Assembly: GCF_038025025.1 (NCBI RefSeq) | Contig: NW_027117342.1 | Coordinates: 2,046,001-2,110,000, forward strand | Origin: Phyllosticta citribraziliensis | Taxonomy: Eukaryota | Length of the DNA: 64,000 bases | Reading direction: 5' to 3' | Part shown: positions 1-64,000 of the stretch, piece by piece | Layout of the letters: each line of letters starts with the position of its first letter | Position numbering within the stretch: position 1 is the stretch's first letter | Position numbers and translations under genes: made by a program | Notes under the pieces: model-generated | Told to the model about the DNA's origin: nothing | Seen by the model: only the letters and a program-made list of their open reading frames with translations | The model's database searches: none

Positions 1-663
1 GACTGTGCCCGTGCCATTGCCGAGTTCCCTTTTTGTTCCTTCATTGACAAGGATGACTGGAGACTTGATTGCCTGGCTGCCAGCATCGCTGACCTCTGCC
101 TCGACAGAAACGTGCGAATGGGGCTGCTTGGTCGTGGAAGCGAGGGTGCTATTCGGACTCGTCTTCTTCCTAGCACTTTTCTTGGGACTTTTCTTGGGAC
201 TATCGTGTGTGACCACGTTCCTTGCTTTCTGAGCTCGTCTCGGAGTCGTAGATCTTGACGCTGCGACCGTGTTCGGTTTGCGCTTTGGAGTGCTGCGACG
301 GCGCGAGCCGAGGTATTCCTTCACGTCTTCCCATTGAGATGACACTTTCGGCGCAGGCCGAGCCCGTGCTTCTCTTTCCCGCTTCAATACTGCTTCATCC
401 TTGAGCGCCTTGACTCTGATGGCTTCCTCCGCATCTGCGCGTGTTTTCATTTCATCTTCGTGTCCAAGGACGCAGTCTGCGACCTGACACTCTCCGGTGT
501 ACACGTACTCGTGGAGCTCGCGGAAGATCGCGACGTCATAGCCGTGTTGGCGAAGTTCGTGGTCCTTCTGGGGGAAAATGTAAGGTTCCTCTAAGCACTC
601 GTAGTTGCCATTCTCATCAAAGACCGTGTAGCTCGTAAGACTGTTGATCATGTTGCCGCTCAT
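1..663 (-). CDS. Hypothetical protein, 3' end truncated by the window edge; Lys/Arg/Ser-rich low-complexity C-terminal part
   Basis: Hand translation gives an open minus-strand frame from ATG 663 (MSGNMINSLTSYTVFDENGNYECLEEPYIF...CQVADCVLGHEDEMKTRADAEEAIRVK...SPKKSPKKSARKK) to position 1. It is absent from the ORF track because there is no stop in the window. The frame stays open upstream to about 800, so the true start is uncertain. Confidence 0.5.
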   Translation of the reverse strand, partial: MSGNMINSLTSYTVFDENGNYECLEEPYIFPQKDHELRQHGYDVAIFRELHEYVYTGECQVADCVLGHEDEMKTRADAEEAIRVKALKDEAVLKREREARARPAPKVSSQWEDVKEYLGSRRRSTPKRKPNTVAASRSTTPRRAQKARNVVTHDSPKKSPKKSARKKTSPNSTLASTTKQPHSHVSVEAEVSDAGSQAIKSPVILVNEGTKRELGNGTGTV

Positions 664-736
664 ATTCCGAGGAGCGCTCGGTTGCCAGATTCGCGTTGGA
701 GCGATGTGACTGCCAACCAACGTCGACGTTGACGGT

Positions 737-990
737 GGATGTGAGGTGGACGTGATCTTGAGAGACTTGGTAGATGCGGGTGTGGTCGACTGGGCGGCGT
801 TCAAGTGATGTGACCGCCACTCGATACAGAGGCTGACGGCGGATGTGAGGTGGACGTGATCTGGAATACCTTGGTAGATGCGGGTGTGGTCGACTGGGCG
901 GCGTTCAAGTGATGTGACCGCCACTCGATACTGAGGCTGACGGCGGATGTGAGGTGGACGTGATCTGGAATACCTTGGTAGATGCGGGCT
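737..990. repeat. 104-bp tandem repeat, about 2.5 copies
   Basis: GGATGTGAGGTGGACGTGATCT... recurs at 737, 841 and 945. Confidence 0.9.
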
Positions 991-3343
991 GTGGTTGACA
1001 ATGCGGGGCTCCTAGGAGATGGTGCAGTGGTGAAGTGGTTGGCTGATAATGACGTTCGCGCAGGGTGTCTGGACTTTGATGTGTGGGGGTACGTTGGACG
1101 GCGAATGACGGCGAGTGTTCTGTCAATTGCACTGACTACGGAGAAGATCGACCGACTCGAGTGCCGGGTTTGATCGTGGGCAATAGAGCTGCTGGAAGAT
1201 GATCTGGAGTGTGAAGTGTCGGCCAACACACATGGGGCGCAGGGTGCGGGTGCGTAGGTAGTGGAGACGAATGAATCAGAAAGTAGGCCCCGATGTTGAC
1301 ATCCGAGGCGCACGTGTATGACGAAAAATCTGAGGCGGCTCCAGTGGCAGAATAATTTTATTCCGTACCTGGTCTCCATTGTTTTCCCTCAGCCACCGTT
1401 GGCACTTCGCTGGAACACAGTAAGCCAATGCATGTAGCGCAGTTTGTAAGCGCAAGGTGCCACTTGCAAGAAACCAACGAACAAAGAAACCAAAAACCAA
1501 AAAAGCCTTTCGTCATCGTGGTCGACGTCACCCAAATCCGGTGCACCGCCTTCTCGACGTCATGTTGTCGGCTTGCCCGGTTGCCCTGAACGATGCGATG
1601 CATACACGACAGTCGACGGCACAACGGGGCGCGCGGCTGACTGCGGACTGCGGTGGAGTCACCCGCTAAGAAAAGCGCCGACGGCACGGCGCGGACCGCC
1701 CTGGCCCGGACGTGTTAAACAGTGCCGGGCTCCGCTGTCTCTCCCGGTCGACCACCGAGCATCTCGCTTTTGTCTCGCCCCCACGCGGTACTCGACCCTC
1801 TTGATCTCATGCGCCGTCCATTCTCAGCGACCATGACGGCATTCACTCTTGCTGCTCCCTGTGTTCCGTAGTCACCCATTTCCCGAAACGCGACCTCGCC
1901 GCTGACATCCATCCAGACACACGAAGCGGTAACAGCCTCGGCGCTCGCTGCACTTCTTTCTGCCTCTCCTCCCGCAATACGTGCGGCGCCACATCAACAT
2001 TTTCACGACGTGCCAATAGCGATTGCGCTTCGACAACACATTCCGCTGTTCTCTGTGTTGCAGACCGCGCGACATTGCCAAAATCTCCACCATGCCGGGT
2101 ATGTTCATATGGCGAGATTCAAGCACCGGGCTCGTTGGGCTGATGCGAAGTCAATACAGATAGATGCAACTTTGACGAAGACGGACATCTGACCCGCCTC
2201 CCTACACGCAGGCCAGGCCAGGCCAATCAGACCCGCCAAACGTGCCAATGCCTACCCAGAGAGGGTCATCCTCTGCCTGGCATGGTGATTGCAAGCTGAG
2301 GCACATGCGAAGGACGTCAGTGTGGAGCTCTCGGCGAGTGGGAACTCCCATGCGGACAAAAGCTGTGCTCAGTGTGCAGGCACATGTCTATCACCATTGC
2401 AAACCCCGCAGAGATTATTTACCGCCCGGCCCATCTTTTCTGTCCACGATGCTACGTAAGCACGGGAATGCAACAACGATCGACAGGGCAACCGTGACAA
2501 AGATTGAAGAGAGCCAGTCTGTATGTTTGCAACTCATTAAAATACCTGCGCAATACTTCTAATTCCATCATCTCTAGCCTCAACCGCCCCAGAACTAAAT
2601 GTTCTACAAAAAGGGGAGCAAGACCAAGGCCTTCACGAGTTCCTCAGCAACATCTTCAGGGAGGCTCGCAACAGCTTCAAATGTGTTGAATGCAGACTGG
2701 TCTGGGCAGGCTACACTTATGATCCAACCTGGGATTTTGAGGAAGTCGAGCAGCAGCAGCGGCATGTGGCCTGGCGCGAGGTCATAGCCCGGGAGGATTG
2801 TTCAAGCAGTGGTTAGTCATAGAAGAAAGGCAGCGCTATTATGCTCGAGAAGAGAGCATTGAGATAGCATTTGTGGTAGAGTCACTTTGGGATCAAAGGC
2901 TTTAGATGATGAGTGCTACCCGCCTTAGTACTCCAAAAAATCAGGTCGGTAAATGTGGAATCATCACACTTCTGCGCCTCTTCAACCCGACCACTACCAC
3001 GCCTACAATCCTCCTCTCCTCATCCCCTATACTCCATCCCATGCAAAGATCATAGGTGGCATTCTCAACCTCCTATGCGTACTGACAGACTGCGATCCAA
3101 TGTCTGCCTAGCGGATTGAACCCTCTCACTCTTCACTCGCGGGTAAGCGCCCATTCAAAATAAAACAGGAATCAACAACTCGGTCACACAGCATCCTACT
3201 AACATCTTCACTTCAGTATCGCCCCACGTCTGCCCAACACACACTGCCTCTCATCTCACGACGCGCCTACACGCCGCTTGGCCCGCCACTTTACGACCCC
3301 ATGCATACTCGACCTCAAACTTCAGCCACATCTTCCCTTCACA

Positions 3344-4123
3344 ATGAACATCCAGTCCACTCCCGCTCCTGAGCTGCGACTCATGATCGCCAAGGCGATG
3401 ATCGACCAAGACGGCATAGATTTGCTTCTTCGCCACACGCTATGGGCCCCGGAGGTCTTCATCGACTTCCCTTTGTTGCACGTTTCATCAAGCTGGCGCC
3501 ATTCCATGCTCATTGCTATCGCCAAAAATAAAAAGATATCTGTCGATATTGCGCCCGGAGTCATCACTGTTGCCTGGGTCAAAATCACACGATCACAGAT
3601 GTCTACCTTGAGTGAAACCACGGCCGGCGCCCTCCTCTACCACGCGATAAACCTTGACATAAACATCCTTGTCAGAGGCAACAGACAGGGTGCTGGACAG
3701 CACGAAACCGTCAGTGAATGCCTGAGGGTCATCAATCAACTATCACAGAACTCGACTCTGAAGCGGCGCATATCCATCGAAGTCACCAGGCTTCCCGATG
3801 TTCTTGTGCCAACGTCGGATTTTGAGCATGCGGTCAAGTGCTACTTACAGCTGTTTTCCGGGTTGCGCGCAGACTTGGATATCCGGACCTTTGAGGATTC
3901 AAGGATGACACCAGCCAATTTCTTGGCGAGCGACATGTTCAAACAATGGGCGCGCGATCTAGAGAGGGCCGTCTTTCTGAACTCTTCAAATACCCAGATC
4001 ACCGCCGACCAGAGAGAATTCTGCGAGGCTGCAGAGTCGAGGATCCTGACGAATAGCTACAACATTCGACAGCATGAGCCGATCAATTATTGGATAGTCG
4101 CCTTCTTTGCACGTCGAGCTTAG
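3344..4123 (+). CDS. Hypothetical protein (~259 aa) with an N-terminal F-box/2EXR-like motif
   Basis: Intronless ORF from ATG 3344. The segment STPAPELRLMIAKAMI resembles the LPxELRxxI consensus; the rest is globular and unrecognised. Confidence 0.55.
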   Translation: MNIQSTPAPELRLMIAKAMIDQDGIDLLLRHTLWAPEVFIDFPLLHVSSSWRHSMLIAIAKNKKISVDIAPGVITVAWVKITRSQMSTLSETTAGALLYHAINLDINILVRGNRQGAGQHETVSECLRVINQLSQNSTLKRRISIEVTRLPDVLVPTSDFEHAVKCYLQLFSGLRADLDIRTFEDSRMTPANFLASDMFKQWARDLERAVFLNSSNTQITADQREFCEAAESRILTNSYNIRQHEPINYWIVAFFARRA

Positions 4124-4411
4124 GTCTTTGCACCAGGTCGTATCCGCACGCCTACACAGTTCTTGGAACCGACCAGCATTTACAGGGCCGCCAGCCGATT
4201 TTCCTGTCTGACCACACAAATCATTTCAGGTTCTTTGCATTCTGCCACCAGTCGACACAACATGGACCAAAAATGACGACCGAAACAAAAGAACCGGGAT
4301 TCAGGTTGCGGTCTTGAAAAGCAGAATTTTGAGTCACTAAGGAGAGATGAATGCCGCGCCGAGTGCGTTGCCTCTCATGGACTACACTGGGCGGAAAGAT
4401 GGTCTGCATTT

Positions 4412-4430
4412 GGGGGGGGGGGGGGGGGGG
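4412..4430 (+). repeat. Poly-G tract (G19)
   Basis: Read directly from the sequence. Confidence 0.9.
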
Positions 4431-4621
4431 TTATTACTTGGTCGATAGTTTGGGGGATTTTCTCGTCAACCTTGACGCAAAAGGGTGGCACGTGGCATCA
4501 AGGCATTCGGACAATTGCGGTTTGGGCTTTCGACAACACGAAAATCTTGCGCTTTCTGACGTTCCCTTAGCATTGCTCGTTCGTGTGGTGTAGAGTGAAC
4601 ATTTCGCTGTAAAAGACGCCG

Positions 4622-4717
4622 AGTAGGATGCCGTCGACAATGCCGCCGGAAGGACGTCAAATAGAATGCCGTCAACAATGCCGCCGGAAGGACGTCAAGT
4701 AGAATGCCATCGACAAT
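4622..4717. repeat. 38-bp tandem repeat, about 2.5 copies
   Basis: ATGCCRTCRACAAT recurs at 4628, 4666 and 4704; the first two copies continue GCCGCCGGAAGGACGTCAA. Confidence 0.85.
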
Positions 4718-4838
4718 ATAGCTAACTCTTTCTAGATTAGCCCGCAAAAAGAATCCGGGTGCGTACTACTTACCTCGTCTTGCCAGCGAGGCCACTGGCT
4801 TAGAAGCAGACCCATTCTAATCACCACAACCTTTCCCA

Positions 4839-5330
4839 CATCTTGACACACCACCCCGACAGCGACCTTCACTTCCACCATCCAGACCACCCAGCCTTTC
4901 TCTGATCACCTACCTCTCCTGCCACAGTGCCCTCGCCCTGTTGGTTACGCTCTCAATATCTTCCTCCAGGCTCTCTCGAACTACGCCTGCAGCTCACCAA
5001 ACTCCTCCTGCTCCGCGGCTCTGCGCCTCACCCTCTCCGCCTACTACAACCTTTCCTCCATCTTCACACACCACCCCCGGCAGCGACCTTCACTTCCACC
5101 ATCCAGACCACCCAGCCTTTCTCTGATCACCTACCTCTCCTGCCACAGTGCCCTCGCCCTGCTGGTCACGCTCTCAATCTCTTCCTCCAGGCTCTCTCCA
5201 ACTACGCCTGCAGCTCACCAAGCTCCTCCTGCTCTGCGGCTCTGCGGCTCTGTGCCTCGTCCTCTCCGCCCACTACAGCCTTTCCTCCATCTTCACACAC
5301 CACCTCCAGCAACTCTCTTCACTTTCCACC
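4839..5330. repeat. 221-bp tandem duplication plus a partial third copy
   Basis: AGCGACCTTCACTTCCACCATCCAGACCACCCAGCC at 4861 and 5082, with a degenerate third start near 5289. Confidence 0.9.
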
Positions 5331-5436
5331 ATTTCAAGCACCACGACAGCTACGGTATCGGTATGACATGGCGATGGAAATCTCTCTGTGTGCGACGTCT
5401 GCTGACTGATTGGGATAGGGAGCGACATCATCTTCA

Positions 5437-6503
5437 ATGTCTTCACAGATCGCAAGCGGCGAGAAGCGTGGCCTCGGTGAACACCAGGTAGGCATTCAGA
5501 TCATTATGAAAGGGACCTACTAATGCAATCTGTGTAGAACATGGGACCTCACAAGCGACGAGCCACTCAGGGCACCAAGATGACGAAAATGGAGCGCTTG
5601 GCCAACGAAGTGGACCAGATTTATGAGAAATGTCGCCTCATTGAGACAAAGGTTGAGGCGAACCGCGTTCAAGGACATGCCGTCAACCGTTGCACGTACA
5701 CCTTCGCAGCCCTACTTCAGACAGGACTGGCGGCGTCACTCGCAATGGTCTCCGGCTGGCTGAAAGTGGCCGATGCTATCTTCGACCAGCATAGTACCGA
5801 CGTGAAAGCTGAGCTCAGTCGCGTCCGCATTGTTCTGGAGAACACATTGACGGCCATGCAGAGGTTCAGGCATAACGAAGCCCTCACCGTGAACGTCGAA
5901 CTGTCAGAGTGGATTATCGCCAGCCCGAAGACCGAAGCCAGTCAGCTCAAGCAGAGTGTCCAGGCGCTTGGCAAATTCCTTCCCGAGCAGGCTACGATCT
6001 CGAACCTCTTGGCAGAGAGAGAAACGGCCAGACAACACCTCAAGGATGTGCAATCATCCCGCGAAAGTCAATGGCATGATCACCAGTGTCCACGACTTGA
6101 ATTGTTCCAGAAGCTGCCAGGACAATACACTGAAATCTGTCAAGACTTCATCTTCCGTAGTCACTCTCATCCGGAGTTTTCCGATGACATCGACAGGATC
6201 TTGAGAACTCTGACTTTACTCTGGAAGGGAGAGAACGACAGGTCATTATCCTCGCCTCAAGATCTCATTGAAAATGCCTTGGGGCTCGTGGGAGCGGCTG
6301 ACCAGATTGCGAGGAACGCCGTCGGAGATGACGCCTACCAGATCGACGGCTCCGACGACGACTTTCACTCTGAGTCGGAGTCGGAGTCGGAGTCGGAGTC
6401 AGAGTCGGAGTCAGAGTCGGAGTCAGAGTCGGAGTCAGAGTCGGAGTCAGAGTCGGAGTCAGAGTCGGAGTCAGAGTCGGAGTCTAATGGCAACGATGAC
6501 TGA
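5437..6503 (+). CDS. Hypothetical helical/coiled-coil protein with an acidic (SE)n C-terminal tail
   Basis: Exon 5437-5487 (MSSQIASGEKRGLGEHQ) and GT-AG intron 5488-5537 (CTAAT branch site) join in frame to the 320-aa ORF 5541-6503. Confidence 0.6.
6372..6485 (+). repeat. (GAGTCR)n hexanucleotide coding microsatellite, about 19 units
   Basis: GAGTCG/GAGTCA alternation encoding ESESES.... Confidence 0.95.
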
Positions 6504-6744
6504 GCTGGCAGAATGATTCCATGATAGTGAGCATCCACCAGGACAAAACAGGGGTGGAGGGCTGATATGCACAACAGCAGATTCCATGCAAAGGTCAATT
6601 GGTCAAACAGTGCCGTGGCCGCATCTTCAACATGCCATGCCCACGTTTACTGGGGTGGCCGACTTCGCTCTGCACGGGACGGGAACAAAAAAAAACTTGG
6701 AGGGTCATGGATGAAGTTCCTGTCCATAATGGCTTGCCTGGGTC

Positions 6745-6965
6745 TTTGCTTTTTCATTCCCTTCTTTCATTCCCTTTGCCCTCGAATTCATACTCCCGCA
6801 TTATTGGTGGGGTAAAGGGTCGACTTGATGACCGTCGACCGAAAAGTCTTTTGATTTGGGCCCTTGCTTTTTCATTTCCTTCTTTCTTTCCCCTTGCTCT
6901 CGAATTCAGACTCTGGCATTATTGGTGGAGAAAAGGGTCGACTTGATGACCATCGACTGAAAAGA
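6745..6965. repeat. 118-bp-period intergenic direct repeat, 2 copies
   Basis: CTCGAATTCA...GCATTATTGGTGG...AAAGGGTCGACTTGATGACCRTCGACYGAAAAG, anchored at 6781 and 6899. Confidence 0.85.
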
Positions 6966-7645
6966 CACTCTTGGCGGTTTTCCTTCAGCCCCTACAATCA
7001 TGCAGTTTCTCGACACCCTAGCTAGTTCAATTCAAAAGCTCATCTGTAACATCTGCACGCGTGTTGTCGGCAGGTGGTAGAGACGGCGTCATATGCCGAG
7101 ATTTCAAGATTGCGAGAGAGCGCAGAGGTCAGAGACGGCTAGTACCTTGCAATGCAGTGGTGTCATGTCTCTACAATTACAAAGTTGTCGACATGACAGG
7201 CGCAGAATGCCAGCGATTACGCAAAGCAGTGAGGTCTGGTTCGATAGGAGTCAGTTTACTACCAAGAGAGATAGCGGCCATGACATACAAACACTGGCTC
7301 CTGGGTGGTCACGCATATAGTGGAAAATATTTTTCGGACGAAGGACACAGGTACCTCAACTGCCTACGGCATTGTTGGCTGACACGCCCCGACGGCTAAT
7401 TTTGTGTGTCCCTCTACGCATGATTTCCTGGATATTGCGGCAATCGTGATCTCCAGCTTCCTCGAAATTGTCATGCTGTCTCGTCAGAGCTGGCAGCGCG
7501 GCCACAGGCGAATCATTCAATAATACGATATTTCGGCGGACTAACTATCATTACGGACGACGACATAGACTAAAGATACAAAGAGGTCGACAGAAACATC
7601 ACTGCGCCCCCATCAATGATCAAGCTTGCCGACAAAAGCCCAAGT

Positions 7646-10600
7646 CTAAGGAAAACGGAAGCGGGGCACGACTGTGTGGACAGGGGCCACCCACACAGTC
7701 TCTACTTTGGTGATTGGCCGAGTGTTGCAAGCCGACACTCCACCATCCGAGGATTCGCTGCCGGCCACTGGACCAGACGAATGCGGAGGAAGAACTAGAC
7801 TGTATGAATCGACGAACAGCGAAGAGATGGACACAACAGGGACGCTGGATGATGAAATGGGAGATGAAGAAACGAGAGCAGATGAGCGAAGCGTTTCAGT
7901 CGAGTTCGTGGTGGGGGACGATTGGCTATGAGACACGATACCAGGACTGGATGGAGCAGTCAGAGGATCTGTGTGTGAGAGGCTTGTCGAGATTGATTGC
8001 TCAACACTGGACACCCCTGACGGGCTTGCTGATGTAGAGTTGCCAGCGGAAGGTTGAGAAAGGCGGGTCGTGGCAATTTCGAGCGTGTCGGTCAATAGTG
8101 ATGATGATGCAGACGTGTTGCCCGGCAGCGCAGTGAGCGAAAAAGACGACAACACACCACTTGAACCGGTGAACGACGGTTGAGAGATGACCACAGGCGC
8201 GCTGATCGGTGTCGACGATGCCGAAATATTGGTGTCATTGGGAGAATGGGTAGCGAGCGAATTCGATACAGACGCATTGCTGAAAGGAGCCGGGGATGAG
8301 AGCACAGATGTTCTGGAGAGGCTAGATAGTGGTGACAACATCGACGAGCCGCTAGGCAAAATCGAAGAAGTTTCGATTCCCAGTGATGCCGACACATCAC
8401 TCAGACCCGTTACAGAAGGACCGGGGAAGCTTGAGAAAGAAAAGGTCGACGTGTTTGAAACGATCTGCGATTGCACAGGTGACGATGGCGGCGTACTAGA
8501 GGCGGACAGCGTCGACGTCGTTTGCCACATGGACGAAGACGCGGAAGAAGAACCCGCTCCGGACCTGGTTGAAAGTATAGGAAGTGTCCAGTTTGACGAC
8601 GACTGCATCGTTGAAACAATGGATGGCGTTCCTAAAGAGCTGTCCGTGAGGGACGTGGAAATGACTGGCATCGAAGACGACGGAGGGTATGTCTGTATCG
8701 ATGAATTTGGTAGCAGAGACAAAGGGGCTGTGGCAAACGTATGCGCGGACGAATCGACGGGCAGCGACGTAGAAAACGAAGACAGCAAGGAGGACTCTAC
8801 CGAGAGACTTTGCACGATTGACATAAAGAGTGAGGAGCGGGAAGATGCCGACAGCGGTGGCGGCACAGAAGGATTGGCTGCTGTCAAAGAAGATTGCACC
8901 GAGGAGCCAGTCGCGGGCTGTGTCAAGCTTGATGCCAAAGCCAGACTCGAGGATGACGGGGGCAAAGACTCCGCAACGGTTGTGACAGGTGGCGCAGTCG
9001 CGGAAGAAGACAGGGTAGATGGAGACTCGAGGGACTGCAGCGATGACGGTAAATTGGCCAATCGTGTGGACGAGCTCGCCACTGAAGACACCAGAGAAGA
9101 TTGCGTCTGAGGAGAGGAAAGGGTAGAAGATGGCAAAGAGGACTGCGCTCCCAGTCCAGTGTACAGGCGCCTGACTCCGATTATGTTGGGCTCGGAGAAT
9201 GTGCTGTCGACCTGGGCCTTCATATAGCCTGCGGAACCGCTGATACTGACCCAGACACACTCGGTTGTAAGATCGCATTGGTGGATCAAGTCGCCAATCC
9301 AATTAGCTGTAGTTGCCCACCGAGGATTATCCGCAAGATCGACGCCCCGCGCATCGACACCACATTGTATCAGGTAGACTGCGCTAGAGTTTGTGGTATA
9401 AACCGTATTGTTCGCGGATGGGCATGACGGGTTCGTCGGAGCAGCGGAGTATGACACAGAAATCGTGTTTGCGGGGGCTTGGACGGTCGACGACGACGGA
9501 AACCCGGAAGACACAGGCGGTGCCACGACTGAAGATGTTGCACCACTGACGTGCATGGATGACGTCGACACTAGAGACGCCATGACCGAGGTCGACACAG
9601 CATTCAGGCTGGTTCTTGATACCGGAGACGATAAATGATAAGATGCCGTACCACCGCTGCTCGGTGAAGATTCTTCCACTACCGTGGATGAGGCCGTGCT
9701 GGCGACCAGAGATGAGGACATTGCGCTGCTCGCCGCGGCTCCACAAAGTCCGTAGTCTGTCTGACAGCCGTCACCGCAGTGTTCCGGATCGCTACCACTG
9801 CGTGGATTAGCCATGTACACGGCAAAGTCCTGCGACGTCACACTTACCAATAGCCGCTTGACGAACAACACGGGCCTGAAAATGAAACAAAACAGGTACT
9901 TCCATCAAATGTCGGTCCACAGCTGCCCAAAGGAAGGCTGCTGGGCGAGGCGCTACTGGAAGACTGCATGCCGGATGAAAAACTTGAATTTCTTGACGAA
10001 GGCCCCGTCATGGAGGGTGCGTTTGTCTGATTGCTGGAAAGTGCCGTCGAGGTCATGGGCGTCATGGAGGGCGCGTTTGTCTGACTGTTGGAAAGTGCCG
10101 TGTCAGAGGAAGTATGTTGTGTCGAGGTCATGGGCGTCGAGCTCGTGGGCGTCGAGGTCATGGGCGTCATGGAGGGCGCGTTTGTCTGACTGTTGGAAAG
10201 TGCCGTGTCAGAGGAAGTATGTTGTGTCGAGGTCATGGGCGTCGAGCTCGTGGGCGTCGAGGTCATGGGCGTCATGGAGGGCGCGTTTGTCTGACTGTTG
10301 GAAAGTGCCGTGTCGGAGGAAGTATGTTGTGTCGAGGTCATGGGCGTCGAGCTCGTGGGCGCCATGGAGGGCGTGTTTGTCTGATTGCTGGAAAGTGCCG
10401 CGTCGTCGGAGGCATGTTGTGTCGAGGTCATGGGCGTCAAGCTCGTGGACGTCACGGATGGAATGGTCATGGGCGTCGTGTTCAACGCCGATTCGGTGGA
10501 AGACATATTCACATCGCTTGTTGCTCCTCCGCTCGATGCGCTCGAGGACCCCGAACTCGTGGAAGTCCCCGTAGGCGCCGTGTTCGTAGGCGCAGTATTT

Positions 10601-13600
10601 GAAGGCGCAGTATTTGAAGGCGCAGTGTTTGAAGGCGCAGTGTTTGAAGGCGCCGTGGGCGCTGTGTTCGAAGGACTTGAAGGCGCAGTGTTCGTCGGAG
10701 CCGTATTTGTGGGCGCTGTGTTCGAAGGACCCGTAGGCGCGGTGTTCGTGGGAGCCGTATTTGTAGGCGCGGTGTTCGAAGGACTTGTAGGCGCGGTATT
10801 CGTCGGAGCCGTATTTGTAGGCGCGGTGTTCGAAGGACTTGAAGGCGCCGTGTTCGTCGGAGCCGTATTTGTGGGCGCGGTGTTCGAAGGACTTGTAGGC
10901 GCGGTGTTCGAAGGACTTGAAGGCGCCGTGTTCGTCGGAGCCGTATTTGTGGGCGCGGTGTTCGAAGGACTTGTAGGCGCGGTGTTCGAAGGACTTGAAG
11001 GCGCCGTGTTCGTCGGAGCCGTATTTGTGGGCGCGGTGTTCGAAGGACTTGTAGGCGCGGTGTTCGAAGGACTTGAAGGCGCCGTGTTCGTCGGAGCCGT
11101 ATTTGTGGGCGCGGTGTTCGAAGGACCCGTAGGTGCCGTGTTCGAAGGACCCGTAGGCGCCGTGTTCGTGGGAGCCGTATTCGTGGGAGTGCCGTTCGTC
11201 GAGTCCGTGCCGGTGTTTCCGCCAGTGTCCAGCTTCCGGATTCCCACAATATTTGGCTCAGAGCTCAACGAGAAGACTGCGGATTTGAAGTATCCCGCGG
11301 AACCGCTGACACTAAGCCAGTTGCAGTTGTTCGTAGCATCACACTGAGAGATGAGGTTTGAAATCCACTCGTCAGAGCTCGAGACTCCCTCCGCCCAGCG
11401 AGGGTTATCCGACAACTCAATCCCCTATTGAGCGTTAGCAGTCATTTCAATGAAATCAATGTAGTCATTGGAGGATCAAACCTGAGAGTCAACCCCACAA
11501 AGGATGTACCACTGGCTGCCAGAGGCCGCCGTGTAGGTGGTATCATTAGCAGTGGGACACGTTGGGTTAGATGCAACGGGAGGAGAGGATGATGCAGTCG
11601 AAGAAGGCGCGCCTGTCGGAGTCTGACCATTGGTAGTGCTACCACCCGTGGGCGTGCTTGCCCCAGAGGGAGCACCAGTAGAAGGACTTTCCGCATTCGT
11701 GGTGCTACCACCCGTGGGCGTGCTTGCCCCAGAAGGAGCACCGGTGGTTGGGCTCTGCGCGTTCGTAGAGCTACCAGCTGATGGGGTGCTCGCCCCAGAA
11801 GGAGCAGTTGGGCTCTGAGCGTTCGTATTGCTATCACTCGACGGCGTGCTCGTATCAGGAGAACCAGTAGACGGACTCTGCGCATTGGTAGAGCCCCCGG
11901 TTGATGGCGTGCTCGCCTCAGAAAGCGAGTTTGAGGGACCGTCTGTCAACGACGACGACGACGGAGGGAAACAGGTTCCGAAAGCAAGCTGGCAGCCTGC
12001 GCCGCAGAACAGCTCACTCGAGCCACAGTAGCCGTATTGAGAGCAGCAAGGTCCGTTCGGGGCGTTTGAGCAATCCTGGTTACCGGCTTCTGGGCCGCAA
12101 GCACCCAGCGGGTACCCCGTAGAGGACGGCTCCGCCGGAGAGGTCGAAGATTGCGATGGAGTCCCGGAACCTAGCCTCTGGATACCAACAATGTTGGGCT
12201 CAGAGGACGTGGAACTGATACTTGACTTGAAGTAGCCAGCAGAGCCGCTCACACTCAGCCAATTACAGTCGGTCGTGGTGTCGCATTGTCCGATGAGATT
12301 TGAGATCCACTCATCTGATGACGAGACACCTTCTGCCCACCTCGGATTAGAAGGGAGTTCCACACCCTATTGAAATTAGTTTTATTTAAAAATGGATTGT
12401 CAAAGTAAAATGATCATACCTCGGCATCGACTCCGCAAAGAATGTACCACTGGCTACCAGACGCAGCCGTGTAGGTAGTGGCATTCGCCGTGGGACACGT
12501 AGGGTATTGAGAAGCACCGCTGGTCCCAGTGGAACTAGGTGCGCCTACGGTACCCATGGATGGACTCTGGGGAGTAGTAGAAGTGGGCGTTGATTGACCT
12601 GGTGGGTTGGTGGAGCCAGTGCTTGGTGTGCTCGACGGAGAAGAAGGAGTAGTTGGACCACCTGTGGACGCTTGTGATGGTCCTGATGGTACCGGATTGC
12701 TTGGGGCCGTCGCTGTATTCGAGGGAAACATCTCACCAGGGCTCAATTTCCTCGCTCCAACAATGTTGGGATTAGAGAATGTAGACGAGATTGAGCTTTT
12801 AAAGTAGCCAGTCGCACCACTGGCACTGACCCAGTTGCAGTTTTCTATGGCATCGCACTGCCCAACCAAGTTTGCGATCCATTGGTCTGAACTGGAGACA
12901 CCTTCAGCGAAACGTGGGTTCCCTGGCATGTTTACACCATCTGCTTCGACTCCACATTGAATGAAGAATCGACTGCCCGTGCCAGGAACGGTGTAAACGG
13001 TGTTGTTTGCTGAAGGGCACACTGGGTACGATGGGGTGCTCGATGGGGCAGTGCCTGTCGGACTGCTCTGGACTGGAGCGGCGGTCGTCGAGGCACCAGC
13101 TGGCGAAGTTGGCGATCCCCCATTAGTCGTCGACAGTGGACTTATGGACGCGGCAGAACCAGTGGGAGTATAGCTGGGGAAAAGCGGTCGATACTGAACC
13201 ATGGCCGGAGAGTCCAAGTTCCACCAGGAACCTTCCCCAATAGCTCTGGGAACCACGTCTCCGACTCCTAACTTCAAATGACATCCGTCAGATTGCATAT
13301 GAGCGTCTGAACAGTTCGAGTATGTGATGCATCGGTCAAGACACTGGTCAAAATTGACAGTGTCTGGTTCTTGTGCGTCGCCGTTGACGTTATTGGCTGA
13401 TGCATGTTAGTTGTCTTCCAAGAACGGGGGGGAAATGCTCCTTACCAAAAGTCTCGTATCCACAAATCAACCCCCATGTGACTCCGTCGCGCACTTGAAG
13501 TGTGCGGTCATCTCGCGGACACTGGCTTTGGGGGCAATCCAGACAAATGACCTGGTGATCCTGGTTCGTGCCGGGTTCTATGAGTTCAATGACCTGGGTT

Positions 13601-14036
13601 TTGAGATAACAGAAGGTCTGCGTGCGTTAGCCAAAGGTACAAAGAGCAATCGATTGTCTTGTCGTACATTTGATCTCCATGTTGCTGCGGTACAATTTTC
13701 GAACTGGTCGCATTGGTTGACACACTGGGAGACATCGCTGAAGCCATTGGTGAAGGGATAAAACCCTTCGTACGCGGTCAATCCGTAGTTACAGAAAAGT
13801 TGGTAGTGGTAACCACTGGATCCGACGATGATGCTTCCGTTTTGGCCCGGGCACGATGTCGGACTACTGGCGGCTGGAACGTAAGTACTGCTGTAGGGTT
13901 TTGGCAAGCGGGACGGAGTGTAAGATGGACCGGGAGCCCTGGCGGGCATCGGGTCGGCGGAGACCAATATGGGGGACAGGAAGAGGAGGAGGTGATGGAA
14001 CCTCGTCCGAAAGGACGAGTCCCAGAAGCCACCCAT
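7646..14036 (-). CDS. Large secreted Ser/Thr/Pro-rich mucin-like protein (~2,000 aa) with 6 PAN/apple-like modules and 2 CBM18 (hevein) chitin-binding domains
   Basis: ATG 14036 with a signal peptide (...HHLLLFLSPILVSA). GT-AG introns at 13618-13667, 13397-13445, 12367-12419, 11425-11481 and 9798-9847 join five tracked ORFs in frame. Hevein motifs: CGPEAGNQDC...CCSQYGYCGSSELFCGAGCQLAFGTC and CGPTFDGSTC...CCSSSGYCGSDPEHCGDGCQTDYGLC. Repeated CPxANxTxY...CGV...QCD....C modules. Confidence 0.85.
10000..10480 (-). repeat. 105-bp (35-aa) coding tandem repeat, TPMTSTQHTSSDTALSNSQTNAPSM...
   Basis: CTGACTGTTGGAAAGTGCC recurs at 10081, 10186 and 10291. Confidence 0.9.
10570..11190 (-). repeat. Coding minisatellite of (S/T)NTAP units with a 78-bp higher-order period
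   Basis: Near-identical 78-bp blocks (for example at 10861 and 10939) encode SNTAPTSPSNTAPTNTAPTNTAPSSP. Confidence 0.95.
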
Positions 14037-14689
14037 CGTGGACACAAATGTCCTCGGACCTAATAGTTAGTAGGAAAATCGGTAAGCCAAACGTCGCTTA
14101 ATCTAATGACAGACTAAGGTAAGTAGGAACAGCCGTGAGTCGTTAGACAAAAGAGTGTATGCTGTCGACTTGTCGTCTTGTCGAGGATAGGGCCGGAGGA
14201 GCTGTCGGCGATTGGTCGTATTTCTACTAATCGCAAAGGTACACACCCATTGTTGCCCTACACCCGTCGCCACCTAGCGTGCGCGTGTTGGAAGAGGTTG
14301 GCTTGTTGACGCGATGGAATGAGCATTCGCTTGGCTCGAGTCTTGGTGTTGAAAATCAAAATGCTTGGCTTCATGGCGAAGCTCTACGGTCGTGATCTAG
14401 AATTGCAAAATGCCATGTTTAGAGACGGTTCCAAGCGCAGAATTTGTGGTGATTGATTATCCTAGACGTCAACAAGACATGAGCGAAAAAGGCCGTGAGA
14501 AAACAGACACTCTGAAGTTGGTCTCGCAACCAAGATTCCCAGCACCCTCGACGCAGGGAGCAAGGGAATTGACCTCGACCTTGGTGAAAAAGGAAGGCAA
14601 AGTCGCGTCTTTAACATCGCGTCCCTGGAAACGCGACCGTCCCTGAAATTCACCCTTTGCTTCTGGCGTGACAGGCGAGAAGCCAAGCG

Positions 14690-15726
14690 TCACAATTTTG
14701 AGGCCCTCATCTGAGTGCTATCCATCCGCTTGCCCTCATCATCTTGTTCGGCGACGGTAAGGTCGGGGAAAGCTGCAGGCATGATGCGTCGAGGAGTAGT
14801 TGCTGGAACCAAGCTGTACTTTTCAAAATCCGTCACGCCAGTTTTGCGGAGAAAGTCTTCGTCCACGTCGAGAAGCCCATTGACCTGCGTGGCTGGGCTG
14901 CGTAACAATGCGAGCACTGCGTCGGAGAAGATGGTCTGGGCATACATGAGAGAATGTAAATTCTTCACGAGGGCCCGTGACTTACCGGCTTCCTCAAGTC
15001 TTTCATGTCCTCTGTGCCGGTGTTGGTGGTGGCAGCAGATTGTATCCCCGTAGCAACCCACATGCTCGAGATGGCCATTTCTTTCTTCCCTTCTCTTTCA
15101 AAGTCCATGGCCAAGCCTTTTGTCAAAACGCTCATGGCAACCTTCCCCATTGCGTAGGCTGTTTTGCCTCTAAAGAATCGCGAGTAGATGGGCGGACTCA
15201 CAACAACAATCCGGCCCTTCCAGCCCTGCTTCTTGAAATGCGGCAGGGCTGCCTGGACCGTGTTGTACAAACCCTCAACATTGACTTGTTGCATAAGTTT
15301 GTACCGCTTGAAAGGCGTATTTTCAACCGATGCCCACCAAATCGCACCCGAATTGTAAACAAGCACATCCAAGCGACCGAAAGCTGCAACGGCAGCGTCC
15401 ACCATATGTTTGATAGCATCGGGGTCCCGTGTGTCGGCAGGAATGGCGACGGCTTCCCCTCCAGCTTCGTGGATTTCACGCGCAACCGTGTTGATGGTGG
15501 AAAGAGACGAGTTGGGATCGGGAGGAAATGGGTTCGCTTTCGAGGCGTCTGAAGTGCTCTTTGCTGATACCACCACTACTTCTCCGTCAGCAATTACCTT
15601 GGCCAAGTTGAAGGATGGTTGGGGCTGCATGCCTCTGTAGCCAGCTTTGGCCAGGTCAATGGCGACCTGACGACCCATGCCTCGAGAGGCCCCGACAACA
15701 AGCGCGACACCTTGCTGGATGGTCAT
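14690..15726 (-). CDS. Short-chain dehydrogenase/reductase, HSDL2-like, peroxisomal (PTS1 SKL)
   Basis: VVGASRGMGRQVA Rossmann motif, LVYNSG, YAMGK catalytic YxxxK, C-terminal -ASKL. Introns at about 15576-15632 and 14937-14984. Confidence 0.9.
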
Positions 15727-16168
15727 GGTTCCAGGTGATCAAGGTACTTTGCGAAAGATCAACGTTCGAGTGAGGAGACTTGCACGCGTCGCGATGTCGT
15801 GGAGTCGTCGAGTCGAGACGCGTCGTGGAGTTGTCTTGCCGAGTCCCAGTCATCCGGCGGCAGCGTGATGAGCCATAAGAGGTCAGCGAGACGGACGCAT
15901 CGCATGTTCAGCATCAATAGCCTCGGCAGAAAGTCAACACAGAGATGGAGACGTCGATGCTCACCGCGGTGAAGTGCAAAGAGGATTAGTGATAGACTCG
16001 GTATGGCGTCACTAGCGCCTTCCCTTGGCTGAACCCTGCCGCAGATCGGCCCTTCCCCACCGCAACCACAGGCCGAGCCGCCAGCCAGACCACCCATCCT
16101 CTTTAAACTCCCATCCCCACCCCGAGGCGTAAAGTAATCCGAATTTCCGACCTCCCAACTCGTTCATA

Positions 16169-17098
16169 ATGGGGGCCAAGATCGACGTGTACCTCGACTG
16201 CGGTAAGTGACGGACCGGGCCGAGAAGTGAAGAGGACCAAGCAGCTGACAAGCGAGGCAGTGTCCGCGTACTCGTATTTTGCCATTTTGTATTTGCTGAA
16301 GAACCGGCAGGCGCTGGCAGAGCATGAGGTCGAAATAGAGTGCGACAGTCCTCATCACCGGCGTGGTTTCAGCTGCTCATGCCAACCAGGTTTCACCCGG
16401 TCTTTCTCGGAGGCATCAACGTCGGCAGCGGTAGGCCTCCCAAAACACACTCTTGAACCCCATCCCAATTCTCCACTTTTTGCTTGCTCTAACCGCAATA
16501 GGCAACAAACCTCCATGGACCCTACCGAACAAGGCTAAGTATGGGAACTTCGACATGGCGCGAGCAAAGGCGTATTTCGGATGCCCAAAGATGAAGACCC
16601 CCTCCTCTTTTCCCATTCTTTCTCTGCTTCCCCAAAGAGCCCTGACATACGCAAAACACAATCTTCCAACCGAGAAATTCGAAAAGGCCTTCCTGGAATT
16701 TTTTGTTGCCATGTGGGAGCAAGACCTTGACTTGTCGAAACCGGAACTTCTCTTGGAGGTGATGTCGAGGATCTATTCCGAACCAGAGGCCAAGGATATT
16801 GTCGAAGCGGCAGGCAAGCCGGAAATCAAGAAACTCCTGAACGACACCACCCAAAAGACGCTGGATATGGGCGCGTTTGGATGTCCGTGGTATCTGGTCC
16901 GCAACGCCCAAGGAGTCGAAGAGCCATTCTTTGGGAGCGACAGGTGTGTGCTGATTTCCTATTCGGGTCGTCATGTGACGGTCGCTTCGGGCATGGCGAA
17001 AGATGCTGATGGTCGACAGGTTCCATTACATGTGGATGTTTCTAGATTTGCCGTGGAAAGACATCGAAATCCTGAGCAGGCAGAAAGCAAAGATTTAA
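16169..17098 (+). CDS. Glutathione S-transferase kappa / 2-hydroxychromene-2-carboxylate isomerase (DsbA-like fold)
   Basis: Spliced product MGAKIDVYLDCVSAYSYFA...PVFLGGINVGSGNKPPWTLPNKAKY...GAFGCPW...EPFFGSDRFHYM...RQKAKI*, with four short introns. Confidence 0.9.
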
Positions 17099-19931
17099 GA
17101 CTCTCAAATGTCCAGGATCTGGGTCGATAATGAAGTAGCGGTGAAGCCATTTGTTTGGTATCCATGCAGCGGTACGATGGGCGCACCCGGTCGAGGCTGA
17201 AAGGCACGGAAAAGACCCACGAAGGGTATTCAAAACCCCTGTCTCCCGTCTGTAATTTTCAACAATGTCGAGCATGATAATGTAAGCAGCACACGGTGTC
17301 TCTGGTAAAGCAGCCTCTCGTGTCACTGTACAAGTTCATCACTGCGAGATCGGCTCATGAGAGATGTCATGGTGAGTTTGGTGATCGCAGGCCGAGGCGG
17401 GAGGATGCTTGGTCTCGCCGTCACACAAAGCCCCAGCCTGATCTCCCGTCACGGCTGTCTCCATCCCCAAGTTCCGCGTACGTAGACCCTCGCCAGCACC
17501 CCCATGAAAAATCTCCGGCCGGTGTCGACGGCGGATGCGAGCTAATGCAAGAGACGGCGGATCGGCCCACCAGGACAGGCACACTCTGCAGATGAAATGT
17601 CTTTGGTCATGCAAACCGCAAAGGGGCACTGCGTCAGGAGGCTCTCCAAACGCAGTGATCTGGATTCCTGAAGCCGATTCGAGCTCGGTCGAATGTGGCG
17701 GGAGCAAATTTGCAGGCGTGGTCTTCCGGCAAACGCACGCTGTCATCGGGGAAGCAAACCTGTCATCCGCCCGCTGCCACCCTGCGGCAAGCATCTGCAG
17801 CCACAACCGTCTGCCAAGATGTCAGTTTGTGACAGGGATACGAAGGAGCCTGCGCGGATCCTAGGCTTGTGTTCGAAAAGCGACGAGCCGCGGGAAAGTC
17901 CAAGCGGACGTTGATATGACATGCCGAGCGTCGGCACGCTGCCTCTGCGAATACTTTTCTAGAGCGACCCCAGTCAGTCGTCGGTGACATTGCAAGGTGC
18001 ATAGAGGCATGAGACAGGGTGTGGGAGGAGTCGCTGCAGACGCGGTGCGACGGCACGACTTGAGGCTTCCGGACGTGGGCGAACAAGCGCAACACGTTAC
18101 GCAACCTCCTTCATTCTGGCGACCTCGCCGAGCCAGGAAAAAGAGCCACCTTTCACAATGGCGCTGTCAAAAAACGGCTTCCCTCTTGAGTCGGGCACAT
18201 ACACACGTGGTGGCCGTGCGACGGTTGCCAATTGTGGGATGACAGCTCTTGGATGTCACCAGAAACGCGTGGGCTCGACCACAGCTAGAATCCGCAACGT
18301 CTCGAAGAAACTCCATCTGTGCAAAATGTCCGCGCGCGCAGGAGAAGAATGCGGCCATTTCCTGGAAATTGGAAGATCTTGCAGCAGCAGCGACATGAAG
18401 CATGGTTGGACGCTCGGCACGATCGGATCTTGCAAACTCTCCAAAAGACGAACCCCAGCCCTGCAGTTGCGGGGGTTTGCCCTCTTCGGCAAGTGGTTCG
18501 ATTGGGCTATCAGCTCAACCGTGCAGCTGGTGGCCGGTCTGTCACCTGCATCCTCCCGCACTGACAGGCTCAAGCCTGGTCAAAGTTGGGGAACACTGAT
18601 AACTTTCTCTGACAGGTCACCATGGAATCCCGCAGAAGGGAGTCTTGGAAGTACCGCGGGGCCTGGCTGCTATGCCACCACATTGAAATTTTACAGTCCA
18701 GAATCGAGACAATGCTGGAAAGGCTGCCTTGCAAAGCTGTCAATGTAGCTTTGTGTCTCACCCTTTTGCTTCGTGTGAGCCCAGAATTTCCTCTTCCGGA
18801 AATTCGACCACCAGGCAGGTCTCCCGTAGATTCTTGAAGCGGGACTCTACCAATGCTGCCACAGACCATGCCAGCATCAGAGGGCCGAAATGAGAACGAC
18901 CGTTGGCTGAGCCGTTCATTCCCGCAGCTCGATTGCCGCCATGACCGTCTTTCCTTGGTCTCGCCATGCACAGACATGGCTTTCGCGGGGAAGAAGAAAC
19001 CTTTCCTCCCGCGGTGCCTGTCAAACGCCACGGTGAAGATCTCCGTTGAAATTGACCTCGACGTTGGGAACTACGTTTGAGAGAGCGGCGTATCCGGGCT
19101 TTGACCGATCCCTTAATGACACCACCCAGCCTGCATAGTCCACACTGATCCGTGCCAGACTCCAGCAAGGTGAAAACGGGCCGTTGGCTTTTGATCTTTT
19201 ACCATTGACACCTCACGCTTCGGCTTCTCATCTGCAAACACCTCCCTCCTCCTCGTTGGCTGTCTCCGAAAGTCACTCGAACACTTTGTTAGTGTATTTG
19301 CCAATCATCGGAGCAAGTACCAGTACGAGCGCGACAACCGGACGAATCGATCACCAGCTCTCCGACCCTTGCCCAAAACAGCAAGTACTTCTCCTCGCGA
19401 GTCGGCAGAGAAGGGGTGGGACAAGGTGCGGAAAACACATTCTTTGCCGCACTTCTGCTGAGATGGACCTCTGACAAGCATGCCAGCAGATACCTGGACC
19501 GACGAGTTGACCGACTGGTCGATACTTCTTCTGAGGTGGAAGCCTGAGTGCCTTGAAGTTGCCCTTATTTCGATATAAGACGTTGTCGATAGCTCAAGGG
19601 TAACTGCGTCGGCATTGTCTTTATCAACGAGGCGGTCAGTACGTGGCCATTTTGCCAGCTCCGCTGCAGCCACCACCATCCACGTTCAATGTCTCTGATG
19701 CATGCTCCCTAGCGACAGCACCGTACATGCCGCAACCTGCATCATAGCCATACACAACAAAGAAGACTCCAAACTTTCTCAAGGCACCTCTTTCGCCAGA
19801 AGAGCGGTGAAAGATTATCCCAAACAATAGGAAAAAGAAAGAACCAGATTCGCCAGTACCAACGGGTGATTGCTACCGCAAGAAGCTTTGAGACCCAGCG
19901 TCAGTCCAACCAGAGGCCAAAGTCTAGCAGC

Positions 19932-21518
19932 ATGAACAATCACAAGATGATGTTCTCACCGCCTTCACAATACGTCCCAGGACCATCAAAGCAAGTCCAA
20001 GCTGCTCAGTTTAGGTTCCACTCAGTGCCATTCGATTACAGCTTTGGCTTTGAGACAGAGGTATCAATGGCGAGCCCCGAATGGAATGTAAGTCATCAGC
20101 GCCCCAATCGCAAAGTGCCCCTGCTCACCATGGTAGCAATTCCCTCAATTGGAGCAATGCTGCTCTGGCGTCCCACCTGCGTACAACCATGCTGGACACA
20201 ACAACGTCTCTGAAGGCCATCAGCGCGAGTCCGTGGATCCGTACAAGGAAGAAGTGCCCGCGTCTCCGTATGACAGCTGGGGTCTCACCTCGTCCCGCGC
20301 AATCACCATGCAAGGCCCCTCAGCTGAGTGGCAGACACCTGGCGCATACCACGAGAACGTAGTCAAGGACAGTGAGGAGTGGCGGCGGCAAAGGGTCACA
20401 AGTCCTCCCGACACTTCCCTGGGGTTAGGAGAGGGAATGGATGCCCCTCGCCACCAGACTCTTTACTCGGTCCCTTCCACCCAAGAGATTGACCAGGCTC
20501 CGTCGACGCTGTTGAATGCGTCCTTCGCAGATGCCGAGACAAGCCCTGCCTTTCGATCAAGTCACAAAACGGAAGACGCGCCACTGACAGAGCCCCAAGC
20601 TCTGCATGGGAGCGCATGGGCATGGTTCCACCCAACCAATCCGTACGATGACATGTTGCCGCAGACTGACCACGCGGTCGCTCAAGTTGCACCCTCTCCG
20701 GCCTCGACTGCTGCTTGTGGTAGTGTTCCGCGCAAGAATCCTCTACTGGAGAACCACTACGCCGGACTTCCCGTGTGGAATGGGCCAGAGCTTGGATTCT
20801 CCAGCAGCGAGAGCGAGAGCAAGCCTTCGCCTGTCCCTTCGACAAGCTTCTACCCGAGCCACATGCTATGGATGGGCGAGAATTCCAGTTTCGGCAGCGA
20901 CGTTCCCGCCCTGACCTACTCTCAAGCTTCCCCGGCATCTGATTGGGAAGACGGGCCAGCGGAGGCACAAGGCCAGAATGACGTGGTCGATGGGCCTCAG
21001 GCAGCGGGATACTCACTTCGCAACCTTCGACAACGTCGGATCGTTGGCCCTTCGGACGAAGAAGAGGCTTGGAAGAACGACTTTCTTGTCGACAAGAAGC
21101 GGGCTGGTTGGACGTACAAGATGATCAAGCAGCAAGGTGGCTTCACAGAAGCAGAGTCGACGCTGCGAGGTCGCTACAGAGCGCTCACCAAGCAGCGCAA
21201 AGACCGGGTGCGCAAGCCAATTTGGCAGCGCAGAGATGTAAGTCAGCCTCGTAAATCCATGTGACGGACGGATCATTGACGGAACAATTCCAGATTCAGC
21301 TGCTTCGAGACGCCGTGTCCAAGCACTTTGTCGGCCGCTTCGTTTCCAACGCGGACGCCACGAGTCCATCTTGGACCAATGTTCCTGACATGTACATTGA
21401 TCCAAACAAGATTCTGTGGAAGGATGTCGCCGACTACATCAGAGACAATGGCGGGTCGTACCACTTTGGCAACGCGACTTGCAAGAAGATGTGGCTCAAG
21501 ATCCACGGACGCAGCTAG
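19932..21518 (+). CDS. Fungal Myb/SANT-like DNA-binding domain protein
   Basis: Three exons (introns at about 20088-20136 and 21238-21293). The C-terminal region FLVDKKRAGWTYKMIK..GGFTEAESTLRGRYRALTK...RVRKPIW and WKDVADYIRDNGGSYHFGNATCKKMW is typical of Pezizomycotina Myb-like proteins. Confidence 0.75.
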
Positions 21519-22216
21519 GGACTGGCAGAGCTTCTCGACGGGATGATTGGTACACTTGGTCGCAGCGATGCAGGCGGGCGCTTTCTCGTTGGATGGGGGT
21601 TTCTTTCTGGCGTTTGTTGGGGCTCATGTCCACTGGCACATGGATTGCTTGACTCGGGATCCTCTTGTTTCCTTGCTCTTTTTGGTCGCTGTTTCGTCAT
21701 TCGGGGCTATTTCTCGCTGCTTTTTTTGGCTGTCGCCGTATTCAGGTCGCTGGGTTGCTGTTTTGTTTCGATTGCGCCGCAACGCAGAATGGTAATGAAG
21801 GTAGTGTGCGAGCAGCTGGACGAGTACTTCACTTGACCGTGTTGGAGACGACTGGAGACACGACGAGACGATCGATCGCGATGCAGAGAGACAGAGGGTT
21901 GTGGCAGGGGTGGGGCGCGGCCACAGCGGGCGGTTCGGTACCCGCTCGGCAGGGGCCGTTCGGGCCAGTTTTCGTCATGCGACGGATGGTGGGTGCCCCT
22001 TCGAAATACCCCCGGCTTCCCTCGCTCCATCAAATGTTTGCACGCCATGGTGTTTACGCCTCCATCATCGGTTTCTGTCTCCGTCAACGTCAACCTCGCC
22101 TGATCCTGATCTGCCCTCGTCCCTCTCTCCCCTCTTCAGCGAGCGGCGTCCGTTCCCCTCGATTCGCCCGCCTCCGGGCGACTTGCCCCAGACAGCTCTC
22201 CTCATCCTCCACCGCC

Positions 22217-23565
22217 ATGCGCGTCAACCTTCCCAGGCCGCTGCCCGACCTTGTCGAGACCCAGTTCTCGGCCGCTTCGCAAAATGGAAGCTTGATCTTC
22301 TCTGCCACCGAAGTATGCACCATCAATACGACCGCAGGCATACCGGTGCGTAAGTAAAGCCACTTCCCAGCCCCCATCGACTCCCCTCGCCCGACTTCTT
22401 ACTGATGCCTGCTTCATAGTTCCAACTTCGCTACTGTCCAGCCCTGTCCAAGAAGCCCACGGCTGATGCCTCCTCAACCCCGGAAGACGCCCCTAAGAAG
22501 AAGTTTGATCCTTTCGAGTCTCCTACGCCCGACCTCTTCGTCGCGGCCATCCCGGAACCCGATGCGCCCACCCATATCCTGGTGCTCAACAAGTACCCTG
22601 TGATTCGCGACCATTTGATCATCGCGACCAAGGAGAACAAACCGCAGACGCACATCCTGGAGCGCGATGACCTTGCTGCCACTTACAGCTGCTTGACCGA
22701 GTGGGAGCGGGCCAAGGGCCCGGACGCGAAACTGTTTGCGTTTTTCAACAGCGGCGAGCACAGCGGCGCCAGCCAGCCTCATAGGCACCTGCAGTTTCTG
22801 CCCGTGGACAACATGTACAGCGGCGTGGAGACGCAAGGTTGGGAGTTGCTTGTTGACAGAGTTCTGAACTCGAGCTATATCGGTATGACCCCTCTCTTTT
22901 GGACCCCACAGACCAGCTGGGACATGGCACGCACCGCCATTGACTCCCCACTGTGCATCTTTCTGAGGAGTTTGAATGCTCTCCATGACGCTCATGGTCT
23001 GGGCAATTGATCCTTACAATCCCCGCATCGCCAACATTTTCCCGCTTGCGTGTGCCATGACGTTTCGAACCAACCGTCAACTGCTTCATGCTTACAAACT
23101 CAACAATTTGTAGGCTCTACTGGCTTTGTGTCCAACCCAGGTCTGCCATTTTCGCACTTTGCTTTCCGGATTCCGCCCAATCCCTCTGCTGCCGTCCTCC
23201 ACACCATCTACACTGCTCTATACAGCACGGCCGTCGACTATGTCCGCCGCTACATTTCGAACCACCCCGGTGAACTTACTCTTCATTCCACCGAGGACGG
23301 CTCGTCATCAATCTCGTACAACTTGGCGATCACGACTTCAGCCATGGTCATCTGTCCGCGGAGGAGGGGTGGAGATCAGCTCAGACTTGAAGACGGCACG
23401 GAACTGGACTTGGTAGAGTTGAACGGCACCGTACTTGGCGGTACCTTGATGGTGAAAGAAGAAAACCAGTGGGAGGCGCTGAGGAACGATCCAGGGGTGC
23501 TCACGAGGCTTCTTGAGAAAATTGGCATTCCTTGGGAGAATGGCGAGGGTCAGAGCCAGATCTAG
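22217..23565 (+). CDS. APA2: ATP adenylyltransferase / diadenosine tetraphosphate phosphorylase (Apa1/Apa2 family)
   Basis: LNKYPVIRDH, FFNSGEHSGASQPHRHLQF (HxHxQ), SYNLAIT...CPRR, LNGTVLGGTLMVK. Introns at about 22347-22419 and 22883-23112. Confidence 0.88.
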
Positions 23566-24704
23566 GTCATGGCTTTGCTGAGGTGTGCCGAAAAGAGGGC
23601 AAGCGAGCAGTAGGTCAGTTCAGTATACCCTTTCTGCTTTCTATCTGGATTCGAGTGTACATAGGCGCATCTTTGCTCTGCCACGTTCAAGCCTACATAC
23701 TTTTTGAAATGCAAGACTGTTTTGAGGTTGATCAGTTCCACTCGCACTCTCAACGCACCCATCCTTTCAACAACCGCCTACACGTCTTCCAGCCGGATAC
23801 CAACGAACTCTGCATGGTCCTGATACTCCCGGAGACCTTTGGCCGCGCTTCAAACTCGCAACACCTTTGCAACAACTCTCGCCTTTGATTTCTATTCCGC
23901 TGTCCGGCTTGTCACAACTCACTGCTCAGGCTGCTAACATCAACGAATCTTACAAAAGCTTCTCGTCCAAGGAAGCCGCTGTGGCTTACCTGGAAGGCTT
24001 TCATGATGGCTTTCACGACAGCACTTGCCACGGCTTCAAGCTTGTCTTCTTCGGCGGCCTACCTACAGCCCTTCACGAAAGTGCGGAGGCCAAAGGATTA
24101 TTCTCAGCCGCTATCAAGATGATCGAAGAGAAGATCGAACAACAGATCGCTGGGATCATTGAAGCAGAGACCCAGGGCCACCCCTCGCGTTAGGAAATAC
24201 AAACGAAGCCGGTCGACTGTTGTTCCAGCTCGAGCTCTTTCCTGTAGCTGGTCCAGGATCACATTTATGGCGATGTTGCCTGACACTTCACACTGGCCCA
24301 AAGTCAAGTTTACAAAACAGCCGAACAAAAGGGCCTCAGCATTGCATTTCTAATCAATACTGTCCTGTCTGAAACTTAAACCTTAGTGAGTTCAATTGGA
24401 GAGTGATAGTATGCCTGATGGCTAACATCTGAGCAGAATGATTCAAGGAATGGCGGAGCCAGAGGAGGATACATGTAGCTCCCTTGGCATAAGTACCCGC
24501 AATACCCGTCATCCAATTGAAATCTGGAATCTCCCTCCCCCCTCTCTGTAATGGTGACGAACGTGCCACAATCGCTCGGAGATCAAATGCTCCCCGTGAG
24601 GCCTTGTGGATGCCTGGGTCTTCAGAACACTTCTGCTCACAGTAGCTTTAATATTATTCCCTGTCCTTCAAGAGAGCTTGAAATGTGTGTCATTATGCCT
24701 GGTT

Positions 24705-24746
24705 GTGGTGGTGGTGGTGGTGGGGGGGGGGGGGGGGGGGGGGGGG
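24705..24746 (+). repeat. (GGT)n run followed by a poly-G tract (G25)
   Basis: Read directly from the sequence. Confidence 0.9.
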
Positions 24747-24998
24747 ACGGCGCAGGTCTCTTTGTTTATTGCTTCTCGGCGATGTCCAACTACATATAAC
24801 ATCATCGAGCCCCCTCGATTTCCGAAGAAGACAGACAATTGACAACAACCGGTGTTCTGCTAGCCTTTCATCATGCTCTAGGTACTCCTCCAACCAACCT
24901 CAACATGAATCTTTACGCTGAAATCTTCCTCAACATCTCAGACACCTTGAAGTTCTCCCTACCGATAGACTTCTCCACCTACCATTCAAGCCACCACA

Positions 24999-25277
24999 AT
25001 GAGCGAGTCTCCCATGACCCACTCTCCCGGAGGACCAGCAGACACGGCCGCCTTCCAAGCCTTCCGCGTCGACTACCGTCGTGCTATCGTCGAATACTTT
25101 TGCCTACGCTGGTTTGCTCGCCTGCCTCGTCGTCTCCGCCGCAGTAAGGCAGAGCACCAGCGGTTCCTCGTCGCGCTCAGAGTGCTCGATGACAGCATTG
25201 ACATGCTTTTCGCCAGGGCCGATGAGCTCCGCCGCACTGATCCGGAGAGGTGGAGCATAGCCCAGCCTACAGAATAG
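24999..25277 (+). CDS. Small hypothetical protein (92 aa)
   Basis: ATG in a good context (CCACAATG) after a pyrimidine-rich leader; helical-looking sequence with no recognised motif. Confidence 0.4.
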   Translation: MSESPMTHSPGGPADTAAFQAFRVDYRRAIVEYFCLRWFARLPRRLRRSKAEHQRFLVALRVLDDSIDMLFARADELRRTDPERWSIAQPTE

Positions 25278-25569
25278 TCAGACCACGACGGATGAGGCTT
25301 CGTCTTCTTGAGCAGCTGCGCTGGCTGTGAGACGTGCAGTTTTTAATCTCGAGTAAGCAATTGAAAAGTCAAAGATATCGTGCGCGGCAGCTGACGACGA
25401 TTCAGCAGAGGTTTCAGGAGAGCGAGACAAGGAATTGGGACGGATGATGACCACTTGGGTACAGCATCACCATCACAAGTGCTAGAAGGAAAGGATAGCA
25501 ATCGAAATCCCATAACTCTCCATATAATCGTGACAAAAACGCTACCGCCGCTCAACTTGACTGACGCCC

Positions 25570-26147
25570 TCACCCACGCCTCCAAAGCCCCGACAATCTA
25601 TTCACTCGCCGTCTTACCGACGACAGCGTCCTCACCACCCTCCCCCTTGAGCGCTCCGAGTCCCAACTCGCCCAACTCCTCCTCCTCCTACTCCGCCTAC
25701 TCTCCGCATCGCCATCACCGCCACCCGCCTCAGACGCCGACTCATCGCCCGCCGACGAGGAAGAAGAGGAAGAGGAAAAGGCGCTCTGGCCCCAATGGTC
25801 GAACTCGTCCGACCGCCGCTCAAAGTTCTCCAGCGCGTGACGTATGGCTGGCCGCTTGGGCACCGGATGATGCAACTCGAGGTCTGCCGCTGATCTCCGC
25901 GCGCCCGGCGCAGTGGCTGGCTCGGCGCTGTGCTTGGACCTGCGGTGGCTTTTGTTAGCGAAGATTGCATACGAAGCAGGGCTGCGTTGGCCGCGTCTAG
26001 ACCGCTTGTTTGGGATTCGAGATGGAGGGGATCGTACGGGTGTTGGCTCTGGGACTGGCGATTTGAAAGTGTCGTCAATTGCGGGAAGGGCGTTTTTGGT
26101 AGTGCGGTGCCGGAGAGGCGCGATGGGTTGGTTTGTCTTGTTTTCAT
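25570..26147 (-). CDS. Hypothetical Ser/Arg-rich protein, two exons
   Basis: ATG 26147 (MKTRQTNPS...). Phase-2 intron 25949-26037 (GTACGA...GCTAAC..AAG) joins in frame to HRRSKHSAEP...HHPVPKRPAIRHALENFERR...LWRRG*. Confidence 0.5.
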
Positions 26148-26507
26148 GGTGTTGTGTTTCGAGGCGCGAGGTGGTCTACGTTGGAGAGAGAATGCGGAGA
26201 TTGGGGGTGATGTAGGTGGTCGTCTGGGGCGAGGGGGTGGTGGATTATATGGAGCGATGGTGGGCCCACTTTCCAATGCAAGAGGATCCGGATTTCCGAG
26301 CTTGGGCGATCTCATGTGTGCATGGTTTACTTCGTATAGACGTCAGAGCGGACGTTGCCATTGGAGGAAAGCCTGTGGGAGAGGGACGGATTGGTCGCCA
26401 ATGCCCGAAATCTCGACCGGGAAATTGATGTTCGAGAAGATGAATTATTGAATGCAAACTTTTCATCATTCATGAACTACGGAAAGACCCGAATCGAAGC
26501 TCAAATC

Positions 26508-27495
26508 TCATCCTTGCATCTCAATGCCTCCGTTGCTGTGTAGCACCTCGCCGGTGAAGTATGACCCGTACGGACTTGCCAGGAAGACGTACGCCGTGGC
26601 AACTTCGACAGGCATACCGGGACGGTTCAATGGTTCTTGTCCAACACCAAGGCCTTTCATGGCCTCCTTTGGAGCTCCCTTTGTGGCAGGTTGAAGTGGC
26701 GTCCAGATGATGCCGGGAGCTACAGCATTGACCCGGATTCCGTGCTTAGCTTGTTGTTGGGCCAGCGCTCTCGTAAAGGTTGCGATAGCGCCCTTGGTTG
26801 AAGAGTAGTCGACAAGCTGTGGGTTGCCCATGTATGCTGCAACAGAGGTCGAGTTGACGATGGAGGAGCCGCGCTTCATGTGCGGCAGGGCGTATTTGGT
26901 GAGCGCAAACATGGAGAGGATGTTTGTGCGGTACGTCTTTTCAACCACAGACAAGTCAATATCGCGCAAATCATCGCAGATTTCTTGCATGGCACCTGTT
27001 TCGCAAGGAGAATTGTCAGCGTTTAGGTCTCCAACTTGACTTGGTGTACGTACTGTTGTTGACCAACACGCTCAACTTGCCAAAGGCTTTCAGGTGGCTT
27101 TCCACTGTCTTTTGGCAGTTGGCCTCTTCTTTCAGGTCCAGCGCCAGCAAGTTTGCCCTCCGACCGGCCTTCTCGATCTGAGATTTTGTCCATTGTGCAT
27201 CCTCCTCCTCTTCAGGCAGATATACAAAGGTAATGTCGGCGCCCTCCTTGGCCATAAGCAGAGCTACAGCGCGACCGATTCCAGAGTCGCCGCCAGTAAT
27301 CAAGGCAGCCTTTTCCTTAAGCAGACCTCGGCCTTCATACTCTTGCAGGTACGGCTTGCCGTCGTCCGTCCAGAATTCGAGCTGGGTGAAGTTTGCGGCC
27401 GGGGCAAGCTTCGAGTCGAGGCCAGGGCCACCTTCTTGGTCTTGGGCTTTGAGTTCTTCGGAGGGGTATGCGGTGATGGGCTTTTGAGACGACAT
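26508..27495 (-). CDS. Short-chain dehydrogenase/reductase (glucose/ribitol dehydrogenase-like, YhdF/YdaD type)
   Basis: ALITGGDSGIGRAVA, LVNNS, DYSSTKGAI (YxxxK), IRVNAVAPG; one intron at about 26996-27051. Confidence 0.92.
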
Positions 27496-29556
27496 TTCGG
27501 GTGGGTTTTGTGATGGTAGTAAACGTGGATATGGAGTAGTCGGACGTAATTGGTTTCGGAATATGAAGTGCGGGAGGATTGCGGCGCTGCACTGTGACGA
27601 AGCTTGCGATATATGGGCAGTAAGGACGTCCTGAATCTGGCATGTCAATGTCCTATGACGTCGGCGTGACCTAGGAGGGTCCTGTGAAATCATCGATCCA
27701 TACGCGAGCACAACGCGCCACAGTGGGCGTCGAAGATTATGGCAACTCCTGGCATCGTGGCTGGAACCAGAGCGCAGTCGTTTACCACACAACCATGGAT
27801 GACACCTAGGGAGCTGCCGTTGACTATCAATGGATCCCGGACGGTGCCATTCCTTTCGACTGCGAGAACCTCTTTTCGGGAGCTTATTCTGGGTTGCCAA
27901 TCCCGAAAGCATGCGGTTGTTGTTTTTGTAAGCGACATGATAAACGACCAGCCATGAGCGAGACGAAGGCGCAGCGTGGTGTTGAAGTCGTGGTGATGGA
28001 ACGCGTGGACGACGGCTGGGATAATGACGCACGATTTCGGTCTTCGGCAAAGCGGGTACCGAGGCTCTGCACCGAACTCACGTCTCCCCACCTTTTTTCA
28101 AAGGAACGACTGTTCATCGCTACCGACTTAACAAATCCCGACCTTTTAATTTTTGTTTTCCTAAGTAAGGTATTTGCGTACCCTCGAATCAAACATGTGT
28201 CCTCTCGCGCGTGCGACAATGATCCCCAGGGCTGTTCAAGACGGTTCCAGCAAGGTCCGGGCAACAGACACGCTCAGAAAAGTAGAGTGGTGGTGGTCAA
28301 AATCAGCGAGCCCCAAAGGATTTCTTGGATGATACGACAAAGTCCTTTGGACGCCCGAAAACACGCAAGATGGAGTCTGAGTGTCTCTATCGACGCGAAA
28401 AGCAAGGAATCTCCTCAGCCCTCCCGCTGTGTTGAGCCTCTACTGCCATATTGACAGAGCCCGCTGCATAGAGTCATTCCGGAGATTTCTTTACCTGTCT
28501 CAAGACTGTTCCAGAGAGTCTTAAAGGTCTAACGTTTGAAAATATCGTCGTGCTTTTGCACGTCTTCGGGCGCTGAGTACCTTACGCAAAAGTGAAAATT
28601 AATTTTAACATACGGGGCGCGGACTCTACAGGCAGGAACCGTCCTACATACTTCGAGAGGGTTGACGCTCCTCAGCTTGACTTCAACAACTGAAACCCAC
28701 CAGGCATCGCTGTACCTCGCCTTGCCCTGTTCCACCGGTACGACCCAAGCTCCAGCCTTGTACATCATCTTCAAATCAGTGAACTAACAAAAGTTGAGCC
28801 GACGTTTGGACCAACATTGCAGAAGCAGATTTCACATATCACATCCTGCCGGCGGAAAACCCAGATGCTGAGATAGGATGAACCGAGGGCGCTTCTACCC
28901 ATTACTTTTGGAAGCAACCGACGGACAAGGAGGTTGTTGTCTATCAAGATGACGCGATCTGAGCCATGCATGTATAACCCCTGACACTTAACACCCTCAG
29001 TGGTTCGGAGGACGCTTCCAGCATTTTCGCTCTCTTCGCTGGCCATCAATTCGAGGGACCTGTGACTTTCTTTCGGCTCCAAACTTCACGAAAGAAAAGA
29101 AGTTTTTGCCTACGGGCTTTTCCCGTTTTGAAAAGAGATCGGGATTGCAAAATGATTTCAATCAGGAGCATTTGGATAGATTCTGAAGGCGGTTTCCGCC
29201 GTTGCTGTGCCCTCCGTTCAGCGCGTGTCAATCCAAATTCGGCCAACTCTGGTAGCGCCGGCGCGTGGCTGTGATTTTTCTCTGGATAAGGAAGCTGCGC
29301 AGTCGTCGCACCCACATCGTCCTTTCGACATTCAGGGGGCCTCGACACCACAACACGCCGCCAACCATCCTCACACCCGCGAAGATCGCCCTCAACACAC
29401 ATCCTCGACCCTATTGAGCAACGTTCCCCGCATCGGCGGTCCGCGTCCATTCCTCCATTCGAGTCTTCCGAAATCCGATGTTCGTCGCTTTATCCTGTCC
29501 TGCTATTCTCTTCTACAAGCTCCACCGTTCGCAATACCGCACCAGCAAGCCTCAAG

Positions 29557-30262
29557 ATGCCATCCATCGCTAGAGAGATCGAAACCACAAGACTTCGCCG
29601 TATGGAAAGGGCCTATCGAAAGGAAAACGCAGCGAGGCTTCATCGTGTCAAAAGGGCGTATCTAATGAAAATCTCAGCGATGCAACACGAGCTCTACGGG
29701 GAAAGCGAAATCTCTTCTAGACAAATTTCACGTCTCTCGAGGGTCCGTCACACTGTGTGTTGTGAATATGAGGCCAGCGCCCGCTTCACCGGGGAGAGTG
29801 ATGACGAGGCCAGGACCCGCTCCACTGGGGACAGTGATGACGAGGCCAGGTCCTCCCTCAGCGCGGACAGTCTTGATGTCCTGTGTTCTGTGAGCCACCC
29901 GAAGCTCTTTTCTTGTACCTAAACAAGCATTGATTGCAAGCAGTGCCCCCGCCCTCTCACACCGCCGCCCTCTGTTAATCGTCCCGGTGCGCTCTCTCCC
30001 GGTGCGCTCTCTCCCATCGAGGAAGAAGATGAAGATGATGATGCTCCGTACAAGGTTCCGCACAATGTGAGTCATTTGAACCCTCTTGTTGCGTATCCAA
30101 ATGACCACTGACTGACGGCAGACACCCCGGCCCAGCGGTTTTGTGGACAGGAATTTGCACTCACTCTTTCGGTAAGAACTATCCTGAATCGGCGCCTATG
30201 ACTAGAAAGCCGACGACGAGATGATCGCGCTGGTGTTGAGGGAGTTGGGCAAGTCATCATAG
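29557..30262 (+). CDS. Hypothetical multi-exon protein; 3' exon structure uncertain
   Basis: ATG ORF MPSIAREIETTRLRR.... A phase-0 intron at about 29890-29943 joins to CPRPLTPPPSVNRPGALSPGALSPIEEEDEDDD. Further intron-like segments downstream could not be put into a consistent phase. Confidence 0.35.
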
Positions 30263-33200
30263 CTAACTTCGAATACAGAGCCAATCACACGTACTCGATC
30301 GGGCCGTTTCCCCAGCATTGTTTCCCCAGACGGAAGTTGTCCGTCCGGGGTTTTTTGGACCGCGAGTGCCTCTATTCTGTAGCACAACGACCGTCTCCTT
30401 CTCTCGGGTCATCACCTCCGTTTCCGTCCCCACCATCGTCATCAAATTCATCTTCTCTTTCATTCTTTTCAGCACGATCATCCCCATCAAATTCCTCACC
30501 TTTTCCTCCCTCGCCACCTGCACACACGCCATCATTATCAAGTCAGCCTGGTCTGGTACCAAACCCCCCTCGTCAATCGTCAGATTCCTTCCCTCTTCCT
30601 TCCTCGCCACCTCCACCTTACGCTGCCCAGGGATACTCGCTTTCTTGTCCTCCTCCGCCTTACATATCACATCGCTACCCACCTCTTTCTTCCCGCAGGA
30701 CTGCATTGTTCAGAATCGCACAAGTTCCAGCATCGTGCATGGAATCTGCTGTTCGTTATGGGAATTTTACCACGGGGAAAATAGGTGCAGTCTGCAGGCG
30801 GGCAGGGGCCGCGATGAAAAGGAAGAAAGAGAAGCGGACGGAAAAGAAGCAGGAGAAAAAGGCGAGGAAGAAGGAAAAGGCGAGGTGCCAGTGCAAGTGC
30901 GAGTGCAGGAACAGGATATAATAGCAGTGGTTGTTTCCGCTTGTTTGGCAAGTCTGAGACTGCTACGCAGACATGGGCAGAGAGGACTGCTTACCGTACT
31001 CGCTCTGAGCCTCGCCTTTTGACGACTGGCTCTTGAGGATAGCCGCTATCGCGTGCGAAGTTGATTTAATCAAGTGGGATTTCAGCCTTGCTACACCAAT
31101 GACAAGAAATGACGGCATGAGTGGTGAGTAAAGAGAATAAAGGAAGGGCAAGCCACATGTTTTGACGTCGTCGAATCCGACATTTGCTCCAACGACATCA
31201 ACATCTTTTCCTCCGCTCGGGGCGCGTTCTCCAGTCTCAACGCCCGTCCACGTGGCTGCTTTTGAATGGCTCTGGGTAGCATAGATTAAACAGCCGCATC
31301 ACAAATAGAATCAATTTCTTATACCCAGTGGCTCTGCCAGTCTACTGCGAGTAAGATGCTTCTGATCCAGTGGCTGCAAGCCTTTCTCACGGTGATCTGT
31401 CCAAAAAGGCCTCGGTTGCAAAATGCTCATCCATGGGATGATGACACGCAACGAGCAAGTGGCCCAGAAGATTAAATGAGCCAAGTCGACGAAGACAGAC
31501 GACAGGCGCACCTAGCAGAGATGGGTTGCTTTGGTGCAGCCGCCAAGGCGACCCAGGGCGTCGGCGCATGAGACTGTTCTATAGCGCTGACATGGCATGG
31601 GGCGGGTTGGACAAGCAGCGCACCTCGCGGCGAACATGGTAGGTGAATCTTGCTTCCTTCGGACAGCAGCAGGGAGCCGCCGACGAGAGCGGCGGAATGG
31701 GACAGCGGCGGGTACGACGGGGGGGCCTGCGAAGCTTGACCCAAGACAGCATATAGATGATGAAGCTTAAGTGCACCTCGTCTCATACTCGGCTTGCTAT
31801 TGCGGGCCTCGCTCGCAGACAAAGATCGGGCCATGGGACGTTTGCACCAGGCGTCGCACGGGGAGCAAGACATTTCACCGCTTTGGCCCACTGTGTTTAC
31901 GTCGACAGGTTGCATGACGATTGCGGAGGAATGAGAGTAATCTTGCGAGAGTAAGTCAAGTCAGCCAGCGCTGCGCAAGTGTGGGCTCGGCTTGCGCGAC
32001 CTTTGCAAGCATCCCCTCGCCTGCCATGTTGGGCAGTTGGGAGCTGCAATTTTGCGATTGGCTGGCCCGAGGGCGCGGGACCGGGTAATGGACACTGGAG
32101 AGCCGGGTCAGGGTGCGCATTCTTCAACAACCCTACGCTGAAGCTTAACGCGACATGCTGTCGACATCTGGTCGCGAACACGAGCGGGTGTCGTCGGCGA
32201 GCGGCGGGCTGGTGGTGGTCTGCCGGCGGCCTTGTTCAGCTGCGACGATGCGCCGTCGTCGACGACATGAGCAGCAGCGGCTGTGGCTCAGCGCCACTCG
32301 CGCCCTCGAATGGCTCAGCGCGATTAGTGGGCAGCGTTGAAATGGGAGGTTGGTGGCAGCAGTCCGAGTGGTGAGGTGGACGACGGTGGCGGCTTATTCG
32401 AATCGGCAGAGGCGTCTCAGGCACCAGCTCGCCAGTTGCCAAGGGCGAAGCGGACAAGTCGACAGATGCGAGAACAGAGAAGCCGAGGCTGGAGGGCGTC
32501 CATGTCGAGGTGCAGGTTTTGCGACGGAGAGGAGAGGAAGAGGAAGAGCCGTGACGTTGGAACAAGAGTTGCCCCAGCCACAGACGAGGGCCACCCGGCA
32601 ACCCGCCCGTCTCCCGCATCCATCAACTCCACCAGCTCCACCAACTCGTCCACAAAACACCCCCTCGTCATGTTTCCCCGGCTCCATTCAGCCAAATGCC
32701 ATGACACCCACCCCGCACCCATGTTTGGCATCTCGACGGCACTGGCACTGGCACTGGCACTGTTGCACCGGGCTCGTGCCTGGCCGCCTCCGGGAGTCCT
32801 TCCTGGCCCTCACCGCATCGCAACCATCCATCTACCAGACCAGACCTTAGCAGACAGGTCATGGGCGTGAGCATCGTGACAGCATGTCCTGCGCTGGCCA
32901 AGCTCCACCACTGCAATGGCTCCGCCCGCTTTGCCTCTTGTCAGCAAGGGCCGGCCATGGTCTCTTGGAAGAGCCGCACTTGGCCGCCAGTGACTCGATC
33001 GACGGATATTTACTTGCATGATCGCTGCTGGACCCATGTACGCCGCGCGGTCCGCCGTTCTGCCCTCCCCTGTCGCCCTTTTGGCTGAAGCTGCTTGCAT
33101 TTGTCTCGGCGTCGAGCTGGATTTTCTCTCCTCTGTGTGCGGCCGCAAGTCCGGAATCGCCGCCGACAATCGTTCGTTCGCACGAAGTGAGGGGGTTGGT

Positions 33201-33705
33201 ATGCAAAACAATCCATCCTCTCTTTGTCTACCAATCCAATCGCCTTGCCATGTCTCATGCAGCTTGCACACAGCCATCCCAGGCCTTACCCCACAGACCG
33301 TCAGGCATCGTTATGCACCCTTCTGCATGCGGTCTGCAGCCCCTCGAGCTCCTCCATGTCCTGGCGCTGCGCTTCCGCGCAACCGGCCAACCGCCCGCTG
33401 TCCACCCCGCGACATTGGTGGCAGTTGCTCAGCGACAAAGGCCATATGACACTCGTCTCCGTGTCATCCTGCGGATCATGTCCTGCCCGAAAACGCCAAA
33501 AAACGGGGTTGATGTGAACGGCGAGGCGTGGCCAGCCATCCAATTCCAGGCATACAAATATCTTCTCCTTCTCCCGTCTTTCTTTTCAGCCCCATCCACC
33601 ATCAACCCTGCTCACCTTGACTCCAGCCTTGAATTACCTTCGCTTTAATTCACCAGATACCCTCGCTCGCAAAGGACAACACTTCTGCTTTACCGCCTAG
33701 CCAGG

Positions 33706-34750
33706 ATGAAATACGCTTCAGTACTCTCCGCCCTTGCCGGTGCGGCCCTTGCCCTGCCGCAGGGCGTCACCGAGCTCATCAAGCCTACCGCTTCTTCTCC
33801 CGATGGATGTGACCAGAGCTGTAAGTCAGGAGTGATTCTTTGGGTTTCGTTTCTCTGATTCATGTCCAGACTCTGGATCCTTTTCCATCACCATCCTCAA
33901 CGCAACCACCTCTGCAGGCCTCTCCAAGCGTGGCCTTGCCGCGCGTCAGGAGTCTGGTGGCCCAGCCGATACCACTTTGGTCGTCACTCTTGCAGATGGT
34001 CAGTTGACGGACCAAAAGGGCCGCACCGGCTACATTGCTAGCAACTTCCAGCTGCAATTCGACGACCCGCCGCAGGCTGGCGCCATCTACACTGGCGGAT
34101 TTTCAGCCTGCTCCAACAGCTCCATCGCCCTGGGCGGCTCCACCGTCTTTTACGCGTGTCCGTCTGGAGAGGGCGCTACCAAGTTTTACAACTTCTACGA
34201 CCGCAGCTGGGCCTCGACCTGCAGCGCCATTTACATCAACATCATCCCTGGAAATGGAGAAGGCGTCCCCGCTCGCTCGGACGGCCAACCCGTTGCTACT
34301 GAAGTCCCCGTCCGCTCAGACGGCCAGCCTATCGCTTCTGCAGTCCCCGTCCGCAGTGATGGCCAGCCCATTGCCTCTGCTGTCCCCGTCCGGAGCGACG
34401 GTCAACCCATTGCCTCTGCCTACCCGGCCCCTGTCCGAAGCGATGGCCAGCCCATCGCCACGCCCGTTCCCATTCGTTCGGATGGTCAGCCCATTGCCTC
34501 TGCCTACCCGGCCCCTGTGCCCATCCGCAGCGACGGCCAGCCCATTGCTGTCAACTCCCCCACGCCCGTGTCTATTCGCACCGATGGCCAGCCCATTGCG
34601 ACGGGCGCCGCGTCGAACAACCTGACTGGGCCTGCTGCCACGACGCCACCGACGGCGCCCGCTGCCTACACTGGTGGCGCCCAGCGCTTCAACGTTGGCT
34701 CGGGCGTCGCTTTCGTGGGCGCCGCCGCCGTTGCCGTCGCCATGCTCTAA
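33706..34750 (+). CDS. PIR/Cis3-like cell wall mannoprotein with 8 internal DGQ repeats and a probable GPI signal
   Basis: Signal peptide MKYASVLSALAGAALA; intron at about 33821-33869; core LTDQKGRTGYIASNFQLQFDDPPQAGAIYTGGFSAC; R(S/T)DGQP x8; hydrophobic C-terminus. Confidence 0.9.
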
Positions 34751-37700
34751 GCAACGCGAGCGGTTCCAAACGCATCTAGGCGGTCGGAGTCGTTTCCGTT
34801 TTCTTCTCTGGCAATGGGCTTGGCTGACGGATGTTGCGTTCCTCGCGTGCTCGACTTGCTTGGCAGGTAAACACACGCCTTGGTGGCTTGTCTTGCTTGC
34901 TCGCAACGAGATGGGCGCGCGTCCGTCAGCCGAGCAACACCGTTGCCTGGCGCATTGTGCATATCTCCTTGCGCAATTGCTTTTTGATCTTCTCAGATCT
35001 CTCAACTCGGGTCGGGTCCGGCGGTGGCTTTGAGAATCTGCTTTGTTTGTTTGCGTCGTTCCCTGGTCGGACACACCACCCCCCTTTTTACGATTCACGA
35101 CGATATATTTTACCATCTTTTAATCGCAAGCGCGTCAATGAGCGAGCGCATAGCGAGCCGAGAGCGGCGGTATTTGGAAACACGGGGGAAGGGAATTGGC
35201 GACTAGCATTATTCATAGGAGCAAGCGAGCATCGACCGAAGGTCAGCGCTGCGGGTATTGTTAGATACCGACGGCAGCAGTGTGTGTGGATAAGTAGGTT
35301 AGCAGCAGTGGCAGAGTGAACAGGACAGCATGGAATACACGGGAGGGGCCTCCGGAATAGGGTTGGGGGCGTAATTGATAATCTACTTTACTCTGCATCA
35401 TTTCTGTTGCTCAATACAACGCCTCGACTACACACTACATGTACTCATCACCCTATCTGCCTCATCTTAATCGCCTACCTACCTGTGCCCTCTCTCGTTT
35501 AATTCCATTCCTTCACACCCCATGGCAACGCGCCTCTCGTCCGTCCGTCCCTGTTTCTCGAACCCGCAAAGTCAAACCCCGTCTCAGATCCGTACAACCA
35601 CGCATCAATCTCCCTTCCCTTTTCCTTTCTCCGTCGACCATCCCTTGGCTGACCACCACGACAAGAGACGACACGCGCCCGTTCCTCACTTCGCTTCGCC
35701 GCAGCAACAGACGAAACAAAACAGAACAGTCGCCGCAGGTGACCACCGCATCATCCTCTGTCCAAACGCTCGATTGCGTCATCACTTCGCAGCCGGTCCG
35801 TCTTGCGCGGTAACCGCCGCGTTGTGGCTGTGGCTGTCGAAAAGTCCACTGTGTCAGTGCGAAACGCGGAGACGCGGGTCGCGGTGGCGCGTCTGTCCAG
35901 CTGCCCGCTGAACGCCGCGTTGCTTTTGCGCTGCGCTGCGTTGCGCTGTTCAACGGCTGCCTCGTCGTTTCTTTTGCTGTGCTATTTTTGTGCGGCCTCT
36001 ACCGTTGAACTGCTTTTTCGGGTGGACAGTGGAGGAGCCGTGTGGATTGTTTCTGGTCGTGTCAGTAAGGTAGGTAATGGACGGGAGCACGTGGAGTGTG
36101 GTGGAAAAGAAACGAATGTCTGGTTTTGCGCAAGAGGCCTGTGGATTCTTGCACCAGCTCGTGGGCCGGAGGTTTGATTGCTGCGTCATTCGCAGCAGCT
36201 GCTTCATTTGTTGATTGTTGGCCATCATGTTGCTGCCATTGCAGGCTTCTTAGTCTCTCTACCCTACAGCATGTTTACTGGAGCTCCCATTCAATCCCCT
36301 AGATGGTTCCTCACGAGAATCGACGTTTCTCTTTCGTCGTTTCGCGACATGCGAACGAATCTCGGAACGAAAATCTCACGCTCAACGCTAAATATGGGCG
36401 CTCATGTCGTCGACTATGAAACGACGTGTCGACAGATGGAGTGCTCCGCGGAAAAGTCAGCAAGAATCTAATGTCTTCCGCAGCGTCAAGTGCGCCGCCG
36501 CTTGTCTCCATGTTTATGCATACTCGCTTGTCTGCGTACTTTACCTGGTACCTACCTGCCCAGCAAGTTGGCCACGCATCTACTGGAAGCTACCATGCAG
36601 CGCGCCACCGCTCAAGCACGAGCCGATAACAACTCCCTTCGGTTCGTCTTCTGTCTGCGCACTTAGGTACGTCACAAGCTATCGTCCTGGAAGCAGCAAG
36701 TGCATTTGCCCAGGAGACGACAGGGCGGTAGGACTGGGACGCCGCACAGGGAGGGGCAGAGAGACTCGTCCAGGCCTGCATGCACACAGACAGACAGCCA
36801 AGGGAAGGCTGATGAAGCCGTCGTCAGAATGGAGCTTGCTAAAGGACGTGGTGCGGTGCGGTGCGTTGAGGATGGATGGACTGCTGGCAAGAGGTCTGAG
36901 AGAGTTAGGTGGTGGGTTTCTTCATCTGACGCTTTTCCATTGTTTGTAAGACGCATCAATATCCTCGTCTCCCCTTTCCAACTATTCGTGACAGACGTTG
37001 ATGCGCATACAAAAGAGCTGATCCAGACGTTGACTTCTGGAGCTCTTTCTGACGAGGCACGCAGTCAGTGTCGGTGGGAGGTAATGCAGCTGCCATTGCG
37101 CCAGCTGCAGTCGATGCGTGCATTTTCCGCGTCAGCATTCGACCGCTGGCATTGTATTAGTGGATGAGGCCGTGTGTGATGTGGGTAATTCTCGTCTGTA
37201 TGCTTGCCTTCAGGGACATGGCGGCACACTGTCCTTGTGAGGCACTCTTGTTGACGGGAAGCCTTCGAGAGAATTCCAGCGCCTACGAGGGAGGACTATG
37301 GCAGTGAGCATTCAAAGACTGTCGCTCCAGAACCTCATTGAGTCCAAATCAGGATATTTCTGTCAATGAAGCGACCATCCAAAAGCATCAAAGGGTGTCA
37401 ACCGCATCACTCACCCTCTCCACTCTTTCCTTTGCTTTCCTTGACTCCGCTTGACTCCACTCTCCCCGCCACCAAAATGACCCAGGTACCCCTCAACGCC
37501 CACCCCCGCTTACCCCTCCCAACGCGCCGCATCGCATCACGCAGGTACCTTGCTTTGCCCTGTCATGTACACAGACACGATAAGCTCGCCACACAAGCCT
37601 GCCTAACCCATGCACCTCAAGCGCCGCCGCACGGCCGTAGATTGCACTCTACTCCGTCGGCGCCAGTCACACTCAATCAGGCGAAAGTGGAGAGCGAGCA

Positions 37701-39394
37701 AGCAAACAGGGAAGCAAGCAAGCGAGCCGAGTCGAAGCCCCGCACCGCACCGCCAACTTGGAGTAGCAAAGCATAGGCTTGTGTGTACAGAATGTGTCTA
37801 TGCACTCAGAGAGGTAGTTCCGCGCCGGCACGGGGCGACTGCATGCTGGCAGCCATGGCGGCGCATCGGCGCGCATCGCAGCGTCCGGCCAGCCAGGCGG
37901 CCAGCCAGCCCTGAGCGGCGCATAGTGTCAGAGACAGGGTTGCTGTTCGCTTGCGTCGTCGTGGCCTGGCCGGCAGACTGTGGAAGGAGATGGGGGAAAC
38001 AGCAGCGGCGATGAGAAAGGAGGAGCTGGAAAGGGTCGAGGAGATGGGGAAAGAAAACAAGAGGAATTATAAGAAACAAAATAGGAACGACAAGGCGCGA
38101 CAAGACACACCAAAAAGAGATACGCCTTCCCGGCAAGCCATCTAGCTTCGCGCTCGAAGCGCAGCAGGGCGAGCGAGCGGGCAAGTAAGTACCCTAGTCA
38201 ACGAGACTCTACTCCTACTACTCCTCCTACTCCTACTCCTGCATCTATGCCCCATCAAGCTGCATTGATCTCGAGGCTGGGCTGGTGGGCTGGGCTAGGC
38301 GTGGCGGGGCGGTGCAGCTCGCCTCCACCTACATATGTACGTAGTGACCTAGCCACGCCATGCATCTCTACCAGATGGGAAAGGTGATTCGAGATAGAGA
38401 AGAAGAAGTAGCAGCTTGGGCTACAGCGTGGCAAGGATGCAGTACGGCGATGCGCTGGGATGCGCTGCGCTGCGATGTGACGCAGTGTGGTTGGTTGGTT
38501 GATGGTTGGGTCCCGTCCCTGCGCTGCGATGCAATGTGACGCAGCCTAGGTGCGCGACGCGCTGCATTGCGATGCTGTAATCTGGATGGGGACTTCAATC
38601 CCTCGATGCGATACGAAGGCGCATGTGTGGTTGGTTTGTTGGCAAGTCGACAGGCCAAGATGACCTTTGACATTCTGACAGTGCGCCAGCCTCTTCCGCA
38701 CACACAAAAGAGGGGCATCGTTGCAACTCACCAATCCCACATCAACACAGCAAAAGGACAGCAACGTCGACGCAAAAGGAAAGGACACGGCTAAGAATAA
38801 CATGTGGCGAAAGTGGAATGCGGTAGGGAGCTGAAGAAAAGCAAGCAAGCAAGCAAGCGCCGTGAGAAAAAAGCTTAATCGGCATCCGACGTGAACAGGG
38901 ACAAGGAATGGAGGGGTGGGTCGAGTGCAGGAATTGGCGCGCGCCGCGCCGGGTGTGGCGTTTTTCCTATTTGGGCAGTTTGGATGGCTGTGGGGTTTTC
39001 GACGGCGCCCGCGCTGCCAGGCTGTCTGTCAACCCAAGGAAGCAAGGCGACAGGAGGCTGGAGCTTTTAATGCACACAGCCTCTGCAGGCCTGCTGCAGG
39101 ACCAACGACGCGGCGACGTTCGCGCAGGCTGGGCAAATGCTACTGTTGCCGGGATCAGACAGGTTAGTAGGATGGCGACACACTGAGAACAGGGCTTGTG
39201 AATTTACTTGAAGCATTGGAATTGAATTAGCATTACGGTATCATAGGAATCCCTCCCCAAGAGCGCCTTGTCGTCATTGCGTCGTTAAAACATTTTTGTG
39301 GTCCCGCTCCTTCTGTCGTGCATGCATCCGACAAAGCTCTTTACAGCGAAAAGAACAATCAATGGCAGGGTTTGTAGAAGCAAGAGCGAGCGGC

Positions 39395-40077
39395 TCAAGC
39401 AACAGGAGTAGGAGTGGTGGTGGAGCTGATCTTGCGAGACTTGGCCTTTGCCGAAAGCTCCTTGGCTCTCTTGAGCGGCATCTGCTGGACGGCGATGGAA
39501 ATGACCTTATCATTGCTCTTGCATCTTATGCCGTCAGTCGGGGCACCGCCGCTGCACGTCAAGAAGTTGGTGGTGGTCTGGTAGTCGTTGGACGAGACGT
39601 TGGTGGCACCCGTGTACGCGAGACTGCAATGGGCCGTTAGTCGCTCCGAAAACGGAACAGACAGAAACACAAGCCGGTCAGGAAATCTTACTCGAAGCTG
39701 GGGTAGTGAAGCACGTCAATGCGGAACCTGGTCTCGGAGGTAAACAAGTCGAATCGCCATTGCGTCTTGCCCTCGTCGGCGCAATCAATGTAGTCGGGCA
39801 CAGGGTTCAGGCGCGTCGTGTTGGACGAATAGGGCCAAGAACCAGCGCAAGTCGTCTTGGAGTCGGATAGGTCGATGCTGAAGTTGATGGTAGAGTCGAA
39901 TTGGTAGGCCGTGGGCCAGCTTCCGCCGGGCAGGCCAGAGTTCTTTCCCATGAAGTGGGTCTCGAGGTTGGAGATGTCGTAGTTGGTCAGGTTGGCGGTG
40001 CGCGGGTAGACGGGCAGCACGGCGGCGGAAGCGAGGGCGGCTGAGGCCGAGACGGTGAAGAGAGCAGTCCAGATCAT
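39395..40077 (-). CDS. Small secreted Cys-containing protein, AA1 (Alt a 1)-like; effector candidate
   Basis: Signal peptide MIWTALFTVSASAALASA; YDISNL...INFSI....TTCAGSW...YIDC pattern; intron at about 39628-39691; second exon with Cys pair LTC.......IRC. Confidence 0.7.
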
Positions 40078-40915
40078 GTTGAAGTAGCGCGTGCTGAGGT
40101 ATATATGGTCGACGTGGATGTGGATTGGGAGCGCAGGTGAGCTGGATGGCGGGAGGAGGGAGGAGAAGAATTGTATGGAGACAATTGACCGAGCGGACTG
40201 AAGGAAGGCGCGAATGGAGACGTCTTATACCCGGTACATGTAGGCATCGACGAGCGGTGTCTACATGTGTATGGGAAAGGAATAGCTGAATTACACGGCC
40301 GCCCCAAGGGTCCGTGGGCCTGCGGATAGCTGTATGCGACTCTCGCCATGATGATCCGGATGCGGCGACGTCGACGGCGACGGCGGGCTGGCCAGTAGTG
40401 CCAGCCCACAAGGAGAAGACCTGCACTGCGTTTGCCCGGTCAATTCTGTTACCTACCGGTACGTGGACCCGAGCACGCTACTCCTACAGTCCAGCCACCT
40501 CACCTGCGGTGCTCGACGTGACCTGACGTCGCCGTGTCGTGGAAAACAACACTTCCCGAAGCCACGCTCACGAGAGGCTGCCCTTGCTTTTGCCCAACGT
40601 CGCAGCAACGACGTATGACAGGATGAAGAAAGTCGCCGCATCATGTCCGCTCTGCATCTGCATGTGCGCCTGCATCGCATCTGCACCTTGACCGGTTGGT
40701 GGACCTGCCAAGTCTTGATCGGATTCAACGACTCCCGTCAGGTTCCGTTCCTGGCCACACGTGATGTGATGGCAGTTGACTGCCTGATGCAACCCAAAAG
40801 CAGCCGGACAAAGGACAAGACTCCAAGGACACATGGCGCAGCAGCCGGTGCGTGGCGTCGGCCGGGTCAATCGATGGTTTTCGCAGCTTCGGCCTCTCCG
40901 ACAACCACCAATCGC

Positions 40916-43900
40916 TTACCCTGCCGGTCCCGTCACCCCGCCACGGCAGCTGAGGCTCGCCGACGAACAAACCATCTTCAGCCGCCCTGCGCTCTCTCCA
41001 ATCCACACCCTGTACTCGCCCCCAACCGCAGGAACAATCCATTTCTGCTGCCGCACATCCCACACCGACACGTCTCTCCGACTCAACGTCACCGTCACCC
41101 TCTCGCTCTGTCCAGCCCCCAGCCTCGCCGTCTTGGCAAAGTCCCTCAGTTGTATCATCGCCGTCTCGAAGCCCGTGTTGGCAGGGAATTGCACATACGC
41201 CTGTACCACGGCCTTGCCAGCCTTGCTGCCCGAATTGCTCACGGTGACGGAGACGTTGAACGCAGTATCCCACAATGCCGCGTTGCCGCCCTGTCCGCCG
41301 CCACCGGGCGCTGCCGTCTTCGCCACGCTGCTGTATCCCTCGGGATAGGGATATCTCGACGTCGAAGCCCTTGCCTTGTCGGCATCAGCCCTGCTCAGCC
41401 ACGAGTAAATGTATCGCCAGATTTTGGCAAACCCCGCCGGCTCATACGCCTCTGACGCCGGCGGTCTGCTCTTGTCGTACGTCGATTGGGCCGTTTCTTT
41501 TCGAGGGGGCGCATCGGGCGGAGCAGACGACAGTGAAACTCCAGCCACAATGGTCGCTTCTCCGAGCTCAAAGTTGGCATACGACAGCCCGTGACCAAAG
41601 GGATACCGTGGCGCGATGCCCTTGTGATTGAGGTATCGGTAGTCGATATACAACCCTTCCGAGTACGTGTCTTGCGCCTGCCCGAGCTCAAACCCCACGA
41701 GGCCGACCGACTTGGGATAGTCATCCTCGCTCTTGGGGATGCTGTACGGCAGGTGCCCGCTAGGAGACTCGTCCCCAAACAACACCTTTGCCAGCGACTG
41801 GCCCGCCTCTTGACCTGGAAGGTGAGCAAACAGCACAGACTTGACAGATGGCAGGTCGATCCATTCTTCCACGAGTATAGGTCCCACCGTGTGGACGATG
41901 ACGACCACCTTCTCGTACTTGTTCGCCGCCGCCTTGACGAGCGCGTCTCCGTCATGCCACGCATGCAAGCCAGCAACGTTGCGGTCCCCAGCGTTGCCTT
42001 CCACCGTAATGTAATTTTCTCCCGAGTCGGCGCTGATGAACACCAAAGCAACGTCGCCTTTTTCTGCCACGGCCGTCAGAGGGAAAATGTCTGTCAAATA
42101 CGACGTGACATGACTTGAACGCTCTCTGATGGCTGAAATGGGGTCGTCCATGTGAGGGTACTCGGCGGTGCCGGAACCCCATCCCATCCCGAGCGTGCCC
42201 TTGTTACACCCTCGGTCCGGGCACGAATTTGGCCCCGCGGGATTCTTCGACGCACCGCTGCCAAATATCTTGAGCGGGGTTATGCTGTCGAGGGGCAGCA
42301 GGTTGTCTTCATTCTTCAACAACGTTACGGCCTCCATCGCGATATCCCTCGCAACATCGGCGTGGTCCTCTTGCACGTTGACAAATTCGTTGGCCGTGCC
42401 AGAAGGCGAAATCAGAGCACCCGGGTACAGCAATCCTTTGGCGCTTTTGGTCCACGAGGAAAAATTGGGCTCCGGAAACCCCTTGTCTTGGTTCATCTGA
42501 TACCACGCCGCCACCACGCGCGTCGTCATGTCATTCAGTCGCTCCATGGGCACAGAGTCATTCAGGGCAGCCTCTGTCAGGTGGGACGCCCACCACGGCT
42601 CACCGATCAATGGAATCGAGGCGTCTCCTGGCATGGACATGTCGAGCCCGGCCAGCGCGGCCGCTACGCCCGAAATCTGCGCGAGCCAATCGCTCATAAT
42701 CAGACCTTGGAACCCCAGCTCGTCCTTGAGAATTCGGTTGATGAGATAGCTGTTTTGCGTACAAGCCGAGCCGTTGACCTGACTAGGAATCAGCAAACCT
42801 CGTTCGGGAACACTCGAGTCGACCTACAGCGTTGTATGCCGCCATGACTGCTCCCACACCGGCATGAATGCCATCTGCAAAGGGCCACAGGTACAGCTCG
42901 TGGAGCGTCCGGTCGTCGATGTTGGCGCTATAGCCAGGCTGAAGCGGGTTGTACCTGCGCAATCAATCAGTACCATTCCATCACAGACGATACCTTGGAA
43001 AATGGCAGCTCCTGGGCACAGCTGTGGTTCCGGATGACAGCTTCCTGTACTTTTTATAGAGCACAGCCAGGGTGTGTCATTCCTTCTGACACCACGGCGC
43101 CGTTCCAACAAACGACCGTCCTCTCGTAGAAACAACTCACTGGCGGTACATCTCCTGCTCGTTGCCAATTAAATGCTTAATCGTCGCAATCACGCCTTGA
43201 CTCTGGACCCCGCGAATCGTCTCCGCCGCACCAACACCCTGCAGCACAGGGTCCGCGCCAAAGCCCTCCCATCCCCTACCACCCCTCAGTTTCCGCCCGA
43301 GCGGTCCCACCGAAGGGCCGAGATGAAAGTTGATGCCTTTCCCGCGGAACTCCTTGCCCAACGCGGCGCCCCGCGCGTACATGAGCTGCTTGTTGAAGGT
43401 CGCGCCAACGGTGATGCCGGGCGGGAAGGCAGTGACATTGTCCGTGTAGCGCACGCCGAGGGCGGAGTCCTGCAAGCACAGTTGTGGGAAGGACAGGCGT
43501 GGGACGCTCCCTGTGTTCCCAACGCAGCGCCCTGTTGCCAATTCATTCAGTGTCTGCCGCTACTAAACTCTGTGCAGGGACGCAAGTTGGACGATTGCCG
43601 CTTCTGTCATTGAGTGCGCAGACAGGTACGTACGTACCCATGAGAATCCCCGTCCCGCTCGTGATATTCGTCTTCTCCGCCAGCGTCATGCGGGACACCA
43701 GCTTCGCCGCTTTGGCGTAGGCTTCGCCCCACTCGTCGAGCCATCCGGCCACGGGCGTCGGATACCATGGCGGCGAGGTGTACTCGCTCGGCGCCGCCTT
43801 GCCGTCGCCGCCGTCGCTCTTGCGTGAAGAGTCCGAGTGTCCGTTGTCCAGCCAGAAGGTCAAGCGCGCGTCGCTTGGGAGGTGAGGCAGTATGTCGGAG

Positions 43901-43974
43901 ATTTTGAAAGCGGAGGCGATGTGTGTGGTCCACCACATGCACAGCAGGAGGATGAGTTTGGAGAGGTGTGCCAT
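40916..43974 (-). CDS. Secreted GH3 beta-glucosidase
   Basis: Signal peptide; [53 protein letters not shown] (nucleophile), [19 protein letters not shown]-terminal Fn3-like region; several introns. Confidence 0.95.
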
Positions 43975-46969
43975 GCTGGGGTTGTGTGTGGTGCGATGGG
44001 GTGCGGTAAGGACTGACTGGCTCGACCAAAGGCGCGCACGAGGCCGTTGTATGTATAAGAGCAACTACGTAGGCGTGAGGGTTATTACACACTACCGACC
44101 TACTTTATTTTGCTCGAATCGAGGGATCCATGCCGGCATCCGCGCGCACGCGCTCCCGCGGCTTGCTCCGTGGGTAATCAAGCCTCTGCTGGCCCCCCTG
44201 CCAGCTCAGCTCACCCAGCTCATTGGAGGCCCCAGCCTCTACTTCCTGAGATGTCGCCGCTCCCCTGCCATTAAGCGGGCTTGTTCGGCTGTGGGCACAA
44301 GGTGTCGTCACGAGCCACCTGTTAGGTGGTGGTCGGTCAAGTCGGGCAGGTCGGTTCGGGTGCTGTGTGGACATGGCAATTGGCAAGGAACATCAGCGGC
44401 GGGAGAGAGATCGGAACCGGGGCGCTTCCAACGCGTAATTCTTTGATTCGGCTACATACCTTGCCTTGTCGCCTGTATTCGCTCGTGCCGAGCTGGGTTG
44501 TGGCTGATCTACTTTCTTACACACAGCATTTCCTACCTGTCTCTTCGGCTTGGAGGCAAGTGCTGAAACGTGAATGTGGAAGAATAGGGACGTGTTTTGC
44601 ACAGCCATGGCCGGTGCGGTGCGTGCGTTGATAGTTTGAACAGCTGGCCGGCTAGGTACCTGGTAGCAGCTAGCTGGCTAGGTAGCTTGGTTGTGGTGGT
44701 GGTGGTGGCCTATTTCCTCTACATTCAACTGAAGCAAGTGGCCGATTGGGTCAATCTGCCACGCTGCTGGTGCGATGGATTAGAGAATTGTCCTCTGGGT
44801 GCGTTTTCTGACCTGCTGCTGTGCAATTGGATGGACTGGTTGGACTGGTTTGTCAGTCGTTGCGACGTAAGTAAGCACTAGATTGGTCTGTTGACCCATC
44901 TGCCCAGCCGTCCGTCGTCTGTCATCGGCGACGTGACGTGAAGAATGACAGCCAGACAGACTGATGGCAGCGTGTGGCGGCGTCTGAGCGTCGTCGTGGT
45001 CGAGTCTGCCGCTACCGCCGCTGCTGCGGCGAGCCACGGCGTTGATGAATTGAATGGGTTGGACAGGGATGCGTGCGAGGGAGGTCATGCACCAGATTGA
45101 GTTGAAGAGAAAGCTACTTATTTAGGCTAGCACAGTTGCGCCTGATTGGCCGCTGACGAGTGGTAGAGCGGTCCCTCGTTGATTTGGCGGGTAGTTGCAG
45201 ATGGGGCGCGGCTTACTTTGCCTACTTCGTAAGTTGCCATCTGTCGATTTCCATTGGCAAGTTGCCACGAGACCTACATTTCTGCCTCTCGGCGTAGTTG
45301 TGTCTTGTTTTTGTCGAGCCCGTCGGCGCCGCCGTCGACGCCTCGCAAGGCTGTGCTGAACATTCGTCCATGCCTAAATCTCTGTTTTGCCATGGGAAAA
45401 AGGAAGCTCATCAAGCGGGTTGTTCATGGATGTAAAACTATCACATGGCTGGTTGAAAGGAAGCCCTTGGGAAAGCAGGAGACTTCAGGGGCGCGTCTGA
45501 AATTGGCAATGCTTAGCGCCCGCCTGCTTCATCGACGTTTTGGTTTGGCCGGCCAGCCGTTGCAGCGGATGCTCTTTTGACAACAGCCGCCGGCCAAATC
45601 GGCAGTTTTGAAACGTGAGAAGGAGACGGGACAAGGTCCTGTCCCAGCAGTTGCAAAAGCTTGTCCGAGGCTGGACGGAGGCTGAGCAACGGCTTTGGAA
45701 CCTCACACTGGGGGATCCCTGAGCTGGTCATCCCTTTTTGCTGCGCAGTCAACAGGCTGTACTGTAGATTCTTCTCGAGGACAAAGAAGGCGAATACAGA
45801 CTCCGCTGTGGAGGAGACGGCGCACCGTGCGCCGTTCACTGCCGCGTCGCAGCGTCACGTTCAGCCCAAAACAACCCAACGGCCAGGATCCTCAGGTCCT
45901 GGAAACAACCATAGTGCAAATCGTGGAAACCTGGCTTCTTCGACTTGCCTCGGCTCGTCACGGCCCGCTTTTCAAACCAAGACGCACCATCAAAAATTGA
46001 AAGTTATTCGATTCCGCGACTCAGTGGTTGCGGTCATCTAACCAGGTAGAGTTATTTTGATGGTTGAGTTTGACCGAACCTCTGATTGTCTGCGCACAAA
46101 CAGGAAATCTTTTCCGCTGCTGGGTGGTGGGCAAGGTGGGAGGCTTTGTCGTTGGTAAAACGACGCAAACGGAAAGTTGTTGAGCTTCGAGCGATGTCCT
46201 TTGGCAGCTTCTTTGTTGAAGCATATGCAAATCCAGTATGTGTAAAGATGCGGGCTCGGTCTTTGTTGCCTTGCAGCGACCTGCCTCTTTTGACAACACG
46301 AACATTGCTGAGAAAATGACGTTGAAATTTCGAGTTTGCTGTACTTTCGATTTGAGCCTTTTGCGCCGAAACAGCGAACGATTGGCCCACATGCGCATTT
46401 GGCGACGTCAGTGCCTGGCGCGCAGATTTCTGGGAATGGCACCGTCTCTGACTTGGGATTGTTACACGGTAACGTCTTTGTCTGACAAACCGACTGTCCG
46501 ATACTTGGTGACAAACTTGATAGAATGGTCAACAAAGAATAGGGGAACAAACGAAGAGCGTCCATACGCTTGCGCGGAAGATGGATTAGAGCTTCCAAGA
46601 TCTATTCAGCCACAGTACTGAGAGGCCTCGAAGCTCAGCCTGTCTGTGTGCTTCATGACCTCCATCATGCTGCTTCAAACCAAGCAATTTTTCTTATGTC
46701 TCCTTCTTTGTTCCAACGCAGGTGATGTTAGTTGACTGAATACTTCTCTGCTGCATTCAGTAATGGTAAAGGGTCCAATGCGATGGATTGTGCCTGGACA
46801 AAGGATCGCTAATGGGAAGGGCATGATCAGTGATGCATGAGGGAATCCATTGATGACGGCGCGAATACTTAGCTGTGGACATCATCTATCCCATTTTCCA
46901 CCGTCTTTCAAAAGCCTTCACCTCAGTATTCATTTTCCTGCTGCTCTCCTGAGTATTAGCTTAATCGAC

Positions 46970-48082
46970 ATGTCGGACGAGGAATTCAACTTCAACTTCC
47001 ACCACGACGGGAATGAATCGAATGAGCTTCTGAGGGAGACCGCCGAGTTGTTTCGATGGCGCATTGGCCCCAATGGCGAGCCGGAAAGGCGCCCTCCCAA
47101 CAAGCTGGACTACAACACAGAGTGGCAGCACAACGCGAGAACACCCCTGGGCGGTTTGCCAACGCAGATGATGATGATGATGGGAAACAAGCTGGGGCCG
47201 GTCGACAAGCGCCACTTCTTGGACACGGCCAACATTATCAGACGAAACAAAGACTACATTGGCAACCCCGGACCAACCGCTGAGAGCGAGGCGTGGTTCT
47301 ATACGAGACGCATTTTGCGAGACGCATACAACCTCGCTGTCCAACTGGAAGAGGCGGGAAAGACTTTCCGAGACGCTGTGGCCTGCTCCGGCTGCAAAGA
47401 GACACATCCGGTAGAAATGTTCACGAAGTTTGAACTCCGCATGTCGCCCCATTTTCGCAATTGCAAGGGAAGAAGCGGCCGATTCAGAGTCTGTGACCAC
47501 GTCAGTCTGCGGTGGGACGAGCTCTCAGCCAGATGTAAAGCTCCACAGAGACAGCAGGATTGCAACGACGTAGACCACTTCCACGAGGCGGAAAGCTTGT
47601 CGTGGACTCAAAGCATGCCGTGGTCGGAGGTGGAGCCGCCCGGACCGACGCCCTGGTCGCTTCCCTACTACACAATCGTGTTTCGCAGTCGGATAAACCT
47701 CAGAAACGATGGTTGGCACGCCAGGACAATTCAACAGTGGACGGATTTGCTGACAGGCTCGGATCGCTGGACCTGTCCGCATCTGCGTCTTACAGATTTC
47801 ATTCCCCGGTTGCGTTCCAGGCTGGATTCGGAACGCGAGCGGAACCCGAGAAATCATTATGACCCCTTTGCCTTTTCCGGATATCCGCCCTTCGGCGAAA
47901 TGGTCGAAGCTGGTGATGATGGTGTGATGGCTTATTGCCAACATTGCTCAAGCACCATGAGATTGATACAAGAAAGGAGTCGGAGACCTAGTCGCTCTGT
48001 TGCTTACATTGAAGTGGAACGTCGCGTGGTTGTTCCCAGCCGTCCGAATCAGGACTCGTGGTTGCGACATTTGGAACATTGA
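46970..48082 (+). CDS. Hypothetical protein (~370 aa) with a degenerate F-box-like segment and Cys/His clusters
   Basis: Intronless ORF. TPLGGLPTQMMMMMGNKLGPVDK resembles an F-box; CSGCKETH, CxG...VCDH, CPHL and CQHC clusters follow. Confidence 0.65.
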   Translation: MSDEEFNFNFHHDGNESNELLRETAELFRWRIGPNGEPERRPPNKLDYNTEWQHNARTPLGGLPTQMMMMMGNKLGPVDKRHFLDTANIIRRNKDYIGNPGPTAESEAWFYTRRILRDAYNLAVQLEEAGKTFRDAVACSGCKETHPVEMFTKFELRMSPHFRNCKGRSGRFRVCDHVSLRWDELSARCKAPQRQQDCNDVDHFHEAESLSWTQSMPWSEVEPPGPTPWSLPYYTIVFRSRINLRNDGWHARTIQQWTDLLTGSDRWTCPHLRLTDFIPRLRSRLDSERERNPRNHYDPFAFSGYPPFGEMVEAGDDGVMAYCQHCSSTMRLIQERSRRPSRSVAYIEVERRVVVPSRPNQDSWLRHLEH

Positions 48083-48431
48083 TTATAGCTCATGTGGTCA
48101 TTCGGTAAAAGAGTTGTGTGGCGAGGAGCATGTTTTTCCTTTTTGTCGCGGCCGAGTTCACTTCGGACTGTACTTGAAAATGTAGGAGAGTTTGGTGTCA
48201 TATTACGAGACAACTTTGGACAATGACAGACGTACACCCCATCTAAGATCTGTTCAGAGACTTCTCCATGATAACAGGACGATGAGATCGACTTACGCTC
48301 TGGGATTGCACTTGGCCACTATCTTCGAGATGAATCACCAACCAGCTTGCATGTGGAGCTTTTGACTTCTTTCATAGATCGTCTTACAAGCTTCGTCTAC
48401 CAAGCCCCACTAGGAAGCATCTTGCTGCTTG

Positions 48432-49943
48432 TCACGTTCCTTCGAAGGCGTTGGATGGAGGATTCTTCAAGTCTTCGAGACTCCATTTGCGGATTGGAAG
48501 ACAGGTGAGGGACGTCTGATGACCTCGGCGGAACATTTCGATTCCCGCCCACGCAATCATCGCCGCATTATCTGTACACAGCTCCAGGGGAGGGTACAAG
48601 AGTTTGATGTCGGGATAGCCTTTGTAAGCGAGAAACTCGGAGAGACTTTTCAATTAGCTCAAGGGACGCGAAGAGGAAGGGTGTACTCACACGTGTCTCA
48701 TGTACATGTTGGACGCCACGCCTCCGCTCACCACGACTGACATTGTTTGAGCAAGCTCGGGATTTGTCTCTGTGATTTCCTGCAGCACAAGAAAAATTCG
48801 GCTGGCGAGATGCTCAAACGTGACTCTCATGACCTCACGAGCCATGCATTTCCGTTCTTCTTCGCTGACATCATTTGGAGCCCGCGGCATCTTGCTCACT
48901 CTGCCAGTCTCCTTGCTCATCCCAAATCTGATGAAGTTCTCCACCGAAGAGAGCGTCCCAGCAAAGCTCATGTCCATTGAAGACGCCCTGAGCCCTGCGG
49001 GAGATGCGCCCATCGGTGGCTGGAAGCCCCAGCCCCAGCTGGTGATTCGTTTCCCAAGCTCTTCTCCCCTATTCCTAGGGGGCCTGTAGTCGTAATCTCT
49101 GGGGCCGTCTGGAAAAGCAAAGCGCTCAAGGAGTCGGGCGTACATGGTATCACCCCAGGCATCGACGAGGTTTTGAGGTACAATCAGACGTCCAGCCTTG
49201 TCGAGACATTGCCCAATGGCACGATCAGTGGTGGAGCTAAGGACCTGATGTGATTCCAGTGAGTCGGATTTAATTATTAGGGTGTGGCCCCCAGACACGA
49301 GCAGAGAAACAAAAGGGAATCGAGGCTCTACTGGCCGTGTATTTTGGCCGGTCGGCCCGCTACCACTCGGATCTGACTTGTTCGTAAGCGCAGAGACTAG
49401 ACGTGGCGTCAATGCATGCGCATGCATGTGGTGTACACCGATGAGAGGAATGGCCCATGCAGCCGCGAGGCCTTTGGCAGTTTGCAGCCCCGTGGAGAGG
49501 TTCGACATCATGCCGGGGCCGCGGGTGACGGCGATGAAGTCTGGCTTCATTCGAAAATCTACTGTGCTACCATCTTCCGAGGGCACGGCAACAAGGTGCA
49601 AGCTAGCGGAGGGGGTTTCTAGTTCAATTCTCGGGAGATGGCGAATCGCTCTCTGAAGAAGAGGGGCGATGTTTTGGTGATGCGACTCTAGTGCGGCTAG
49701 CGGGTGGATACCCTTGAATGAGGTATTGTTTGCCGTGACCTTGTTATGAAAGTGGAGAACAGCGTCGCTCTCGTCTTTTGGCCATGGACGCCTGTTATGA
49801 TCTCTGGTCTCCAGCACGGCCACAGAAGTGTCGTCGCATGACGTCTCGATGCCAATGGTGAGGAGATGGCGGCGCTGTGATGGTCCGCTGACCGGCCTGG
49901 CGAGGACTGCCGGACGAGCGCGGCAGAAGGATGAGCGGAGCAT
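48432..49943 (-). CDS. QRI7: Mitochondrial tRNA N6-adenosine threonylcarbamoyltransferase (Kae1/TsaD/Qri7 family)
   Basis: Arg-rich presequence; IGIETSCDDT, AVTRGPG, VHHMHAHALT, LLVSGGHT, VVSGGVASN, LCTDNAAMIAWAG; one intron near 48650-48690. Confidence 0.93.
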
Positions 49944-50248
49944 GGCTAGACCCGACGTGCTCACGAGGACATGTGGATAGTGGCCGGTAAGGTCTGCAGG
50001 TGGTGTTGTCAGGTCGTCGAATGGAAAAGATTCAGTGGCGGTGCGCCCGTGCGCCGAACGAGCACATGCCTGGAACGAGTTGGGGGGCCAGTGGCCTCGA
50101 CGTCACTCCGGCCCTCCCTCCCTGCCAAACCAACCAACACAACATCCCCCCAAAGGAACACCAGCGCCTCTTAAATCCTAGTCGCCTCCTCTCCCCTCCA
50201 CCCCTCCGCTGCCGACCCTCGCCATTATGTGAACGCCTTGGTGCGACC

Positions 50249-53032
50249 ATGGCCGACATCAAGAAATCCACCGACGGGCCGACGCCCCACTCCCCTACCG
50301 CATACGACCTTACACAGCTCCCCGACTGGGACAACGATTTTGTTGACGACGACGGCGTCGCCAACTTCGAGCGCGCCCTGCACGCACCGGAGCCATCCCC
50401 CTCCAGCGACAATCTGCTCGAGCAGCAGCTCCCCAAAAAGTCCCATTTCATCACCGCCCTCAACGACTGGCGCCCCGTCCACCAACGCATTCGGAAAAGG
50501 AAGAAACGCACACCGAGACGCGGCAAGGACGAGACACGAGAGGGCTTGTCCTATAGCGTTCTCAAGTGGCCATTCCTATTCATCGTCTTTGGCTGGCTCA
50601 TAGGCCTCGGCATCTCCTACCTGTTGACTCGGTTCTACATTTACCTCTACGAGCATTGGATAACATGGAGGGGCAAGCGCGAAAAGCTGCGCCGGAACCT
50701 GAGCAGGACAGAGACATATGAGGACTGGGTTGCTGCCGCAAAAGAGCTGGACAAACACCTTGGGAATGATGAGTGGAAGAAGAAGGATGCGTACGCCTAT
50801 TACGATGCCAAGACAATCAAACGCGTCAGAGACCAATTGTCAAAGCTACGTGCCCAGGCCGAGCAGGAAGAGAGCACTCTCAACGGAGATTCCGAATCTG
50901 GAGACCGTGCTGTGCATCAACTCCGCGGCCTGTTGGAAGCTTGCGTCAAGAGCAATTTCGTTGGCTTTGAGAATCCGCACTTGTACAGCGAAAGCTACTA
51001 CGGGACCAAGAATTTGCTGCAATCCTACATTGACGAGGTCACGCAGTCGATAACTCTTCTTCAGGATACTGATGCTCTCAATACCGAGGAGAAGCGAACG
51101 CTGTTCAAACATCTGCAAGCCAACTTTGGCCGCACCGCACTGTGTCTCTCAGGCGGCGCTACTTTTGCGTACTACCACTTTGGCGTTGCCAAGGCTCTTT
51201 TGGACGCCAACCTACTTCCCCAAGTCATCACCGGAACTTCTGGCGGCGCTCTAGTCGCAGGATTACTCTGCACCCGCACCGACGACGAACTTAAGAAACT
51301 TCTCGTGCCAGCATTGGCCCATCGAATCACCGCATGTCATGATGACATGGTCACTTGGGCCAAGAGGTGGTACAAGACTGGCGCTCGTTTTGACAGTGTC
51401 GACTGGGCTAGGCGTTGCATGTGGTTTACCCGTGGCAGCCTGACATTTCGCGAGGCCTACCAGCGGACAGGCCGTATTCTCAACGTCTCCTGCGTTCCTT
51501 CCGATCCACATTCTCCTACGATTCTCGCCAACTACATCACAGCTCCCGACTGTGTAATATGGTCGGCTACACTTGCTTCAGCTGCAGTGCCAGGCATATT
51601 GAACCCTGTCGTTCTCATGAAGAAGAAGAAAGACGGCACTCTCGAACCCTATTCGTTTGGACACAAGTGGAAGGATGGAAGTCTTCGCACAGACGTGCCG
51701 CTTAAGGCTTTGAACATGCACTTTAATGTGCGATTCTCCATTGTCAGCCAGGTCAATCCGCACGTAAACCTCTTCTTCTTCTCATCGCGTGGAACTGTTG
51801 GGCGGCCCGTGACCCACCGCCGCGGACGTGGTTGGCGCGGAGGCTTTTTGGGATCGGCTACCGAACAATATCTCAAACTTGACCTGACAAAGTGGCTCAA
51901 AGTTTTGCGACACCTTGAACTTCTGCCAAGGCCTCTTGGTCAGGATTGGAGCGAGATTTGGCTCCAGCGCTTCAGTGGGACAATCACCATTTGGCCCAAG
52001 TCCATTCCCTCGGACTTTTACTACATCCTGGCGGACCCTAACCCGCAACGGTTGGCAAGAATGATACACGTGGGCCAGCAGTCAACCTTCCCAAAACTCA
52101 AGTTCATTGCAAACAGGATGACAATAGAGAGGTCGATCGAAGAGGGGAGGAAGATGACAAGACCGCAGAAAACAAAGGAGGGTGGTTTGGTAAATATCTT
52201 GTCTGAAGAAGACCTAAGAGGATTGCTCAAGGAAGCCCAAGAAAACAACGGATCCGTTTCACGGACACCAAAGGCCTTTTCAGCTGCAGCCTCATCATCG
52301 GGCTCTTCTGACAAGAGTTCGCCACCTTCCAATCGCCGCTTCCGCCAGCCAGGTGGCCTCGACGGTACCCTATCCCCTCAGTCCAATCCCGACGGTTCCA
52401 CCGACGTCCCAGAATCAGGACGCGCTTCCCCTTCGCTATCGAAGCGAATCAGCGGATGGTGGTCGTCCCGATTCAATGCTCCGCCATCCCCACGCACCGC
52501 CTCTCTGCAGCGCAACGCTCATCTGCGCGGTCCTTACGCCGGCGAGCGAGCCGGCAGCATGTTCGAGCTGCGCCCGCCGCGTGAATACGTCGAAGATGAA
52601 ATCTACCAGCACCCGCAAGGCAACGGCTCCTCGCACCGCCAGCTCAACGACAGCCACAATGACCGGCGGCAGTCGGTCGCCCGCGAAATCTTCCGCCAGT
52701 CGCGCGTTTTCATCGACGACTCGGACACCGAGGGCGAGCCCGACACGGATGGTGAGGCCCCTTTCATCTACGACAATGGCAACTTTTCGTCTCGCGACAG
52801 CAAGTTTCAGCGAGACTACGAGGAGGGCCGCGAGGACGAGGCTGATGAGGATGAAGCTTCCGTCACGCAAGGCGACGAGTGGGACGCGCAAGACGAAGTG
52901 CTGGAGGAGAGGGTGAATGAGGATGATGCCGTGCAGCGCTTTTTGGGCAACGAGTCGGATGAGAGTGGCGCTAGTGGGTCGAGTGACGAGGTCGGTGGCA
53001 CGAGGAAGAGGAGAGGCACGTTTGTTGGATAG
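50249..53032 (+). CDS. Patatin-like phospholipase / triacylglycerol lipase (TGL3/4/5 family, DUF3336 + patatin)
   Basis: Transmembrane segment, LCLSGGATF, ITGTSGG (GxSxG), WKDGSL (DG motif); single exon from ATG 50249. Confidence 0.93.
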   Translation: MADIKKSTDGPTPHSPTAYDLTQLPDWDNDFVDDDGVANFERALHAPEPSPSSDNLLEQQLPKKSHFITALNDWRPVHQRIRKRKKRTPRRGKDETREGLSYSVLKWPFLFIVFGWLIGLGISYLLTRFYIYLYEHWITWRGKREKLRRNLSRTETYEDWVAAAKELDKHLGNDEWKKKDAYAYYDAKTIKRVRDQLSKLRAQAEQEESTLNGDSESGDRAVHQLRGLLEACVKSNFVGFENPHLYSESYYGTKNLLQSYIDEVTQSITLLQDTDALNTEEKRTLFKHLQANFGRTALCLSGGATFAYYHFGVAKALLDANLLPQVITGTSGGALVAGLLCTRTDDELKKLLVPALAHRITACHDDMVTWAKRWYKTGARFDSVDWARRCMWFTRGSLTFREAYQRTGRILNVSCVPSDPHSPTILANYITAPDCVIWSATLASAAVPGILNPVVLMKKKKDGTLEPYSFGHKWKDGSLRTDVPLKALNMHFNVRFSIVSQVNPHVNLFFFSSRGTVGRPVTHRRGRGWRGGFLGSATEQYLKLDLTKWLKVLRHLELLPRPLGQDWSEIWLQRFSGTITIWPKSIPSDFYYILADPNPQRLARMIHVGQQSTFPKLKFIANRMTIERSIEEGRKMTRPQKTKEGGLVNILSEEDLRGLLKEAQENNGSVSRTPKAFSAAASSSGSSDKSSPPSNRRFRQPGGLDGTLSPQSNPDGSTDVPESGRASPSLSKRISGWWSSRFNAPPSPRTASLQRNAHLRGPYAGERAGSMFELRPPREYVEDEIYQHPQGNGSSHRQLNDSHNDRRQSVAREIFRQSRVFIDDSDTEGEPDTDGEAPFIYDNGNFSSRDSKFQRDYEEGREDEADEDEASVTQGDEWDAQDEVLEERVNEDDAVQRFLGNESDESGASGSSDEVGGTRKRRGTFVG

Positions 53033-53569
53033 GACCGCTCGCGAGAGTCGGTCCTGGTGGGAATGGAAAGAAAGTTTGGCATATCAGGCAGGGTTTGGGC
53101 TGTATTCTCTTCTTTCGTTTGCGCTAAGGGAAAATTAGGACGTGCATCTTACTGCATATCGATGGATGTGGATACAAGTAGAGAATATACTTCATCTTGT
53201 ATTTTGTTATCTATCCACTCTGAAAAGGGACCACTGTTCGGTAGTCCTTGCCAGTCCCCTAACGCGACGAGTTCGAACAGGCTAAGACGTTATGACTGCT
53301 CCTAGAGTGCAGATGTGCTGTCTATAGACAGCTCCGGCCCCTGGTCTTGCGCTTCCACGTCGATGATGCGAATTCAAATGCTTCAAATACTGAAATCGAG
53401 TTGACATTAAACTTGGTGCTTAATAAAGCAATTTGGAAGTAATTGTACAATAGCAGTCACAACGAAAAGGACATGAACACAGAAAATCCGTTGTTTTCCT
53501 TACACTCCAAGTGACCGCCTCGGTAGTCGCGCTCAGGAGACCCTTTTTATTTCTTGTTAAATCTCCCTC

Positions 53570-56500
53570 TCAAGAGCGAGCCTGTCCTTTCTTCCTCCTT
53601 TTGGCAGTGTTGGGCATCTCACTAGACGCAGGCCGCTTGCTAGCGAGGCGAGCCATGCTCCGCGTGACGACATTCGGACGAACAACCATATTAGATGCCC
53701 TCGAACTCCTCGCCTTCCTATCCGACCTGTGGATTGAGCTGTAATTCTCCCGAGGTGATTGCGGAGGTGCCTGTGAATCCATATCCCAGTCTTCATTCGG
53801 CGGCGCAGCCACAGACGTAGAGTCCACAGGTGGAAAGTAGTTTACTTGATAAATTCTCTTTTTGCGATCTTCGATGCGATCAAAGTAGCCCCTTTTAAGT
53901 CCGTTCAGCTGCGGTCTATTATTGAACGCGGCGGTGCGTTCGTAACGGTTGGCGTCATCCGCCAGAGATCTCGCGTGGTCCTCGCCCAGCTCTTCGAAAG
54001 GGTTGTCGGGCTTGACGAGGTAAGCCTCGCTGAGATCTTCGAGCTTGGCCGCGAAGCGATTCAGCTCTTGTTCGAGTTCTTCGCGTTCCAGAGGCTGTTT
54101 GAATGGTTCGCCATTGCTTTTAATGTCGACTTTGAGAGCAGGTTCTTCCTCGAGGTTCCTGAGGTACTCGTCCACATATTCAGTAAAGGGAATTGGCTCT
54201 CGAGTTTTTCGCGCTTTACGGGTTATGCCCCTTTTAAGTGATGCCATTCTGTGCAATTTGAAAGTGCGTTTCACTGCTTCTGAGAGTATGGGGCAGTTTG
54301 TTTCGCTCGGTAGAGCGAGAAGCCCCGATGGAGCCACTGTGTTTCGATGTGAGGCGTCAACGATCCTGCGAAGCAGATCTTCGTAGTAGTATTCCATGGT
54401 GTGAACGACCGGCTTGTTGTACTTGATGTCGAAGGTCTGGTATTTGGTCATCATCTTGGGCAACTCGAATTTCAACGGGTCATACAGCGTCCTTTTCACT
54501 TGCTTTTCTCTCTCCTTTCTGGTGTCAACTCCCCGTGTTGTGAGGAGATCGGCGATTTTTTCGCGATTCATGTAAGAATAGTCAAGCTCGACGAGGTCGC
54601 TTCTATCCTTGATCCACGCAGGGGTTTGGTTTCGTTGACTCTCCGGCCACATTCGATTTAAACTGGTAGACCATAACCTCGGATTGTCATCGATGAGAGG
54701 AATCCCTGAGTCTGCCGCGTGGGGAGTCTGTTTGTCGAATTTTCCCTGAGCTTTGCTTCTTGGTTCGCAAAATTGAACGTCTTTGGAACTAACGTTTCGC
54801 AGGCATGACAGAAGAAAACGTCGATCGTCCGTCGTTGTGAGAGTTCGGAATATTAACGCAATGCCGACAACATCGCCAATGTTGTATCCCATCTTGTCAG
54901 AATCGGATTCCATGGATGGTCCAAAACTCCGGTAATAGGCACCGGGGTTCTCACTATTGCTTGGTATCTCCTTGAAGTGGTCAAGGAGATTGTAGACCCA
55001 GTCATGTTGTAAAAAGTGTTTGAGTAGATCTGCGTAGCGGTAGCGAAACCTGTTCTTAGTCCATAGGCGTTTGGGAACGCCGCAATCTTCATCTTCGCCC
55101 ACTTCGTCTTCGTACGCTCCGTGTTCGCCCAGTCTTAGTTGCCTGCGAACGTGAGCTATGATGGTCTCCAGGTCCAGATTTCCTGTACGGCATGGACACG
55201 CAATGTTTCGAGGATAGAACTGGCCAGTGCCCAAAGACCTGTGGAATACGCATCCGCCGGCCTCGTCTTGGGTTGGGAACTTGAGCGAATCTGGTCGTGC
55301 CCCGGAAAGATGGATACTGCCCAGCTTGGGCTGGGGCACAATTCTCTGGGGTATTCCCTGGTAGGGCTGTGTCTCATACTCTGGTCTGGGGGTTCCTTGA
55401 TACGAATTCGCTGTGCAGAATTAGCTGTCATCATTACCCAATACAAGCGTGGGAAAAGTTTTTTACCGATCGTTGCGTCCAACACATGGATATCGCTTTG
55501 AAAGTTGAACCATATTTTCAAAATATCTTTGTTGAATATGATCCGCTCCCAAAGATACCCGAGCTTGGATTTTTGTCAGTATTATATCTTGTGTGTTTAA
55601 TATGCTTGGTAATCGCTCACTTGGTCCACAGTCTCCTCATCCCTCTTCTCCAGCATGTGCAAGATATGAAAGCAAAAGGTGACGTGCCGATCAATCGCAA
55701 TTGATAAAACTGTGCACAGATTTTCAGTATCGTCCGTGTCCTCGCTCATATTCTCGAGTTCCTCTTCTTCTCTTTGTCTGCTGACGAGCTTGAACTCGGC
55801 GTCAATGCCAACGTAAGGACGGAGAATGGCTTTTGTTGCATTTGTTGAATCAAGGTGGACGTTGACGGGAATCTCTTGGCCTGGTCCAAAGGGCAGCAAC
55901 CGCACCAGTAGGTCCACAGCGGGTCGAATTTGATTTGCTTCTTTGATACTTACAACGAAGATGGAGAATATTGCGGGGAAATGTTTTGATGAACCAGATT
56001 GATAATTCTTCCCAACCTGAGGAGGTCGCGGCGAACCTGAGTCGAGTCCGCTTGGCTGATATCCAATTAGCTTCGTCGAGCAAAAATAGCCGGTTACATA
56101 CCAAGCTGAACTCGTTGGCGCAAAAATGTGGACCGTTCCCTAACTTTTTCTTCCTCCACCACCACCTGATTTCCTTGATCGGGAGGTTTGAGCTCTCAGC
56201 TTGTGCCTTTTCTGTAATCAGTTGATTGATGAGACTTTCCCCCGTTATTTCCGGGACCAAGCTGGAGAATTTGTAACGATTGTACCGGCTCCTTTTGACA
56301 GAGATTCGGCAACGGATATGGTCGCTGAAGGCTGCACCTATTACACTCGAACGTTCTCCAAACTTCAAGATGATATGGGTGCGGAGAGCATTGGAGACGA
56401 CTTCAAGGACGTTGTTGAGAACAGGTAGTGAGCCTGAAAGATCCGGCTTTGATAGAAATTTGTAAAACTCGAGCTGATCAAAGTAGTGGTACCTTTGGTG

Positions 56501-56683
56501 GAGAGGGTGTTGATTATTAAGCCAGATCCGAAGATAGTGATGTAGGACTTCTCCGAGGATGTACGTGAACTCATTGGGATCACCGATAATTTGTCTTGCC
56601 AGCGTACGATACAGCGTCCTGCCATCCCCGATTAGTCCGCCTCCTTGCTCTTTGATACGTACCAAAATTCTGCTGTTTTCCAT
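53570..56683 (-). CDS. Pseudo-OTU + DEDDy 3'-5' exonuclease protein, paralog A (~984 aa)
   Basis: Exons 56683-56102, 56055-55621, 55563-55467 and 55410-53570, all with GT-AG introns and in frame. OTU-like GDGRTLYRTLARQIIGD; ExoI VGIDAEF; ExoII KIWFNFQSDI; ExoIII YNIGDV. Confidence 0.8.
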
Positions 56684-57181
56684 AGCGGTTGGGGACAGAA
56701 TGGGGGATCTGGCTTTCGCAAAGTGTATTTGAGACTTCTGCTCATATTTGGGGATTTCAGAAACGTGATATTATCAATGGACAAAGAGAACTTCGCAGGA
56801 CGTCCGCTTTTGGCTGTCCATTGGGAACGGAACTCTATCGCCTTTGACAGAAGAATTTTCAAGGACCCAACAATCACGGCCAATTCTTTTGGAGCTCTGA
56901 CTCCATTCTTGACGCTATGATACAAGATACAAAGAAACAAAGAAGGTAGATTGGACCCTCGACCGCATGCAGCTCGTCGTTGAGGTTGGAGTGAAAGGTA
57001 GGAAGGACTGTGATAGTCCGAGGCGTCGTAGCAAGAGTCGTGGCACACGCAATCCCGATGTCCTGCGAATCAGCGGTTGAATGATTCCTGTTACTGCTCT
57101 CTTGGACTCCTGAATGCTTGCAGCGAATGAATAATCCTTGACGGAGCCCACCAATGTTGTATCATATCTTCGGCGAGCGAT

Positions 57182-60100
57182 TCACTTCTTAGTCTTTTTG
57201 GTCGGCACTGGGGTATCTTGTATGCCAGCGTCGTCGGTTGAGCGTTTCGATCCCGCAGAGCCGCCTCCTGACGAACCGCCACTTCCATATACTGCCCCAC
57301 TCCTTGTCGCCCGAGGTGGCGTCCTAGGTGCAGGAAAAGGAGTCGAAGGATCGGGCTCATTGAGAGCTTTTTGGAAAAGCAACTCGGAGAAGAAGCCTAC
57401 CCCCTTGTATGCTTGGATTGCATCGTTGATCGTTTTGAACCACGCCCGCCTAAGATCCACTGTTGCTTTTTCGCTGTTGCGCAATATCTCGTCTTTTTCG
57501 AATTCTGGCGTGTCCTCACTGGCGACCCTTTGAAAGAACTTCAGACCGAACTTGTCGTCCCAACTGTCTAATTTGGCCCGATTGCTCCACGATAACTCGA
57601 GCAGACGGTGCTTGAGCTCCAGTAGATTACTGACGATCCTTTCCGTGCTTTCTAAACCAGACTTGTCGGTATATTCATCCACGCCGGCAATGGTACGCTG
57701 AATAGCGGTAGGGAGGTACTCTCCGATAGTCATTGGCGGTTTGGTCCATCTTTTCGACATTGTGTCACTCTTTACCGCCATTTGAACTCCATGGGACACT
57801 GTGTAGCCATTCATCCCTTGACAATCAACCATCAGGCCTTTGGGGATGTTTGATTTTGAAGCTCCAGAGGCACGAGCACGCCAGAATATGTCTTCAATGT
57901 GACTCTCCATGCTTTGGACAATTGCTGGCCTATACCGGTCATTGATCCTGAAGTCCTTTGTCATGCCTTCTGCGAGTCCAAACCTGCAAGGATCGTAATT
58001 CTTCCTCCAGACGACGTATTGTTGGCTTTCTACTGACAGCTCTTTTTCGCAATACTCTTCTGCTAAAAGTTTTTTTGCTAACGGGTCTTCGTCGAGTCCT
58101 AGTCTTGCTTCTATGAGCTTTTCATGTGCCATGAAGGAGTTGTCGTGCAGAGCCAGGTCGTCCTTGCTTTCGATGAAGGCAGTAGTGCTCATAATCCTGG
58201 GGCCGCGCCCCTTCTTGGTTTCGTAGGTAGTGTGACCCAAAAAATAGTCCTCGTCTTCTTCATTCCACAGGTTCAGATCTGCAGACCACCCTCGGGCATT
58301 GTCTGAGATGAGCGGAATTCGTCTATCTCTTGCACCATTGGTCTGGCCATCGAACGGCGTCGATTGCGTGCGCCGAGTCTGGTCGTATTTCGGTGGTATC
58401 TCGTTCCAACTGACGTTCTTCAGGCGCGCAAAGAGAAGCTTGCGGTCGTCAGTTGTCGTCAAGAAGCGGAACATCAGCGCGATTCCAACGACATCCCCAA
58501 TGTTGTAACCCATTTTGTCTGATTCGATTTCCATTGATGGTATGCCAAGGCTTCGATAGAATCGACCGTTAGGAGCAGCGTTTTCTCTCGCCCATCGATT
58601 GGGCGCGTCTTTGAGGTGGTTCAGGATAGGATAAATCCAGTCATCTTGCATGAAATGTTGCAGAAGTTTTGCGTAGCCGAACCATTTTCTTTCGGTCCAC
58701 CATTCGCGTTTGGCAGAATCTCTGAGTCCGAGCTGGCGGCGGACGTGCGCTAGTATAGCCTCCAAATCCAAGTTTCCGTGTCGACATGGACAATACATCT
58801 TCCTCTTATCCTGTTCGATTGGCGCATTGAGGTGGAATTGACAGTCAAGACTTTCAGATGGAAAGAATAAATTTCTCGGCCGCTTATTCTGGAACAAGGG
58901 ATGGCTCAGCCTGAACCTTGGTCTTAGCCACGCTTCACTCTTCGGATGCTTGCAAGGCTTCCTCTCCGTCGATTGGTACAAATGAGCTTTGTCAGGTGTT
59001 AACTTTGTTCATGGTATTCATTTGATGAAGCGTACCAATCGTGTTGTCCAAAGTGCTGATGTCACTCTGGAAATTAAACCAGATTTTCAAGAGACCCTTG
59101 TTGAAAATGACGCGATTCCAAAGATCTCTGAGCTATGGATCTGTTAGTATACTTAAACATAGCTTAATGCATATAATTCCAAGAGTCTGCTTCCAACAGC
59201 GCACAATTCGATGTAAAAGGCTGACTTACTCGTGATACTGTGTCTTGTCGAGGGTTCTGAAGCATGTGCAGAATGTAGAAGCAGAAAGTGACATGTCTGT
59301 CCACGGCGATACTGAGAACCGTGCATAGATTTTCAGCCTCAGGGCCATCATCACCTTTCATTTTCTCCAGAACCTCCTCAGTTAGGTCTTTGTTGTCGCT
59401 GACAAGCTTGAACTCTGCGTCGATGCCAACGTAGGGAAGGATACGACCTTTCAGAGTAGACCGGAATGATTTGCTGTTATTGAAAGGTATGTCTTGGCCT
59501 GGGCTCAGGGGCAAGATTTTGAACAAGAGATCCAAGGCCGGTTTAATTTGATCTGGTGTCTTGACACTGACAACAAAGTTTGAAAATATTGCTGGGAAGA
59601 CTGAATTTCCCGACTCGTCCTGCCAGGTTTGTCCAACTATAGGTGGCACCAGATTTGCATTGGAACCAGTTGACTTTTCGAGAAATTAGCTTGAAATCAA
59701 GACGCTGACGTTGCGTGCTTACCGGTGCGAATTCATTTGCGCTGAAAAATGTTGTGGGTCTAGGATTTGCAGAGTCCCACCACCATTTGATCTCCCTGAT
59801 GTCAAGCTGCTGACTTTGGGCTTTGAAAGCACTCATGTAGTTGATGAGATCTTGCCCCGTGTCCTCCAAGATCAGACTAGAGTATATCATCTCTTTGTGT
59901 CTTTCCTGTTCCAAAATTCGGCATTGCATGTGCCGGCTGAGAGCAACGCCGATCTTTTCTTCGTCATTTGATCTTCGGACTATTATTTCAGTCCGAAGAG
60001 CGTTTGAAGTGACGGTAAGCACGCGAGCTAGAATGTCCGGTAATTTCGAATGACCGGGTCTCGAGAGATAAATATAAAAGTTTACCACTTGATTGTCATA

Positions 60101-60313
60101 CAGGCGGTATGTTTTGTGGAATGGATGTTTTGGATTTAGCCATGCTCGGAGGTAGTGATGCAATACCTCGTTGAGGATGTAGTTGAAGTTCCGTGGGTCG
60201 CCAAGTATCTGTCTAGCAAGAGCGCGGTATATGGCTCGGCCATCCGGGCTGTTGACCTCCCCAGGATTGTCGGAGCTTTCTTCAATCTGGTAGTAAGTTC
60301 TGTTGATAGCCAT
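57182..60313 (-). CDS. Pseudo-OTU + DEDDy 3'-5' exonuclease protein, paralog B (~978 aa)
   Basis: Exons 60313-59723, 59673-59230, 59132-59036 and 58986-57182. Intron positions and the 97-nt exon 3 match paralog A. Motifs PDGRAIYRALARQILGD, VGIDAEF, KIWFNFQSDI, YNIGDV. Confidence 0.8.
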
Positions 60314-61189
60314 AGTGTTCGAGGACAAGCTGAGATTGTGGGAGGAAATGGGCCGGACATGCGAGTCTAAGGCAGACGAATTATAATATTACAGTTCTCG
60401 TAACAAACAAAGGATGTAAAAGAAATCTACTGCAACCAGCTTCTTTTGAATGCCCTTTGTGCCAAATGCGAGATTCATAGTGCACAAGTCGGGACACAAT
60501 ATGACACTCCGCGTAAGCTGTGGTCGAGAGTCTCGGCACCCTGTTTTTCTTGAAGATTTAGGACCTAGCCTGCCTTCTCTTGCACTTCCTCTAAGAGAAT
60601 GGAATTCTCGATGAGCGCGTTGCTCGCGAGAGCATGTAATTGCGTGAGCCAAGCCATGTTGTGCGTTCCGATTTGGGGGAACAAGAGGAGAAAAGAAAAA
60701 GCAGCGACAAAGACCAGCGACAGCATGAAGACATTTCTGCTGAGATCAGATCAAGGGGGCTTTTTCGGAGGACTTGGAGTGCTTTGCTTGGCTGCTGCGG
60801 CGTGATTCAAAGCAGATTCGCGGTGTCTGGTGAAAGGCCGCTCACGTGGTAGTGGCAGGGAGCCTGTAGTTGTGAAGCAAGCAGGCTGAATCAGAGCTGC
60901 AGAAACTATTAGCCAAATTATCGAGCGAGCAATGAGAAGGTGTTGTTGATGTCCAGTGGCGGTAAATTTGAGGGACGGGAAGGGAAAGAATCGAGGCCGC
61001 CGGTCGGTCGGGGGTAGGGTCCGTGCATTCATGACCTACCGATACCACTCACCGCCGATGTTTGCCCGCTGCGGTCTGCGGTGGAGGAAGTCGGAGGCGA
61101 ATGAACAACGCAAGCTGAGGTCGTCCTTCCCCACCAAACACTGTCTCTATTCCAGCCAGACCATCGGTCATCGCCGCTCTCTTCGAAAG

Positions 61190-61960
61190 ATGAGCGCTTC
61201 GAACGATCGGTGAGCTTCATTGCCCTGTCTCTCCTCACCTCTAATCCTGACCAAGCTTCCAGATGGAGGCGTCAATCGCCCCAGCGCAACCAGCAGCGCT
61301 TGTCCCAGGCGCAATCTCGCGACCGGTCCATCGGTGGTAGCGGCCACAATACTCCTACCGGCAAGCTTGATAACGACCGCCCGGCCATGTCAAACTTCTC
61401 TGGAAACGCCTGGGGCAACCAGAAAGGCAGAAACCAGCCTCAGGGTCAGTCTGGCAACCAGCGAGCCAGTGCCCCACCTGGAGCTCTTCAAGGGTACCAG
61501 GAGGAACACACGCCCGTGAATGGCTTCAATTCCAAGGAAGCCAAAGATACCTTGAGAAAATGTGCGTTCTCTCCCCAAAATCCTGCAAGCAAATCAGGCG
61601 AGAGGGTCTGCCAGACAGCGGCTAGTGGACAGTCTGGCAAGTATACTTTTTCAGCGCGCTAACGAAACATTGGAAAGGGTATCAAGAGGCGCACATGGGC
61701 AATGGTAAGTCTTTTTTACTCGGCGGTAGCAATCACTCGCTAACACACCATGCAGACGGCAAACAGCTCCTCTACAAACCCCAGGGTGACGTAGCGTCCC
61801 GTGCCGCGGGCCCGTGGGGCAGCAAGCGTAAGTCAATCAAGCATCAATTCTCGCGGACATGTATTGACGCAAAGTAGCAAACGCCATGGCCAACGGTCAG
61901 GACTTCTGGGTCCAGGTCAGAAAGCAAATCGCCGCCCTCGAATCCAACAAGACCGCCTGA
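61190..61960 (+). CDS. Small fungal hypothetical protein, multi-exon
   Basis: MSASNDR|WRRQSPQ...PVNGFNSKEAKDTL..|GYQEAHMGN|DGKQLLYKPQG...GPWGSK|PNAMANGQDFWVQVRKQIAALESNKTA*; four introns with branch sites. Confidence 0.7.
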
Positions 61961-62432
61961 TATCGTATTATCGAAGACCTCAGCGAAGTATTCCAGCTGT
62001 ACATGTGTGGTTATGGAAGCATAAGGAAGGGCGTTTGGATCACTGCATAGGAGCATGGCGTTGGCTTGGGCAGGGACTACTTCTCGCGCCGAGTTGTAGT
62101 ACATGAGACTGGCTACATCCATTACGATGCTGGAAGGCCAAGTTCATGGGCTGGAATTGCCACTTGGAGTTTGATGCACCCTGCAGAAAAGTCGGCCATT
62201 CCGCAGGAGCAGTTGAAACGCCGAAACCGTACATGAATCGCTACATGATACCATCACATCAGCATTGTTCAATAGACATTTTGTCGTCTCGGACTTCCGT
62301 TTACGTGCAAGACTAGGTGATGGAAGGTGGATCCAGCCCCGGCGGCATCTGGACCCTTTTCGGTACGTCTGCTTGGACCATCGCGTTACCAAGTACCCGC
62401 CCTCGCGCCCCGCCAGCCTTACCACCACAACA

Positions 62433-63340
62433 ATGTCGTCCATCAAACTTCAGAGCATCATCACTCCCGCCATTCTGAATTCCTTGAGGACGCAACCTCA
62501 TCTTGCCCGCCATTGGTACTATGTCGCGGGTGTCACTCTTTCAGCATTGAATAGGCCCGATGAAGTTCCCAACTTGCTTATCTCGGCACTCAAAGACAGC
62601 GCCTCACCAACCATCGCCGATGGCGGTTTGGGGCTGAGTCTCGAGGAGCAACTTTACATTATTCGGCGACTGAGAGAAGGCTTGATCAAATCTGCCGCTG
62701 TCGTGGGGGTGCCCAAGGTATGCTCAATCGAGGCTTCCAGGCCCATCGCCATCATTAAGCTGCAGTCTCACGATTCCAAACAGGTCATCAATGCCCTCTT
62801 GGCCCTCAAGTCTGCCACGCCTGAAAATTTGCTCGATGAATCCCCTGATTCGTCCCCAACTGGTCGACGCGCCGAGGTTTACTGCCAATCTTTTTCGTCA
62901 GTCTGGAAGCGAGGCCAGCTGTTTTTCGAAAAGGTCTACGGCAAAATTTCGAAACGCGTCATGGGTCAGATGGATCGCTCTGGCACCGAGGACCTGGGCC
63001 TGGCTGCGCGTCTAATGTACGGGTACATTCTATCAAATGAGAAGGTACTCGACGCGAAAGAAACGAGCTTTGTGTGCATTGCGGGTTTGATACCCCAAGA
63101 CGTGCGTAGATCATGGGATTGTCTGTGTCTTTGGAACTGAACACTGATTCATTGCAGGTCAACCCTCAACTTAAAGGGCATCTCAGAGGCGCGTTGAACA
63201 ATGGCGCAACGGTCGAGGAAGTTCGCGCTGTGAGGGATGCTGTCATTCAAATTTGTCAAGCGGCGGGCATGGCAATGCTGGCAGAGGACGCAGCGGGCGG
63301 ATGGGGATGGAGAGAAGAGATTGCCAACGTCAAGGCTTGA
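62433..63340 (+). CDS. AhpD/carboxymuconolactone decarboxylase-like protein (yeast Pxp2-like)
   Basis: WYYVAGVTLSALNRPD, RLREGLIKSAAVVGVPK|VINAL, YGYILS, AGLIPQD|VNPQLKGHLRGALNNGATVEEV; two introns. Confidence 0.85.
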
Positions 63341-64000
63341 CAGGCCTCGTCAAACAGACTGCTCAAGTCTCCATCATCCATCTGTTCTCGTGAAGTCCGA
63401 GTTGCCACCACCTCCCCCGCGTCTCGAAGTCTCGGCGAGGATTAGATACGGAGATTGTCTTCCTACATCGCCCTATCCGGTTTCCCCTGCATACATTCCC
63501 TTTGCCTTGCACCTCTGCTTACAACCTCTGCGCTTTCCTGGCCTATTTCGCTGGACATGACCGAATCCCACAGCACCCAAACCCCCGGCGTCGGAACGCG
63601 CACGCATATACAGGACAACATGCCTGCCTCTCACGTTCTCGACGACCGAATCGAATTGAAGTACGGGTGCTCACCGCACCCTGTATGCTTCCGCCACTGC
63701 GACAATTCCCGTATCCGCTTGCTCGTATCCCGAGATCCGGCGTCCACACTGCCCTTACATCTCCCTTCCACCAAGCACGACACGGGAGCGCGGAAATCCA
63801 CAAGAATAGTGTCATCGTCATCAAGCGTTGACAGCAAAATTGGCAAAGAAATCCGACCGTCTCTTGTCCGTCGGCGGTGTCGCACGGCGCCGCGCGAGCG
63901 ATCAGGCGAATGAGTGGGTAAGATGAGTCCGGGAGGCTTACGGGAGCAAGCACGCCGAGCCTTGCCTCGCTTTCGCCTTTCCCCTTTCCAACCATCATTG

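Follow-up and report, generated by a model that had tools for sequence, protein, structure and literature searches.

Two adjacent, paralogous genes of Phyllosticta citribraziliensis each appear to encode a protein of three parts, a pseudo-OTU domain, a DEDDy exonuclease domain and a diverging helical C-terminal half. The reading that we favour, with somewhat better than even confidence, is that of a predicted active 3'-5' exonuclease carrying a pseudo-OTU scaffold, an arrangement convergent with that of Pan2. The OTU and DEDDy folds are both textbook folds; what the literature searched does not describe is their combination.

Gene structure and genomic setting

The pair occupies positions 53570-60313 of the window (the whole stretch of 64,000 nucleotides that was analysed) and lies on the minus strand, 53570 being the stop of the downstream copy (gene A) and 60313 the ATG of the upstream copy (gene B). 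Splicing by script gives four exons in each of the two head-to-tail paralogs. Hand splicing and exon mapping place those of gene A (53570..56683) at 56683-56102, 56055-55621, 55563-55467 and 55410-53570, stop included, encoding 984 aa; exon mapping and splicing place those of gene B (57182..60313) at 60313-59723, 59673-59230, 59132-59036 and 58986-57182, again with the stop, encoding 978 aa. The spliced translations match the database proteins P0001 (J3D65DRAFT_658177, gene A) and P0005 (J3D65DRAFT_602719, gene B) letter for letter, and the GT..AG introns of the two genes lie at homologous positions and in the same phases. The original prediction, a head-to-tail pair of ~3.1-kb, four-exon genes for proteins of ~980 aa, is confirmed by these models. 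Its description of the genes as unrecognised stands in part: no HMM library matches them and they bear only uncharacterized names, but NCBI already holds both, each as "uncharacterized protein" of Phyllosticta citribraziliensis, with four-exon models identical to the spliced ones.

Splicing of gene B was observed in contigs assembled from two public sequencing runs belonging to two studies. Contigs of run X1 skip all three introns of gene B and those of run X2 skip two; the skips measure 49, 97 and 49 nt, with CT..AC ends on the plus strand that correspond to GT..AG on the minus strand. These runs are not recorded as RNA and their 'RNA?' label was guessed, reliance being placed on the spliced contigs themselves. 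Transcript data had been proposed as a check on splicing, and this check succeeded for gene B in both runs, whereas gene A is covered by short contigs only, with no intron joint seen; the middle of gene A (54764-55983) is without cover, which is not evidence of silence. Between the stop of gene B and the ATG of gene A lies a spacer of 498 bp (56684..57181), into which the RNA contig of gene B extends as far as 56879.

By BLASTP the exon-1 frames of the two genes are 42% identical (102/242, E 1e-56) and the exon-4 frames 33% identical (179/547, E 3e-68), a degree of sequence similarity that places their paralogy far beyond chance. The pair arose by tandem duplication inside the Phyllosticta lineage, and a protein-database search found only these two copies in Phyllosticta citribraziliensis. 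The setting is ordinary and chromosomal, with GH3, TsaD-like and patatin-lipase genes as neighbours, and the GC content of the pair is 0.48-0.49 against 0.55-0.59 in those neighbours. RIP was considered as a source of the low GC and fast divergence and was rejected, as TpA/ApT (0.58-0.61) and (CpA+TpG)/(ApC+GpT) (1.17-1.30) equal those of the rest of the window. A repeat search around the pair revealed neither inverted nor long repeats at its ends; the only repeats at the pair are shared coding motifs, two short, chance-like pairs (71-83% identity) and, in the spacer, an inverted pair of 20 nt. The ExoI motif of gene B falls in direct repeat D1.

An N-terminal OTU fold without its catalytic residues

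The N-terminal domain is modelled as an OTU alpha/beta fold, which in gene A covers aa 1-147 (56243..56683, minus strand); a linker helix comes next, at aa 149-165. The structure model of exon 1 (pLDDT 91.7, pTM 0.82) gave eight Foldseek matches in the PDB at E<=1e-3, and all those listed are OTU or OTU-like proteases, the best being OTUD3 (4bou; E 2.3e-4, TMt 0.66). The OTU pattern proposed for the N-terminus is therefore reproduced at the level of structure.

Both the catalytic Cys of the D-G-N-C box and the catalytic His of the H-x-D/N box are missing in the two proteins. In gene A the family alignment and model place the 'Cys box' at DGRTLYR (56606..56626, minus strand), with Thr23 as the first residue of helix 23-32; we take this box to be the counterpart of the OTU DGNC box, whose catalytic Cys starts the helix. 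The gene B box reads DGRAIYR (60224..60244, minus strand), and the family alignment and splice put Ala27 at the Cys position. On the same evidence the 'His box' is YKFSSL in gene A (56258..56275, minus strand), with Lys138 at the His position in strand 137-144, and MIYSSL in gene B (59873-59890, minus strand), with Ile at that position. With Cys and His both lost, the domain is a pseudo-protease, in agreement with the pseudo-deubiquitinase originally predicted. Its most likely role would be that of a scaffold or of a surface for recognition, with the nuclease packed against it.

Across the family, the Cys-position column reads S 41, T 13, A 3, N 2, C 1, W 1 and M 1 (n=62). His is kept by only a minority of relatives: about a dozen members retain an H-[FY]-D-S-L box, among them the lichen-forming-fungal proteins P0007, P0009, P0011, P0012, P0015 and P0092, and in P0007 and P0009 it reads THFDSL. 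The domain may consequently not be inert in every relative, this minority combining His-x-Asp with Ser at the Cys position. The Pfam OTU family (PF02338; MEROPS C85) matches 0/63 family members even at E<=1, and none among P0001-P0009.

The DEDDy exonuclease domain

The middle region carries the three DnaQ-superfamily motifs, which are identical in both spliced translations as had been claimed, together with the shared segment NLDLE. ExoI (PYVGIDAEFK) lies at 55789..55818 in gene A, with D279 and E281 in strand 275-286, and at 59407..59436 in gene B (aa 277-286). ExoII (LKIWFNFQSDI) lies at 55489..55521 in gene A, with N359 and D363 at the start of helix 361-374, and at 59058..59090 in gene B (aa 360-370); the third exon of gene A is given over entirely to coding for the ExoII region. 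ExoIII (DKMGYNIGDVVGI) lies at 54860..54898 in gene A, with Y547 and D551 in helix 542-564, and at 58481..58519 in gene B (aa 534-546). All six sites are on the minus strand, those of gene A being placed by alignment and model and those of gene B by spliced translation. In the family alignment D279 is conserved in 54/57, E281 in 54/57, N359 in 51/62, D363 in 54/61, Y547 in 62/70 and D551 in 66/72 members. Both copies have all five DEDDy catalytic residues, as do 88-95% of the family members aligned.

Structural modelling assigns this region an RNase H-like DEDDy exonuclease fold. In the full-length model (pLDDT 77, pTM 0.80, residues 20-600 mostly >90), ExoI D-x-E, ExoII N-x3-D and ExoIII Y-x3-D sit on the expected strand and helices. 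This placement in the secondary structure, together with the structural alignments, suggests that the four acidic residues may come together at a two-metal site. Eight of the ten best matches listed from the Atlas structure search are PF01612 clusters, and the top one passes the naming bar. Structural-match scores were 13.5 for RICE1, 13.3 for Nibbler, 12.0-12.7 for RNase D and 10.9-11.7 for Rrp6, and alignments with WRN exonuclease stop at model residues 565-566. With Foldseek the full-length model had no match at E<=1e-3, the best being Nibbler at 3.9e-3. Structure search and motif placement together bear out the WRN/EXD/Mut-7-type fold that had been suggested. The inactive RNA binders Egalitarian and EXD1 share this fold and are also among the structural matches, so the fold does not guarantee activity. 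If active, a domain of this WRN/RICE1/Nibbler/RNase D structural type would most likely trim single-stranded 3' ends by two-metal-ion hydrolysis, with RNA a more likely substrate than DNA.

Pfam, PDB profile and hhalign searches gave no sequence-level link from the family to OTU or PF01612 families. None of the 63 members reaches the PF01612 threshold; three of the 63 are sub-threshold (best E 0.057), and P0001 and P0005 have no match. Comparison of the family alignment with E. coli RNase D (NC_000913.3) by hhalign returned a probability of 0.2 and an irrelevant 19-column match, and a homolog search with the same RNase D yielded, in its best 120 matches, nothing but enterobacterial sequences of 86% identity or more, unusable for a diverse profile. 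When PDB sequences were searched with a profile of the family alignment, four weak matches appeared, none relevant (best bS18m, E 0.17), and a Pfam scan of the eight unspliced exon frames gave only chance-level GRIN_C and PH_15. Prediction of an A-B paralog heteromer (residues 200-640 of both) scored 0.08 against a mark of 0.34, with alignments unused and the partner fold uncertain in at least one run, a score that counts neither for nor against such a pairing.

The CHCC insert and the C-terminal half

Between ExoII and ExoIII an insert of ~110 aa carries a C-x2-H...C-x-C motif, which the original prediction overlooked. In gene A this putative zinc knuckle reads C425-x2-H428-x14-C443-x-C445 and is followed by GNLD with D451 (55190..55252, minus strand); the spliced translation of gene B has the same motif as C426-x2-H-x13-C-x-C445 (58784..58843, minus strand). 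Family alignments conserve the four positions in 73/73 (C), 70/70 (H), 62/66 (C) and 65/68 (C) members, and D451 in 57/66. The insert probably binds zinc.

Beyond the exonuclease, the C-terminal half diverges fast; in gene A it comprises aa 621-984 (53573..54664, minus strand) and is modelled as helical, with low confidence by pLDDT after ~aa 760. Identity between A and B is highest in the exonuclease core (56-58%), followed by 47% in the OTU domain, 29% over aa 621-760 and 18% over aa 761-984. Both tails are basic (KRRKK in A, PTKKTKK in B), and their composition probably signals nuclear localisation. Together, the C-terminal half and basic tail would probably determine partners as well as nuclear localisation.

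A fast-evolving family of Pezizomycotina

Homolog searches returned 203 representative hits, of which all the named ones belong to Pezizomycotina and are annotated as hypothetical or uncharacterized. Neither domain was recognised by any HMM library searched (Pfam, NCBIfam, PADLOC, PHROGs); the Pfam family scan used a 63-member alignment, and the family tree is a quick tree. Since no library matches and the named relatives are all hypothetical or uncharacterized, the family is not simply orthologous to one already characterised. A fusion of OTU and DEDDy exonuclease domains was also not described in the literature searched, in line with the original remark that no described fungal family of this layout was known. 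Of the outcomes named beforehand as fatal to the prediction, namely no RNase H-like fold, no OTU match or a known ortholog, none was found, the first two being judged on structure models.

Sequence comparison thus far describes a family that has no name, evolves fast and is known to date from Pezizomycotina only. Between two Phyllosticta species its members are 38-51% identical, against 89% for the adjacent lipase. The spread is patchy, with several paralogs per genome and adjacent paralogs in two distant lineages. Fast divergence together with such adjacent paralogs is a pattern often shown by genes in genetic conflict, and on this sequence evidence the family may reasonably be considered a candidate RNA-silencing or genome-defence component, so far unrecognised, of Dothideomycetes and lichen-forming fungi.

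Alternative explanations

A WRN-exo-like 3'-5' exonuclease directed at DNA, acting in nuclear DNA repair, recombination or end processing, is unlikely, although RNA and DNA substrates are not separable by fold alone; the RNA enzymes RICE1, Nibbler, RNase D and Rrp6 score equally well structurally, and no attached domain for DNA repair, such as a helicase or polymerase, was found by HMM scans. We regard as far-fetched a bifunctional protease-nuclease whose OTU domain would still be an active hydrolase, with a Ser/Thr nucleophile. Ser does stand at the Cys position in 41/62 members, and the dozen or so proteins with H-[FY]-D-S-L would possess a formal Ser-His-Asp set, but most members have lost the His, and genes A and B, with Thr or Ala at the Cys position and Lys or Ile at the His position, have no triad. 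No OTU is known to us to use Ser as its nucleophile.

It is also quite improbable that the exonuclease is catalytically silent and serves as an RNA-binding adaptor in the manner of Egalitarian, EXD1 and animal Maelstrom. Both copies and 88-95% of aligned members keep the five DEDDy residues, while in the Maelstrom work, as far as an excerpt reports it, the inactive proteins are those without DEDD residues and the active amoeba protein has them (PMC4408791). A similarly low probability attaches to the pair being a domesticated or still selfish derivative of a mobile element or virus rather than part of a host pathway. The patchy spread, the several paralogs per genome, the very fast divergence and the GC of 0.48-0.49 beside neighbours at 0.55-0.59 would all suit such an origin, and an excerpt of PMC6431247 describes OTU-like proteases in Helentrons and DEDDy exonucleases in rotifer Terminons; Atlas feature matches of the exonuclease part include rotifer clusters, a lead only, in which just 13-19% of members carry PF01612. 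Against it, the pair is not bounded by terminal repeats, whether inverted or long, and scans turned up neither a transposase nor an RT or Rep domain; the flanking genes are housekeeping genes, the protein database yielded only two copies for the species, and introns at homologous positions in both copies are spliced out in RNA contigs of gene B. Nor did a BFVD search turn up a viral protein in which the two folds are combined. In that search OTU and exonuclease matches fell in separate proteins, alongside unexplained matches to baculovirus VP80.

Significance

An active exonuclease with a pseudo-OTU scaffold, the reading we prefer, would be a new, lineage-restricted fungal 3'-5' exonuclease and the second natural fusion of a disabled deubiquitinase with a DEDD nuclease after Pan2, which would suggest a general principle of pseudo-DUBs as nuclease cofactors. 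A bolder version, to which we give little credence, makes the protein a Pezizomycotina-specific nuclear 3'-end trimmer, a zinc-knuckle DEDDy enzyme whose OTU domain was re-purposed as a specificity or regulatory subunit, working in a conflict pathway such as small-RNA maturation or the control of transposons or mycoviruses. Were it true, 'dead DUB + DEDD nuclease' would have been invented a second time, independently of Pan2, and the lichen-fungal relatives with Ser for Cys and His-x-Asp would be the first serine-type OTU hydrolase. In practice, the family could seed a new Pfam/InterPro entry and would put right two or more gene models that are probably mis-annotated.

Comparison with known systems

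WRN exonuclease and At5g06450/RICE1, DEDDy enzymes of the PF01612 type, are only 11-17% identical to the fungal domain, and the fungal proteins add to it the CHCC insert, the N-terminal OTU fold and a C-terminal extension of ~400 aa. Among OTU proteins, OTUD1, OTUD3, OTUD5, nairovirus vOTU and FAM105A, a catalytically inactive OTU, all offer points of comparison; here Cys and His are both lost, a nuclease is fused and Pfam OTU does not match. The accessory domains of Nibbler/MUT-7 differ from those of the fungal family: most MUT-7 homologs, according to an excerpt of PMC11347159, have MUT7-C appended to the exonuclease, and HMM scans of 9 + 28 proteins found no match to MUT7-C (PF01927).

Maelstrom (MAEL) and arenavirus NP resemble the family in joining a DEDD-type fold to a Cys/His metal site, here putative, near the last catalytic helix. 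In MAEL the site is E-C-H-C, with Glu from strand 2, and the nuclease is DnaQ-H (DEDDh), whereas the fungal proteins have C-H-C-C within one insert and an ExoIII of Y-x3-D. One of 63 members matches MAEL PF13017 below threshold (16.9 bits vs 22), and MAEL structures are not among the structural matches listed, which does not exclude them. The part of PMC4408791 already cited reports that Bombyx, Drosophila and mouse Maelstrom are inactive and without DEDD residues.

The closest likeness in layout is to Pan2, which likewise carries an inactive deubiquitinase-fold domain immediately before its DEDD-superfamily 3'-5' exonuclease; its UCH-like and RNase domains form one module and together shape the deadenylase RNA cavity, in the account given by a portion of PMC6547884. 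Pan2 pairs a UCH/USP-like pseudo-DUB with a DEDDh RNase, whereas the fungal proteins pair an OTU fold with a DEDDy domain (Y-x3-D, not H-x4-D). The same portion of that paper assigns Pan2 WD40 and Pan3-binding segments, and HMM scans found no WD40 in the fungal family; Pan2 structures are absent among the structural matches listed. As the likeness is one of architecture, the resemblance is likely to reflect convergence rather than homology of the fusion.

Gene models and transcription of the pair

The source organism, the endophyte Phyllosticta citribraziliensis, belongs to the Dothideomycetes (Botryosphaeriales). The original prediction placed two head-to-tail, four-exon paralogs of about 980 aa at 53570-60313, and both the layout and the coordinates proved accurate. 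The interval runs precisely from the stop of the downstream gene A to the start of the upstream gene B, which are both encoded on the minus strand with 498 bp between them. The exons of gene A (56683-56102, 56055-55621, 55563-55467 and 55410-53570) were obtained by splicing the DNA by hand and by mapping the NCBI protein J3D65DRAFT_658177 (P0001 in our numbering of family proteins, 984 aa), to which its largest exon frame is 100% identical. Those of gene B (60313-59723, 59673-59230, 59132-59036 and 58986-57182) come from mapping J3D65DRAFT_602719 (P0005, 978 aa) onto the window. Spliced translation of the two exon sets reproduces P0001 and P0005 exactly, and each copy has three GT..AG introns whose positions and phases are homologous between A and B. 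Judged by their sequences, A and B are genuine paralogs, with 42% identity between the exon-1 frames (E 1e-56) and 33% between the exon-4 frames (E 3e-68). The two copies are most alike in the exonuclease core (56-58% identity), followed by the N-terminal domain (47%), the insert (38%) and the C-terminal half (18-29%).

The locus was found in two public sequencing runs from two studies (X1 and X2), both carrying an 'RNA?' label that is itself a guess. Contigs from both runs bridge the introns of gene B at the very borders predicted, and therefore gene B is transcribed and spliced as modelled. The skipped segments measure 49, 97 and 49 nt and have CT..AC ends on the plus strand; all three predicted introns are removed in X1 and two of the three in X2. 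Gene A yielded only short contigs, none of them spanning an intron in X1 or X2. The gene B RNA contigs run 303 nt beyond the stop (56879-57181), ending about 200 nt short of the gene A ATG, and reach at least 287 nt 5' of the gene B ATG (60314-60600).

The N-terminal domain has an OTU fold and lacks its catalytic residues

The N-terminus had been predicted to follow the OTU pattern and to be a disabled deubiquitinase, and both parts of this claim hold for A and B. A model of gene A exon 1 (194 aa), built on a 63-sequence alignment (pLDDT 91.7, pTM 0.82), gave eight Foldseek matches in the PDB at E<=1e-3. The rows listed were all OTU or OTU-like proteases, headed by OTUD3 (E 2.3e-4, TM 0.66 by target), and the OTU fold occupies residues 1-147 of gene A. 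DGRTLYR in gene A and DGRAIYR in gene B resemble D-G-N-C-L-F-R, which we take to be the canonical OTU box bearing the nucleophile. The expected nucleophile position, the first residue of the helix, is Thr23 in A and Ala27 in B, and among 62 family members this column holds Ser in 41, Thr in 13, Ala in 3 and Cys in 1. On the strand where the catalytic His is expected, A has YKFSSL and B has MIYSSL; H-[FY]-D-S-L is retained in a minority of relatives, homologs from lichen-forming fungi among them. With neither the catalytic Cys nor the His at its expected position, the label 'pseudo-OTU' is justified for both genes.

In the 63-member family alignment (A2), P0007, P0009, P0011, P0012, P0015, P0092 and others combine Ser at the Cys position with H-[FY]-D-S-L. 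These relatives, from lichen-forming fungi and some other sources, have a formal Ser-His-Asp set on the OTU fold. In a separate set of short proteins in the alignment, the His box follows the pattern C-x-H-[RKT].

The middle region is modelled as an intact DEDDy exonuclease with an unusual insert

The full-length P0001 model (99 sequences; pLDDT 77, pTM 0.80) is mostly above 90 in confidence over residues ~20 to ~600 and low past ~760. In Foldseek its leading match is the Nibbler EXO domain (E 3.9e-3); T. brucei RNase D, Egalitarian, Rrp6 and the WRN exonuclease are also among the best matches, with OTU domains interleaved in the same list, and for this long query none reached E<=1e-3. Independently, a search with the ESM Atlas's own model of P0001 listed 10 rows, of which 8 were PF01612 clusters, the top row reaching the bar for naming. 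All three exonuclease motifs originally quoted lie in the P0001 model at the positions needed for a DEDDy enzyme: ExoI D279-x-E281 on strand 275-286, ExoII N359-x3-D363 at the beginning of helix 361-374, and ExoIII Y547-x3-D551 within helix 542-564. They are conserved family-wide (D279 54/57, E281 54/57, N359 51/62, D363 54/61, Y547 62/70, D551 66/72). As modelled, the middle region is a DEDDy exonuclease fold with its catalytic residues intact.

ExoII and ExoIII are roughly 65-70 residues apart in WRN or RNase D; the distance in gene A is about 184. The gene A insert contains C425-x2-H428-x14-C443-x-C445 (55190-55252), and gene B has a matching CHCC motif (58784-58843), with an H-to-C spacing of x(13-14) across the two. 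Its four positions are strongly conserved (C 73/73, H 70/70, C 62/66, C 65/68), and the motif, which is absent from the original prediction, is probably a zinc knuckle. GNLD follows directly in gene A, its D451 being kept in 57 of 66 members. Baculovirus VP80/P80 capsid proteins were the top BFVD structural matches (E 7.6e-4 to 1e-2), most of them aligned over ~175-200 columns, and weak Pfam matches to AcMNPV Ac75 fell at aa 293-371; these matches are probably not meaningful.

Searches of sequence libraries and literature

Pfam gave no credible match for the exon frames, the nine first homologs or 28 long family members. PF01612 appeared below threshold in 3 of the 63 A2 members (best E 0.057), and the Pfam OTU model matched none of the 63. 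There were no matches in NCBIfam, PADLOC or PHROGs, and comparison of the family profile with PDB sequences found nothing relevant. The original prediction knew of no described fungal family with this layout, and we likewise found no description of an OTU + DEDDy exonuclease fusion in open PMC and bioRxiv text. The nearest items concern separate elements with no fusion: Helentrons carry OTU-like proteases, and DEDDy exonucleases occur in rotifer Terminons (PMC6431247). Both folds are known; that literature describes neither the family nor its CHCC insert nor the joining of an OTU domain to an exonuclease.

Distribution and evolution of the family

An exhaustive profile search returned 203 representative proteins at E<=1e-3, 163 at <=1e-10 and 80 at <=1e-30. 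Among the 150 of the 203 that were listed, 23 have a single matched stretch that reaches from the OTU part into the exonuclease part. Many short matches start or end at exon borders of the window genes: P0052, P0059, P0083 and P0151 start at profile position 371, and P0069, P0071 and P0076 span 219-339, with ends that coincide with exon borders. These look to be exon fragments produced by prokaryote-style gene calling, and distinct genes would therefore number fewer than 203. The pattern also suggests that intron positions are widely conserved in the family.

All named matches are from Pezizomycotina and are labelled hypothetical or uncharacterized. They include several Phyllosticta species, Aplosporella, Saccharata, Zasmidium, Pseudocercospora, Meristemomyces, Oleoguttula, Cryomyces, Lophium, Candelaria, Candelina, Piccolia, Cirrosporium and Geopyxis, and several species have two paralogs. 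Two from Candelina mexicana, P0009 and P0011, have consecutive locus tags (M1836_002246 and M1836_002247) on one 967,548-bp contig, an adjacent pair in a distant class that is apparently independent of the Phyllosticta pair. In a quick maximum-likelihood tree (31 longer members, first 700 residues each, SH-aLRT support only), Phyllosticta A and B are sisters (100) within a clade with Aplosporella (98), and the two Candelariales paralogs are placed away from them. Because of this separate placement, the tandem pairs provisionally look like independent duplications.

Two annotated Phyllosticta orthologs depart from the family pattern. In P0002 (P. citrichinensis) the ExoII segment is replaced by ...VSLGADHIQQRY...SKRYQ..., which matches the exon-3 region (window 55463-55636) read in the other frame; mis-splicing in the gene model, or else a frameshift in the P. 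citrichinensis genome, is likely. P0006 (P. capitalensis) is without the CHCC-containing segment (P0005 aa 381-451), TIAHL passing directly to QLGL, which reflects either an exon part annotated as intron or a true deletion.

Genomic setting and origin

The pair is flanked by ordinary genes: a DUF3336 + patatin-like lipase (50249-53032, plus strand), a TsaD/Kae1-family gene (48687-50102, minus) and a GH3 glycosidase (40916-42823, minus). In Aplosporella, the lipase ortholog and the OTU-exonuclease ortholog are both on a contig of 963,414 bp, which hints at conserved linkage.

The pair may be of conflict-related or exogenous origin, which would fit the patchy distribution and fast evolution of the family and the low GC of A and B (0.48-0.49, against 0.55-0.59 in the neighbours and 0.543 for the whole window). 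Against its P. capitalensis counterpart, copy B has 51% identity in the N half and 38% in the C half, and copy A is 58-66% identical to P. citricarpa and 34% to Aplosporella, whereas the adjoining lipase keeps 89% identity with the P. capitalensis cluster and 71% with Aplosporella; as only one control gene was compared, this contrast is no more than indicative. The pair itself, however, bears no mobile-element sign. No terminal repeats were found around it, and A and B have no RIP signature, the indices being normal.

Proposed mechanism and comparison with known systems

Starting from the two folds, the lost OTU catalytic residues and the retained DEDDy residues, the exonuclease would be active and trim single-stranded 3' ends by a two-metal mechanism in which Tyr547 positions the water. 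The CHCC knuckle may stabilise the insert or contact nucleic acid. The pseudo-OTU would pack on the nuclease as a structural or recognition subunit, as the whole-model pTM suggests, and the variable C-terminal half with its basic tail (KRRKK in A, KKTKK in B) may determine partners and nuclear localisation.

Structural Z scores tie between WRN, which acts on DNA, and RICE1, Nibbler and RNase D, which act on RNA. By analogy with the majority of enzymes of this structural type, whose substrates are RNA 3' ends, we lean towards RNA rather than DNA as the substrate. MAEL and arenavirus NP show that RNase activity is possible in a DEDD fold bearing an extra zinc site if the DEDD residues are retained (PMC4408791); those proteins differ from A and B in zinc ligands, which are putative in A and B, and in ExoIII type.

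The nearest design precedent, joining a pseudo-DUB to a DEDD nuclease module, is Pan2. There a UCH-like pseudo-DUB and a DEDDh RNase make up a single module in which conserved residues from both shape the RNA cavity (PMC6547884). The parts of A and B belong instead to the OTU and DEDDy families, and their architecture is therefore probably convergent with that of Pan2.
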